Shown piece after piece: positions 1 through 64,000 of a stretch of 64,000 nt of DNA; positions within the stretch are counted from its first letter, which is position 1, and every line of letters begins with the position of its first letter. The notes beneath the pieces were generated by a model, which was not told the DNA's origin, ran no database searches, and saw only the letters and a program-made list of their open reading frames with translations. The position numbers were made by a program, and so were the translations under genes. The stretch is from Zygnema circumcarinatum SAG 698-1b (lineage: Eukaryota > Plantae > Zygnematophyceae): assembly GCA_037447605.1 (NCBI GenBank), contig CM074814.1, positions 2,542,001 to 2,606,000 on the forward strand. Direction: 5' to 3'.

Positions 1-2592
1 TCCGTAGATCGTGATCTGCCGTTGTGAATCGCCGTCGTGAACATCCTCGATTAGCTGCCATGGCGTACCATGAACAAGGTACAGCCCTCATGGCATGGCC
101 AGGCTGCGCCTTGGCGAGATGGGAGTATCAACACCGCCTTGGCTTATGATGGTCATGGGTTTTGCAGGGTGCAAATTCAGCGATGCGCCTATCCCATTTA
201 TGCAGAATACGGTGTGGCTGGGATGGAAAAAGTCAATTGGGCTTTTGACCATAGTTAGCCAGGCACTCCCTAAATTAACATCGTTCCGGTGGCGGTTGGC
301 TGGCAGAGGCGCTGCGCTGCCCGGGTAGGATTGGAGCTTGATCTTGAGTGTGGCGCTGCGGGGGGTCAGCGCCCGAAATTAAAATGCGAAAGTAACACTT
401 TGGTGGGGAGTGCACATGGTCAATCAAATCTCTACGGGTGAGCCTTGAGGAAGACAACAAAGTTAGCACATCTGCCCGGTGTCCTAGCGGTATCCTTCCT
501 TGCTTAGCGGGGTGGCCATTAGGCGACCGGTGAAGGTCATTGCACGATGGGCAAGATGGAACGCTGATTGCTGCATACACGAGGGTGAGGGCGGCATTAT
601 CGCGCAAAAATTGTAGAGGATCCAACGATCAGGCTTAATTGGAATCCCTTCCATCATCTGCACCAACACGCGTACTTTACTTTTTCGCTTCATTTTACCA
701 GCACTTAATTTGGCGTTAGGAAAAAGTCTGGCTTACCAAGTCGCGGAACAGCATACGTAGAGATAATAGGAAGTATCCCCAAGACAAGCAAAAGGCATCC
801 ATGGCACATCTCATCAAGACATCATCCCCGCGAGAGGTTTGAGCAGCACACCGGCCCGCATCACTACATCCCATAAACCTAGAGGTCCACCACGGTGGAG
901 GACATGGAATGGGGAAGCGCATGACACTTTGGCGGTGTTGAGTCACCCAGCAAGTTAAAAGCATGTCCGTGGTCCTAAGCCACAAAAGTCCCTTAACATT
1001 GACGGCAACTGTCCTCCCACCCCCTAACCTGCTTTCTCCACCAGCGGCTGACTCCTAAAAGCTGGTGGGTTGGGGAACACCCCGGCCCTTGCCCGCGTGG
1101 TGCCGGGAGGCGTCCGGGACATATGCCCCTCCTTGCTGACGAAAGCGGAAACACTTGTTCGCATCCTTCTCCCATTTCCTGCAGTCCACAGCTTGGCGTG
1201 CGGTGGGTGGGCAGGCAGCCACTTCCGAAACGCTACGCTTATTCTTTCTGCCATCTTGAAGTGCTTTGAGATCCGCCCAGCCACCGATACACACAAAAGT
1301 CGCCCGACCTCTCTTTGGGGTGGGAGGGGCACATAGCTGGGAGGTGCATGTGAATGGCTGCATCCAGAAGTACGAGCAGGTGGTAGGGGTTACAGGTTTC
1401 AGTCAGGTGGGTTAGTTACTTGGCCTTCCTCGGGTGTGGCTTCAAACCACCATTCTGAAGTGGAAAAAGAACTCAACCTATGGGCCATTGTTGTGTTTGG
1501 GGGCGCCGCTGGCCCTTGAGATCTCATGGCCTTGGCGGTACCCGGTTTGGACCATGTTAGAGGTATCCGGTCCAAAAGGCGGGATCAAGGCTTAAAGTGC
1601 TTGATAAGTTCATCTCTAGGAGACTTACATCGATGCGTCCAATCTCGCTGAGGAAAACTCGCGCGGTATGCGGCTCCTCGCGAGAGTCTTGGAAAAGCAA
1701 AACACCCAGGAGAGAGAGAGAGGGCAGGTTGAGGTATAAGAAGAAGGTAACCCGCCGTTTGACCCAACCACTGCTCAATCCGGCGATCCATTAGTAGAAT
1801 GTTAGCTAAAAGGAAAGCGGGGCCACTGGCTAATTCAGTGGGGCGTCCTCAGTGATGAGTTCCCAGAGAGGGGCGGTCAGGGGAACCGGGGATGCCTCAC
1901 TTGGCGCTGCTGAGCCGCGAGGGTCCCCGCTGGCAGGTAGTTACGTCACCCGGTAGGTGACTTCCCCAATGGACAAGCCAAAGGCGTGGACTTACGCGGT
2001 TGCTTCCGGCAGCGGTGAAGACGCCGGTAAGCGGCGATGCGCGGTGGTGTACTAACCCGTCCCGGGACTGCGCATCCGCTGCCTCGAAGGCTGAGGGTTG
2101 GGCATACCTTCCCGATGATTGAGCCTCTCCGCCCGAGCTCACGAACTCCATCTGGAAGCGTGTCACGGCCGTGTCGGACGTGGCTTCCATGTGCGTCCAC
2201 AGCACCGAAGCGGCTCGCGTATTCCGCGTTGCTCCCTCACACTCTTCCCCAGATCCTCAATCCTGTTCCTCATTTTCTGGGCCGCGCCCACGGTGATGTG
2301 GGCCCCGATCATGGGGTAGGGCCCAGTTGAGGCTTCTACCGGAGCCACGGGCTCCGGTTGGGTGGGAAGAGGGGCGGTGTTCTCCGGGTGACCTTGATCA
2401 CCCGTGGGCTCGGGACTCGGCCCCTCCATAGGGACGGGCGTGGTCTCCAAATTCTCCTCCATCACCTCATGCCGGGGGAGAGGTGGTGGAGGTGAAAAAG
2501 CTGACTTAGGGGCCGGTTACAAGCCCGGCTGGCTGGTGCCCCATGACCCACTAGGTTCTCGAGGAGAAGGCACTTAGCGGCCTCGATACCAA
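1..2592 (-). mobile_element. Ty3/gypsy (chromovirus) 5' internal region: PBS, degenerate gag and aspartic protease; heavily frameshifted
   Basis: The minus strand after the LTR end (...TGCTACA at 2593) reads TTGGTATCGAGG, a tRNA-iMet-like PBS (2581-2592). Gag-like fragments: MMEENLETTPVP... (2163-2465), and REEPHTARVFLSEI and RDELIKHFKP (about 1560-1790). A protease-like MTFTGR...DTG(A)..ANFV reads across frameshifts at about 470-550. It runs toward RT at the window start. Confidence 0.7.
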
Positions 2593-3305
2593 TGTAGCAT
2601 TTGAAAGACCACCTCTTGACTGCTTGGCGGAATTACACACCCCGGCACTCCGCGAGGGTTGAGGAGAGCTCGGAGTGGGGAGCAGCCGGAGACGGTGCAT
2701 GGGCGCGGTGGTTGGTGGCAGCGGTCACCCAGCCCCTTTACGCAGCTCCCCGTTGAACCTCCCTACCGGCATGGAGGATTGGAGCGGTACATCCAATGGC
2801 GGCCCGCCCGCGTGTCCCTCTCGACTCGAATGGGTCGGTGGCCCTGCTGTCTGATACTTTCGCCGCATTCGCGGCGCGCGCGCTTTGGCAGCGGCGCCGC
2901 CCAGCTGCGTGTCGGTGCGGTGGATCCTAGCGAGAAGTAGCGAGGTCCGGCAGCCAGTCCGTTAAATACCAGCGGGTTCCGAAGTAGCTACATGCGGACG
3001 AGCGGTAATTCGAAAGGGGATCGGGCGTGGCGCAGATCAATCAGCCCGGGGACGGATTGGTCGCGTGGTGCCCGTCCAACCCGTGATCCTCCTACGAGAG
3101 GAGGGACCTTGGCGGCCCGGCGTGGGGCCGCTAGAATTATGTGGCGGCCCGGGTGGAGCCGATTCTTATGGTTGAACTTAGGACCTCCACGTCGTCACGG
3201 CAGAATTGTCCGTGCGCTTAGCGGGTTAGATGCTAGATTTGGATGGAAACATAAAACGCGCCCGGGCTCCTAAGTAACCCTTTCCCGCAGAATTGTTGTA
3301 GCGTT
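2593..3305 (-). mobile_element. Chromovirus 5' LTR (about 710 bp)
   Basis: Its reverse complement matches both ends of the + strand LTR at 12658-14045 (GAAAGGG..TTAG..GCC..GGC..TTTATGTTTCC near the start; CGCGCCC..GGAGCTCTC..GTGTGTAATTCC..GAGGTG near the end). It ends in GCTACA followed by the PBS. The boundary at 3305 is approximate. Confidence 0.7.
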
Positions 3306-3309
3306 TGTC

Positions 3310-3821
3310 TGGCCGAGAATGTGACTCGGGCTGGGTGGGCGGAGGACATGGCTGCTTGCGGCGTATTGCCTATCACGGTGGCAGTGGGGAGCGAGGGGGA
3401 TCGTGGCGGGGAGCGGTGAGACATCGAGAAGCGAGCAAGGCGCTGGCGGCGGACATGGAGGCTTATTGGGCGGTGGGAGTGCGGCGAATGAGGGCTGGCG
3501 GCTCCGCGGTGTAGGCATTTATGGTGCTTAGTGCTTGGCTTAAGAATTACTCTCGTAGTTCTGATTAATGCGGCCCGAGGCCTTGTGTGAGGCGTTTAGA
3601 AGCTGTGTGTTGAACTGCCGAGAGAAGGGGGTGTTTAAGAGTAGTGCTGGAAGCTTAGTCTTTGAATATACTCTATGTAATCATCCTGCCTTTTATGTAA
3701 TGGAGTTTTAGGCACGAGGAAACTTTCTCCATATTTTTCAGCGTGTTTCCCTTGTGTGTCTCTGGAGTCTGTAATGTCTTCAGTGAGTGAGGGGCAACGT
3801 CAGAGGGAACTTATCTCGACA
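3310..3821 (+). mobile_element. Distal about 510 bp of the Ty1/copia 3' LTR
   Basis: Colinear with the reverse complement of 18499-19010 (shared GGGCGGAGGACATGG, GGCGGACATGGAGGCTTATTGG, AATATACTCTATGTAATCATCCTGCCTTT, TTTCTCCATATTTTTCAGCG). It ends ...CTCGACA and is followed by AACTA (3822-3826). Confidence 0.85.
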
Positions 3822-4237
3822 AACTAAGTAAGCTTAAGTACCAAAACCGCAGCCTTAAGCATGGCTGCAAAAGGTCACCAATGTTAGACAGCCCCATTTA
3901 CTCTTTGTTTTGAGATTCTACGTAATTAAGGCAAGATCTTAAGTTGTGGCCTGTTTGCGTGCAATTGGAACATTTTTTCCCTTCAGCGTACTCGATATGG
4001 CTCTTGTCCCGGCTGATTGCCAAACTGCGCGGTTAGTAGGTCGACCTCGTTTCTTCATAACCGGGTGTGGGTTTTGCAACTGCAATGGTTCGAGGGGGGG
4101 CAGCGGAGGGGACGAAAGGGGCGGGAAAAAGATTTTTTCCCGAAATATTCAAAACTGGGGGGTAACCAAAACGGGCAGGAAAATTTTTCAAAACGGGGGT
4201 GCGAAAGACAAAACGCGGGGGTGCAGTAGAGTTACCC
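3822..4237 (+). mobile_element. One arm of a non-autonomous Mutator-like (MULE) element; TIR about 4101-4237; 9-bp TSD TAAAAAAAG at 4238-4246
   Basis: A 137-bp segment nearly identical to 19572-19708 (about 4 differences by eye) ends in GGGGTGCAGTAGAGTTACCC. The flank TAAAAAAAG is the exact reverse complement of the flank CTTTTTTTA (19709-19717) of the other copy. Long TIRs with a 9-bp TSD are typical of Mutator elements. Confidence 0.8.
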
Positions 4238-4616
4238 TAAAAAAAGCATTTCTAGCCGTTGGGACCCTGAATCTCGGATTCCGTGACTTTAGGAAGGTCT
4301 GCTTGCTAGATGCCGCACCGTACAGATGTGTACAAACTGTACGGAGTGTAAGTAGTCCGTACGGGACCTTTTCGATCGGCATTTTAGGTTTCGTTTCGCG
4401 TCGCGCGGGGACGTATGTCCGCGCGGCACCGATTAGGGTTACGGTTGGACGACTTTGCTCCCTGAGGGGCGAGAGGGAGAGGGAGGGAGAGAAGGGGAGA
4501 GGGAGAGGGCGAGGGAGAGGGAGAGGGGGAGGGGGAGAGGGGAGAGGGGGAGGGGGGAGGGAAGTCGACATTTCGATGTCCTTTGCTTATGTGTGGTTAG
4601 CGCAAACATATCCGCT

Positions 4617-7108
4617 ATGGTTAATCTGAACCCGGACGGCGATTCTATGCCCGACCCTGCTCGCATATCGCTGCAGAAATTCAGACTCTATGAGACGCGA
4701 GCGGTGATGTTTTTTTACTCTGCCCTTCCGTTATTTTCATTTTGATTTGATTTTCCGTCAATCTCGGTTTTCTGGTGCGTTTCTTGTTTTCTTTAGGGAT
4801 TTCTTTCTCAAATTGTCTTCACTAGCTTCGTTTTGATTTTTGGTTTATCTTTTTTAACTGTGTTCAAACGGTCTGAATACCTTAAATCGATAGCAGCTTT
4901 CGAAATTTGAAAGAAATTGAAACTCCCAAATCGCTGCTTTCTGAAAAGTGTGGACTCCGAAACAACTCAAAACTTGAATGCGCAAGAGACTGAGATATTC
5001 ATTAGTCCCTAAAATCGAAAGCCTTGATTCCCTTCAAAGCCCGCAAACCCTACGACATAGAGACCGAAATATCCGTGAAACTCTAAGAATCCTCCGCCTG
5101 TGTTTCCTGAGTGAAGTATCTTAGGATCTGAAGGAGTAAGAATTTGCCAATAGAGAGTTTTTTTTTTTTCTCTTTCGCAGACAATATCTCTTTCTCTCGC
5201 TCTCTCTCTTTTTTTTCTCTCTCTCTCGCTCTCTCTCTTACACGCTCTCCCATATACGCACACCCTTTCTCACACTCTCTATCGCAAACAGAAACGTTCT
5301 CTTTTTCAATCTCTTGCAGACCCACACACACACGCATAACCCTTGGTTATCTGAATGCATGGCCGGCTAGCAGAGATATTTTTTGCACTATATGAGGCCA
5401 CCGATTTTGATGTCTTTGGCCAATTTGAATGGAATTCTACAATGTCAAATACAAGCACAAGCCTAAAATTTTGTGACTTTCTGAAGTCATCAGTTTGAAC
5501 CTGTCGAGGTTGTAAACATGCAATTTTTTGAGATTGCCATTTTGTATCCTATCATGCAGCGCTTCTACCTCGTGGGGATGGACAAAACTAAGCGGCATTG
5601 GCGGATCCTCAAGATCGATCGATCTGAGCCGTGCGATCTTGTGATTGTGGAAGATCCAACGGTGTACACGGAGCAGCGCTGTAAGCAGCTCCTTTTGCAG
5701 CTCGCTGAAGGAAACAAGAGCTCCGGAGGGCTCCAATTTGTCACTAAGGCGTACGGCATAGTCGGTACGTGCCAATCCTGGGCCGCCAGCTGGCACCTGT
5801 TACTTAGGCTGACATCCGGAAAACCCTGCCACGTGGCACTTTGTCAAAGATCGTAGTGGCATGAGGCAGCGCAGACTTCCACGTGGCAGCTTTTTACTTG
5901 CAAGCGATGTCATGAGACTGCCAGCTGTCCCTTTGTAGATGACGCAGGGCTGATGTGGCATTGGCCAACGTCAGGCTGCCACCTGGCGCCTGTCATAAGC
6001 AGTCCTTGATTCAACTGGAGGATTGAAAGTTACCCTGTCTCTCTCTTTCTCCCTCCCTCCCTCCCTCCCTCCCCCCCCATCCCTCTCTCCCTTGTTTCCA
6101 AAGTACACACGGACTGTCTCGCTCCCTCTTTCTTTCTTCTCTCTCTCTCTCTCTCTCTCTCTCGCTCTCTCTCTCTCCCTTCTTAATCTATACATCCTGT
6201 ATGTGTTGCGGGGCAGGATTCACCAAATTTTTGGAGTCATGGTACATGATCTTAATCACAAAGCGACGCCAAATCGGGTCCATATGTGGACATGTCGTGT
6301 ACGGAATCGACGAATCGCAATTTCTCACTATCCCACATGCGAGTGTCCAATCCGACACTGCCAGCTGTAAGACGGAGCAGAGGTTGGTGGGACGAGGCAA
6401 ACACAAGATTCAAAAAGACATCAATTGGAGTATACTTCATTCCATTTCGTTATTTTCCTTTTTAGATGTGTTGTAAGAAATGCACATGTTTTTTATAATC
6501 TGCACTTGTATTTGACAAGTTCCTTATCCAAGCCTCAAATATCTACGTATGCCTCTCCCCCTCCTCTCTCTCTCACCCACTCTCCCTCTACCCCCCTCTC
6601 TCTCTCTCTCTCTTACCTCACACGCACTTCCCAGATCCCTGAAATGCTGAACGTCGAGTCCCTAAACCCTAAGGAAACGAAACCACTCATTTGTGAAAGT
6701 CCTAAACCGAACCCCACTCTCTCCCATGCCACTCCCTCTCTCTCTCTCTCCCACAAAGGTACAAGAAGCTTCTCTCCGGAGTAGACCTCACCAAAGACTT
6801 CTACTTTAGCTACACCTACCCCATCATGCGAACTCTCCAAAGGAATGTTGCCGGCCCGCGCCCTCCTGGTACAAATGGTACGACCGTACAAGCGGAGGGA
6901 GAGAGTACGAGGGAGCCTTATGAGAGCATGTTTGTGTGGAATGCATATCTCACACGCGGAGTGCGGGAGATGCTCGGGAATACGAATTGGACAGTAGCAC
7001 TCTGTCACGGCTACTTTCAGCAGGTGGGAGGAGGGAGTAGGCGGTGGGTGGGAGGGGGGTGGGAAGGGTCCTTGCATGTTCGTCCGCTCTCTCTCTCTCT
7101 CTCTCACA

Positions 7109-7146
<38 letters not shown>

Positions 7147-9462
7147 CTGCTTCTTTCTTGCCTCGCTTTGTCCCTCTTGCTCTCCTTGTTTTTTTCTTGC
7201 CTCTCTCTCCCTCTGCTTCTTTCTTGCCTCCCTTTGCCTCGCTTTGCCACACTCCCTTCTCTCCGTCCGTCCCTCCTCTCCGCCCCCTCTCCCTCTCGCT
7301 CCCTTCCCTCCCTCTCTCCCTATCTGCGTCTGTCATTCCTACAGCACCTTGCAAAGATTGTGTATTCTGGGGTTTCGATGAAGGATTATGTGCGGTTCGA
7401 TTGTGTGGGCAGGCTCGGCTTTCAATATTTGGACGTGTTTTTGTAATTACGCTTATAGCACGACGTTCTCGTCATTTTGCCGGTACAAGGTGGGGAGATT
7501 CAACTCCTCTTTCTCGCCCTCTTATGTCCTCCCTTTCCTTTCTCTCTCCCTCCTCCTCACTCCACCCTCCTCCTTTCACCTCCTTTCCTAACTCAGTTTC
7601 TATCATGAGTGAAAGAAAGAGTCACTATTCTCACTTAATCCAAAAGCGATGTGACTGTCAGCGAAGATAACATCACGTGATGTACCTTTGTTCTTCCTAT
7701 TTGGCCTTCAAAGTCGTCACCAGACATTTACCAAATCTAATCAACAATAAAGTGATTAGCGCAGTTAAGTAGAAACTCCATTCCTCGTTTGACATGTTTT
7801 TACTCCAATGCACTTTGATTTTGTACTATTTTGTTGAAATGTCAGATATTTGAAGAGGGGAGTGAATGACAAAGGTCGGGTTGCAAACGAAGTCGAAACG
7901 GAGCAGATAGTGTCGGATGAAAATTACGAAGGAGGAGGGGGGCCCCCACATATGACCTCCGTTGTTCAGTTGAGGGGCTCTATTCCGCTCTACTGGTCAC
8001 AAGAAACGTCGAGGCTCAGTGCAAAACCGGACATACAATGTAAGGAACATGAGAGAGGGTGGGAGAGGGATGAAAAGGAGAGGGAGAGTGGGGGAGGCTG
8101 GGGGAGGACGGGAGAGGGTTGGAGTAGGTGGGAGACAGGGTAGAGGAGAGTGAGGAAGGGTGGGAGTAAGTGACAAAGGGCGGAGGAGGGTGGTAGAGGG
8201 TGAGTGAGGTGGTGCGAGAGGTTGGGAGAGTTTGGGAATGGACGGTGAAGGCTGGAGAGGATGAGAGAGGACGGGGGACGGTGGGAGAGGAAAGGAGAAT
8301 GGGAGGCAAGTGTGAGAGGGTGAAAATTAGCAAGGAGAAGGGCCTGGGAAGGCGAGAAGGGACGAAATGAGGGAGAGAATGGGAGTGGTGTACGAGCGAG
8401 CACCGAAGGAGTCGGAATAGGTTGGGAAGAGGGAAAAACAAAGGCAGAGAGTGAGGGAGTAGAAGAGAAAACGAGGAGAGAGGCGGACAAACAGAGTAGG
8501 AGAGAGCAAAGATTGATGAATGAGTGGGCAGTGAAGATAGTGAGAGAGTGTGGGAAGAAGTTATCGAGGTGTCTCTCCTTGTTTTTTGTTTGGTATTTAA
8601 GTGGTTGGCTTCAAAATTCTCTCTTATTGTTTTTTAGGATTAGGGTTTGGCAGTGCACAAATTTGACCCCATGTATACAAGCACTCGACTCCACTTTGAA
8701 GATTTGGAGGATCGCTATGGAAACCCCATTATCATTTTGAATCTTATCAAGGTATGAAAGGGAGGGGAACGAGGCGAGGGAGAGGGAGAGAAGTAAGTAG
8801 TGGAGAAAGAAGGGGGGGGGGGGTGGGGAAGCGAGTTAGGAGCGGGTGAAAGGGGAAAGCGAAAGGGCGGAGGGAGAGAGGTAAGTGCGGGAGAGAGGGA
8901 AGGGAAACGGCCTGGGAGAGGAAAATGCGGGAGAGAGAGACGGGAAGAGGGGGGGGTGTGAGAGGTACGTGCGGGAGTGAGAGAAAGGGAGAAGGCTGAG
9001 GGGAGAGGTAGAGTGATGAGGAGAGGATAGAGGGAGAAAAGGCGGAGGGGAGAGGTACGAACGGACGAGAGAGAAAGGGAGGACGGAGGCGGAAATGTAA
9101 GTGCGGGAGAGAGGGTAGGGAAGAGAGCGGAGTGGGAGTGAAGGACAGAGAGAAGGGGAGAGGACGGAGAAAGAGGTAGGAGGGGGGGCGAGCGAAGAGA
9201 GAAGAAGGGCTTCCCTAGTCTCATTTCCTTTACTTCCTCCTCTCCTTTGACTTCTACCTCTTTCTCTCTCTTCTTCCTCTCTCCCTCCTTCATTCCCCCA
9301 TTGACCCAAATGCGATCCTTTGTATCAGACGTTTGAAAAGCGACCTCGGGAGATGATTTTGCGGCGGGAATTTGGAAAAGCAGCGACTTATCTCAACCTT
9401 GTACGGCCCCCAGGAGCGGAACTGCTCTTTATTCAATGGGATTTCCACAAATTCTCAAAAAG
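4617..9462 (+). CDS. SAC: SAC-domain phosphoinositide phosphatase, plant SAC1-5/FIG4 type; 5' partial (8 exons, interrupted by the N gap)
   Basis: Exons 4617-4703, 5560-5764, 6217-6382, 6759-7023, 7413-7489, 7846-8039, 8654-8751 and 9329-9462 splice in frame with GT-AG. Motifs: [94 protein letters not shown]. The catalytic CX5R region was not found in the window. Confidence 0.93.
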
Positions 9463-9501
9463 GTATGTTTGGCGTCTCTCTCTCTTTCACTCTCGCCTCC
9501 C

Positions 9502-9549
<48 letters not shown>

Positions 9550-9629
9550 TCTCTCTTTCTCGCACTCTCTTTCTATCTATCGCTATCCCCCACTGGTGTC
9601 TTCAACTTTCCTCTCATACTTTTCTTTCT

Positions 9630-9729
9630 NNNNNNNNNNNNNNNNNNNNNNNNNNNNNNNNNNNNNNNNNNNNNNNNNNNNNNNNNNNNNNNNNNNNNNN
9701 NNNNNNNNNNNNNNNNNNNNNNNNNNNNN
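9630..9729. other. Assembly gap (100 N, size unknown)
   Basis: Run of 100 N between a SAC intron and gypsy RT sequence. Confidence 1.
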
Positions 9730-12430
9730 CCCAGCAAGATCCTTTGTAAGGAGTCTCGATTTGCTTTACCCGCGTATCGATGATACATTTGGATGGCTCT
9801 TCCGCTTGGCGCCCGAGTGTTTACTTCACTTTCGATCTTGCTTTCGAGGGGTACCATGGATCCAGCGTCACGGAAGGCGATGTGCCAAAAGCTTTCCAGC
9901 GTTAGGGCGCCGATTGGTCATTTCCAATATAAGGTGTTGCCCTTTGGATTGACTAATGCTCCGGCGACTTTCCAGGCTGTGATGAACGAGATGTTCATAG
10001 GCATGGATGACTTTGTTTTGGTTTACCTCGATGATATCCTTGTCTTCAGTAAGACGGAGGAGGAACATCTTGAACATGTTCGGAAAGTGTTTGAGACCCT
10101 GAGGAAACACCAATTTTATGCCAAGAGGAAGAAGTGTCACTTCATGCAACGTGACTTGCTTTATCTTGGGCATATTCTCAATGATCAGGGCCTTCGGCCT
10201 GACCCTGCCAAAGTTTCAGCGGTAGAAGCTTGGGCACCACCGGTACGAACTGCACCCGGTTAGGGTCGCTTTTACGGGCTTTGTGATTATTTTAAGTATT
10301 AAAGTTCATCCAAGGGGTTCCAGTAAGGCGGTTGCCCCCTTGACTGAATTTGACGCGTTCGGTGTACGCTTTTCATGGGCCTGAATGCGGGATGCATTGA
10401 AGGTGTCGCGCCATGCCCTTGTTACGCACCCACGCTACCGTTTAGGGTTAAAATTCCCAAACCTTATGAAGTGGTTTTGTGATGCTTGGGGATTAGCCTT
10501 GGAGTGCGAATCTTGTTTCAAGGGCCATTAATAGAGAGTCGCCAAAATGAATCGGCCGGCGCCAACTGATACCTTGTGAGCGAGGAGGCGCTTTACTTGA
10601 TGGTCCATACGAGGACATGGCCGGTGCTATTTAGAGGCCAGCCGGTCCACCCGGTCAGCGACCACCGCCCGGCGGCGTTCCTCTCAGCCCAGCGGACCAT
10701 GCAGTGGCTGAGCACTTGGCCCAGGTGAGTTCCTCCCATGAGTTTGGTACCCGGTGGGTTTGCTTGCTCGGCCGGAGAATTTGAATGTAGCGGAACCCAG
10801 TGAGGCAGCCTGAAGCATCTTCTGGATGAGTGGCTAAATCGACTCGAGTGTTGGTGGAGCGAGATGGCGAGGAGGTGAGGCAGCCAACCCCAGTCTCAGT
10901 ACATGGCTTTGTCATAGATCCCTCCACCGTGTTGTGCTTGATCCAGCCTCACCACTCTCTACGATCTCGAGACGGATGATTCCGGGGAGGGGTATCACTG
11001 GTGATCCTTTATTCTGGATAGCGAGGAAATGGCTATAAGGACAAGTGTGGTGTCTAGGGCCAGGATGCAGTGCCACGGCCAGCGGTTGGTGGTGCCAGGG
11101 CGGGGTATGCGGCGTCGATACGGGTGAGAGCTACATGATCACACCGCGTGCCGGTCACATAGGGTTGCAAAACCCGTGAGGAGCCTTAGCTGCTCCGAGG
11201 GATTACAGTGGCACGGACTCGAGGGATGTCGGCGTAATATGCTAAGCTTGTCCAGCTTGTCAGCGAAACAAACCCGCTTGCCCCGGGCGGGGATCCGCAC
11301 GGCGAACGCAGCCCCTCACACACCTCCTTTTTTAGGAAATGGGATGAATTGTGGGTATGGACTTGATCACAGATCTTCCTGTCACACCTCGGGGGCATGA
11401 CTCCATCCTCGTCTTTGTCGATCGACTCAGCAAGATGGTGCATTTTGCACCAACTACTAAGACCGCTGGGGCCGACGACATTGCACGGTTGTATGTTGAC
11501 AAAGTGTGGAGCCAGCATGGTCTTCAGTCAGAAATTGTGTCTGACCGTGATCCACGATTCACCGGCCATTTTTGGACGGAAGTGCTCAAAATCGTTGGGA
11601 CCAAGCAGGCGTTGAGTACAGCTTACCACCCGCAAACCGATGGCCAGACGGAACGGGTGAACAGGATCCTGGAGGATTACCTCCGGCATTATGTGGGACC
11701 CACCCCGGATGGGTGGGATGAACTGCTCCCAGTGGCTGAGTACGCCATTAATAATGCTTTCCAGGAATCCATTGGTACCACCCCTTTCTTCCTGAACTTT
11801 GGCGGCATCCTCTAAATCCCACGCAGCAAAAAGGGATCAGCCCACGATCCGTGGAACATAAATCCGCGAAACCCGATCGCCCAGAGACTGAAGTGGGACT
11901 CAACCTCGCGATTGCAGTCTTTTGTCCGACTAATATGCAGTATTGCGAAGAGCGCGGCGGACCACGCTAACGGCGTGCGCGACAAAAGGCCTATCTTTAG
12001 AACCCGTCACCCGTACTTAACTCACCTTCAGCGAAAGCGTGAGATGTGTGTTGCTAAATGCAGCTGGCCGAACTTGAGACTCCACCCAAAAGCTTATGGC
12101 GAGAAACCACGTAAATTTGTGGCCTTCATCCGGACCTTCGGGGGTGCGAATCAATGATAACTACAGGTTGATTTGCATCCCATGAAGGTGCATCGGTCTT
12201 TCATGTGGGTTTGCTAAAGATCTCTGAAGTAGCGATGGGAGAGATCAAACCACCTCCCCACCCGATTGGAACTTGAAGGTGACTTGTGAGTATGAAGTTG
12301 AAACCATTCAAGCCCACACGTATTGTGAGAATTAGATCTTCGATCCGCGAATACCTCGTGAGAGTGGGTTGGAGTATAGGGTTGAACATAGCACATGGGA
12401 AGCCAGAGCGGCACCCAACCAGTGCAGGGA
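9730..12430 (+). mobile_element. Ty3/gypsy chromovirus pol: RT, RNase H, integrase and chromodomain (frameshifted)
   Basis: RT: GHFQYKVLPFGLTNAPATFQ, VYLDDILVFS, KKCHF, YLGH (9793-10263). Integrase: GMDLITDLP, FVDRLSKMVHF, IVSDRDPRFT, STAYHPQTDGQTERVNR (11351-11815). Chromodomain-like YEVETIQAH...EYLV.(W).GY..EHSTWEPE at about 12290-12410. Confidence 0.92.
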
Positions 12431-12657
12431 GCTCATCGATTTATGCTTGGGGCGGGCAGCGAGGCCGAGGCGAGAAGCGGCGTAGGGGTTCCGGGCGTCA
12501 GCGCAACTTTCGGAAAGGACGGCCGGGATTATGTCAGCGAGCCTCCCGCGATTGCTCCAGCGTAGAAGTTCGGCGCGTCTTGGATTGAAGCCACGGTGCG
12601 CTTTACCACCCAGCTGGCTGGCGTGAGCGAGGCGTTAGCGTTCTCCTGAGGGGGTAA

Positions 12658-14045
12658 TGTAGCGGCCTTCTGATCGCCCCGAAAGGGAAGAGATTCTTAG
12701 AGCCGGCGTGGCTTTATGTTTCCGTCAATCACATTACTAGCGGTTAAGGCATCGGATACCATGGGGCGGCGGAGGTCTGAAAGTTGAACCATAGAAGCTG
12801 GTTGTAGGCAGGGCACGCCAGCGCGTAATCTCTATGGGCCCAGCGTCGGCAAGGTCCCTCGGCGTAGAGGGAGGGATCGCGGCTTCGCGGCACGGGACGA
12901 TCGGTCAGCGATTGGATCGGGCAGCGGCGATCCCCACAGGGAGTGGCGGATTCGTCGATGCGATTCACGGGGAACGGTTAATTACCCGGTGTAGCAGCCT
13001 TCTGTCGCCCAAGGGGAAGATTTACCAGAGCGTGGCTTTATATTTCCGTCAATCGTTACCTAGCGGTTGAAGCGTCGGATACATGGGGCAGCGGAGGTCT
13101 GAGTTGAACCTTAATGACTGGTTACTTGATGGGGCATATATCTCGCGGGCTGCGTGTGACAAAGGTCCCCTCCGGTAGAGGGAGGATGGCGAGCTAACGG
13201 CGCGCGGGACCAATCGGTCGGTGGATCGGGCGCGGCGGATCCACAGAATTAGCCCGTCGTCGATGGGTGCGGTTACCCGATAGTGCGGGCCCAGTTGTCG
13301 GTCCCGAACCCAGCGCCCGGCGTAGGATCGGCCGTTACGCCGGCGTCTGGCGGTAGCGCGCGTCGCTGGCGTGCTTGTAGCGGAATCTGGCGGCGTTAAA
13401 TGCGTTATGCGCTGTGACCCATTCAGTCGAGAGAGGGCGTGGCGATGCCGTTGGGCGACCCTCTTCCCGATCACCTCCATCTTGTTAGGAGGTTCCAGGG
13501 GGCGTAAAGGAAATTAGGTGGCCGTAAAGCCATGACCAACATCTGCGGCATCTGTTGCGCGCCCGTCGGTACACTCCCGCTCTGAAAGCTTTACCACCTA
13601 CGGCTGATCTTTGGTGTATAATTCAGCGCTTGGTGAGGCGGGGATTTTCGGCCCGTTACATGCGAACCCAATTTGTCGGTCGGACCGCGCTTTCAGCGTA
13701 GAGATCAACCGTGCACCGGCTTTGTCTGGCCAGCGCCCAGCGTCGCGTCGCATGCATGAAATGCGGCAGCGTTAAATGCGTTATCGCCTACGACCCATTC
13801 AGTGAGAGGGCCGCGTCTTGTCTGCCATTGGAGCGGCCACCTGCTTCCAATCCCTCCCATCTTTGTGGAGGGATTCCAGCGAAGAAAGTGGGTGGTATGG
13901 TCGCTGACAACTATCTGCGTATCTGATTTGCGCGCCCGTCATTTCCTCCCATTCACGGAGCTCTCTCTCTCTCTCTCTCTCTCTAGAACTCCGTGAGTCT
14001 TGGTGTGTGTAATTCCTTGCCCGGTACGAGGTGATGCTTTGATCG
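12658..14045 (+). mobile_element. Chromovirus 3' LTR with internal tandem duplications; PPT at 12648-12657
   Basis: Polypurine GAGGGGGTAA is immediately followed by TGTAGC, complementary to the GCTACA end of the 5' LTR. It is homologous to 2593-3305. Segments 12658-12990 and 12990-13330 are repeated, and GCGTTAAATGCGTTAT..GACCCATTCAGT recurs at about 13390 and 13765. Confidence 0.7.
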
Positions 14046-17000
14046 TGCGCTGTATTTGCCTCTTTGCAATTCACGTAACCACTAATTGCAGTAGCGGCCC
14101 CGATTAGGCTGCCCGCCGGCTGACCAACGGTGGTATACCGCGCCACCCGCCCATCTGATAGCGTTGATACTATTGTCCGTACATCCCACGTCTGATTGGT
14201 ATGCGCCGTCCAAATCCCACAACTCACCGAGGTATACGGCTATCCGTCTGGCGAGCAATCCCAGCAGGATTTGATCTTTGTCGAAGGCCAATCCGGGCTG
14301 GCGGTTGGTCATAGAATCTCACCGGTGGCCTTTGGTTAACATGGCTGACTTGCTCCAAAGTGCCGCGCAAAATGTCTGAACTTACCTTGCGGCCCCTCCC
14401 ACACATTCCGCGGGCGTAATGATGTTGAATCTTGATATTGCTTGAATCGTTTGTGAAGAGCGGGGTTCTCCACCAGCCTTGTCCGAAGATTTATTTAGCC
14501 GGGATTAGCGGCTTGATTTGATTACTGCGGCCTCACGCATTCGCCGAAAAGTTACTGTAGCAAATGCGCCTCCTTGGTGGCGTGGCGGGGCTAACGATAT
14601 ATTCAGCCTCTGTGCCAACTGGCGCCACCGTATCTCTTGTAGTTTTGAGCTCGAGTCAAGATCACGCCCTTGATTAATGAACCGTATCACGATGTTACGA
14701 TTTTGGCGTATGGGGATCTCCCTCCCCAATCGGCGTCAAGTGGCAACGTACACCCGGCTTCTTTGCCCCCTCTCAAATTTTATCCGATCCTAACTGACTC
14801 CCTTTTACGCCAAGATCCGTTTGACGCCTCGATGTTGTAGATCACGGATTACATGTACTTTGAGAATTTTACGTACTAAGCTGCTTTGGCTAAGTACGGC
14901 CTAGTACCTACCATCACATACAGCAAGGGCTACCGATGGCTGGCGGTATGGAATGTTGGTCATCGCCTTGTCCTCCGCCGCAGTCTGAGTCTCCATCTCC
15001 TTCGAGAGTCGTACACTGCAATCCATGGGGTTGGCAGTGGGGACACAATCTTGCATATGAAATTTTGCAAGAATATCCCGGGCTTATTTCTCCTGACTCA
15101 TAAATAGGCTTCCCTCGGCCCCCCTCTTAAGCTGAATCCCTAATAGGTACTCAGCTTCCCCGAGATCGGACATCTGGAAGTTTGTCTTCATAAGATCTTT
15201 GAGATCCTGAAAGCTCGTCATGGATTGGCTTATGACAATCAAATCGTCCCGCGTATATGCCAGCGCATTACACCATCTTGTCTCCTTCCTCCTTCACAGC
15301 AGAGCGGGTGATGCCATTTCCGAATCCCCGGTAAAATCCGTTAGCTTCGCCAAAAGATTATGGAATTTTCTGTCAGTCAACACCGCACACAATTTTTCCT
15401 TACATACCTTGGTAGTCCCTTGAGGTTGGTCCATGAATTCCTCCTCTAGATGCTTGATACGGGGAAGCGTAATATCTAATTGGTGCCGCGTGCATGTCCT
15501 CGAGGAGTTCGCGATGGAGATTAGGGATCCTGAGAGAGTTGGAGTGACAACTGGAGCAAGGTCTGGGAGCGAGTCTAGTCCGTCGCTGGCGTACCCCTTT
15601 CGCGACCAGTCTGGCTTTGTACCTATCAATGCTTCGGTCCAGTTTTCCTTTTTGATTTAAGACCCATTTACATCCTATGGTCTTTACGCGGTGAGCATTT
15701 GCTCCGACGCCCGCGTGCCATTCCGGGGCGGGGCTATGTAACTCAGCATCCAATAGCCGTACTCACGCCCTTCGCGTCAGGTACTCTCAAAGCGGCCCTT
15801 GAGTTTGGGGCTCGAATCGTTCACCATCAGGCAGTACGCCATGGGCGCAAAATCCGAGAATTGATTGAGCCGGCGCGGTCTCGACACTCCGCCAGCGGAC
15901 TCTTGCAGGTGTCGTCTGGGGATGCTCGTGGGGTCAAGCGCCGCGGAGACACATCGGCGGGTTCCCCTGCGTGAGTGAATCAATCCTGGATTGAGTCACG
16001 TAGTTGATTATGCGGCGAGCGTCGAGGCGAAGGCGACTACGGCGTAATGGATTGAGAATTACCGACTCCATGCTCCTGGTTTACATTGCCCGCGGCGGCA
16101 CTTTAGCGCTGGGAAGGGACGCAAGGCTCGACGCTTCTTCTGCACTTCTTCCCCTCTTAGGTAGAAGAACCTCAACTCACTTGGTTCGGATTGTGAGGTG
16201 GTAGCGATGTCACGAGGCGGGTCATGCGTGAGGTGAGGTCAACAGCGAAAGTGACATCCGACTCTTGTCAACAACTTGTTTGTGACTGGGTTCCACACCC
16301 TATATGCCAAGAAGCTGTTAGGAATAGCCGAGAAAATAACACGGATTTGGTGAGGCAGCAAATTTAGATTGTTGCCTGCCAAGCTTTGGGAGCGAAGCCA
16401 GCCAGCATTTGGAGCCCAGGGCAGCGTAAATGCTTCCTTGTGAGAGCTGCACCGCTGCATGCTTCCTCGGGACTTTTCTTGGAGTACAGCCTGTGATGGT
16501 AGAGCTTTGTTGGGATGTATCTTTGCCCGTCACAGGAACTGCCTCACCCGGAATGTGAGGAGGAGGAAAGGAGATGCGCTGAGCAGTCCTGGCCATATCT
16601 CTAGAGTTACATTGATCCTTTCGAGCTGCACCATTTTGTTGAGGAGTATCACGAGGGGCTGAAAACTCATCTTTGAATCCCAAAGGGGCCCGAAAATAAT
16701 CGGCAAGCTCACCAGACTTGTACTCCCCTCCATTATCAGATCTCAAAGTCTTGAGTTTAAGGCCAGTCTCCCTCTCAACCTGCAAATGCCACTCCTGAAA
16801 GGCGACAAAGGCCTCTGATTTGTGGGCTAAAAGTTTGACCCAAACTTTCCTGGAGAATTCATCCAAGAAAGTAATGAAGTACCTGGCTCCACCTGCACTT
16901 TTAGTGATTGGGCCGCAAAGGTGAGAGTGAACAAGTTGAAGAGCGTTCTTGAGCCGCGGTTCTCCTGAATTAGATTGCTTGCTAAAAGAATAGTGATGAG

Positions 17001-19229
17001 GCTTTATGCCAAAGCCGCGGTCTGGGCAGACATCTTGATCTTCAATGTGCAGTTGTGGCCCTAATCCTCCGGGCAAACCTTTTACACTTGAGATGGCTTC
17101 AAACTGGGAAAGCCTAAGTGACCCAGCCTGCGATGCCAGAGCTTGGCAGTAGAATTCTCAGTCACTGCACACACCTGTTCAAATTTCGCCTTCTTCCAGT
17201 CGAGAAAGTAGAGGCCGTTTCTCTCGGTGCCCTTGCACAAAGTCTGCCCGGTGGACTTCCGAACCACCTCACAAGCATCCCCATCAAACCAAGTTCTATA
17301 TCCATGTTTCCCCAACTGGGTGACTGAAATGGGGGTATTCACCACAGCAGGGTGTGCGGGACATTTCAATGGAAGAGCGGTTTTCTTCGCGACTCAATGC
17401 GCTTCCAGCAATGAGGTCATAGCAGGTCGCGAGAATTTATCACCCGTGGCGGCATAGACCCGAGGCGAGAGTTTCCAACTGGTTGTAGCTACGCAAACAT
17501 GTGAGGCCTCGGCACACATGTGCTTTGACTACTCAAGTCGATGAGCCATGGATTCTTTGGGAGGATCCTCATCCTGAAACTGACCAACAAAAGCATCTTG
17601 TCATCATCCGCCCGAGCAGCAGATTAGTTTCCTGCGATTCGGGCGGTTACCGCTTTATGACTGCTTTTTCCTTGCAGAGTGTAGCATCGCCGTTAAATCC
17701 AGATTTTCCACTCGGCTCCAGCGCCCGGCTCTCGTTCATCTTCCCTTTGCTCGCGACAGTCCGGTGACAGATGTCTGGCTTTTACGAAGTGAAGCACCGC
17801 CAGCGGCTGCGGCCTGAATTTCGATCCTCCTTGCATCTCTTGACACATTTACAGCCCGGAAATGCTTCAGCACATTGTCAGAATGAAAGCGCTTCCCTTT
17901 CTGCTGCTGACGATTGTCTTCATCTTGGATTCTTCCCTTGACCTGGTCTATGTTCATTTTAGTACAGTTTAGAGTAGTTCTAAGTGAAGCAACAACCAGA
18001 TTGAACCTCGTGGGCAGTCCCTCCAAAAACACATCTATTTTATGATCTGAAGGTAAGGGCTGTCCGACTGCTACAAATCTGCTTATCAGGCTATTAAACT
18101 TAACCATATAGCTGACAAGAGTTTCAGCATCTTTCATATGTAAGCTTGCAAGGTCTGAATAAAGAGACTGACACTAGTACCTTCGTCTGAAATGTGATAA
18201 ACATCATACAGGCTTTTCCACATATCGGAAGCAATAGGAAGGTCAATTAGTAACCCCGCTGGTACAGTACCTACATTCATTGCAATATAACCAGCGACTG
18301 TCTCATTCATGTCGTTCCACTTTTCGTATTCTGCTACCTTTGTGATCGGTGGAGCCTTGATGGTTCCATCGACGTACTTCATGAGTTTCTTCGATTTCAA
18401 GAAGTACGTCATACGCCACTTCCAGGTTTTGTAATCTGTGCCATCGAAGATGGGCACTCTGTACTTCACAGCCTCGTCACCGTGTGCTCTGATACCACTG
18501 TCAGAGTTAGTTCCCCTTCGGATGTGCCCTCACTCACAGCGGAAGACATTACAGACTGAGTGAACACACAAGGGAAACTCGCTGAAAAATATGGAGAAAG
18601 CTCTCAGGCCTAAAAGAAACTCAGGTATTAAAATAAAGGCAGGATGATTACATAGAGTATATTCAGCACTAAGCCTAGCACTACTCTTTAAACACCCCCC
18701 CCCCCCCTTCTCTCGGTTCAACACACAGTCTCTAAACAGCCTACACAAGGCCTGTCAGACATTGTAAACTACAGAGAGTAATTCTAAGCTAAGCACTAAG
18801 CACTATAAATGCCGAAGCACTGAAGGGAGCCGCAGCTCCTCATTCGGCCGCACTCCCACCGCTCCAATAAGCCTCCATGTCTGCCGCGCCTTGCTCGCTT
18901 CGACGCCCGCCCTGGCTCCCGCCCTGGATCCCGCCCTGGCTCCCGCCCTGGCCACCGTATTGTGCTAGCTGGCTGCCCGGCAGGCCATGTCCTCCGCCCA
19001 ATGAGCCTGGGAGCTCGCCATTCCTGCGCTGCCTCCTTGCAATTCCTGTAACCCTAATTGCCAAGTGACGGCCCCCGATTGGCTGCCCCTTCGGCCCAGC
19101 CAACCGGTGGTATACCGCACCACCCGCCATACAATAAGCGTTCAGTACTATTGTCCGTACATCCGTACAGTTCGTATACTTCGTCCAAATCCCACAACTC
19201 TCAGCTGTACGGCTATCCGTACGCTGACA
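14045..19229 (-). mobile_element. Ty1/copia LTR retrotransposon: 5' LTR 18499-19229, PBS, gag, GAG-pre-integrase, integrase, RT/RNase H, and proximal part of the 3' LTR at about 14045-14255
   Basis: LTR termini are TGTCAG...CTGACA and the PBS is TGGTATCAGAGC (18486-18497). Gag: FDGTDYKTWKWRM, FLEGLPTRFNLVVASL. Pre-integrase: LWHRRLGHL. Integrase: LVHSHLCGP, YFITFLDEFSRKVWV, TLRSDNGGEY, TPQQNG. RT: IGCKWV..RYKARLVAKG, HQLDI..MDQPQG. Segment 14045-14255 matches 19020-19229. Confidence 0.92.
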
Positions 19230-19708
19230 TAGTTTAGTTTTTTGTTCCTAGTTTTTTTATTTTGTGCTTGTTTCATTTGCGACTAATTTCTTGTGGTTCC
19301 CATGTTGGCATTGTCCATGTTTATTTGATGGCCTCACCATCTTGAGACCAATGCAAATCCCCTTTTCTTTTGTCGCACATTGTTGGAAGTCAATAGTGAA
19401 AAGGAGAAAACGAGGGGATGGAATGTCCCAAAAATGATGAAGGGAGGGGGAATGAAAACAACCGAACTCGACACCTCCCGGTACCCACCCATAAACTTTA
19501 CCGTTAAAAGGCAACCGCGGAAATAAACGAACGATCATACGTTTAGTTTTATCGCGTTTTGCAACAGGGGACAGCGGAGGGGACGAAATGGGCGGGAAAA
19601 AGATTTTTTCCCGAAATATTCAAAACTGGGGGGTACCCAAAACGGGCAGGCAAAATTTTCAAAACGGGGGTGCGAAAGACAAAACGCGGGGGTGCAGTAG
19701 AGTTACCC
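19230..19708 (-). mobile_element. Other arm of the Mutator-like element; TIR about 19572-19708; TSD at 19709-19717
   Basis: See 3822-4237. Positions 19230-19234 read AACTA on the minus strand, matching the 5 bp after the copia LTR end at 3821. Confidence 0.8.
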
Positions 19709-20543
19709 CTTTTTTTAAAGACATGAACGAGCCGTACGGTACGGCGAAAAAGGAAAAATACGGCAACACGGCAGTGACGGCACGGCCCGCTGGCCGCGTT
19801 TCATTCTAAAAAAAAAAAAAAAGTTGCTGTCGGTGGATTTCCTTTGGCGCCTAGTGGTGGATACCGTACCTGTACGGATTCAAACATGTACAAAATTTGG
19901 TCCCTTTTTGTCCTTTTCCCGACAGTCGGTCGAATTCCGACGGGAAATCTTCTGACACTGTACATTCTGGACTCCGTACGATATATCGTATCGTATAATA
20001 TCGCATTGTCAAATATTATACGATATCCTTGATCGATATGTATCGATATATCCAAGCATATCGACATAGTACAGTACGGCCTCGTGTAGTTCCGTACCCC
20101 TCCATGAGCCCATGATACTACATAAATCCGTTCACGGTGGCATAGAAACCGTCAATTCTGACAGTCAGTTCTGCAGTTCATAGAACGGCTAGTTGCGCCG
20201 TCCGCGCCACTTTTTCTTCACGTCCAAACTTGGGTCGGCGACTTTTTCAAACTGCAAAATCTGCAAGATACTGAATCGAAGTTCAGCATTTCTTACCTTC
20301 TCATTTAAATCCCATACACTACTCCGTCCGAGCTAAGTAAACATCGGTACTCCGCTGAGTGGGTTTTTTTTTGCCGAAGTCCCTGTCGCAAGCTGGAGGC
20401 GACCCGAGAAAGCGAAGCAGTTCAAGAGGCAGGGGTCACTGAAAGGGCGATGAGAGGAGTTTGAAGGGCGGGAGGGGTTTTGAAAGGGTTTTGAAAGGGT
20501 CTTGGAAGGGTTTTGGAAGGGTTTGAAGAGGAGCTTCAGCAGC

Positions 20544-23500
20544 ATGGTGAAGCGGTATTGGAGAGCGCTTTTTATTTCCTCTTTTTTGGCGCTTCTTGTG
20601 GTGAAAGGAGTGCGGGATAGCTTGAATCAGGCGAGATCTGCGCAGATACTTTCTTTGCAGGAAGATTCTGCAGGCGAGGGAGACCCCGGAACAGAAGGTT
20701 CTGTACATCATGCGGCTGGAAGGAGGAGGCTCTTGGGGGTAATATGCTCTTGCCGTGCTCTGGATCAAGGTTTATAATAGCATTTATAAGAGCTATTAGA
20801 GGTCTGTTTGTGTGGCAGGAGAATGTCGTAGAGGGGTTTGAGCGAGCAATGTTTGCCTGGTTGTGGGAGGAGGGAGGAGGGAACGGATCAGGAAACGCAG
20901 GGATGGAGTGGGAGTGGAGGTTGTTTAGGATTTGTTGGGGGAAGTGGAGGGAGGGAGGAGGAGAGGTGAGGGACGGGAGGAGAGGAAAAGAGGGAGGAGG
21001 GGGCGACTTTCGGGGGGTAAGAGTGAGAGGGAGAGCGAGAGGGAGAGGGAGGGAGAAATTGAGGAGGGAGGGAAATGTGTGACTGGAAGGAAACGGAGGA
21101 GAGACGGAGAGCGACAGGGAAAGAAGAGGGAGTCATAGAGAAAGAATGTGAGGGTGAAGGTATACACGGTGTACTCATTCTCTTAGCTTAATTACCCTTA
21201 GAGAGTGAGAGAGAAAGAAAGGACTAACTCAACATCTTGCCTTGGGTAACTATCAATGGCACTGCTATTCCCTCTACATCTTGATGCACTCCTTCCCTCC
21301 CTCCCTCCCTCTCCCAGTGGAAGGAGCTGTAGATTGGGAGTCAGCAGAATGCATGTCAGGCCGTGATGGCTGGTTTTTTTCTTTGCTTTGCAGACGAGCC
21401 GCAATGTGGTGGAGGAGGTGAAGAAGTGGAAGGAGGCGCAGGGGAAGCGTGAGAAGGAGGACTCTGATTCGATCCCAAAACCTGAGCGAGCGCCGGGGGA
21501 GCCCTACACGCTTGGTCCTAAAATTTCAGGTGAGCAACAAATGTGTTCTTCTAATTGAATGCACTCATTTTATCGACCCCGTCCTGTGTTTGCATTTCTG
21601 AGTGTGCGTTTTTTCTTCTAGACTCAGGACTTAGCCGCTTGTTAACGGTATGGAGCTTATCTCGTATAAGACTGCTTGAACTTCCTTTTCAGGAATTGTT
21701 TATTTGACGATTATATTTTTTTGGAATTTGCAGACTGGGACGAGCAGAGAGCGGCGTACATTAAAAAGCATCCGGGATGCAATATGAAGAAGGGAAAGGA
21801 GAGGATTCTGCTGGTGACGGGTTCGCAGCCGAAAATTTGTGACAACAACATCGGAGATCATTTGCTGTTGAAGTCGATAAAGAACAAGCTTGATTACTGT
21901 AATCTTATGGGCATTGATGTCTTCTACAATTTTGCGTTGTTCGATAAGGAAATGTCCGGGTTTTGGTCGAAACTGCCCCTATTTAGACGGCTAATGCTCT
22001 CCCATCCGGAAGTGGAGTGGTTCTGGTGGATGGACTCCGATGCAATGTTCACAGGTCCGTGATCAACCATATCTGTAGATGATATATCATGTATATACCA
22101 CGTATCGGTGTCATTTATTATGTGTCATGATAGGCATATGGTTCATGCCTTGTAAACCAGAATGCAACTTGGCAGGTACCTGCCTTTCTGTGGCATCACT
22201 ATACCCTAGTTTGGTCCTCAGTCGACCATGGCTTTAGAGCCGTGAGGAACTAGTATCGACATTGATTAAAGGTTGGAAGAATGCAGTTCAGTGCTCGTAC
22301 TGATCTTTTGTTGACCCGGTTCAAAGCAGGCGAGGCTCTAAAAGTGGATGAGCAGTTACATGGGAAGTTGGGGAGAATTATAGACGCCTCTTTGTTTCGG
22401 TGAAAGGGAAAGCGACTTGTCTTTCGACTTTAATGTGGGATGTTTTTTTAAAGTTTAGGTTGTTCTTATGTCAGTCACTCCTTTGAGAGGGTGATTTCTG
22501 GCCGGTGTGTTGAATGCTCATTTGGATGTTTTGGTCTAAACTGTGAAGAGCAGACATGTCGTTCCAGCTGCCCATGGAGCGGTACAAGGACTACAATATG
22601 GTGCTGCACGGCTGGGATGAGCTCGTCTACCATCAAAAGAACTGGTTTGTTACTTATCTCTCGCCCTCTCTCTCGCTCTCTCTTTCTCTCGCTCCCCCCT
22701 TCCCCCCCCGGTGTTCAGCATGCGGTGCACTCATGTAATCTGAAAAGCCTAATGCATTTATAAGGATGGAGCATACGTGAAACAGTTGGATCAACGGAGA
22801 GAAGTTGATAAAAGCGGCCTGGAATGGAGGGGAGGAGGAGCTTGCGATTCGTTGTTTATATTTTGACTGCTTTTTGTGGGGAGGGTGCGTGGGATCGGAT
22901 ATGCAGGATTGGTCTCAACACTGGAAGTTTCTTAATGAGGAACAATCAGGTGAAACTCTTGGACCGCATCCAGCATTTATAGGGAGGAAAGTTGGTAGGT
23001 ATGCGTATGGTTAGCATGTATATGAAGTCGGAAGCAGAAGTGGCAAACCAGAAACAGAAACAGAAACAGAAATAAATGAGGAGGGGCAAGGAGAGTGAGA
23101 GGGAGAGAGGGCAGACGGGGTGACAGGAAGGAGAAGGAAGGCGAGGTGAGAGTGGAATAGATGGGGAGTAGTAGGGGGAGAAAAGGTGACTGAAAGGAAG
23201 CTGATCATAAGGTAATGCGAGGCTTACACATAGGAATACGGAATACACATAGGAAAGGTATTCATACTGCAAGAAAGGGATTAAGTGTTCATGTTGTGGT
23301 TTCTGAGGAAATGGGCAAATTGGTGGCTTGGAAGCAGTGGATGTTGGATCTTCTGGATGAGTGGGCCCCCATGGGGCCTAAAGGAAAACCCCGAGACGAT
23401 GCAGGAAAGCTACTTACTGCAACTTTGAAGGTAATCATTACTTCTCCTTTCTATCTTTTGTCTGCCCCTATTTTGGAGTCCGTTTTGGGTGTCATATGAC

Positions 23501-24517
23501 GGAGCATGATTCTGTTTAACCAATTACCAAACTGAACTCCACAGGGACGTCCTGCATTCGAGGCAGACGATCAATCGGCTCTTGTTTGGCTCCTGGCTCA
23601 GCAGAGGGACCGTTGGGGGGCCCTCACTTACTTAGAAAGTGCCTTCTACTTGCATGGATACTGGGCAATCCTTGTGCACAAGTGAGGATATCTCTCTCTC
23701 TCTCCCTCTCTCTCCCTCTCACTTTCTCTGTCCCTCCCTCGCTCTCTCTCGTGTGCGCATGTGCGTTTGCACTGCTCACTTCCTCTCCGCCCCCTTACCT
23801 CGAGCTCATGGAAGCATGCTCGTCCAAGTATCTATTTTCAAGGAGATATCGACTACTTGTGAATATTCTTTTTATGTTCTGAGTAAATTTGTGTGCATGT
23901 GCAGGTATGAAGAGATGATAGAGAAACACCATCCAGGCCTCGGCGATGACAGGTGGCCCTTTGTGACTCACTTTGTGGGATGCAAACCTTGTGGCAAACT
24001 GGAAGAGCTCGATCTCAACGAATTTTCTACATGCATTCACAACATGGAAAGGTCCGTTGCACAATGTGTTCACAAAGGCGTTCAGGCCTTCCCTCCTTTC
24101 CCGTCTCTCTCTTCCCACTTCCCCCCCCGGCTGCCTGAGTTCCATAACCTAAGGTCCTACCTTACAGCTTAGTTGGTCGGAAACTAGGTTCGGGGGTGCA
24201 ACGTGCGGTGGAGTTGTACCTCTCCGTGACAACCTTCGAAACCCTAATAATCATGGAAGCCCTGAACTAAGATTTTTATTGAAGTAAACAGGTGACCAGC
24301 GATGCTCTGAAGAGCGTTTTCTGCATGTCTATGTGTGAACAGGGCTTACAACTTCGCTGACAACCAGCTCCTTCGGCAGTTCGGATATGAGCATGTGGAC
24401 TTGAGCTCTACTTCCGTACGGTCTGTCAATGGCTCCACAAAAATGACTGAAGCTTCCCAAAAAAGTGCTGCAAGGGCCCTATCGGAGGCGAAAACTGAGA
24501 CCACAGAAACCACCTGA
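20544..24517 (+). CDS. XXT: Glycosyltransferase family 34, xyloglucan 6-xylosyltransferase (XXT1/XXT2-like), 9 exons
   Basis: Exons 20544-20738, 21394-21529, 21734-22054, 22554-22644, 22907-22949, 23338-23430, 23545-23681, 23905-24051 and 24343-24517 are in frame. An N-terminal TM anchor is followed by YTLGPKISDWD, LLVTGSQP, GDHLLLKSIKNKLDYC, HPEVEWFWWMDSDAMFTD, GWDELVYHQKNWIGLNTGSFL, FEADDQSAL, YLHGYW, WPFVTHFVGCKPC and RAYNFADNQ. The start codon is inferred. Confidence 0.93.
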
Positions 24518-25419
24518 AAAAGAGGGAGAAGGGAGGAAGGAGGGAGGAGGGAGGAGGGAGGAGGGGAGAGGAGAGGAGGGGAGAGGAAGTGGGAGGAGGG
24601 AGGACTCTGTTGTAGACAACCACTATTTTTGGCCTTGGGAGAGGTGTGAGAAGGAGAGTGGGAAGGGGAGTTGGAGGGGGAGCGGATGGGGGAGGGAGAG
24701 GGAACAGGTGCAGGTTCTGTTTAAGAAGCCAAATCCATTGTTGTGAATAATGTGTCATATTCAGAACGCACAGTTAAGGAGGCGGTAGCGGTCATCATTA
24801 GTTATTTGGCAGTTTCTAAGTTCGAGAAGTCTCTGCGGGTTGTGAGAGAATTTTTTTTATTGTTAGGAGATATTGGTAGGGGATGGTTAGGCTGAGGAGA
24901 GGCAGAATTAGGGTTTCGCAAGGATTGTGAGCGGAGTTGTGGAGGGAAAGAGGCACACTTCCTGTTGGCGTTTACAGTGTAAACCCCGTTAAAGAGGAGG
25001 TAATTTATGTTTTGAGGGGAGGAGAATTCTAGGAGTTTGAGGTTTGAGTTTGAACCATGCTCTCAGCTTGTGATGTGATGTGATGTGATATGGGTCAGAG
25101 TATGAAGATGTGCTGCATAAGACTGGATGAGGTACGATGATGATTGATGTGCATACAGTGGGTGATTCATTGTGATGTACTGCGATGCCTCGTGATGTTC
25201 ATAAGAACGCAGAGGCCCTCTTCTGCCTCGATTTGCTTTCCGTCCGCAGGCGAACAACATGTAAAACCGAATATTTACAATGCAAATTTCTTTCTTTTTC
25301 TTTTTTTTGGGTTACAATGAAGTGCATACAGGCAATGTAAGTTGTTAAAGAGATGCTTGGAGTAAAAACGCAGTAGTCTTTTTCATGCTCACTTCACATG
25401 ATGTCTTGTTCCTGGTATT

Positions 25420-25592
25420 GTTCCAGTCGCAGTTCCACTTTTAGTTCCAATTCCAGTTCCAGTTTTACTTTTGTTCCATTCACAGTCTTAGTCGCTGTTG
25501 AAGTTCCAGTTCCAGTTCGAGTTCCTGTTCCTGTTCCAGTTTCAGTTGCAGTTCCATTCCCAATTTAAGTTCCTGTTCCAGTTCCAGTTCCT
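25420..25592. repeat. Degenerate (TTCCAG)n hexamer array
   Basis: Repeated TTCCAG/TTCCTG/TTGCAG units. A similar CAGTT-rich array lies at about 59950-60030. Confidence 0.8.
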
Positions 25593-26594
25593 GTGTCGTA
25601 ACGGTGTCCAACCGGGCCGTGCTACAATTATTGACGATTACGGTAGCATGACGGTTTGAAGCAGGAAGGAAAATAATTTATTTTCAAATGTTGGAAACAT
25701 CTGAAAAAACTGTCGGCAGAAATTTTTACTGCCCAAAATCTCCCAGTTTCGGCTAATGTACGGTCAGGATTTGATTTTTGAAACTTGTTTTCAAAAAATA
25801 TTTGCTAATTTTTTGTGTAACAAATTAGGGCACACCTTTCGGGCAGCCTTGAAACATGTGTTTCTGCAGGTAGCTGAGAACGCCCACAGGCGACTTCCAG
25901 CGAAGGTAGAAAAAGTAGACTTTAAAAAAAAAAATCTAGACAGTTTTTGTGTCGCGCATCTTAACACGTTTTTAGGGTACTGTTGAAGTTGTTGAATTCA
26001 GGAAATTTTTACTTTACTTTGTGAGGCTGTACCTTTCCCTTCCTCTCTTGCCTGCACCTATTCAGAATATTACAGAGCCGGACCGATTTTCGATAAGCAG
26101 TTGGATCTAATCGTGGTATATCTGTGAGCGATTGATTGAATTATTGTCTGGAGGATTGAAAAATGAGTTTCTTGAATACATCCCTACTTTTCTTCGCGAT
26201 CGGTTTCCTCGCGGCAGTTTCCGTACGAGTCTTGTTCAACGAAACCCCTTCCAAAAATGTGTATGTATCCGCATTGCCGCATATGCATGAAAAGCAATGG
26301 ACCTGCAACAGATTTTTGACAAAAAATAAGGTTTGTTTATTTGAAAATGTGTCAGTTTGCTGTTGAATACTCATTCTGACGTATTTTTCGATTGTTTGGC
26401 TGCGTAGAATTAGGCAAATATTTTTCAGCTGACTTGTCCTGGGAAAAACATTCCACCTGATGCACATTGTTGTCTCACTTTTTATTGGTTGCTGCATTGC
26501 AGGTTACATATGACGCTCGCGATCACTACAGTGATCTGCTTATGGATGGTGTAAGTTCCTCCCTTTCGATTGCTATCATTTTAACATTTCTTCC

Positions 26595-26826
26595 ACCCTC
26601 CCCCTCCCCTCCCCTCCCCCTCCCCCTCCCCCTCCCCTCCCCCTCCCCCTCCCCTCCCCTCCCCTCCCCCTCCCCCTCCCCCTCCCCCTCCCCCTCCCCT
26701 CCCCCTCCCCTCCCCCTCCCCTCCCCTCCCCTCCCCCTCCCCTCCCCCTCCCCTCCCCCTCCCCTCCCCTCCCCCTCCCCCCTCCCCTCCCCTCCCCTCC
26801 CCCTCCCCTCCCCCCTCCCCCTCCCC
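26595..26826. repeat. Polypyrimidine (CCCCT/CCCCCT)n tract
   Basis: Almost pure C/T run visible directly. Confidence 0.95.
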
Positions 26827-27572
26827 TTGGTCCCCCGTTCCAACAAACGCTGAGATCGCACATTTTTGTTCCGCAGGTGGGCCATAGTCTTCTTGGCGCA
26901 GGCGAATCCGCTCATAGTTCCAATTCTTAAGGTGGAGGATTAATGGGCAGGGAAGCAAGCACTGTGCGGCTGTACAGTGTAGCCGATCTCGTATATGATT
27001 TCTTTCGCCGCCCTTTGTAATTTTTATAGTGTAAAGTGATAGGAGATTCCGAAGACTAGAGAGGTCCAGGCTTGAAATGTCTTTTTAGGGTTTCCATAGT
27101 AGGGCTCAATGCCTGTATGTTGAGGATGAAACCTTTAGAACCCAAATTTATGCAATCTATGCAATAAATAACCGCTAATTTCACTGTCACTCGCAAACTT
27201 TTTGCCTTTAGGCTTCAGCAGAGAAATGCCTTTGGTTCACTATTGAAAATATTCCTCCAATTGGGAGGCTTTGGAGCGGGTCTAGTGGGCAAAGGAATCG
27301 GCATTCATTCATGTGATCAAGTTCAGGCGGTAAGTGAATATGAGCAGGTCTGATTAGCTGCTTTCTTAGTTGGTTAGTTTGACATGGCTTGGTTTGGTTG
27401 ATCTGGTCAGTTTTGGTCACTCAGTTTTGGTTGGTCACCAACGTTCAGTTGAAAGAAAAACTTAAAAATACTTTGGAAAACATGTTGAACGCAGTGCCCT
27501 TTTCTGACCTTCCAACTGCTACTCCCAAAACCAATGGTGGGCTCAACCAACCGTTGCAGATGTAGCAGTGGA

Positions 27573-27885
27573 CCCTCTCTCGAATTATTTGGAGGATAAA
27601 CCTTCCGGTTTGGTTTGCAGTTTCTAGTTTCTAGGTCGTACCCGAATAGGTAAATGGGGAATACCGACGTAATCTGAATTACTCGCTAAACGACAAAACG
27701 TGACACGACACCGCTTCTTCTTCTGCCCGCCGAGGAGGCGTACCTTCTAGGAACCTTCTTTTCCTTTCACATGGAGAGACCGTAAAACGGCGATGCTCAA
27801 AACTGTAACTGTCCGGAATTGTCAAGGGAATATAACTGGACGACACCTCGTTCCATGTGGCAGGTCGCTGCTTGACGGAGCCTGT
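27573..27885 (+). repeat. About 315-bp dispersed repeat, copy 1 (upstream of SUB1-like gene A)
   Basis: Colinear direct copy at 40509-40824: shared CCCTCTCTCGAATTATTTGGAGGATAAACCTTCCG, TACCTTCTAGGAACCTTC and TTCCATGTGGCAGGTCGCTG. Confidence 0.9.
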
Positions 27886-28370
27886 CTCTAACGAGCTTAA
27901 CGGAACTAGGAATTCTACCGCCGTCCGTACATCCAGTTGGGCGGTGACAGTACGCTGCTCCGGAAGGGGTGTAACGCCATTACGACCATTCGCGTGCCGC
28001 CACGTGGCTACCAAAGATCCACCAGCGTGCGACTGCCACGCTGGCTGGAAGCCGTCAACGCTCGGTGGCGGCTGTAGTGGCGGCTGTAGTGGCGGCTGTA
28101 GTGGCGGCGTCCGTCGCCTCCTGCAAACCCTAAAAAACCGTCGGCGACGCGCGTACGGTAACCGCGGTGGGCCACGGCGGACGCTTCAAATCGTCCACGT
28201 GGCGATCGCTGATTGGAAAACGGCATTTCGAAACTCTTTCGAAACATTTCGAAATTTTGGAACTCGTCTTTTTACCTGCAAAACGGCGTCCTACGTGGAC
28301 CGTAACCAGCTCGTTACGAAACGGGCTGATGGAAACCCACCGCACCCGGGAAGCGGCGCAGGAGACGGCC

Positions 28371-30686
28371 ATGGCGGCTACCGCTTACGCACTGCTGCTC
28401 GCTACCGCAGCCATGGCTGCTCTGATTTGCTTCACGCCGCTGCCTACCTCCGCCATGGATCCTCCTCTCTCCCCCCACCCTCCTTCGCGTTCCTCCTCTT
28501 CCGCTCCCTCCCCCTCTCCCTCCGAACCCTACCCGCCATGGCGGAGAGGGGAGAAAGGCTTCAACCCTCTCGAGCTGTACCTCTTCTTCCCCCCCTATCC
28601 GTACGACCTGTGGGTGGGCGTGATGCATCGCTGGGCGAGTCTGCGCTGCCAAGCGAACGAGGCGGCGTTCCTCCGCCGCATTCTCGTGCTCGACCAGAGC
28701 CTGCACGTTCCGGGGAGGCACAACGGGGGGGTCCGGGAGGAGCGCCCGCTTGAGCTCTACTTTGACCTTCCGTACCTCCGCCAGTAAGGCCGTGACTGGG
28801 CCTACTACTCCACAAGCAGGGGGGGATTCAGGAATTTTGGTCTGGGGGGTGAAGCTCTCTTTGAGCGTAAAGTACATAAGATAAGATTAAAAGAAAAATG
28901 TTCAACTTTTTAAGATCTCAGGGGGGGGGGGGGGAGGTCTAAGGTCCCAAAGTCGTATTTGTAGGTCGACTGCCTGCAAGGCCCAACCCAGTTTCTTCCT
29001 GGATTCAAACTTGGAGGCGTGTGAGTGTGTGGGAGGCACGAGGAGATCATGAAGCGTCTGAAAAATTCAAATGTTTGTGGTTTTGCGTAGCCATGTTGCA
29101 GTCATAGAAATGAAAACTTTCTTGACAGGATGGAAGAAATCTTCGAAAGAATCCAACTTGGAGATAGTTCCAATTCGTTGGGGGAACAGTACCTCGGTTT
29201 TGAGTCGAAGCACAGCCACCGTTGTGAAGCGAGAATACTCGGTCTCGGGGAAGTACGGATTCTTTCCCTGCAGAGGACCTGAAGGGGTGGGCATTCTGAA
29301 TACCCTCTCCGCTTTTATCTTGTCAAAAAGGGAGGAATCGCACAGTCTCAAATGTGGTACGAATTAAGGAACAGTAGAATGGTGGTGGTATTGATTAAGA
29401 AAAACACTGCTGCATATGGGGTAGCATCTCAAACAAAAATCGTTGTGCTTTCTGGAATGAAGGACATTCTTATTTCTCCGGTGACGGTAGGTGAAGGTGA
29501 AGCTGAAGGTACTTGGGTGAGGTTTTTCCTTGTGAAGCAGTTGCTGCTTTCATAGAAGAACGCTGGTCAGTTTTCTAGATCGCTCGTCAATGTTGTTTCT
29601 TTCTTCGCTGAGAACAATCATAATTCATATGCTCCCATAGGGTCAACCTTCATAGATAATGCTCGCACATAGATCTTGGTCTCCCTTTCCTTTAAGTCGG
29701 TCCAGGAAGATACTCTTCCACGCTTTCGTAGCTTCAAATGTGAAGCCCTGAGATAGCCACTAGTTCGGCTCAAACAACAGGTTGAAATATAACAGTAATC
29801 CCTCCATGTGCTTCGGATTTTGAGCGCAGCTTATCGAACTCGTCGAACCAATTCGGTACGCCGCGCCTCTGCTCGAAATGGCAGAGACCATTCTCTTGGA
29901 TCTGCCAAATGACACAGTCGGCTTGCACGTGCGAAGAGGAGATAAGCTAAAATTGATAGGAAAATACCCGCATCTCCAAAACGACACTCAACCGGCTCAG
30001 TATGTATCTTAGAGTCTGCTGGTGATGCCTCGGATTCAGAGTCGGCTTCAGTAATAAGGGGGTGTGCAGAAAGAGAATACAGACTGACTAGTCGCCAACA
30101 CTGCCTTTCCTTTCTGCCAATGTTATAATGATGGAGTGTGTTTACCTCTGTGCAGAATGCTTCAGTTCATAGCTTTTTGACTGCTGGCTTTGTGCATGGC
30201 AGCATTATGGAGGTTCTCCGCGCGAGAGAGATTCTTAAAGGGAGAATGATTTACATTGCGACGAATGAGAGGGAGGAGTTTTTCGAGCCACTCTCTGCTG
30301 AATATGAGCTGAGATTCATTAGCCACTATTCAAGTTTGTGGGCGCCGAGTTCCTCATGGTGGAACAGTACTCAAGAGTCACTAGGCGGACGGGGTGCGCC
30401 CAAATTTGACGGTGCAATGAAGGTAAAAGATTTGCCTCTGTATACAACTTGGTTGGTTGGACACTCTCCCATCTGGGCTTTTTTCTAAGAACCAATTCCC
30501 CCCCCCCCTCCAGCACTGTTTAGTATTGAGACACTGCTTTTGGCCATGCTTCTCCATAGATTAAGACAAGGGCATGGCTCAACTGTTGGCTATCATCATG
30601 TGCAGGGCATTGTGGACTACTCAATTATGGATGGACTCCAAATCCGTCTTGAAACCTTCAACGATTTGACGCCGGACCCAAAATGA
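28371..30686 (+). CDS. SUB1/At3g56750-like putative O-fucosyltransferase-superfamily protein, paralog A, 5 exons
   Basis: Exons 28371-28783 (alternative in-frame ATG at 28329), 29091-29286, 29830-29999, 30203-30422 and 30606-30686 are in frame. Signal/anchor MAATAYALLLATAAMAALICF, then SLRCQANEAAFLRRILVL, LYFDL, VGLHVRRGDK..YPHLQNDTQP, IYIATNEREEFFEPL, FDGAMKGIVDY, LETFNDLT. Confidence 0.82.
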
Positions 30687-31398
30687 TAAACAAGGTAATA
30701 CATTGCCAGGGTGGAGATTTCGGTGACATATGAAAACGCATGGAGAGGAAGAAGGAGCAGCTTAAGACTTTGCAGGAGTCGAGACACTCACCAGTACGCT
30801 TAAAACTTAATTGAGGATGACCGCATGCGCCAAGTGATAGGGCGCATTTCGTAGCACATCGTCCCGAAGGAATGTCCCTTTCTCCCTTAAACTGACGGGG
30901 ATTTGAGGACCCCAAAAATGTTGTACATTGACGACTCAAATTGATCTGACCATAAGGGGGAAATTCGCCTCAGTTTTTTAAGGATTTACTTCTAGATAGT
31001 GCTCTTTTCTTGGGTATGGAGTGATAATGACAGTTTTTATTTAAGGCTCAATTTCGTTAGTGTATGAGCGCTAATCCACTGTCAGTACTCTCTTCTCTAT
31101 ATGGTTGGTGCCTCATCTCTCAGAGCATGACTCTGGGCAGATTGCATTCAAACTGACTCCAAATAAAATATGTGAAGGCATACAGCACAAAAGGAAACAT
31201 ACACTTACAAAATACGGAATACATGGTGAAAGCCTCAAGGGCCATGAAACTCCATTGAGGATAATCAAGAAGATACAGCTCAAGAGTTAAGCGCACAGTC
31301 CTTCACTACTAGCCTATACAAACTCTCCGTCCCCCAAAACAAATAAACATTATTAGACGCTGCGATGCAATCCCGGCCCGCCCTCCTCCCTCCTTTTA

Positions 31399-31595
31399 GG
31401 GGGAGTCAGACCTTGACCATCGCCAAATCAATTTCGTAAGCCTGTCGGGCGAATTCAGCATTGGCTAGGTACGCATTTCGGTACGGCTGGGCTTGGCGGA
31501 TCTGCGGATCCCGACCCGGAATTCGTACACGAAAGAAGTGAACTTTCGTATAAGGAATTCGGGAATTTCGTAAGCGATGGTCAAGGTCTGACTCC
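31399..31595. mobile_element. MITE (about 200 bp) with 22-bp TIRs
   Basis: GGAGTCAGACCTTGACCATCGC (31402-31423) and its perfect reverse complement GCGATGGTCAAGGTCTGACTCC (31574-31595). TA on both flanks. Confidence 0.8.
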
Positions 31596-31600
31596 TATTA

Positions 31601-32177
31601 GGGGGTGTCAGACTTAACAAAATGTTACGAATATCGAGTTTTTAGTATTACGAGAATCGAGGTTACTAAGTACTAAAAATCATCGCGCCCCCGAACCTAA
31701 AGCGAACCGAACGGAAGTCAACTGTGCTAAGTCAACGGGTCAACGTTGCGAAGATTGACCCGTGGGGTTTACTGAAATTGCATTTCTTCGCACGATTTTG
31801 TTCGCACCCAAAAGAGGCGCTGAAATGGACGTGCGAAGAAAATACTGGCGAAAATTGCGTCAACGTGACGTCATGGTTGTTTTCCCGGCTTCCTGCCCGC
31901 GCCCGCGCCCGCCCGTGACGCGCAACACGACACAACGACAAGCGGTCTCCGCGCGCCGCGCCGGCGCTGTTTCTAAGTCTGAGGGCCCCGCGCGAGGGCG
32001 AAGTTGCGAAGACGGCGTTTGGAGAAGTGCGAAGACGGCGATCGCGGAGTGCGAACAGGACCGCGCCGCGAGTGCGAAAAACTACGCTCGGGAATTTTAG
32101 TTTTACTGACGTTGACTCGAAATGTTACGAATATCGAGTTTTCAGTATTACGAGAATTTTTTAAGTCTGACACGCCC
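31601..32177. mobile_element. MITE (about 580 bp) with related TIRs
   Basis: Left end GGGGGTGTCAGACTTAA; right end TTAAGTCTGACACGCCC; TA on both flanks. The subterminal block AAATGTTACGAATATCGAGTTTT.AGTATTACGAGAAT is repeated at about 31620 and 32120. Confidence 0.75.
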
Positions 32178-33714
32178 TATTGGGCAGATTTGGTCCAAAG
32201 TCTTCAAAGGCGAAAAAGCGGGTAGACAAAAACATTTCTGGGCTTTCAGATATGACACGTGGTTTGTTGGCTTGCGGATACAGTTTAGGACCCCATCATA
32301 TTTTCCACCTGGTTTTAGCAAATATCTGGCGAAAATATTGCTTTTCGCAAATATCAGGTCTGTGTTACCAATAGGCGAGCGGAAGTATGTTAGAGTTCAT
32401 GTATGTCCGTACGTCTCGTATCGTATCGTTTGCTGGTATATCGTACCGCATCGTACCGTATCGTATCGTAGCATCTGACACTACGGTGGCCTCTTGCGAC
32501 GGCTTTGTCAATCCCATCCGCAACTAGCCAATCGGAGCACGCCACGTGTTACACAAGTACTACTTTGTCGCATGTGCCCAGTCAAAAAAATGGCCAAACG
32601 TTTTGAGAGCTGCTCTGGAATCCACTCCACCATTCAGAAGGGCCCATTGCACGGATCGGGCGGGTAAAACCTTTCTCGAGCTGCCCGGAAGCGATGACGT
32701 CATCCCTCGGCGCCGCGGAGTGGGCCCCACAGCGCCACGCAAGCACACAAGGATTTGGTTTGGCCTCGTCCGCGGATGCTCATGACGTGACGTCAGATCG
32801 ACCCGCCGCGCCGCACACCAAAATGTAGATGACAATGTTCGGACTTGGGACCAAAGCCAGCGCACAACATTCCTTGGCGTGATTTTTAACTCATCACATA
32901 TCCTCGATAGCGACGCGGTCATGGTCTGCTGCGCAACCAAAGAGAGCGATCGACTGTCTGCATGGCGCCGCAATGCCAACGAGATACTAAAGCCGACAAC
33001 AAACCATCCATGCATCCATCCCCCAAGCGTGTCTTTATGCATCCCCTGTGCATGCCACTGCCATGGTGCGTCCACTCCCTCATCATGCCATGCATGTGCA
33101 GGTACGCGCACTTCTGTAGAGCCATAATAAGTTTGACCGCCACCTCCTCTAAAAGGTGCGAAAAGAGGGAGGAGAGGCGTCATGCGCCCCATGGGCCACT
33201 CTCGCATGGGACAAAGTCGCATGCCTATTCGCACTCGCTGAGGCCGCGGTCGTTCTGTGTTGTGTTGTTGCGCAGGCCCCAATCCGCTGCTTCAAGACAC
33301 GCCTGCATGCATGCAGAGGAGACCGTCAGGGAGCAGGCCGATGAAGGAAGGTGAATCTTGAAAGAACGGGGGAAAACGACTGGAGGAGATTTTAAGTATA
33401 GCATAGAAAGCATCCGTTTTTGGAATGCAACAAATGACCTTTCTAGGAATTTGATGCAATAAGGTAACTCTTAGTTTCTTGTGAAGAGGATTATAACGGA
33501 TCACTCGTAAAAAAAAAGCTAACTTCCCATCAGAAAGCCTAATGATAACAAAGCAAGTATTGACTGCAACGCATCTTCCAGTTCAACGATTAAGCAGAGT
33601 CGAATCCAAACATTCCAAAATGATCAGAAGAAAGACAGCACTACGCAGCAGAAGCCATAGGAGGTGTCCCGGGACAATGCAAAGAGTACCAGCATCGAGA
33701 ACTAGAGGAGAGGC

Positions 33715-34778
33715 TCAAGGAGAACGGCTCGGAGGGGGACGTCGAGGAGGGGGTCGACGGCTGGGAGGAGGTTTACGTAGAGGGGGAGGGGGACTTTTTT
33801 TAAAGGGGGCGGGAACGGGGAGGAGGGGGACGCGGAGGAGGGGATAGTGAAGCTGCAGGATTGCAAGGGCATTGTGTGAGTTCCCGTTCATAATTAAAGG
33901 TGAACTCACTTCTTCCAAGACTTTTGACGTCATATTTCATCATCTATGTGCATTTTAGGCTATATGCATCTCCACGGAAATTCAGATTCCTATGTCATTT
34001 TTCGGACTACGCAATTTTCTCTTTGAAAAGCAGAGAAGTCAAAGTCGCAGGTTATCTAGCTACTGCAAATGTAGACGAGATATGTTGTAGCTTGCATGGG
34101 ATTGGATTGGGTTGAGAAAATTATTGAAAGCTAAAACCACGATATCGGAGCAGCACTCTCGATATATCCTAATAAACTTTGCACCATTTTTTGAATGGGC
34201 TTGCAGAGTTCACCAAATAATACTTGCCATGTGCTTCTAGAAGGAGAATTGAATCTCTTTTATTGGCGGCATCAAATGGATCGCATTCAGGGTGCTCTAA
34301 CAGCAACGACAATGTAAAATTTGATAGCAAAAGTTGATAGTTTCCACAACCCATGCCACCCTTTACTTTTCCATTCTTGCGAGTATCCACAAGCAGCAAG
34401 TTGCAACTCACCACACGTGCCAGATGCCAGCGCATATCCCTTGTCGCATGTGCACGTGGCCGTGCCGTACCCGCACGTGCCGCGGCCCCCGCACGCTCCC
34501 TCGGGAGAGCCGCTCTGGCAGAAGGCCGCGCACTGTTGCGGAGGTCTCTGCTTTTTAGGGGCGCGACATCCTGTGACATTGCGATAAATGCAGTTGTTGG
34601 TATACTTGAAGTAAGCAGCATAGAATTGGCAGAAGGGTCGCCCTCCCTTTGTAACGTTGATTGGCCCGGAGAAGTAGTTGTCTTGGATCTGCAGGTCCTC
34701 GAGGTACTCGCTTGCAAGAGTTATGGAGCCAGTCAACTTGTTGTTGGATAACCGCCTGATGACAATAACGGCGGCGCG

Positions 34779-34827
<49 letters not shown>

Positions 34828-37800
34828 CTTTCCTACAGAATCCGTACAAGCCTTCCTTGTGTCACAGCCACAGAAAACATTCGCTTGTGCTGTCTGCAAA
34901 GTCTCTGACTCCATCTTCACGACCCTACGCAACCTTCAGCCTTCAAACATTGAACCCCTAAATCTCTAAGCCTTTCCCTACATCCATTCTACCAGCAATC
35001 CCATAAACCCTGAACCCACTAAATCCCCATAGCTTCTAAACCTTTTAACTCATAAACCCCTAATCCCCTCGAGTTTTAAGACCTAAAACCTTAAACCCTA
35101 AACCCTAGACCTAATCCGTAAAACCTAAACACTACACTCTGGAAAATTACGTCCAATCTCTGGCATGCATAACTGAGCATTATTTTGCGTCAAAAAAGCC
35201 AGAGCCGTGATAGAAGTGACCAAACCGGCACCAAGTTTAAGAAAAACATGAGATAAAATCTCATGCAAGCGCGAATATAATGTAATAGTTTCAGAGTTAC
35301 GAATGCTTTTCGACGAGAACCAAAAAAATTTCAAACTGCAAATATAACGTTATGGATGCAGCGGTGCTCACAGCCATCGCAGTCGAGTGAGTTTGGTGAT
35401 AACGCCGGGCACTCTCCCCTCCAGTTTGTTGCTGCCCAAGTGCCTACAGACATACATAACGAAAAAAAAAACAAAACAACACAACAAGAAGGATTAGGCT
35501 GGTTTTGATCATGCACGCACCCACGCATGCAGGACCTATGGCGGACAACATGCTGCCATAACTAGCATTTCTATCACTTTCATTTCAGATTTATGGGGAA
35601 AAATACTCACAAGTATTGCAGATTCGCAAGGTTGCCGATAGAATCCGGAATAGACCCCGTTAGGGAATTAGAATATATCCATCTACAAGAATTGAAAAAA
35701 GGGCACTGAATAAATATGCTGCCACGACTAGCATTTCTATCACTGGCATTCCACTTCTATCACTGGCATTCCACTTCTATCACTTTCATTTTAGATAAGG
35801 GGAAATATACTTACAATGATTGCAGATTCGGAAGGTTGCTGATAGAATCCGGGATAGGCCCTGCTAGCGCATTATCATACAGGTTTCTGCCAAAAATAAA
35901 AAAAAGGGCACTAAATAAACATGCTGCCACAGAATTTTTATCATTGGCATTCCTTATTTTGGCATTTCTATCACTTTCAATTCAGATTTATGGGGAAAAA
36001 TGCTTACAACCAATGAAGAACCGCAAGGTTGCCGATAGAGTCCGGGATAGGCCCCGTTAGGGAATTAGAATACAGGTATCTGCCAAAAATAAAGGAAAGG
36101 GCGCTGAATAAACATGCTGCCACGACTAGCATTTCTATCACTGGCATTCCCCTTCTATCACTTTCATTTTAAATTGAAGGGGAAATATACTTACAGGTAT
36201 TGCAGATTTGCAAGGTTGCCGATTGAATCTGGGATCAACCCCGTTAGGGAATTGGAATACAAGAATCTGCGAGAAATAAAAAAGGCACTGAATAAGCATG
36301 CCACAAATAGCATTCCTATCGCTGGCATTCCTCTGTTTAGCATTTTTGTCACTTTCATTTCAGAGTTATGGGGAAATATACTTACAATGATTGCAGATTT
36401 GCAAGGTTGCCGATAGAATCCGGGATAGACCCCGTTAGGGCATTTTCATACAGGTATCTGCCAAAGATAAAGAAATGGGCACTGAATAAACCTTTAGTGT
36501 ATATTAGTTATTAGTTATTAGATACATAGTTTATGGGAGTTTATGGGAGCATGTGTTTGTTTGGTAGTCTAGAAGGCTAGACGGCAGAGCTAGGGTCGAG
36601 CTAGGATCTGGCCGGAGTCTAGAGGTGTGCGGGATACGCCTGAGGCGTAAGTCACAGAGACCATCGGAGCAAAGGTTCGCAACAGATCTGAACGGCCGGC
36701 TGTATGGAGATACTGAGTTGAGAGAAAATATGAATTTGGTTGAGTTCGGAATGGCACGCAGCCGAAGACAGGTGACATGATAGGCACGCAGCCATAGATG
36801 CATGGCGTGACCAACGCTTAGCGCTTGCTAGCAGGGTTGGTAGTCGCCCATGGTAGGTGCTTTGGGCGAAGTATAAATTGAGAGGGAGAACATTGAGACT
36901 TAACCCTTGATGTAGGCTGCGAGAAGCAGTAGGTGAAGCTTCTCGGAATGTGGTGAAGTTTCACAACATGAGGGTGGTAGTCTTGTAATGGAGTAGAGAT
37001 GCAGGGGAGTGGCTCGTGCTGCATGCTTGTACTTCAGTTTAGAAGTTAAGAGTTTTAGGCCGTGGCGCTTTCTTATATCTCCTTGTCTTTCAGTCTTTCT
37101 ATTCTGTCTTTCATTCTTTGCCTGGGGCTATTATATGCTTTGTGAGTGACGTCTTGTGCTTCCGCAAAGGGTGGCGTCTCCTAGTTCAAGGGGTAAAGAG
37201 ATGTCATCTTTAGAGGCATCCTCTAGCAGGTCTGGAGGCTCCGCATCTACATAAAAATGCTGCCACGACTTAGCATTCCTATCACTAGCATTCCTTTGTC
37301 TAGCATTTCTATCACTTTCATTTCAGATTTATGTGGAAAAATACTTACAACCAATAAAGATTCGCAAGGTTGCCAATAGACTCCGGGATAGACCCCGTAA
37401 GGGAATTAGTATTCAACTCTCTGCAAACAATAGAAATAAAGGGCATTGTATAAACATGCTGCCACGACTAGCATTCCTATCACTGGCATTCCTTTGTCTG
37501 GCATTTCTATCACTTTCATTTCAGATTTATGGGGAAAAATACTTACAAAGCGATCAGATTTGCAAGGTTGCCGATAGCCTCCGGGATAGACCCTGTTAGG
37601 GAATTATCACTCAGCAATCTGCCATAAAAAAAAAAAAGGGGCACTAAATAAACATGCTGCCACGACTAGCATTCCTATCACTGGCATTCCTCTGTCTAGC
37701 ATTTCTATCACTTTTCATTTCAGATTTATGGGCAAAAATACTTACAACCAATAAAGATTCGCAAGGTTGCCGATAGATTCGGGGATAGACCCAGTTAGGG

Positions 37801-38998
37801 AATTAAAATACAAGTATCTGCCAGAAAATGAAAAAAAAAAGGCACTGAATAAACATGCTGCCACGACTATTATTCCTACCACCGGCATTCCTCTGTCTGG
37901 CGTTCCTATCACTTTCATTTCAGATTCATGGGGAAAATACTTACAAGTACTGCAGATTCGCAAGGTTGCCGATAGAATCGGGGATAGACCCCGATAGGGC
38001 ATTATAACCCAAGTATCTGCAAACAATAAAGAAAAAGGGCTTCACGAGTCTGACCGATATTTCTAGCAAAATTCAAAACTCAAGTGGAAAGAATGCTCAA
38101 GTGAGCGCGAGGAACGAAGTTCAGCAACTGCAATGCACCACGTAAATGTGACATGGCATATTGAACTTGAAGCGTGCGCATGTGCAGCCGAGCCAGGACG
38201 CGAACACGCATTGCTCGCGAGGCCGCTTAGTGGTTTAGTGCTTCGTCTAATTAAGCATGTCCCAACGTCTGAGCCCTCCTTATTAATGTGAACGCGCAAA
38301 CATGCATGGAACGCATCCTTAAAGAAGGGTGTCACTCACAAATATGTCAACTTTGTCAGGTTACCGATGGCAGGTGAAATGGTTCCTCCAAAATATTTGC
38401 CCACTAAAAATCTGCATTAGGCAGGCTAGCAGTGAGAGCGTCAGAAGAAGAAAGGGCCGCGGGCAGTAGAAGGACAACTCCGGGCGGCCCTTTTTAGCCG
38501 CTTTCTGAGGAGGCTTCTTCCCGCAGACCCTCCCTCGCAGCCTCGGCCTGCAGTTCAGTAGCTATGGAATCCGCAGAGTCTCCGAAATCACAAACGGTGT
38601 TCAGTCAATGTTTGGCTCACATTTCAGTAACGCGACCGCTTGCGTCGCATGTGATCCCAAGCCAGTTGCTGCAGTCGCGGTTCCTCGCTGTCCAGGAGGT
38701 GAGCTGTGATGCGTTGTTGAATGCCGCTTTGACAGCGAGAAGAGCGTCCCCTGCGCCCAAGCGCGAGCAGATGCAGGATTGGATTGAGGCTGCAGTCCGC
38801 TTCAAAAAGCACAAACAGAGGCCACGAGCGGGCAGTCCGCCTCTCCCCTTCTATAGAAGGCGGGCGGGCGGGCCGCGGCGGCTCACTGTCTCGCGGGTCC
38901 ATGGCCGCAGCCGCGGCTTCGCGCGGGACGGCGGCGGTGGCAAAGAGAAGGACCGCCGCCGCGAGAGGGAGAGACAGCGCGCGCGCCATCGCTGCCAA
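33715..38998 (-). CDS. Secreted leucine-rich-repeat protein: signal peptide, LRRNT, 10 single-LRR 72-nt exons, a Cys-rich/EGF-like module and a Pro-rich tail
   Basis: Exons (minus strand): 38998-38887, 38750-38621 (DALLAVKAAF..LTSW..DCSNWLGITCD..GRVT), the 72-nt exons 38016-37945, 37817-37746, 37618-37547, 37420-37349, 36457-36386, 36266-36195, 36079-36008, 35886-35815, 35682-35611 and 35443-35372 (plant LRR consensus LxLxxNxLxGxIPxxIGNLxxL), 34755-34412 (two LRRs plus CGGRGTCGYGTATCTCDKGY) and a last exon from 33852. The 3' end is uncertain (stop at 33800 or 33715). Confidence 0.88.
36498..37251. mobile_element. About 750-bp insertion in an LRR intron, solo-LTR-like
   Basis: It interrupts the otherwise conserved intron motif GGGCACTGAATAAAC|ATGCTGCCACGAC. 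Termini are TGTA...TACA with an internal GTATAAAT. No clean TSD was found. Confidence 0.55.
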
Positions 38999-39005
38999 TC
39001 AGGAG

Positions 39006-39215
39006 GGTAAGGTTCAGGGCCGGAGGGAGGTCAGGGGGGAGGGGGTAGGGGTAGGGTTCAGGGCCGGAGGGAGGTCAGGGGGGAGGGGGTAGGGGTAGGG
39101 TTCAGGGCCGGAGGGAGGTCAGGGGGGAGGGGGTAGGGGTAAGGTTCAGGGCCGGAGGGAGGTCAGGGGGGAGGGGGTAGGGGTAGGGTTCAGGGCCGGA
39201 GGGAGGTGAGGGGGG
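39006..39215. repeat. 44-bp G-rich minisatellite, about 5 copies
   Basis: GGTTCAGGGCCGGAGGGAGGTCAGGGGGGAGGGGGTAGGGGTA(G/A) recurs at 39011, 39055, 39099, 39143 and 39187, directly upstream of the LRR start codon. Confidence 0.9.
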
Positions 39216-40508
39216 AGGAATGGAGGATGCGATAAGAGAGACGCCATGGCTTTCGGGGGGCCACGCGGCACGCCTTCATTGGCTGTTCGGAATTTCGAGA
39301 AATTTGCGGCGCGAACCGACTGCGACCATCCTCAAAAATATGATTTTAGCGCTGCAAGCCGCTTTTTATCACGTCACGTACCGTATACCGTAAAACCGAA
39401 CAGGTTGAAAAAAAAAAGAAATTAAGGATTTTGGCTTCTCAAAAGAAAAACCTTTCAAAACCAGTTTCTCCAAAAAAAAACCCTATATTTGTGAACACGA
39501 TTCATTTTGAAAAATGAGGAATGAATTCCTATTTTTTTTTTTCAATGCATTTTTTAAGAAGAACCAATTGAACATTGAACAATTGATTATCGTTCGTGTT
39601 CAATTTGAGTTTTCTTTGGGTCCACTAATCAACAATGAGATTTTAGCGGATCGCATAGCGCGTGGACCCCGGAGGTTGGTACAGAAATTGTTGATCTGAT
39701 CGCGTGACGAGTCGTACGGCAAAACTGGGGCCCGGGTTAACCTGATCCCTCGAATCGCACGGAACCAACGTGGCAGAAAGTGGAATCCACACATGCGACC
39801 GAACCAATTGAGTCTTTGAACTTTTCTTTTTCAAGTGCTCGCTTTTTTAAATCGAAAAAGTTTCGTCCTCGAGTTTTCAAAGTTCGACTCTCAATAAAAA
39901 TTTAGAATTGAGAAATTAAGTAAACTCGTTTCAATTTCTCAACGTGTTCGGTTTTACGGGTATTCGTTCTGTACGTCATCGGTTTATCCCGTAGCGGATT
40001 TTGTCGTTTTGTCCACGCATTCGTGCTGCTTACCGCCCAACTGGATGTACGGAAGGTGGCAGAATTCGTCCTGTAATGAGAAAAGTCCACATGTCCATAA
40101 GACTGCGTTGTCGTTAGCGCAACGTGGATCCCGACGTGGTATCGAGTTTCCTGTTCGGTTCAGTACCGTTAAACTGAACGCTTCACGGAGGGAGGAGGTG
40201 ATGCGTCCTTTATCGGGAATTCGGGACCAATGACCAGGAGATTGGAACCAAATTAGCCAACCCACCAACCATTGCATTGCCAACCATTCAATGCAATGGT
40301 TGTCTGGTTTTCTACAAACTAATTGCCGCAACCATTGGCAATAGACAACCATTGGTTCCAATGCTTGGCACCCACTAGCAACCAGTTGTTGGTTCAGCTG
40401 CTGGCTCAGTAAAGATTGAAGAATTTGAAGACTGTTGACCGAAAGTCAACCGCGTTGACCAGGAAGTGCTGCAGGCGGGCGTGAAGGAGCGGCTCGCGCA
40501 GGTTCGAA

Positions 40509-40824
40509 CCCTCTCTCGAATTATTTGGAGGATAAACCTTCCGCTTTGGTTTCCAGTTTCTGGTTTCTAGGTTGTACCCGAATAGGTAAATAGGGTATAC
40601 TGATGTAATCTGAATTACCCGCTAAACGCCGAAACGTGACACGACACTCCGCGCTTCTGCTTCTGCCGCCGAGGAAAAGTACCTTCTAGGAACCTTCCTT
40701 TCCTTTCACATGGAGGGACCGCAAAACGGTGATGCACGGAACTGTAACTACGCGGGACTGTTAGAACACTGTAACTGAACGAGATTCCGTTCCATGTGGC
40801 AGGTCGCTGATTTACGGCGCCTGT
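40509..40824 (+). repeat. About 315-bp dispersed repeat, copy 2 (upstream of the GT37 gene)
   Basis: Direct copy of 27573-27885. Confidence 0.9.
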
Positions 40825-41134
40825 TGCAGGCGGTATTACATACGATCTATGTAGAGGCGCGTTATTCATGACGGAGAACGGGGGTGCAAACTGCGTGTTC
40901 AAATCTGTGGCAGAGCGTTCAGTCAGGTTGTGAGCTCTCTGGATATATGATCAGCTGCTGATAGGTAATTCTCTTTCCTCCCCTCCGCCTTGGCCGTCTC
41001 CACTTCTCTGGAAAGTTCCTAAACCCTAATTCTGCGGTGCTGGAGCCTGTGCTTCTGAACCCTAAATCTTGCCCTTGAAACCCTAATTTTCAGGCCCTAA
41101 ACTTAGAGCCGTCGGAAGAGAGCGGAGGCTGCAA

Positions 41135-43912
41135 ATGGAGAGGAGGCAGGGCGGAGCCGGCCAGCTGGCGAGCCTGCTGCTGCTGGCGCTGCTGGGCAGT
41201 GCCACGTGGCAGACTATGGCGCAGCAGGAGAATGATGAAGGTCTCTCCTCTCTCTCTCACTCTCTCTCTCTCGCGCGCGCTCTCTCTCCCCCATTCTCCT
41301 TCGTCCTCGTCCTCTCCTTGCCTCCTTCACAAGCCTCTTCCTCCTCCCTCTCACTCCCTTCCCCCTCCCTCCTCCCTCTCCTTCTCTCCCCTCCTCCGCT
41401 CCCACTCCCACTCACTCCCACTCTCTCTCCCACTCTCACTCTCACTCCCACTCCCACTCATTCCCACTCTCTCTCCCACTCTCACTCCCACTCCCACTCA
41501 CTCCCACTCTCTCTCCCACTCTCACTCCCACTCTTACTCACTCCCACACTCTCTCCCACTCACTCTCACTCTCACTCCCACTCCCACTCCCACTCCCACT
41601 CCCACTCCCACACTCTCTCCCACTCTCACTCTCACTCCCACTCCCACTCACTCCCACTCTCTCTACCACTCTCACTCTCACTCCCACTCGCTCCCACTCT
41701 CTCTCCCACTCTCACTCTCACTCCCACTCCCACTCACTCCCACTCTCTCTACCACTCTCACTCTCACTCCCACTCGCTCCCACTATCTCTCCCACTCTCA
41801 CTCTCACTCCCACTCCCACTCACTCCCACACTCACTCCCACTCTCTCTCCCACTCTCACTCCCACTCTTACTCACTCCCACACTCTCTCCCACTCACTCT
41901 CACTCCCACTCCCACTCCCACTCCCACTCCCACACTTTCTCCCACTCTCACTCCCACTCCCACTCACTCCCACTCTCTCTACCACTCTCACTCTCACTCC
42001 CACTCGCTCCCACTCTCTCTCCCACTCTCACTCTCGCTCCCACTCTCTCTCCCACTCTCACTCTCACTCCCACTTCCACTCACTCCCACACTCTCTCCCA
42101 CTCTCACTCTCACTCCCACTTCCACTCCCACTCACTCCCACTCTCTCTCCCACTCTCTCTTCCACTCCCTCTCCCCCCCTCCCGTCCTACCCCGCTTCAT
42201 CCCGACTCCATAAACCGGGTTTGATGCGAGAAACTTACCCTTCATTCCCCCCCTCCCCCCCACCCCATTTCCTTCCCCTCTCTTTCAGCGCCCTCATCCA
42301 AAGCCTCCGACTCCTCTCTCTCATACCGCTCCAAAATGCGCCATTCACGAATTCCCAGTTTGCGCCCTCCGAATTTTTTCCGTCCTGAATGTAAAGCTCA
42401 AGAAGAGCAGTTCCATTTCTGGAACACCTTCGACCTTGAACCCTCTCCCGCCCTTCAAGAAGCGATTCGAAAATATGAAAAATTTCACGCCGACTGCCGC
42501 GCTCAAGAAGGCAATCTTGCAGAAGCCATAGCCCAGAAAAGGGAGCTTCCCTGCAAATACTCCATTTGGATTGCTACTTATGATGGGCTTGGGAACCGCT
42601 TCCTCTCAGCAGCTGCAGCTCTGACCTATTCTATGCTTACAAATAGAGTCCTTTTAGTGGATAGAAGATGGGAGATAGAGAACTTTCTATGTGAGCCTTT
42701 CCCTTACTCTTCGTGGCTGCTTCCAAAAGGTATTGATACTTCAAAAATGCAGCGAAATCTCGACCGCATGGGGGCCTTCACTGCTTCAGCTGCAGCTGCA
42801 AGGTCTCGGAATTTGACTGCAGACATTCCTTATGCAATTCTAGCAGACATAAATCACGCAATGGAGTCAGATATGACAGTGTTCTGTCCTACGGAACTGA
42901 ACGGAATCAACCAAATTCCTGTCATGTTGATCAGATCGAACATGTACTTCATCGTGGGGTTGTATTATGATGATCATTACAGGGAAATTTTAGAGAAGTG
43001 GTTTCCCGATCGAGTTTCCTTTACGCATATAGCACGGTATCTTTTCAGTCCCGTTGACCATATTTGGGCAAAGATGATGGCTTACTGGCATGCGAACATG
43101 GAACCGGCGGAACGGAAACTGGGGATCCATGTGCGAATTTTTGAGCATCCGTGGCGGAGGGAGAAGAGTCACCGCCTCTTTCAGTGTGTGAAGGAACGCG
43201 GATTTTTGCCGTTAAAAAATTCGAGCAATTCAGGGAAGAAGACTGCCTGTTTGATGGCTTCTCTTCGGAAGGAATTTTTTGTGCATTTGATGGAAAATTT
43301 TCAGTCGGATGAAATCGACAACGAGTTAATCAGCATCTCCAAGGCCAGCGATGCGGTACGTTATAATTCTATGAAATAATTGTGATTTACTTTATGTATT
43401 TCTCTTTTTTTTGCTTTATTTTGTACCTAGAAACAAGCAGCTGGCTAAGTAACAGACCCCAAAAGTTCTGCCTTATGGGTATGCATGCAGTTTCCGTTCC
43501 AGTTCCGTTCTGTTGCATTCACATGGAACCGTTTCCCCTTTGCATGCAGGAAGTTCAACTGTTTGAGAAAGCCGACCACAACCAGGAAGTGATGATCGAA
43601 ATTTGGTTACTTAGTTTTTGTGACAATCTTGTCATGAGTCCCGGATCGACTTTTGGGTACACTGCAATTGGACTCCGCGGAAGAGATACAATTTTTCTGA
43701 ATGGGCTTTTTCACAATAGTGATGATCCATGGGAGAAATCCGTTTGCTATAACGGATTTGTTGAGCCCTGTTACCATTCGCCCCCATGGAAGGTCACATG
43801 TGCCGACGATCCTCCGTTTGAAAATCCGTGGGGCATGCGTCCAGGAGTGGTGGTACAGTGTCATGATTACCCTCGAGGAGTCCGCCTTGACTTTCCACAA
43901 AGGATGACGTAA
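41135..43912 (+). CDS. FUT: Glycosyltransferase family 37 alpha-1,2-fucosyltransferase (xyloglucan FUT1/AGP FUT-like), 3 exons
   Basis: Exons 41135-41240, 42289-43355 and 43550-43912 are in frame. N-terminal anchor, then [86 protein letters not shown] and EPCYHSPP. Confidence 0.92.
41395..42165. repeat. Degenerate (CTCCCA/CTCTCA)n array in FUT intron 1
   Basis: About 770 bp of CACTCT/CTCCCA units between the GT donor at 41241 and the AG acceptor at 42288. Confidence 0.9.
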
Positions 43913-44643
43913 TGGTTGACTTCTGAGGGGTGGTATGTTACCATGGAGATGATGTCATCAACGCAGGTGATGTTTCTAATGTGGATGATGTCACCGATGT
44001 GGGTGATGTCACCGATGTGCATGCTGTGTGATGAATGCATGCTTTTTGAGTGGTGGTAGGAAGGGGAGCGTTACAGAGAGGTAAGTTTCAGGTCGGATAG
44101 GTTTAGACATTGAAATTGAACTGCTGGGAAATTCTTTTCGGGTTTTAGGGCTTTTGGACATCATTTTTTTGTGTCACGTCTTTTCTTTAGACATTTGGGA
44201 ATTTATCATGCTTACTGCAGCTCCACTGTGAAAGTGAATTCATCGAACGCCTGTAGTGTCCAAGTTAGGAGAGTGAGAGTAGCAAGAGGGAGAGAGGCAA
44301 GAAAGGCGTGTGGGAGTGGGGAGGTTGGACCGTGGGAGAGGATAAGGGGGCAGGGGAGAGAGTGAGACAGGAGAGGGAGGGTAGGTTGCATGGAGGGATT
44401 AGATGGAAAGGCAGTGAACGCCGTATGAATTGCAATTGATTTTTTTTTCAATAAAGAATATTCATTTTTTTGTCCAAATGAAATACCTTACTCTATGCCC
44501 TCCTTGATGCTGCTTGAAGCCATTCATTGGCAGACAACAGTAAGCCCCATCACCGACCTTGATTTATAATCCAAAGCAGAGGGAGAGACACAGGGATGGG
44601 GGGTCTTGATTCATAATTTAAGGGAGAGGGAGAGGCAGAAGGA

Positions 44644-44653
44644 NNNNNNNNNN
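44644..44653. other. Assembly gap (10 N) within a GA-rich tract
   Basis: Run of N. Confidence 1.
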
Positions 44654-45146
44654 GGGGAGAGAGGGAGGGGAGAGAGGGAGGGGCCTTGAGGGAGGGGGCT
44701 AGAGGGGCGAGAGGGGGCGAGAGGGGGCGAGAGGGGGCGAGAGGGAGGGGGAGAGAGGGAGGGGGAGAGTGGGAGAGGGGGAGAGAGGGGGAAATTTGCA
44801 GCGGGGGAAGAGCGGGAGTGCGAGAGGGAGAGGGAGAGGGAGCAGAAGTGAGAGGGGAAACAATAGGGAGAGGGAACGGGAGCCAATGGGGGAGAGAAGA
44901 GGTGCAGGGAGCAGGAGCGGGAATTCGAGAGTGAGCGGCAGCGGGAGAGGGAGTGGGCGGAGTGGGAGAAGAAGTGGGAGAGGGGTTGAAACCGGGACAG
45001 GGAGCAGGAGCCACGAACAGAGTGGGAGCAGAGCAGGACATAAACCCAGTGAGGAGTATAGAGAGAGGAGACATAGACGTCTCCTCTCTCTCGCCCTCTC
45101 CTCTTGCTCACTCTCGCTCTCTCTCCTCCCTCTCTCCCTCTCTCCT

Positions 45147-47024
45147 CTATCCACTCTTGCCCTCCCTTGCCTTCACGAACGCCGCCAACCTCTCCATGGC
45201 CTCCATCACTACCTCCTCGTTCACACTTGCAAAGCAAACCCTAAAAAACCCAAACTCAGAGCTTCTGCATGTCTGCCCGGGACTCACATTCACCTTCGCC
45301 TCCTTTATAAGCTCCCAAAAAAGCTCTTCCTCTGCCTCCCTATCGTCACGTCGCAGAAGATGGCGAAAATCCGCCCACACAAACAAACCCGCATTATTCG
45401 GAGCACAATTTATTCCCATTTTTTTGAAGCTTTGAACCACAAATTCACTCCTTTTGGCGAGCCTTTTGCGATTCTCTCTCAGGTAGCTCTCGATGAAGTG
45501 AGAGTCGGAAAGGAGAGGTAGAAGGAACGTTTGAGTTTCCGTTGAAGGAGCATAGAAACGGCACATCCGTCCGAGGGCTTCCGTTAAGTGGGGGTTTAAG
45601 GAGTAGCAGATACCTAAACGGAAGCCGGGAATGCCTAAGTCCTGGAGAAAGGAAGAGGGAAAGTGTAAAAGTAAGGGATTTGAAGGGAGAGGGAGAGTGT
45701 AAAAGTAAGGGATTTGAAGGGAGAGGGAGAGTGTAAAAGTAAGGGATTTGAAGGGAGAGGGAGAGTGTAAAAGTAAGGGATTTGAAGGGAGAGGGAAAGT
45801 GTAAAAGTAAGGGATTTGAAGGGAGAGGGAAAGTGTAAAAGTAAGGGATTTGAAGGGAGAGGGAAAGTGTAAAGGTAAGGGATTTGAAGGGAGAGGGAAA
45901 GTGTAAAGGTAAGGGATTTGAAGGGAGAGGGAAAGTGTAAAAGTAAGGGATTTGAAGGAAGAGGGAAAGTGTAAAAGTAAGGGATTTGAAGGGAGAAAGA
46001 CGCAAGTTATGGAGACATATGTCTTTATGGGAGGGGAGGGGAGAGAGGGTGAGGGAGTGGAGAGGTTGAGAGTGGAGCCTGGCAGAAAAGAGTTGAGTAG
46101 TAGGGAATGCTTGAGGGAGTCTGGTAATGTAAAAAAATCTGTTAGTGGAGTGACCGAGAGAGAAATGAGGGAGGTGAGGAGGGAAGGGAGAAGTGGAGAG
46201 CAGTGGATGTGATCGGGAGAGGAGGGGAGGAAAGGGGGATGGGTTTGGAGGGAGAGGGGGAGAGGAGAGTGAGCGGGAAGGAGAGATTCAGGGGGAGGAG
46301 AAGAGCGGAGAATACAGGGGGGCGGAGAGGTGGGGGGGGGGAAGGGAGGAAGGGTGGCGAATGGGAGGTGAGAGTAGAGGGAAGGGAGAGGGAAGGAGTG
46401 AAATAGGGAGGGATTTAAGGGCTGCTTACTTTGGCTAAACCATAAAGAACATGAACGAAGGGCTCATCCTCGGTCTCCATGAGGTCTAGAACGGAAATAA
46501 ATTCAGGGGGAGCATAAACGGACCCTGCATAGATCTCGTCTGAAATAAGATGAATTTGTCGATCTCTGACAGAAAAAAAAAAGGGTGGGTAACGTTAGGT
46601 CAAGCCTATGGAGCTGCATTCCGTTGAAAAGCTTACTTTTTGAAAAAAAATACTTTGAGGGGTTGAAAATGTGAAAATTCTGGACAAACTGAAAGTAAAA
46701 AAAAAAGGGGGAAATTACGCACCGGCAAAAAACAAGCACTGCTTTTAGCGACGAGGGTGAAAATGTTTTTCCGAGCGGATTTGAAGGAGACGTGATCAAA
46801 ACTGCCCGAACTTTTTTCCCTGCATGCACAGCACTGTCATAAGCCGCTTCCAGTGCTTTCACCGAAAGATCAAAATTTTCTGCGCTGCCCGAAAATGCGG
46901 GATAAATTTCAACCTCGGACCGAGCGCCAATGTCTACATCAAACCTGCATTTCAAATTCCCGAATCCGTAGACAGGAGGCTGAGCAGGGTTGGATATAAA
47001 GGGGGGTTTGTGTGTGTGTGTGAG

Positions 47025-47076
<52 letters not shown>

Positions 47077-48991
47077 GAGAGAGAGAGTGAGCAAAACACC
47101 ATTACGAAGCTCACTCACCCACTTATTTCATCAAACAGTGCGTCTGACAATAAAAAACAGTCTGTCATGCAAGTTTTTAAATTCCACACTCCCTCCGAGC
47201 CTCTAATTCATCTATATACCGATGTATATACACATACATCAAAACATCTTCAAAATTCATCCTTTAAACTATCTATATATATACATATATGCGCCCCTCC
47301 CTCCCTGTAGCTTGTAGCTTGTACGGCCTACCCCGGGTAGTAGGGCGCGGGCAGCAGTACGGCCTCCCCCGGGTCCGCGAGACACCACGCGAGCATCTCC
47401 GTCATCGCGGTGGCCCCCGCGCAGGCCGCCACGCGGCGCCCCTCCAATGGGCGCGCCGTGTTCAGGGCGGTCGACATGAACCGCGCCGCCGCCTGCCATG
47501 CACGCGCATGCACGCATGCATGCATCGCTAGGAGGGACAGTTGTTGAACATGAATGAATGACATGAGACCGTGGGGGACAATGTCCGAGACAAGTCTACA
47601 AGCAGGTTTTCTTGTAAGGGATACTGCTAGATCATATCTGGGAAGCTATTCACACACCTTTTTTGGCTAGATAGACACCCTTTTTCGCCGTTCAGATTTA
47701 TAGGGTTTTTATTTAGCCAAAAAGGTGTGTATCTAGCCAAAAAAAAGTGTACAAATAATAGATTCCAATCATATATATATATATATATATAAAATCATGC
47801 GATACAGTCAGTACAGGGCCCTCCCTGCTCACCTCTCTGAAGCTTTGCATCCCTCTGAATTCGAAGTAGCCTGCATAGTCCTTGAGCGCCCTCCCTCTGT
47901 TGGATTCCAGCTTCTGCTCCAACAGGTCATACGATAACTGCACAACAAGGAGACTGTTTTGAATTGGCTGGAAACTAGTTGTTGGAAGTATTCAAGTGTC
48001 GTCGATTGGGAGAGGGAGAGGGAGAGGGAGAGGGAGAGGGAGAGGGAGAGGGAGAGGGAGAGGGAGAGGGAAAGAGAGAGGGAGAGGGAGAGGGAGAGGA
48101 GAGGGAGAGGGAGAGGAGAGGGAAAGAGAGAGGGAGAGGGAGAGGGAGAGGGAGAGGGAGAGGGAGAGGGAGAGGGAGAGGGAGAGGGAGAGAGGGAGAG
48201 GGAGAGGAGAGGGAGAGGGAGAGGGAGAGGGAGAGGGAGAGGGAGAGGAGAGGGAAAGAGAGAGGAGAGGGAGAGGGAGGGAGAGGGAGAGGGAGAGGGA
48301 AAGAGAGAGGGAGAGGGAGAGGGAGAGGGAGAGGGAGAGGGAGAGGAGAGGGAGAGGGAGAGGGAGAGGAGAGGGAGAGGAGAGGGAGAGGGAGAGGGAG
48401 GGAGAGGGAGAGGGAGAGAGAGAGGGAAAGGGAGAGGGAGAGGGAGAGGGAGAGGGAGAGGGACTCAAGGTTGCGAGTAAGAGTGCGCTATGAGTAATAC
48501 TTTTGCAACTTTCCATTTTGGAAATTGAAGGCGGCTCGAAGGTTCGGGGACGTGTGTTGGTTCAGTTAATCGAGCTTTTAGGGTTGAAGGGTATTAGGGC
48601 TTCAAGGGCTTTAGGCTATAGGCTTTAGGGTTTTCAGTGTTTTAGAGTGCTGAAGGTTTCAAGGGTTTTCAGGCTTCTTCTCCTTCTTATTATTATGAAT
48701 AGTATTAAGTATTAAATATTATGTATTAAAACATCAGTTCTCTTTTCTTTCTTTACCAAAAAATTTGTAAGAAAATTTATACCTTATTTACTTAATCATT
48801 ACCATTTTCCATATTATTATTATTATTAAAATTATGACCTGGTTGTCCGCCAGCCCCATCTGAATGCAGCCCCCATTGTTGCCCTCCGCGTGGTACTCGT
48901 TCTGAGCGACCGCCTCCCAGCCGCGGTAGTACAGGGACCGCTCCATGGCCGCCATGGCGTCCCCGCGCAGGGACAGCTGGCCGCCGGCCAT
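45147..48991 (-). CDS. ACS-like: ACC synthase-like PLP-dependent enzyme (class I/II aminotransferase fold), 6 exons
   Basis: Exons 48991-48839, 47937-47833, 47492-47332, 46944-46723, 46565-46430 and 45641-45147 are in frame. Boxes: [69 protein letters not shown] (PLP Lys), [23 protein letters not shown]. Confidence 0.92.
45661..45995. repeat. 34-bp minisatellite, about 10 copies, in the last ACS-like intron
   Basis: Unit AGTGTAAAAGTAAGGGATTTGAAGGGAGAGGG(A/G)A, with starts at 45662, 45696 and onward. Confidence 0.92.
48008..48462. repeat. (GAGAGG)n polypurine tract in ACS-like intron 1
   Basis: Directly visible. Confidence 0.95.
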
Positions 48992-50563
48992 TGGGCCACG
49001 CTGGACCTCCGCAATCTCTTCGACCAATGGGCTTGCCGGATTTTAAGAAAAAGAAAAAGGGAGGGAGAATATGAAGTTTTGAAGGTAGGAAAGAGGAGGA
49101 GAATGCACTCTGAAACAACTGGAAAATTGGGAGCCCTAAAATGGTCAAATTTTCTGAAAAGGCCCTTCTTTGACTTCATGGAGAAACCACAAACTGGGTT
49201 TGTACGAATGGCGGGAAAGCTTCTTTTTTTTGAAAGGGGTACAAATAAGGTTACATCATCACGCGGTTGTGGATACCTCCTACTCTAAAATCGCAAAAAA
49301 AAATCGTTTCCACCAATCAGGAGTCGCCGCAGCTTTAAATAAGTTGCAAATTCCAAAATTGGCGGACATTTGATTGGCGGCGACTCTGTCCTCTTCACAG
49401 GTCGGACCATTGGACCAACTGTTGGACTGGCTGCCAACCATTGGCGCTGGATCGAAGCAACCATTTCGAATGGTTCGGAACCAGCGGATGCCAATGGTTG
49501 GCAACCATTCGACTGAATGCCAACCACGAGACGTCCAACCATTGCTATCCAATAGTTGGTTGTCGAATGGTTGCCGATCCCCTGGTCCGACCTGTGCAAC
49601 TCTTGGCGGGTACCTTCGCGACAAGATTTGGATTGACCGTCCAGCTCCCCTCACGGTACAACCGCCTAAAACGACAAAATATCCCCGCCCCGTTGCGCAG
49701 GCCTTATCCGTACGGGTCCTTCGGAAGGGTTACATGAGGCACTTCCTGATTGGCTCCGGCGGCCGTTGTCAAAGGTCAACGCCTAGATTGGACACCCTTG
49801 TAAAAACTTTTGGTTTTCTATGGTCCTTTTGGCACCGCCCTACGAAACAAAAAAGCCGTACGGTTCTGAAAAAAAGCGAGCATCGTTTGTCCCCATGTGA
49901 CCATGTCCGTCCGCGTTCCTGACCGTATTTGGAGCCACTTGTCCCCTAACCGTACGGACGTTGGGAGCTTCCGAGCAAAGAGCAGGGCGCCCGGGCCCGA
50001 ACAGCTCTGCGTCCTGACCAATCGTCGCAAGTGCAAAAAAATGCGGCCAACCAGTAACATGCCAAATTGGTGACGTGGCATAAAATATGATGACGTGGTT
50101 ACATGTGATTGGTTCTACTAGTTTTTATAAAAAAATAGAATATTCCAAACCGTAAACTAGTTTCTTAGTTCGTGACACGGCATATTAAACGACGTCACCA
50201 GGTTGCAAAAAAATGGTCATGCTCTGCCTATCTGACGTCACTGAGTAGTGCCACTAGTCCGATAGTGGCGATACGATATCTAATATATTTAGGCCTTCCG
50301 TATCGTCCTGTGTCCTTTCTGTACGTCCAAACTTTTGAGATCTAACGTCCAAAGACCAAGTTTTTTCCGGAACCTCTCCAATAGGGTTGCGCCACGTGTA
50401 AAGATATATACACGTGGCGCGTTCGCATTGGTTTGTGGTCAACAAGGGGCGGTGGGGTCGCCCTACAGAGCCTTGCAGGGGAGGGGGAGGGAGAGGGAGA
50501 GGGAGTGGGAGTGGGAGAGGGAGAGGGAGGGGAGGCTGCTGAAAGCTGGCACGGCTGGCTGCA

Positions 50564-53500
50564 ATGGCGGGACCTCGAGCAGGTATTGGGGGCTCTTTGC
50601 TTGCAATATCAGGTTCTGAATCTGCTTTACTGACACGTATGGTTCTACAAAACATGTGAAAATCAGGTTCAGGAATACTTGCAGTATGTGAGTTAGGGTT
50701 AAGGTAAGGTAGAGTGATGGAGAGAGAGATAGGCTTCAGATTAGGGTTAGGGTGAATTCCTCTTAGTCATAATCAAGGTTAAGTAGGGATAGAGCTAGGT
50801 TTATCTGAACGAGCATGGAATACGGATACGAGATACGAGAGATACGGATACGAGATACGAGATACGAGATACTAAGATGCTACTAGATGCTGAGATACGG
50901 TTTGATGTTGCAGGTTTGAAGGACTGTTGTATCTCAGATAACGTATATATGCGTCTGTAATAATGTATTCTATCTCAGTATTTCGGTATTGAGTGAGGAT
51001 TCGTATGAGGTGGTCAATGTTTGGTAGAAAAGTTAAAGTTCAAATCGTCAAATGCGAGGAAGCACTGCAAAGCTTTACTTTAAAATGAGTGGTCAGCCAG
51101 ATTTTGTCTAAGATTCTGCTTTTCTTCTGGACAGGAAGGAAGGAGGCATTTGAAATGAATTATGAAGCCTTTGTGAGTGTTGCAGGGAAGTGTACCGATA
51201 GACAAAAGAAAGTGTATGTAAGGTTGTCAGGGTCGAAGTGAAATGGAGTGTAAGGGATACGATTGTGTTTCCTATTGTGTTATTAATATTAATTTTTCAC
51301 CTTGCGGAGGGTTTTACGGAGCCAGAGGGATGAAGCAGGAGGAAGGGACTGTTTCGAATGCATGAATGCTGCAACTTTTTATATGTGAAGGCTCGTTTGC
51401 CGAGCGTTGACCTAATGATGCATGGGGGCTCATGCTCTCTCCTTCTTCCTATCAATTCCTGCCCTGCTGCTCGATCTGCAGAGAATAACCATCTGATTCT
51501 CCGTCCCGAGCGTGTTTAGGCTACTGCCCGAGTAAACATCATTTGTTCATTTGTGATTGTGCCAACTGGTGGACACATGATCATTCTGATTGGAATTGGT
51601 TTATCTTTTTTTGTGCGCGCAGACCCCATAGGTATAAAGCAGTTGCTTGAAGAAGCGAAGACGCGCTGGCTCCGGCCTTTAGAGCTTTTGAACATTTTGC
51701 AGAACTATCAGGCTTATGATTTTGGACTGAACTTGGAACCGCCAGTCAAGCCAGAAGGTGAGTGCCCAATCAAATATTTTTAGAACGAAGTCTAAGAATG
51801 CCTTTTGACATTTCAACGTTTCAATCACATTGCAACTTTGCAATGTGCAAGTCCTTTGTACCATAATGTCGGTGAGATGTAAAGCAGAGAGCTTCAAACG
51901 AAGTGCTTTGTGAGCATTCAGCTGAGTTGGACTGAGATTCTTGAAGCAAAATCAAGATTGATTCGTTGACTTCTTTTGCTGTGTTCGTGTCATACTCTTC
52001 TGCCCTTTTGTTTATTTCAAAAGTTACGAAGTATGAAGGTGGATCCTGCCTTTTTGCAGGTGGATCTCTTTATCTCTTTGATCGGAGGGTGGTCCGATAC
52101 TTCCGCAGAGATGGGCACAACTGGCGGAAAAAGCCGGACGGGAAAACGGTGAAGGAGGCTCATGAGAAACTCAAGGTATAAGGGTATAGGGATCGGAGAA
52201 TATTGCATGTTATTCGACAATTTCTGATGACTTCCCAAACATATATTTTAGGCTTGCATGGAAAAAAGGAGAATTAGTTATCTGTTAAAGACCAAAGAAC
52301 ATAAAAAGCTCAAAGAGACTTAGCCAGCTTTCACCCATTTCCTGCCTTCAAAAGAAGTTAGGAGTGGGTAACCTGTTGTTCCCTCTCTAGTCGCGGCATC
52401 TGCAGATTTCTGTTCAATTAGAAAAAAACGGTCTATGTTTTTGAAAAACTGTTACGATAATTTCGTGCGCAGAATTTTGCCGCATACGCAAAATCTTTCT
52501 ATTTTTGAATGAAGTTCTGTCCATGGTGGAACTTTTAGGAAGGTTTGTTTAACACGTTGTCTTGGGCATTCTTTCGCAGGTCGGAAATAGGGACACTCTG
52601 CATTGCTATTACGCTCATTCAGAGGACAATGATAGGTTCCGAAGGCGTGTTTATTGGCTGCTGGAAGGGTTAGTCTTCTTTCACTTGCTTCCCCTGCCTC
52701 CCCTCCCTCCCCTCCCTCCCCTCCCTCCCCTCCCCCTCCCTCCCTCCCTCCCTCCCTCCCTCCCTCCCTCCCGCCCCTCCCGCCCCTCCCTCCCCTCCCT
52801 TCCCTCCCTCCCTCCCTCCCTCCCTCCCCTCCCTTCCCTCCCTCCCTCCTTCCCTCCCTCCCCTCCCTTCCCTCCCTCCCTCCCTCTGATTGTTTCTGCA
52901 TTAACTTTGTTGTGGCGTAGATCAGAGTCAGAGCGACCTTGGACTTTTTTTTCTTACCAATCAAGGGCCCTTGCGTTTGCATTCTTTCAGGCCTTTGGAG
53001 AACATTGTGCTGGTCCACTATCTAGTGGTTGAAGAGGTACGAAAATACTAAACTTGGTTTTGACCTTTGGAAGGATTTTCCAGCACATACCGCCTTAGCG
53101 TCAGTTTTGGAGCATCTATGTTGATTATTTTCTTCCTTACGAAAACCCGAACCCAGGTGTAGCATGATGTGATGTTGTCGATAGTGAAGTCAGATACGTT
53201 TTTCCTTTACTTAAGTCAATGCTGAGATGCCCTCAAGGTCCGCTGACTATGGTATGGGAGCACTCCCCTCTCCACTCAAAAGGGATGTAAAGATTGCTCA
53301 TCAATTCTGCGAACCCATCATCATCTCTGATCAGCAATGTGATGCGGAGGAATCAAAGGCTTGGGCTCTTTTTAACTTCTCTTGACGATGAAGCTTCATA
53401 CCCTCCTACTACAACATTGGCATAGAACGTGATTAGCATTTGCAGTGAGTTCTGACTCACCCGTGGGTGACATTTGCATGTCCATGTAACAGGGAACACG

Positions 53501-56500
53501 ATGCCGTTTCCGTATACCGGTGGGGGGGGGGAGGGAACCCGATCCCATACAAGACTCTGAGAATGATAGCGATAGCGATGGGCTGAAATCAGAAGCAGGC
53601 TCTGCCTCAGTACTCTACGAAGGGTTGGTTGAAAATGGGCATTCAAGGAGCGATCTATTCTCACATCCTCTAGGCATTCATAGCAATGTAAAGACTGAAA
53701 TGGAGTGGCCAGCTCATACTCAGCATCATCGGCAAGGGTCGAACGAGGGGATTCTTCCCAGCTTCCAAGAGTTGCTGAATGAAGAAGGTGAGTGTTTGAT
53801 TGGTTTTCGGGGTAGAAAATTGCTGCTGCACCGCATGGAATTTCTGCAGATATAACTTCAATGGCATCTGAACCGTACAACTGTCCCTTTTTCATTCCAC
53901 AAGTTTCAGAAATATAGCATGCTCTCTTTCTCACAATCATTTTTTTTCTCTTCGGCCAAATCAGGCCAGACAAGTGCTGGAAGATCTTCATTCTTCAGTA
54001 CTTCCTACAGCGGCAGTCAAATTCTTGAGAACTCAGTCAGACCTAATATGAACGGTAATTGGAACGGGACATTTCCGGAACATCAAAATCAAAGTCAAAA
54101 TCCTGAAGACCTGTCTGAATGGCGGACTCCCTCCATTCCAGTGCAGTTTTCATGGCCGGGTGTGCCCCTATCAGAAAGTGCAACCATGGCAGATAGAGAA
54201 CTGCAACGTTCTTTGGGTTCGAGAATTTACTTGGAGGAAAGCTCAAATCTAGGGAGTTCCGGAAAAGTGAGCGGACTGATGTCCGAGAAAGAGGACGGAA
54301 TATCTCTAAACGAAGTTGAAGTAAGCAGCTTTAGATTCATCATATTACTATTATTTTTTTTTTCTTATGATGATGATGTTGGAAAGTAAGTCATGATGCT
54401 GAGACATTTATATGCAGTGACTGTGGAAAATTGTGGGAATGACATTGATTTCAACGTACATGTAGAGCTCTATTGGCAGCTTAAGTTAAGTCTTTCTTGG
54501 GTGCTGTAGCGCTATCTTTTGTTGCAAAAGTTAGATTGCCTCTTGTGGTTGGTGATGTGTCTATGAGTTTCTCCTATTGATGGGATATTTCTTCCTATGT
54601 TTTTGGAAGCAGCCCGAACCAACATCTGCTCACAGCTTAGCCGGAGGGGTTCACCCTGAAAGCCACAGAACTTTGCTGGTAATCTTCCAGTTCCTTGTCC
54701 ATCCGTCACAGGGCTGCAATAACAAATGAATGCTTGTTTCAAATAGGTTTTGCTTGCTGTCAGTTTTGAATTGAGGGGTAGATTTCAGACATCGACTAAA
54801 ACCTTATTCAACTTTAGCTTACTTGGATTTGACAAGAGAAGGGATGTCATGTTGGAGTCTGTTTCAATGGCTCGCTGACTGCCAGAAGTCTTGTGGGAAT
54901 TTGAACATTTGTTGAAGATTTTTGTAAACTAAGTATGCACCTAAGGTGTTGTTTTAAGATATTTAGGGTGGAAATGTGGTGCGCTTTTTCAAATTTTTTT
55001 TGGAGGCTAGAAGGGTTCCCAGTCTTAAACTTTTCTGTATAGAATTTGTCCTCAGTTTTGTGGATCATGTTGAGATCTTGTCATAGCAATGGCCTTTCAC
55101 TAGTTTTAAACCTTGCAGAGTGAGAATTATGCGGTTCCATTTCACGAGCAGTATAATCCAGCTGCTTTCTGCCATTTCTAATGTGTAACATCCTTATATC
55201 TGCTCCTGAAGCTTGTTAATGTTTTTTCCTACAATGCAGACTGGTTTTGATGATCTTAAAGAGGTGGTCTCAAGAGAGGACCCCCAATTGTTTGATCTTT
55301 CTATCCCCGTTGACCCTATAGATATCGTCACAGATGTCGGAGATCCGTACTCTTACATTCATTTCACCGTAGATCACGTATTGGAAGAAATGCGATCCAC
55401 TTCGCTTGGAAAATGCAGCAGTAGGGGCAACAATGTTAATAATCTGGAAAATTTTCCGGACATTGCAATGCGCGACAGTTTTGGAGACTGGTCGGTGGAA
55501 AGAAATGGAGGAGATCAACCCCAAATGGTGGAATCCAAAAGCGTGAGAGCAAGCTTGTTATCAAGGAGACCAAAAGAAAATTATATGGAGGAGCCCTCAG
55601 AAATAGTGTTCAATGTTGCTGATTTTGTGCCCCCTACATGTTCAACAAAGGGGGGGACTAAGGTACGTACTTGCATTTCCCTCATAGACTGAAGCAGATT
55701 TGGCTTATTAGAATTTCTGGGTGATCATTGTTTTGTTTAACTTAGAGAAGAAGAGAAGAAGAGAAGGAAAGTCAGAGAGAGTCAGAGAGAAGTTCAAGAA
55801 GTCAGAAAATTCCTGCGATTTCTTGTGAATGACTGCTGTCCAGATTCTCCTTTGCAGATCATAATAGTGGGGACAACAGAAACCGACGAAAGCAGAAGAT
55901 GGGGTGTTCTATTCGATAATGTGGAAGTTTCCGCTACAGTTGTACGGCCGGGGGTTCTATGCTGCATTGCCCCGCCCCATGTAGAGGGCAAAGTAACGTT
56001 CGCTGTAACAGCATTTGACGAAAAACCGTGCAGTAAACTCTTACAAATGGAGTATTCAAATTTCCCGACTTCACCCACAGAGGCAGCAGATGCTGAGAGA
56101 AATGAGTTCGAACAGAACCTGCAAATCCGATTGGTCCGTTTGCTTCTGCATTCCCAAGAAACTGAAACTGTAACTGGAATTAAAAGCATGGAAGATGAAG
56201 AAGAATGGCTATGGCTTGAAAAATTGGTCCAAGAAGAAGCTCGTCCAAGAAGTCTTGTGCAGGAGCAGCTCCTTATGATGCTACTCCGCCGCCAGCTGGC
56301 AGTATGGACACGTGGACCAATGGCAGAGGAGCGAATCCGGCGTTTGGATGATTGTGGGCTTGGGGCCATTCACATGGTTTCGGCTCTCGGATATGCTTGG
56401 GCAATTCCTCTCCTTACTGGGATGGTGGGAGATGTAGACTTGCTGGATAATGGAGGGAGAACAGCGCTGCATTGGGCTGCAGCTTGTGGGAGGTACGCTT

Positions 56501-58378
56501 TTGGGTTTTTCAAAACTAGGGTTTTTATGCTTGTTTTGTGCTAGTAATGTCTATTTAAGTTACTATTCAAATTTAGGCCTATGAAGTTCGTGCATATTGT
56601 TATATTATTATTATCATTTTGGTTTTGTGTTTTGTATGGATTAGGTTTTGAGCTGTAAGGGGGGAATAAGAAGGAGAAGGAATTTCAATTTCAATTCTTG
56701 TGTAACACTGTCATCACTCTGCTGAGCTGCAAAAAGTTGCTTTGTAATGTTGTTCACCTTGTTAACAATAAACTTCGAACTTGACTCACACTAGAGGTCG
56801 AGTTCTATCTACCGCTCACAATAAAACGACAGTGGAATTGATTGTGAAAGGGGGAAGGAACAGACCATGCTTACCTTTCTTCCCTTGACTATACTCTGTT
56901 TTTCCTCTCTTCCTCCTACACAGACTGCAGCATGCAAAAGGTAGTTTAGTGGAACTATCCTTTGTTGAAAATTTTCATCTCTAATGTATGCTGGAAATCG
57001 ATCTCCTGTGAATGCAGAGAGCAAGTAGTAGTGAAACTTTTAGCGGCCGGAGCTTCCCCTGCGTTAGTGGCACACCCCAAAATGGACCAGCCGGGAGGGG
57101 CTACTCCTGCAGATTTAGCAGCAGGGAGTGGGCACAAAGGGATAGCAGCATACTTAGCCAAAATTGCTCTAAATAGGAGCTTTTCTTCAATGTCTCTTCA
57201 GGAGCCGGAGTTGACTAAGCAGGTGATGGCTAAAGCTAAAGCTCTGAAAGCAGAACCGGCTGTTAGTAGTCTTGTAAAAGCTGATAAGTCTGTTCCTCGA
57301 ATAGCAAGTGAGTTAGACTTTCACATCAGGAGAATTGCGGAATTGACGGCTCACAAAGCAAGTCTGATTAAGGCTGCTTTCCAAGTGTTCTCTTTGAGGA
57401 GGAGAGGAGTAGCCAAAATAGTTGTTAAGCAGGAGAAGGAGGTGGAGGCAAACGATGAGTTTGGGCTCACGGAGGAGGAAATGATGACTATTGCATCTAT
57501 GAGGAAGGTTCCGGCTACTCCGAGTCAGCTTCTGCATGATTCTGCAAGAAATATACAACGACAATATCGAGGATGGAAGGGCAGAAAGAATTTTCTGGAA
57601 ATTCGACGAAGGATTATTCAGATACAGGTATTTGAAACCCTTCAGAAATGAGTTTTTGGTTCTCTTCTGACTTGCAAACTACTTCTGCCTTTCCTCTGTG
57701 GATGATCAATGAAACTACTAGGTTTCAGGTTTAAGTTTGTTCTCAGCGAATCTTCCTCCATCCCTTATTTTTCTTAAGGGGAGCTCTAAAACCCATATAA
57801 ACCCCAATCTTCGTTGTGGTGGGTTTTGGAAACAGGCACATGTGAAGGGTCACTTAGTCCGAAAGCACTACAACAAGCTCCGTTGGGCCATTGGTATTTT
57901 GGAAAAAGTGATTCTTCGTTGGAGAAGAAAGAGACAAGGATTACGCTTTCTTGACCATTTACCTGATCGAGGAATGCCCGCTGAAGTTCGCGGAACTTTA
58001 GTGGTACAGAGAGTAAGCCCAGAGGAGATACCGCGAAACCCACCTATTCCTGATAGGCTCGATGAGAAGTGGAGAGATGTGGGGGGAAAGAATGCAGGGT
58101 TGGAAACGGCTGTAGAAAGGATGAAGGAATTGCTGAATTCGGCGAGTGGAAAAGCGCAGTACACGAGACTTTGTCATGAAGAGGTTTTGGTTCAGGTAAT
58201 GTTGCCAACCCTATTGCCTTGAAAACTGAGGAGTCTCTATGCATCAAAATGTACAAAGGTAGGTAAGATAAGACGTAAGCTGAGCTATTTGGTAAGCTAA
58301 GCTAAGCTATGAGTGTTTTGGGTAGTGGATTCTGCTCAGGATGACCTGCAGGCACTACTGGAAATAGGGGAGAATTAG
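50564..58378 (+). CDS. CAMTA: Calmodulin-binding transcription activator (CG-1, TIG, ankyrin, IQ, CaM-binding domain)
   Basis: Exons 50564-50582 (tentative), 51623-51757, 52060-52175, 52580-52668, 52991-53036, 53493-53787, 53965-54320, 55240-55662, 55858-56492, 57018-57627, 57836-58195 and 58340-58378. CG-1: EAKTRWLRP, LFDRRVVRYFRRDGHNWRKKPDGKTVKEAHEKLKVG, LHCYYAH, IVLVHY. TIG: VRPGVLCCIAPPH. ANK: GRTALHWAAACGRE, TPADLA..GHKGIAAYLA. IQ: IQRQYRGWKGRK, IQAHVKGHLVRK. CaMBD: WAIGILEKVILRWRRKRQGLR. Confidence 0.95.
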
Positions 58379-60231
58379 TGAGTGCAGGTAAGTTGGGCTT
58401 TGGATGGAATGCTAAGAAGAGGAATGGAACTGCATGTTCCTTAAATGTGTATCTACTTTTGGTTAGAGGGGGAGAAGAAGAGGAGGGCGGGGGGGAAGGG
58501 GGGAGGGGGAGGGCGGAGGGGTGTGGGGAAAGAGGGAGAGAGGAAGAAGGGGGGAGTTGGGAGAGGAGAAACTGTCATCGTTGAGACGAGAATGGGCTTC
58601 TCATGGTCGGTCTCTCTGTTCCTGAGAGGGTGCAGGCAGAGCAACGTAAAGAGTTTGACATCTTATCAGAGTGACTTTTGCGGTGGACCTTCGTGACTTC
58701 CGTTAAATTGTTATTCTGACTGACGACGTATATCTGTAATAGACAACAGCGCTGAATCATTCTAAGCAGGGAACATGACAACAAGCTAGGGAGCTTGAGT
58801 ATTCTCTTCAGCCACATGTACATAGGAGGCACATATCAACTTCCTTACTTCGGCGGTGTATCGTCATCTTTTGATGCTTGTAATTACTATACTCTTCTCT
58901 CCTCTCTCCTCTCTCCTCTCTCCTTGCCGTTGCGTCAGGGGCGGTGGGAGGAGGAAAGGCTTTACGATCAACCTTCATCTAGGACTCACTCTTGGTTATT
59001 TTCTCGACCTCATTTTTGTTTGTTTACCATTGTGTGCGTCTCGGAGGTCTGTTAGATAGCAGGGGTTTTTGTTTGAACGGGGAGTTCGGAAAGGAAAAAA
59101 AGAGGGTGGGTCTTCTTTATACTCCTCAGAAGAAGCCTCCCAGTAGTATAGTTCGGCGCAGCTTTGACTCTCTTCCAAATAATTGCTCCTAGCGGCAAAA
59201 GCTTAGTGACAGTGCCATCTGTGTGGGGGAAGTGGCCTCTCTCTTAAAAGGCTTCGGAAAGAGCGCAGTAAAATTTAATCACGGTCTGTCTGCCTAGATT
59301 CTGAACTTCTAGACTTACTAGTGGTTTCCTCGAGGGATTCTCTGGGACTCTTAAATAAGTGGGATAAGTACCGCCTTGACAGTAGGCTCTTGGCAACAGA
59401 CACTTCATAATCAATGGCGGCCTTGCTGTGAGAGAGGCCTTGGCATTTCCATGTTCAGCTTAGCATGTTGCACGTTCTATGTTCCATGTTCTATGAATTC
59501 ATGTTATATGCGTCTTCTTGCATGCCGCATGTTCTATGGTTCCATGTCCCATTTTCATTTCCACGACACAAAGATACCACGCTCAACTTGAAGCTCGAGA
59601 AACCAACAACAACAACAACAACAACAAGACGACATTTGTGACTTGAGAATGCGAATTCATATTAGCTGATAATAATCCAATCGTCGAATTTCGATCCTCG
59701 CCTTTGTCAATTAGAAGCTCCCAACGGCTACTTAGCTGCAATGCTACACACCGACGATGAATAGACAATTAATTAATTAAGTAAATTCTTCATCATTGGA
59801 AATATCAACGAAGGGAGGTGTGGCATTGGCCTCACGATTGCGATGCCATCAAACGTACTTGTTCGATCATGGTCTTTTTCGCCCTCTATGTACGGCACAA
59901 TGCCCTTCTGAGGCGGTCCATTCGATACTACACACTGTTCACAGGAACTGGCAGTTCTCAGTTCAGTTCGCAATTCAGCCCTCAGTTCAGTTCGCAGTTC
60001 GGTTTCCAGTTCAGTTCTTAGTTCAGTTCTCAAGTCCGCTATTTACAGCAACTGTATTTTCGACCTAAAGTTTTTTCAACACTGGCCCAAAGCCGTCCGT
60101 CCGTCCGTGACTTGGCAGAGGTTGGGAGCCCTCCAGTCACTAATACCGGCGGTAAATTGAGAGCAGTTTTCGTAGAAAAAAAAGGAAAAAAAATAGAAAG
60201 TTGCTGTTGTGGATACTCCTTCCGCTTCCAC

Positions 60232-63310
<3,079 letters not shown>

Positions 63311-64000
63311 GGAAGGAGAGAGAGAGAGAGAGGGAGAGAGAGAGAGAGTGAGAGAGAGAGAGAGGAGAGGAGAGAGGTAGAGCAAGAGAGAGAGAGAGAG
63401 ACACAGAGACAGACAGACAGACAGACAGACACACACACACACACGAATAACCGTCGTTTTCAAATTACCTACGGGCAAGGTCAATGTTTGACTTAGAACG
63501 TGGACTGGAAATTGTTTTTAACCAGTCAAATGCCCCCACGTGTCCCCTTGACTATTTGCTTGACGTCACCTGGCACCCTGCTTCGCGCGTCCGCGGACCG
63601 CCGGCCGAGGTCGCATGCAATGCGTGACTCGGGAAGGCTTCGCTTCATTTATTTATGGTAAAGCGTACTATCTTTGACTCCGCGCTTCGTGGAACCGGAA
63701 CCTATGGAATTGCGCCACGTGGCAAATGTAAGTACAGCTACAGTTCGAAGTTACCACGTTGCAGCCCAGTGTCCACGGTGGCGTCGGCCTCGGGCGGCAG
63801 CAACGACCTGAAACGAGTCGTCTGCCCATAGGGATGGCCGGCTGTACGGAAATTAGAATTTATTACAGTACTATAAAAAGGAAACTGATAAATGCACGTC
63901 GCTTTTGGATCGATACACTTCTATTCACCGGGAACATTTTTAAATCCGCGCCCCAATTTTTTTTTTTGAGTGAAAAAAATATCGGCCTGCCCGAATCCTC

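Follow-up and report, generated by a model that had tools for sequence, protein, structure and literature searches.

We analysed a window of 64,000 nucleotides, the whole stretch of DNA presented here. The locus under study is, with good confidence, a single gene in the nuclear genome of a streptophyte-like alga, which encodes a predicted extracellular LRR protein and has grown by internal multiplication of exon plus intron. As read from the sequence, this protein starts with a predicted signal peptide, followed by an LRRNT_2 cap, some 13 plant-type LRRs and finally a Cys-rich/EGF-like tail. The features are the following.

38887 to 38989, minus strand: exon 1, read from the sequence; ATG at 38989-38987, donor A/GTGAGC, end phase 1
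38621 to 38750, minus strand: exon 2, the plant LRR N-terminal cap LRRNT_2; end phase 2, translation checked
38340 to 38411, minus strand: E0, a divergent first LRR exon of 72 nt, phase 2-2, with 48% mean nucleotide identity to E1-E9
35562 to 38040, minus strand: amplified block of nine exon+intron units E1-E9, from TRF, exon scan and intron alignment
37945 to 38016, minus strand: E1, 72-nt LRR exon of the array
37746 to 37817, minus strand: E2, 72-nt LRR exon of the array
37547 to 37618, minus strand: E3, 72-nt LRR exon of the array
37349 to 37420, minus strand: E4, 72-nt LRR exon of the array
36486 to 37250, minus strand: 765-bp insertion in the intron after E4, borders from the intron alignment
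36386 to 36457, minus strand: E5, 72-nt LRR exon of the array
36195 to 36266, minus strand: E6, 72-nt LRR exon of the array
36008 to 36079, minus strand: E7, 72-nt LRR exon of the array
35815 to 35886, minus strand: E8, 72-nt LRR exon of the array
35611 to 35682, minus strand: E9, 72-nt LRR exon of the array
35372 to 35443, minus strand: E10, 72-nt LRR exon that follows the array, in phase 2-2 and divergent, with 46% mean identity to E1-E9
34412 to 34755, minus strand: large exon of 344 nt, which encodes two more LRRs, a stretch rich in Cys and a module that weakly resembles EGF; donor G/GTGAGT, phase 1
33800 to 33852, minus strand: speculative terminal exon candidate, Pro-rich ASLSPPPRPPPPRSRPL followed by a stop, from a phase-1 acceptor scan; one among several options

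A preliminary description of this DNA had counted ten exons of 72 nt. All ten are present on the minus strand where it had placed them, with AG/GT borders and phase 2-2, but the actual number is eleven: E0, upstream of the array, was absent from that list. The exon scan found canonical AG/GT borders and polypyrimidine tracts at 11/11 of these predicted exons, and all of them are open. Each is in phase 2-2 and encodes one plant-type LRR of 24 residues (LxxLxLxxNxLxGxIPxx); this plant-specific repeat occurs twice more in the large exon. The translation of exon 1 starts with a hydrophobic, signal-peptide-like N-terminus (MARALSLPLAAAVLLFATAAV...), which suggests that the encoded protein is secreted. 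The cap in exon 2 matched Pfam PF08263 with E=1.3e-9 and 38.6 bits, above the gathering score of 20.7. With a LRRNT_2 cysteine cap ahead of the repeats and the 24-residue plant repeat, the product would fall into the plant-type eLRR class, and it is probably a secreted LRR binding protein.

The 3' part of the gene, on which the choice between a secreted and a membrane-anchored product depends, is less well defined. As an alternative to the Pro-rich candidate, the phase-1 acceptor scan offered an acceptor at ~33701, which leads into a hydrophobic stretch broken by Arg, or read-through to a stop at 34287. The hydrophobic stretch would be the candidate for the single transmembrane helix that follows the LRRs in LRR receptor-like proteins, which are anchored in the membrane and have no kinase. 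For protein searches with the large exon we used window positions 34413-34754 (minus strand, in frame). Pfam returned EGF_2 (E=0.015) and EGF_Teneurin (E=0.0096), both short of the cutoff. The PDB yielded weak matches, each of them to the ectodomain of a plant LRR receptor, and in the ESM Atlas nothing but generic LRR clusters came up, none above 0.85. A single-sequence AlphaFold model of this exon reached a pLDDT of 40 and was set aside. Neither a word search, which covered only proteins of 63-200 aa, nor scans of metagenomes for DNA patterns and proteins retrieved relatives from outside the window. LRR-extensins (LRX) combine an LRR domain with a Cys-rich hinge and a long extensin (SPPPP) domain. 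The present gene has a Cys-rich stretch, its sole Pro-rich piece is the speculative exon of 17 residues, and no LRX chain occurred among the PDB matches of the large exon. LRR-RLKs are defined by a transmembrane helix followed by a protein kinase domain. When all frames of the window were scanned for HRDxK, DFG and Gly-loop motifs, none turned up in the neighbourhood of the gene. With the kinase motif absent from the window and a transmembrane segment that is a candidate at most, the term receptor used in the preliminary description is not supported. The neighbouring gene is a GT37 fucosyltransferase; its best match has 39% identity and the remaining matches are mainly from land plants.

The units E1-E9, each an exon with its alignable intron, are 187-204 bp long. 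The consecutive lengths are 199, 199, 198, 963, 191, 187, 193 and 204 bp, and the value of 963 becomes 198 when the 765-bp insertion is removed. TRF reported periods of 198 and 378 at the array. Introns I1-I8 align from end to end with a mean JC distance of 0.17 and differences of 9-21%, while whole exons diverge by 12-29%. The intron motif that the preliminary description quoted on the plus strand does correspond, once reverse-complemented, to the conserved intron. For both array motifs nine occurrences were found in the window, none of them outside this locus; the number expected from shuffled sequence was 0. The edges of the block lie within introns: similarity to the array introns covers the final ~24 nt of intron 0 and, at the other edge, 49 nt at the start of intron 9. 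The insertion is unclassified and flanked by a (G/T)TTTAT duplication. A motif scan and self-BLAST revealed no second copy of it, or of an array unit, in the window.

The concern that the array might be an assembly expansion was not borne out; the divergence of 9-21% between units, the private indels and the private insertion rule this out. Differences of this extent also show that the array is not very young, and the wording 'recently amplified' in the preliminary description holds in a relative sense only.

An internal unit, in which a single 72-nt phase-2 exon is joined to ~125 nt of intron, has thus multiplied into nine copies. The breakpoints would lie within introns, and the likely route is replication slippage or unequal crossing-over, of which we infer the latter to be the mechanism. 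The exons are symmetric, as the preliminary description had recognized, and all four junction codons, one for each combination of donor and acceptor, encode Leu. Because of the symmetry of the exons and the restored codon at each junction, no gain or loss of a unit shifted the frame or disrupted the solenoid.

The same symmetry also means that any exon could be skipped in frame to create a new xxLxLxx strand. This raises the idea of programmed combinatorial diversification, in which symmetric exons are skipped or chosen by splicing, or traded between loci, so that one gene yields many faces; similar proposals exist for the ROCO genes of brown algae and for Dscam. Precedents exist: the 72-bp phase-2 LRR exons of the brown-algal ROCO genes of Ectocarpus are reported to be alternatively spliced (PMC11378527), and an in-frame transcript without the LRR1 exon is reported for MtSERK3 (PMC3061892). 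However, common descent of the copies automatically yields both frame symmetry and the Leu junction, and all units have strong canonical splice sites. Inactivated or reverse-strand spare LRR exons, which are a feature of brown-algal ROCO genes, were not found in the introns or the rest of the window by exon scan, self-BLAST and motif scan. Furthermore, a functional RNA in the introns, able to act as a selector, was rejected: there was no Rfam match and, with fold z-scores from +0.2 to -2.4, no conserved RNA structure. We consider this explanation decidedly unlikely. It is just as doubtful that the symmetric one-LRR-per-exon arrays of this alga jointly form a combinatorial recognition repertoire, with modules exchanged between loci or alternatively spliced and faces assembled over the junctions. 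The array reflects the ordinary evolution of a binder in the germline, with no sign of a programmed or somatic diversity generator.

The residues of the xxLxLxx segment of LRRs are known to build the concave, ligand-binding surface. On the basis of this established knowledge we assign the face residues of the present protein to the concave side. The preliminary description had listed them as QY/YW/IA/YW/QS/QY/HW/QS/QY before the L, Y/Y/L/E/Y/F/Y/N/W/H between and GY/YF/SD/NT/YE/YS/YS/YD/YS/GS after it, all identical to our translation. It had also called the face variable and rich in aromatic residues; aromatic residues occupy 22/45 face positions and 0/162 scaffold positions. The scaffold, described as near-fixed, is under purifying selection, with a dN of 0.098 vs a dS of 0.34 and an ML omega of 0.33 (omega overall 0.29-0.33); its Leu, Asn, Gly, Ile and Pro positions are invariant.

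The contrast in rate was estimated by Fitch parsimony on the unit tree. The five face codons are nearly saturated, with 2.4 changes per site at first plus second positions. This exceeds the 1.0 changes per site at scaffold third positions by a ratio of 2.4 (p=0.004). The ratio to the introns (0.54 changes per site) is 4.5 (p=3e-8), but the introns are slower than the scaffold third positions and hence possibly constrained or homogenised, so that this larger ratio would be inflated. The face codons taken alone give a dN/dS of 1.08 (Nei-Gojobori) or 2.08 (ML) and do not reject an omega of 1 (LRT p=0.68); the excess is visible solely against introns and scaffold synonymous sites. The preliminary description had stated that a dN/dS of 1 or less at surface codons would count against it, and on this measure the outcome is equivocal. 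Positive selection is the likely cause of the contrast, provided that introns and scaffold synonymous sites match the face codons in age and mutation rate.

A face omega indistinguishable from 1, together with searches that retrieved no homologue, would also be compatible with a decaying or unconstrained repeat, in which the face codons are neutral and what looks like a gene is a pseudogene or a mirage of annotation. The 11/11 open exons with intact splice signals, the scaffold omega of ~0.3 and the invariant scaffold positions argue against this, as does the finding that the face outpaces both neutral proxies. The enrichment in aromatic residues is likewise unexpected from drift. Together, these results make decay very improbable.

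Concerted evolution deserves more weight, although we still regard it as unlikely. Here the array would be old, short-tract gene conversion would keep introns and scaffold alike, and selection would keep old differences in the face, so that the contrast reflects homogenisation and not speed. The lower divergence of the introns relative to scaffold third positions is consistent with this. So are the poor support for the unit tree and the absence of a correlation (Mantel r=0.04) between how far units differ in the scaffold and how far they differ in the introns. Where the preliminary description had spoken of tandem duplication or homogenisation, the TRF periods and the intron alignment confirm the duplication; for homogenisation the run-length test for conversion tracts was globally not significant (p=0.23), even though in some pairs, such as U5-U8 (p=0.007 uncorrected), the concordant runs were nominally long. 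Moreover, the tracts would have to end repeatedly within a few bases of face patches of 6-9 nt, at both exon ends, and units that are 9-21% apart imply that homogenisation is weak at best. Selection for face diversity is needed in this explanation too.

In the reading that we prefer, duplication followed by rapid change of the face, purifying selection has held the fold-building scaffold residues after copying. The five solvent-exposed beta-strand residues of xxLxLxx, which are split over each splice junction, have changed nearly to saturation and become enriched in Tyr, Trp and Phe. This pattern is as expected under diversifying selection on a ligand-binding concave face, with binding as the predicted function. 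A role in pathogen or mating-type recognition, as the preliminary description suggested, is pure conjecture.

Copying of exon plus intron and subsequent rapid change of the ligand face is a real and previously known route of LRR binder evolution. The present locus is a clean, quantifiable case of how such a binder grows and how its binding face is retuned; because the introns were copied too, they provide a neutral standard within the locus itself, against which the signal of selection can be read with unusual ease. The host lineage is close to the origin of land-plant cell-surface immunity, and most land-plant LRR domains have since become intron-less. If transcripts skip exons or arrays share modules, the idea of exon-shuffled immune-type receptors would reach the green lineage from brown algae, and a combinatorial repertoire, if true, would be the green-lineage counterpart of the brown-algal ROCO proposal. 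As it stands, the locus is one further case of a known pattern and opens no new question.

Shuffled LRR exons are known from the brown-algal ROCO (LRR-ROC-COR) genes (Zambounis et al. 2012, PMC3341825; Teng et al. 2024, PMC11378527). These genes share with the present one a single LRR per 72-nt phase-2 exon, tandem exon amplification and fast change on the concave face. However, their products are cytosolic GTPases without the plant N-cap, while a signal peptide is predicted and a LRRNT_2 cap present here. The ROC-COR GTPase module is missing and a Cys-rich/EGF-like exon follows the LRRs instead. The exon frame also cuts the repeat at a different place; in the present gene the cut falls within the Leu codon of LxL.

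SERK/LRR-II receptor kinases show a tendency to one domain per exon (PMC3061892). They resemble the present gene in this tendency and in having plant LRRs that are extracellular, as predicted here. Unlike it, SERKs possess a transmembrane segment and a kinase, for which this window contains no motif, and their five LRRs are old and have not been amplified.

PGIP and LRR receptor-like proteins such as tomato Cf-9/Cf-4 have a LRRNT_2 cap and 24-residue LxxLxLxxNxLxGxIPxx repeats. Their hypervariable xxLxLxx residues are under diversifying selection, and unequal exchange has altered their repeat number. The protein described here is like them in its cap, the length of its repeats and its hypervariable xxLxLxx residues. 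A Cys-rich/EGF-like tail such as the one found here is not known as a feature of PGIP. PGIP belongs to the secreted plant eLRR proteins and is cited in PMC3341825. In land-plant eLRR members the entire LRR domain usually lies in a single exon (PMC10588794), whereas the array of this alga has one exon per repeat and its introns were copied as well.

The repeated exons lie on the minus strand (38,400 to 35,000, read as the reverse complement). A scan for AG-72 nt-GT intervals with an open phase-2 frame returned exactly the ten exons listed in the preliminary description: E1-E9, the 72-nt LRR exons of the amplified array, and E10, the exon after them. Their acceptor flanks carry a polypyrimidine tract followed by CAG or TAG, while the donor flanks read GTAAGT, GTGAGT or GTAAGC. 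Tandem Repeats Finder detected periods of 198 and 378, one in each half of the array. Each of two array motifs occurred 9 times, always at the LRR array and never elsewhere in the window, with 0 occurrences expected from shuffled sequence. The face residues and the intron motif reported earlier also matched the translation and alignment exactly. The following features were placed around the array and within it.

Features of the LRR gene and its neighbour (window coordinates)
38989 (ATG), minus strand: exon with a phase-1 end, hydrophobic and signal-peptide-like
38621-38750, minus strand: LRRNT_2 cap exon (Pfam E=1.3e-9), with a phase-2 end that fits the LRR exons
38340-38411, minus strand: E0, an eleventh 72-nt phase-2 LRR exon, upstream of the ten listed exons
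36486-37250, minus strand: private insertion of 765 bp, located in the E4-E5 intron between copies of (G/T)TTTAT, a short target-site-like duplication
34412-34755, minus strand: large exon of 344 nt, whose translation shows two additional LRRs, a Cys-rich region and a module with weak EGF likeness
42336-43912, plus strand: GT37 xyloglucan-fucosyltransferase-like gene (Pfam E=1.6e-44), neighbour of the LRR gene

The intron after E10 is 616 nt long. In the 344-nt exon, the matches to EGF_2 and EGF_Teneurin were both under the Pfam threshold; its product gave weak matches in the PDB, every one to a plant LRR receptor ectodomain, and nothing informative in a word search of 63-200 aa proteins, the ESM Atlas or two metagenome scans. 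The exon ends with a good phase-1 donor, past which there are several candidate acceptors, including those of a short Pro-rich exon and of an exon with a hydrophobic stretch. All frames of the window contained no kinase motif near the LRR gene, and no second LRR gene was found in the window. The product is probably a secreted, plant-type LRR protein.

Several repeats lie in or around this gene. A 44-bp G-rich/C-rich unit (39005-39218; 4.9 copies, 97% identity) comes to within about 15 nt of the ATG on the upstream side, which places it in the core promoter or the leader. Two runs of degenerate, plant-type telomere-like sequence (TTTAGGG-like) occur, at 35040-35135 in the intron that follows E10 and at 41020-41100 upstream of the gene. 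Downstream of it, a string of ~35 nt (…ctcgtaatactgaaaactcgatattcgtaacatt…) was seen by eye twice, ~500 bp apart (about 31640-31700 and 32120-32180), and this pair may be a small repeat element. Between the LRR and GT37 genes lies a CT-rich low-complexity repeat of about 840 bp (41334-42175; periods 6, 12 and 40), whose long ORFs, rich in Ser, Leu, Pro, His and Thr, are spurious. A run of X in the ORF translations at about 44600-44700 reflects Ns, an assembly gap, inside a GA-rich repeat region. The best match of the GT37 gene among 5.8 billion proteins had merely 39% identity; the remaining matches were mainly from land plants (26-32%), a profile that makes the organism look like a streptophyte.

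The introns I1-I8, which follow E1-E8, can be aligned end to end, with pairwise differences of 9-21% and a mean JC distance of 0.17. Similarity to the array introns covers the final ~24 nt of the intron that precedes E1 as well as the initial 49 nt of the one that follows E9; the repeated block thus runs from about 38040 to 35562, and its breakpoints are intronic. Identity of E0 and E10 with the array exons is no more than 46-48%. This arrangement indicates that one internal unit, an exon with its intron, was multiplied inside an older LRR gene. Divergence between units and private indels rule out an assembly expansion. They also mean that the amplification is not very recent; of the description "recently amplified", the amplification stands and the recency is only relative. 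For the 765-bp insertion, terminal inverted repeats, TG..CA ends and poly-A were not seen, nor was a further copy within the window. The intron after E8 contains a perfect 20-nt micro-duplication (35735-35784; 2.5 copies, 100% identity), a sign that slippage is still active inside the array.

Rates of change were compared between face codons (the x positions of xxLxLxx, predicted to face the ligand) and scaffold codons (the rest of the exon). Of the 23 whole codons in each exon, 18 are scaffold codons and 5 are face codons, the latter split three to two between the 5' and 3' ends. Face sites were left out of the tree used for the Fitch counts.

Change and composition at face and scaffold codons of E1-E9
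Nei-Gojobori dN, pooled: face 0.82; scaffold 0.098
Nei-Gojobori dS, pooled: face 0.76; scaffold 0.34
ML omega, fixed tree: face 2.08 (omega=1 not rejected for this partition alone, LRT p=0.68; five nearly saturated codons only); scaffold 0.33
Fitch changes per site: face first and second positions 2.4; scaffold third positions 1.0; introns 0.54
Aromatic residues: face 22/45; scaffold 0/162

A dN/dS of 1 or less at surface codons, named beforehand as a refuting outcome, was neither demonstrated nor dismissed by these values. The preliminary description had proposed setting intron against exon divergence: face codons changed 4.5-fold faster than introns (p=3e-8), a ratio that may be inflated because the array introns (35611-38016) show about half the per-site change of scaffold third positions, so that the conservative figure is the 2.4-fold excess over the latter (p=0.004). 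Mild constraint or homogenisation may act on the introns. On its sequence, the array is a real and tidy case in which LRR exons were amplified in tandem and the predicted binding face then changed at an accelerated rate.

In a GENECONV-like permutation test of run lengths, a few unit pairs were nominally significant, and no conversion tract between units reached global significance (p=0.23). Distances between units in the scaffold did not correlate with those in the introns (Mantel r=0.04), and support for the unit tree was poor. These two results fit a burst of duplication and some mosaic exchange alike; with either, the face pattern needs selection for different residues in different repeats.

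The LRR donors all end in TT or CT, and each acceptor opens with A or G; whichever two are joined, the junction codon is Leu and the frame is preserved. With a unit skipped or duplicated, the protein would therefore still fold and would carry a new hybrid strand, and the proposal that these symmetric exons can be duplicated or skipped without a frameshift holds in principle for any combination. Such compatibility, which stems from the common descent of the units, is permissive but does not count as evidence for combinatorial use. The exon scan and a self-comparison of the window found no spare LRR exons, and the array introns contained neither selector-like structure nor an Rfam match.

Selection on hypervariable xxLxLxx faces is a classical feature of land-plant extracellular LRR proteins (PGIP, Cf genes). 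The LRR domains of such proteins are mostly encoded by a single exon (PMC10588794). SERKs have roughly one domain per exon, and an MtSERK3 transcript without the LRR1 exon has been described (PMC3061892). The array belongs to a known kind and represents no new diversity-generating mechanism. In brown-algal ROCO genes, 72-bp phase-2 exons encode one LRR each and the concave face is under positive selection (PMC3341825, PMC11378527); those of Ectocarpus are alternatively spliced (PMC11378527). The Zygnema array shares this exon grammar (72 nt, phase 2, one LRR per exon), but the ROCO proteins are cytosolic GTPases, whereas the Zygnema product is probably secreted.
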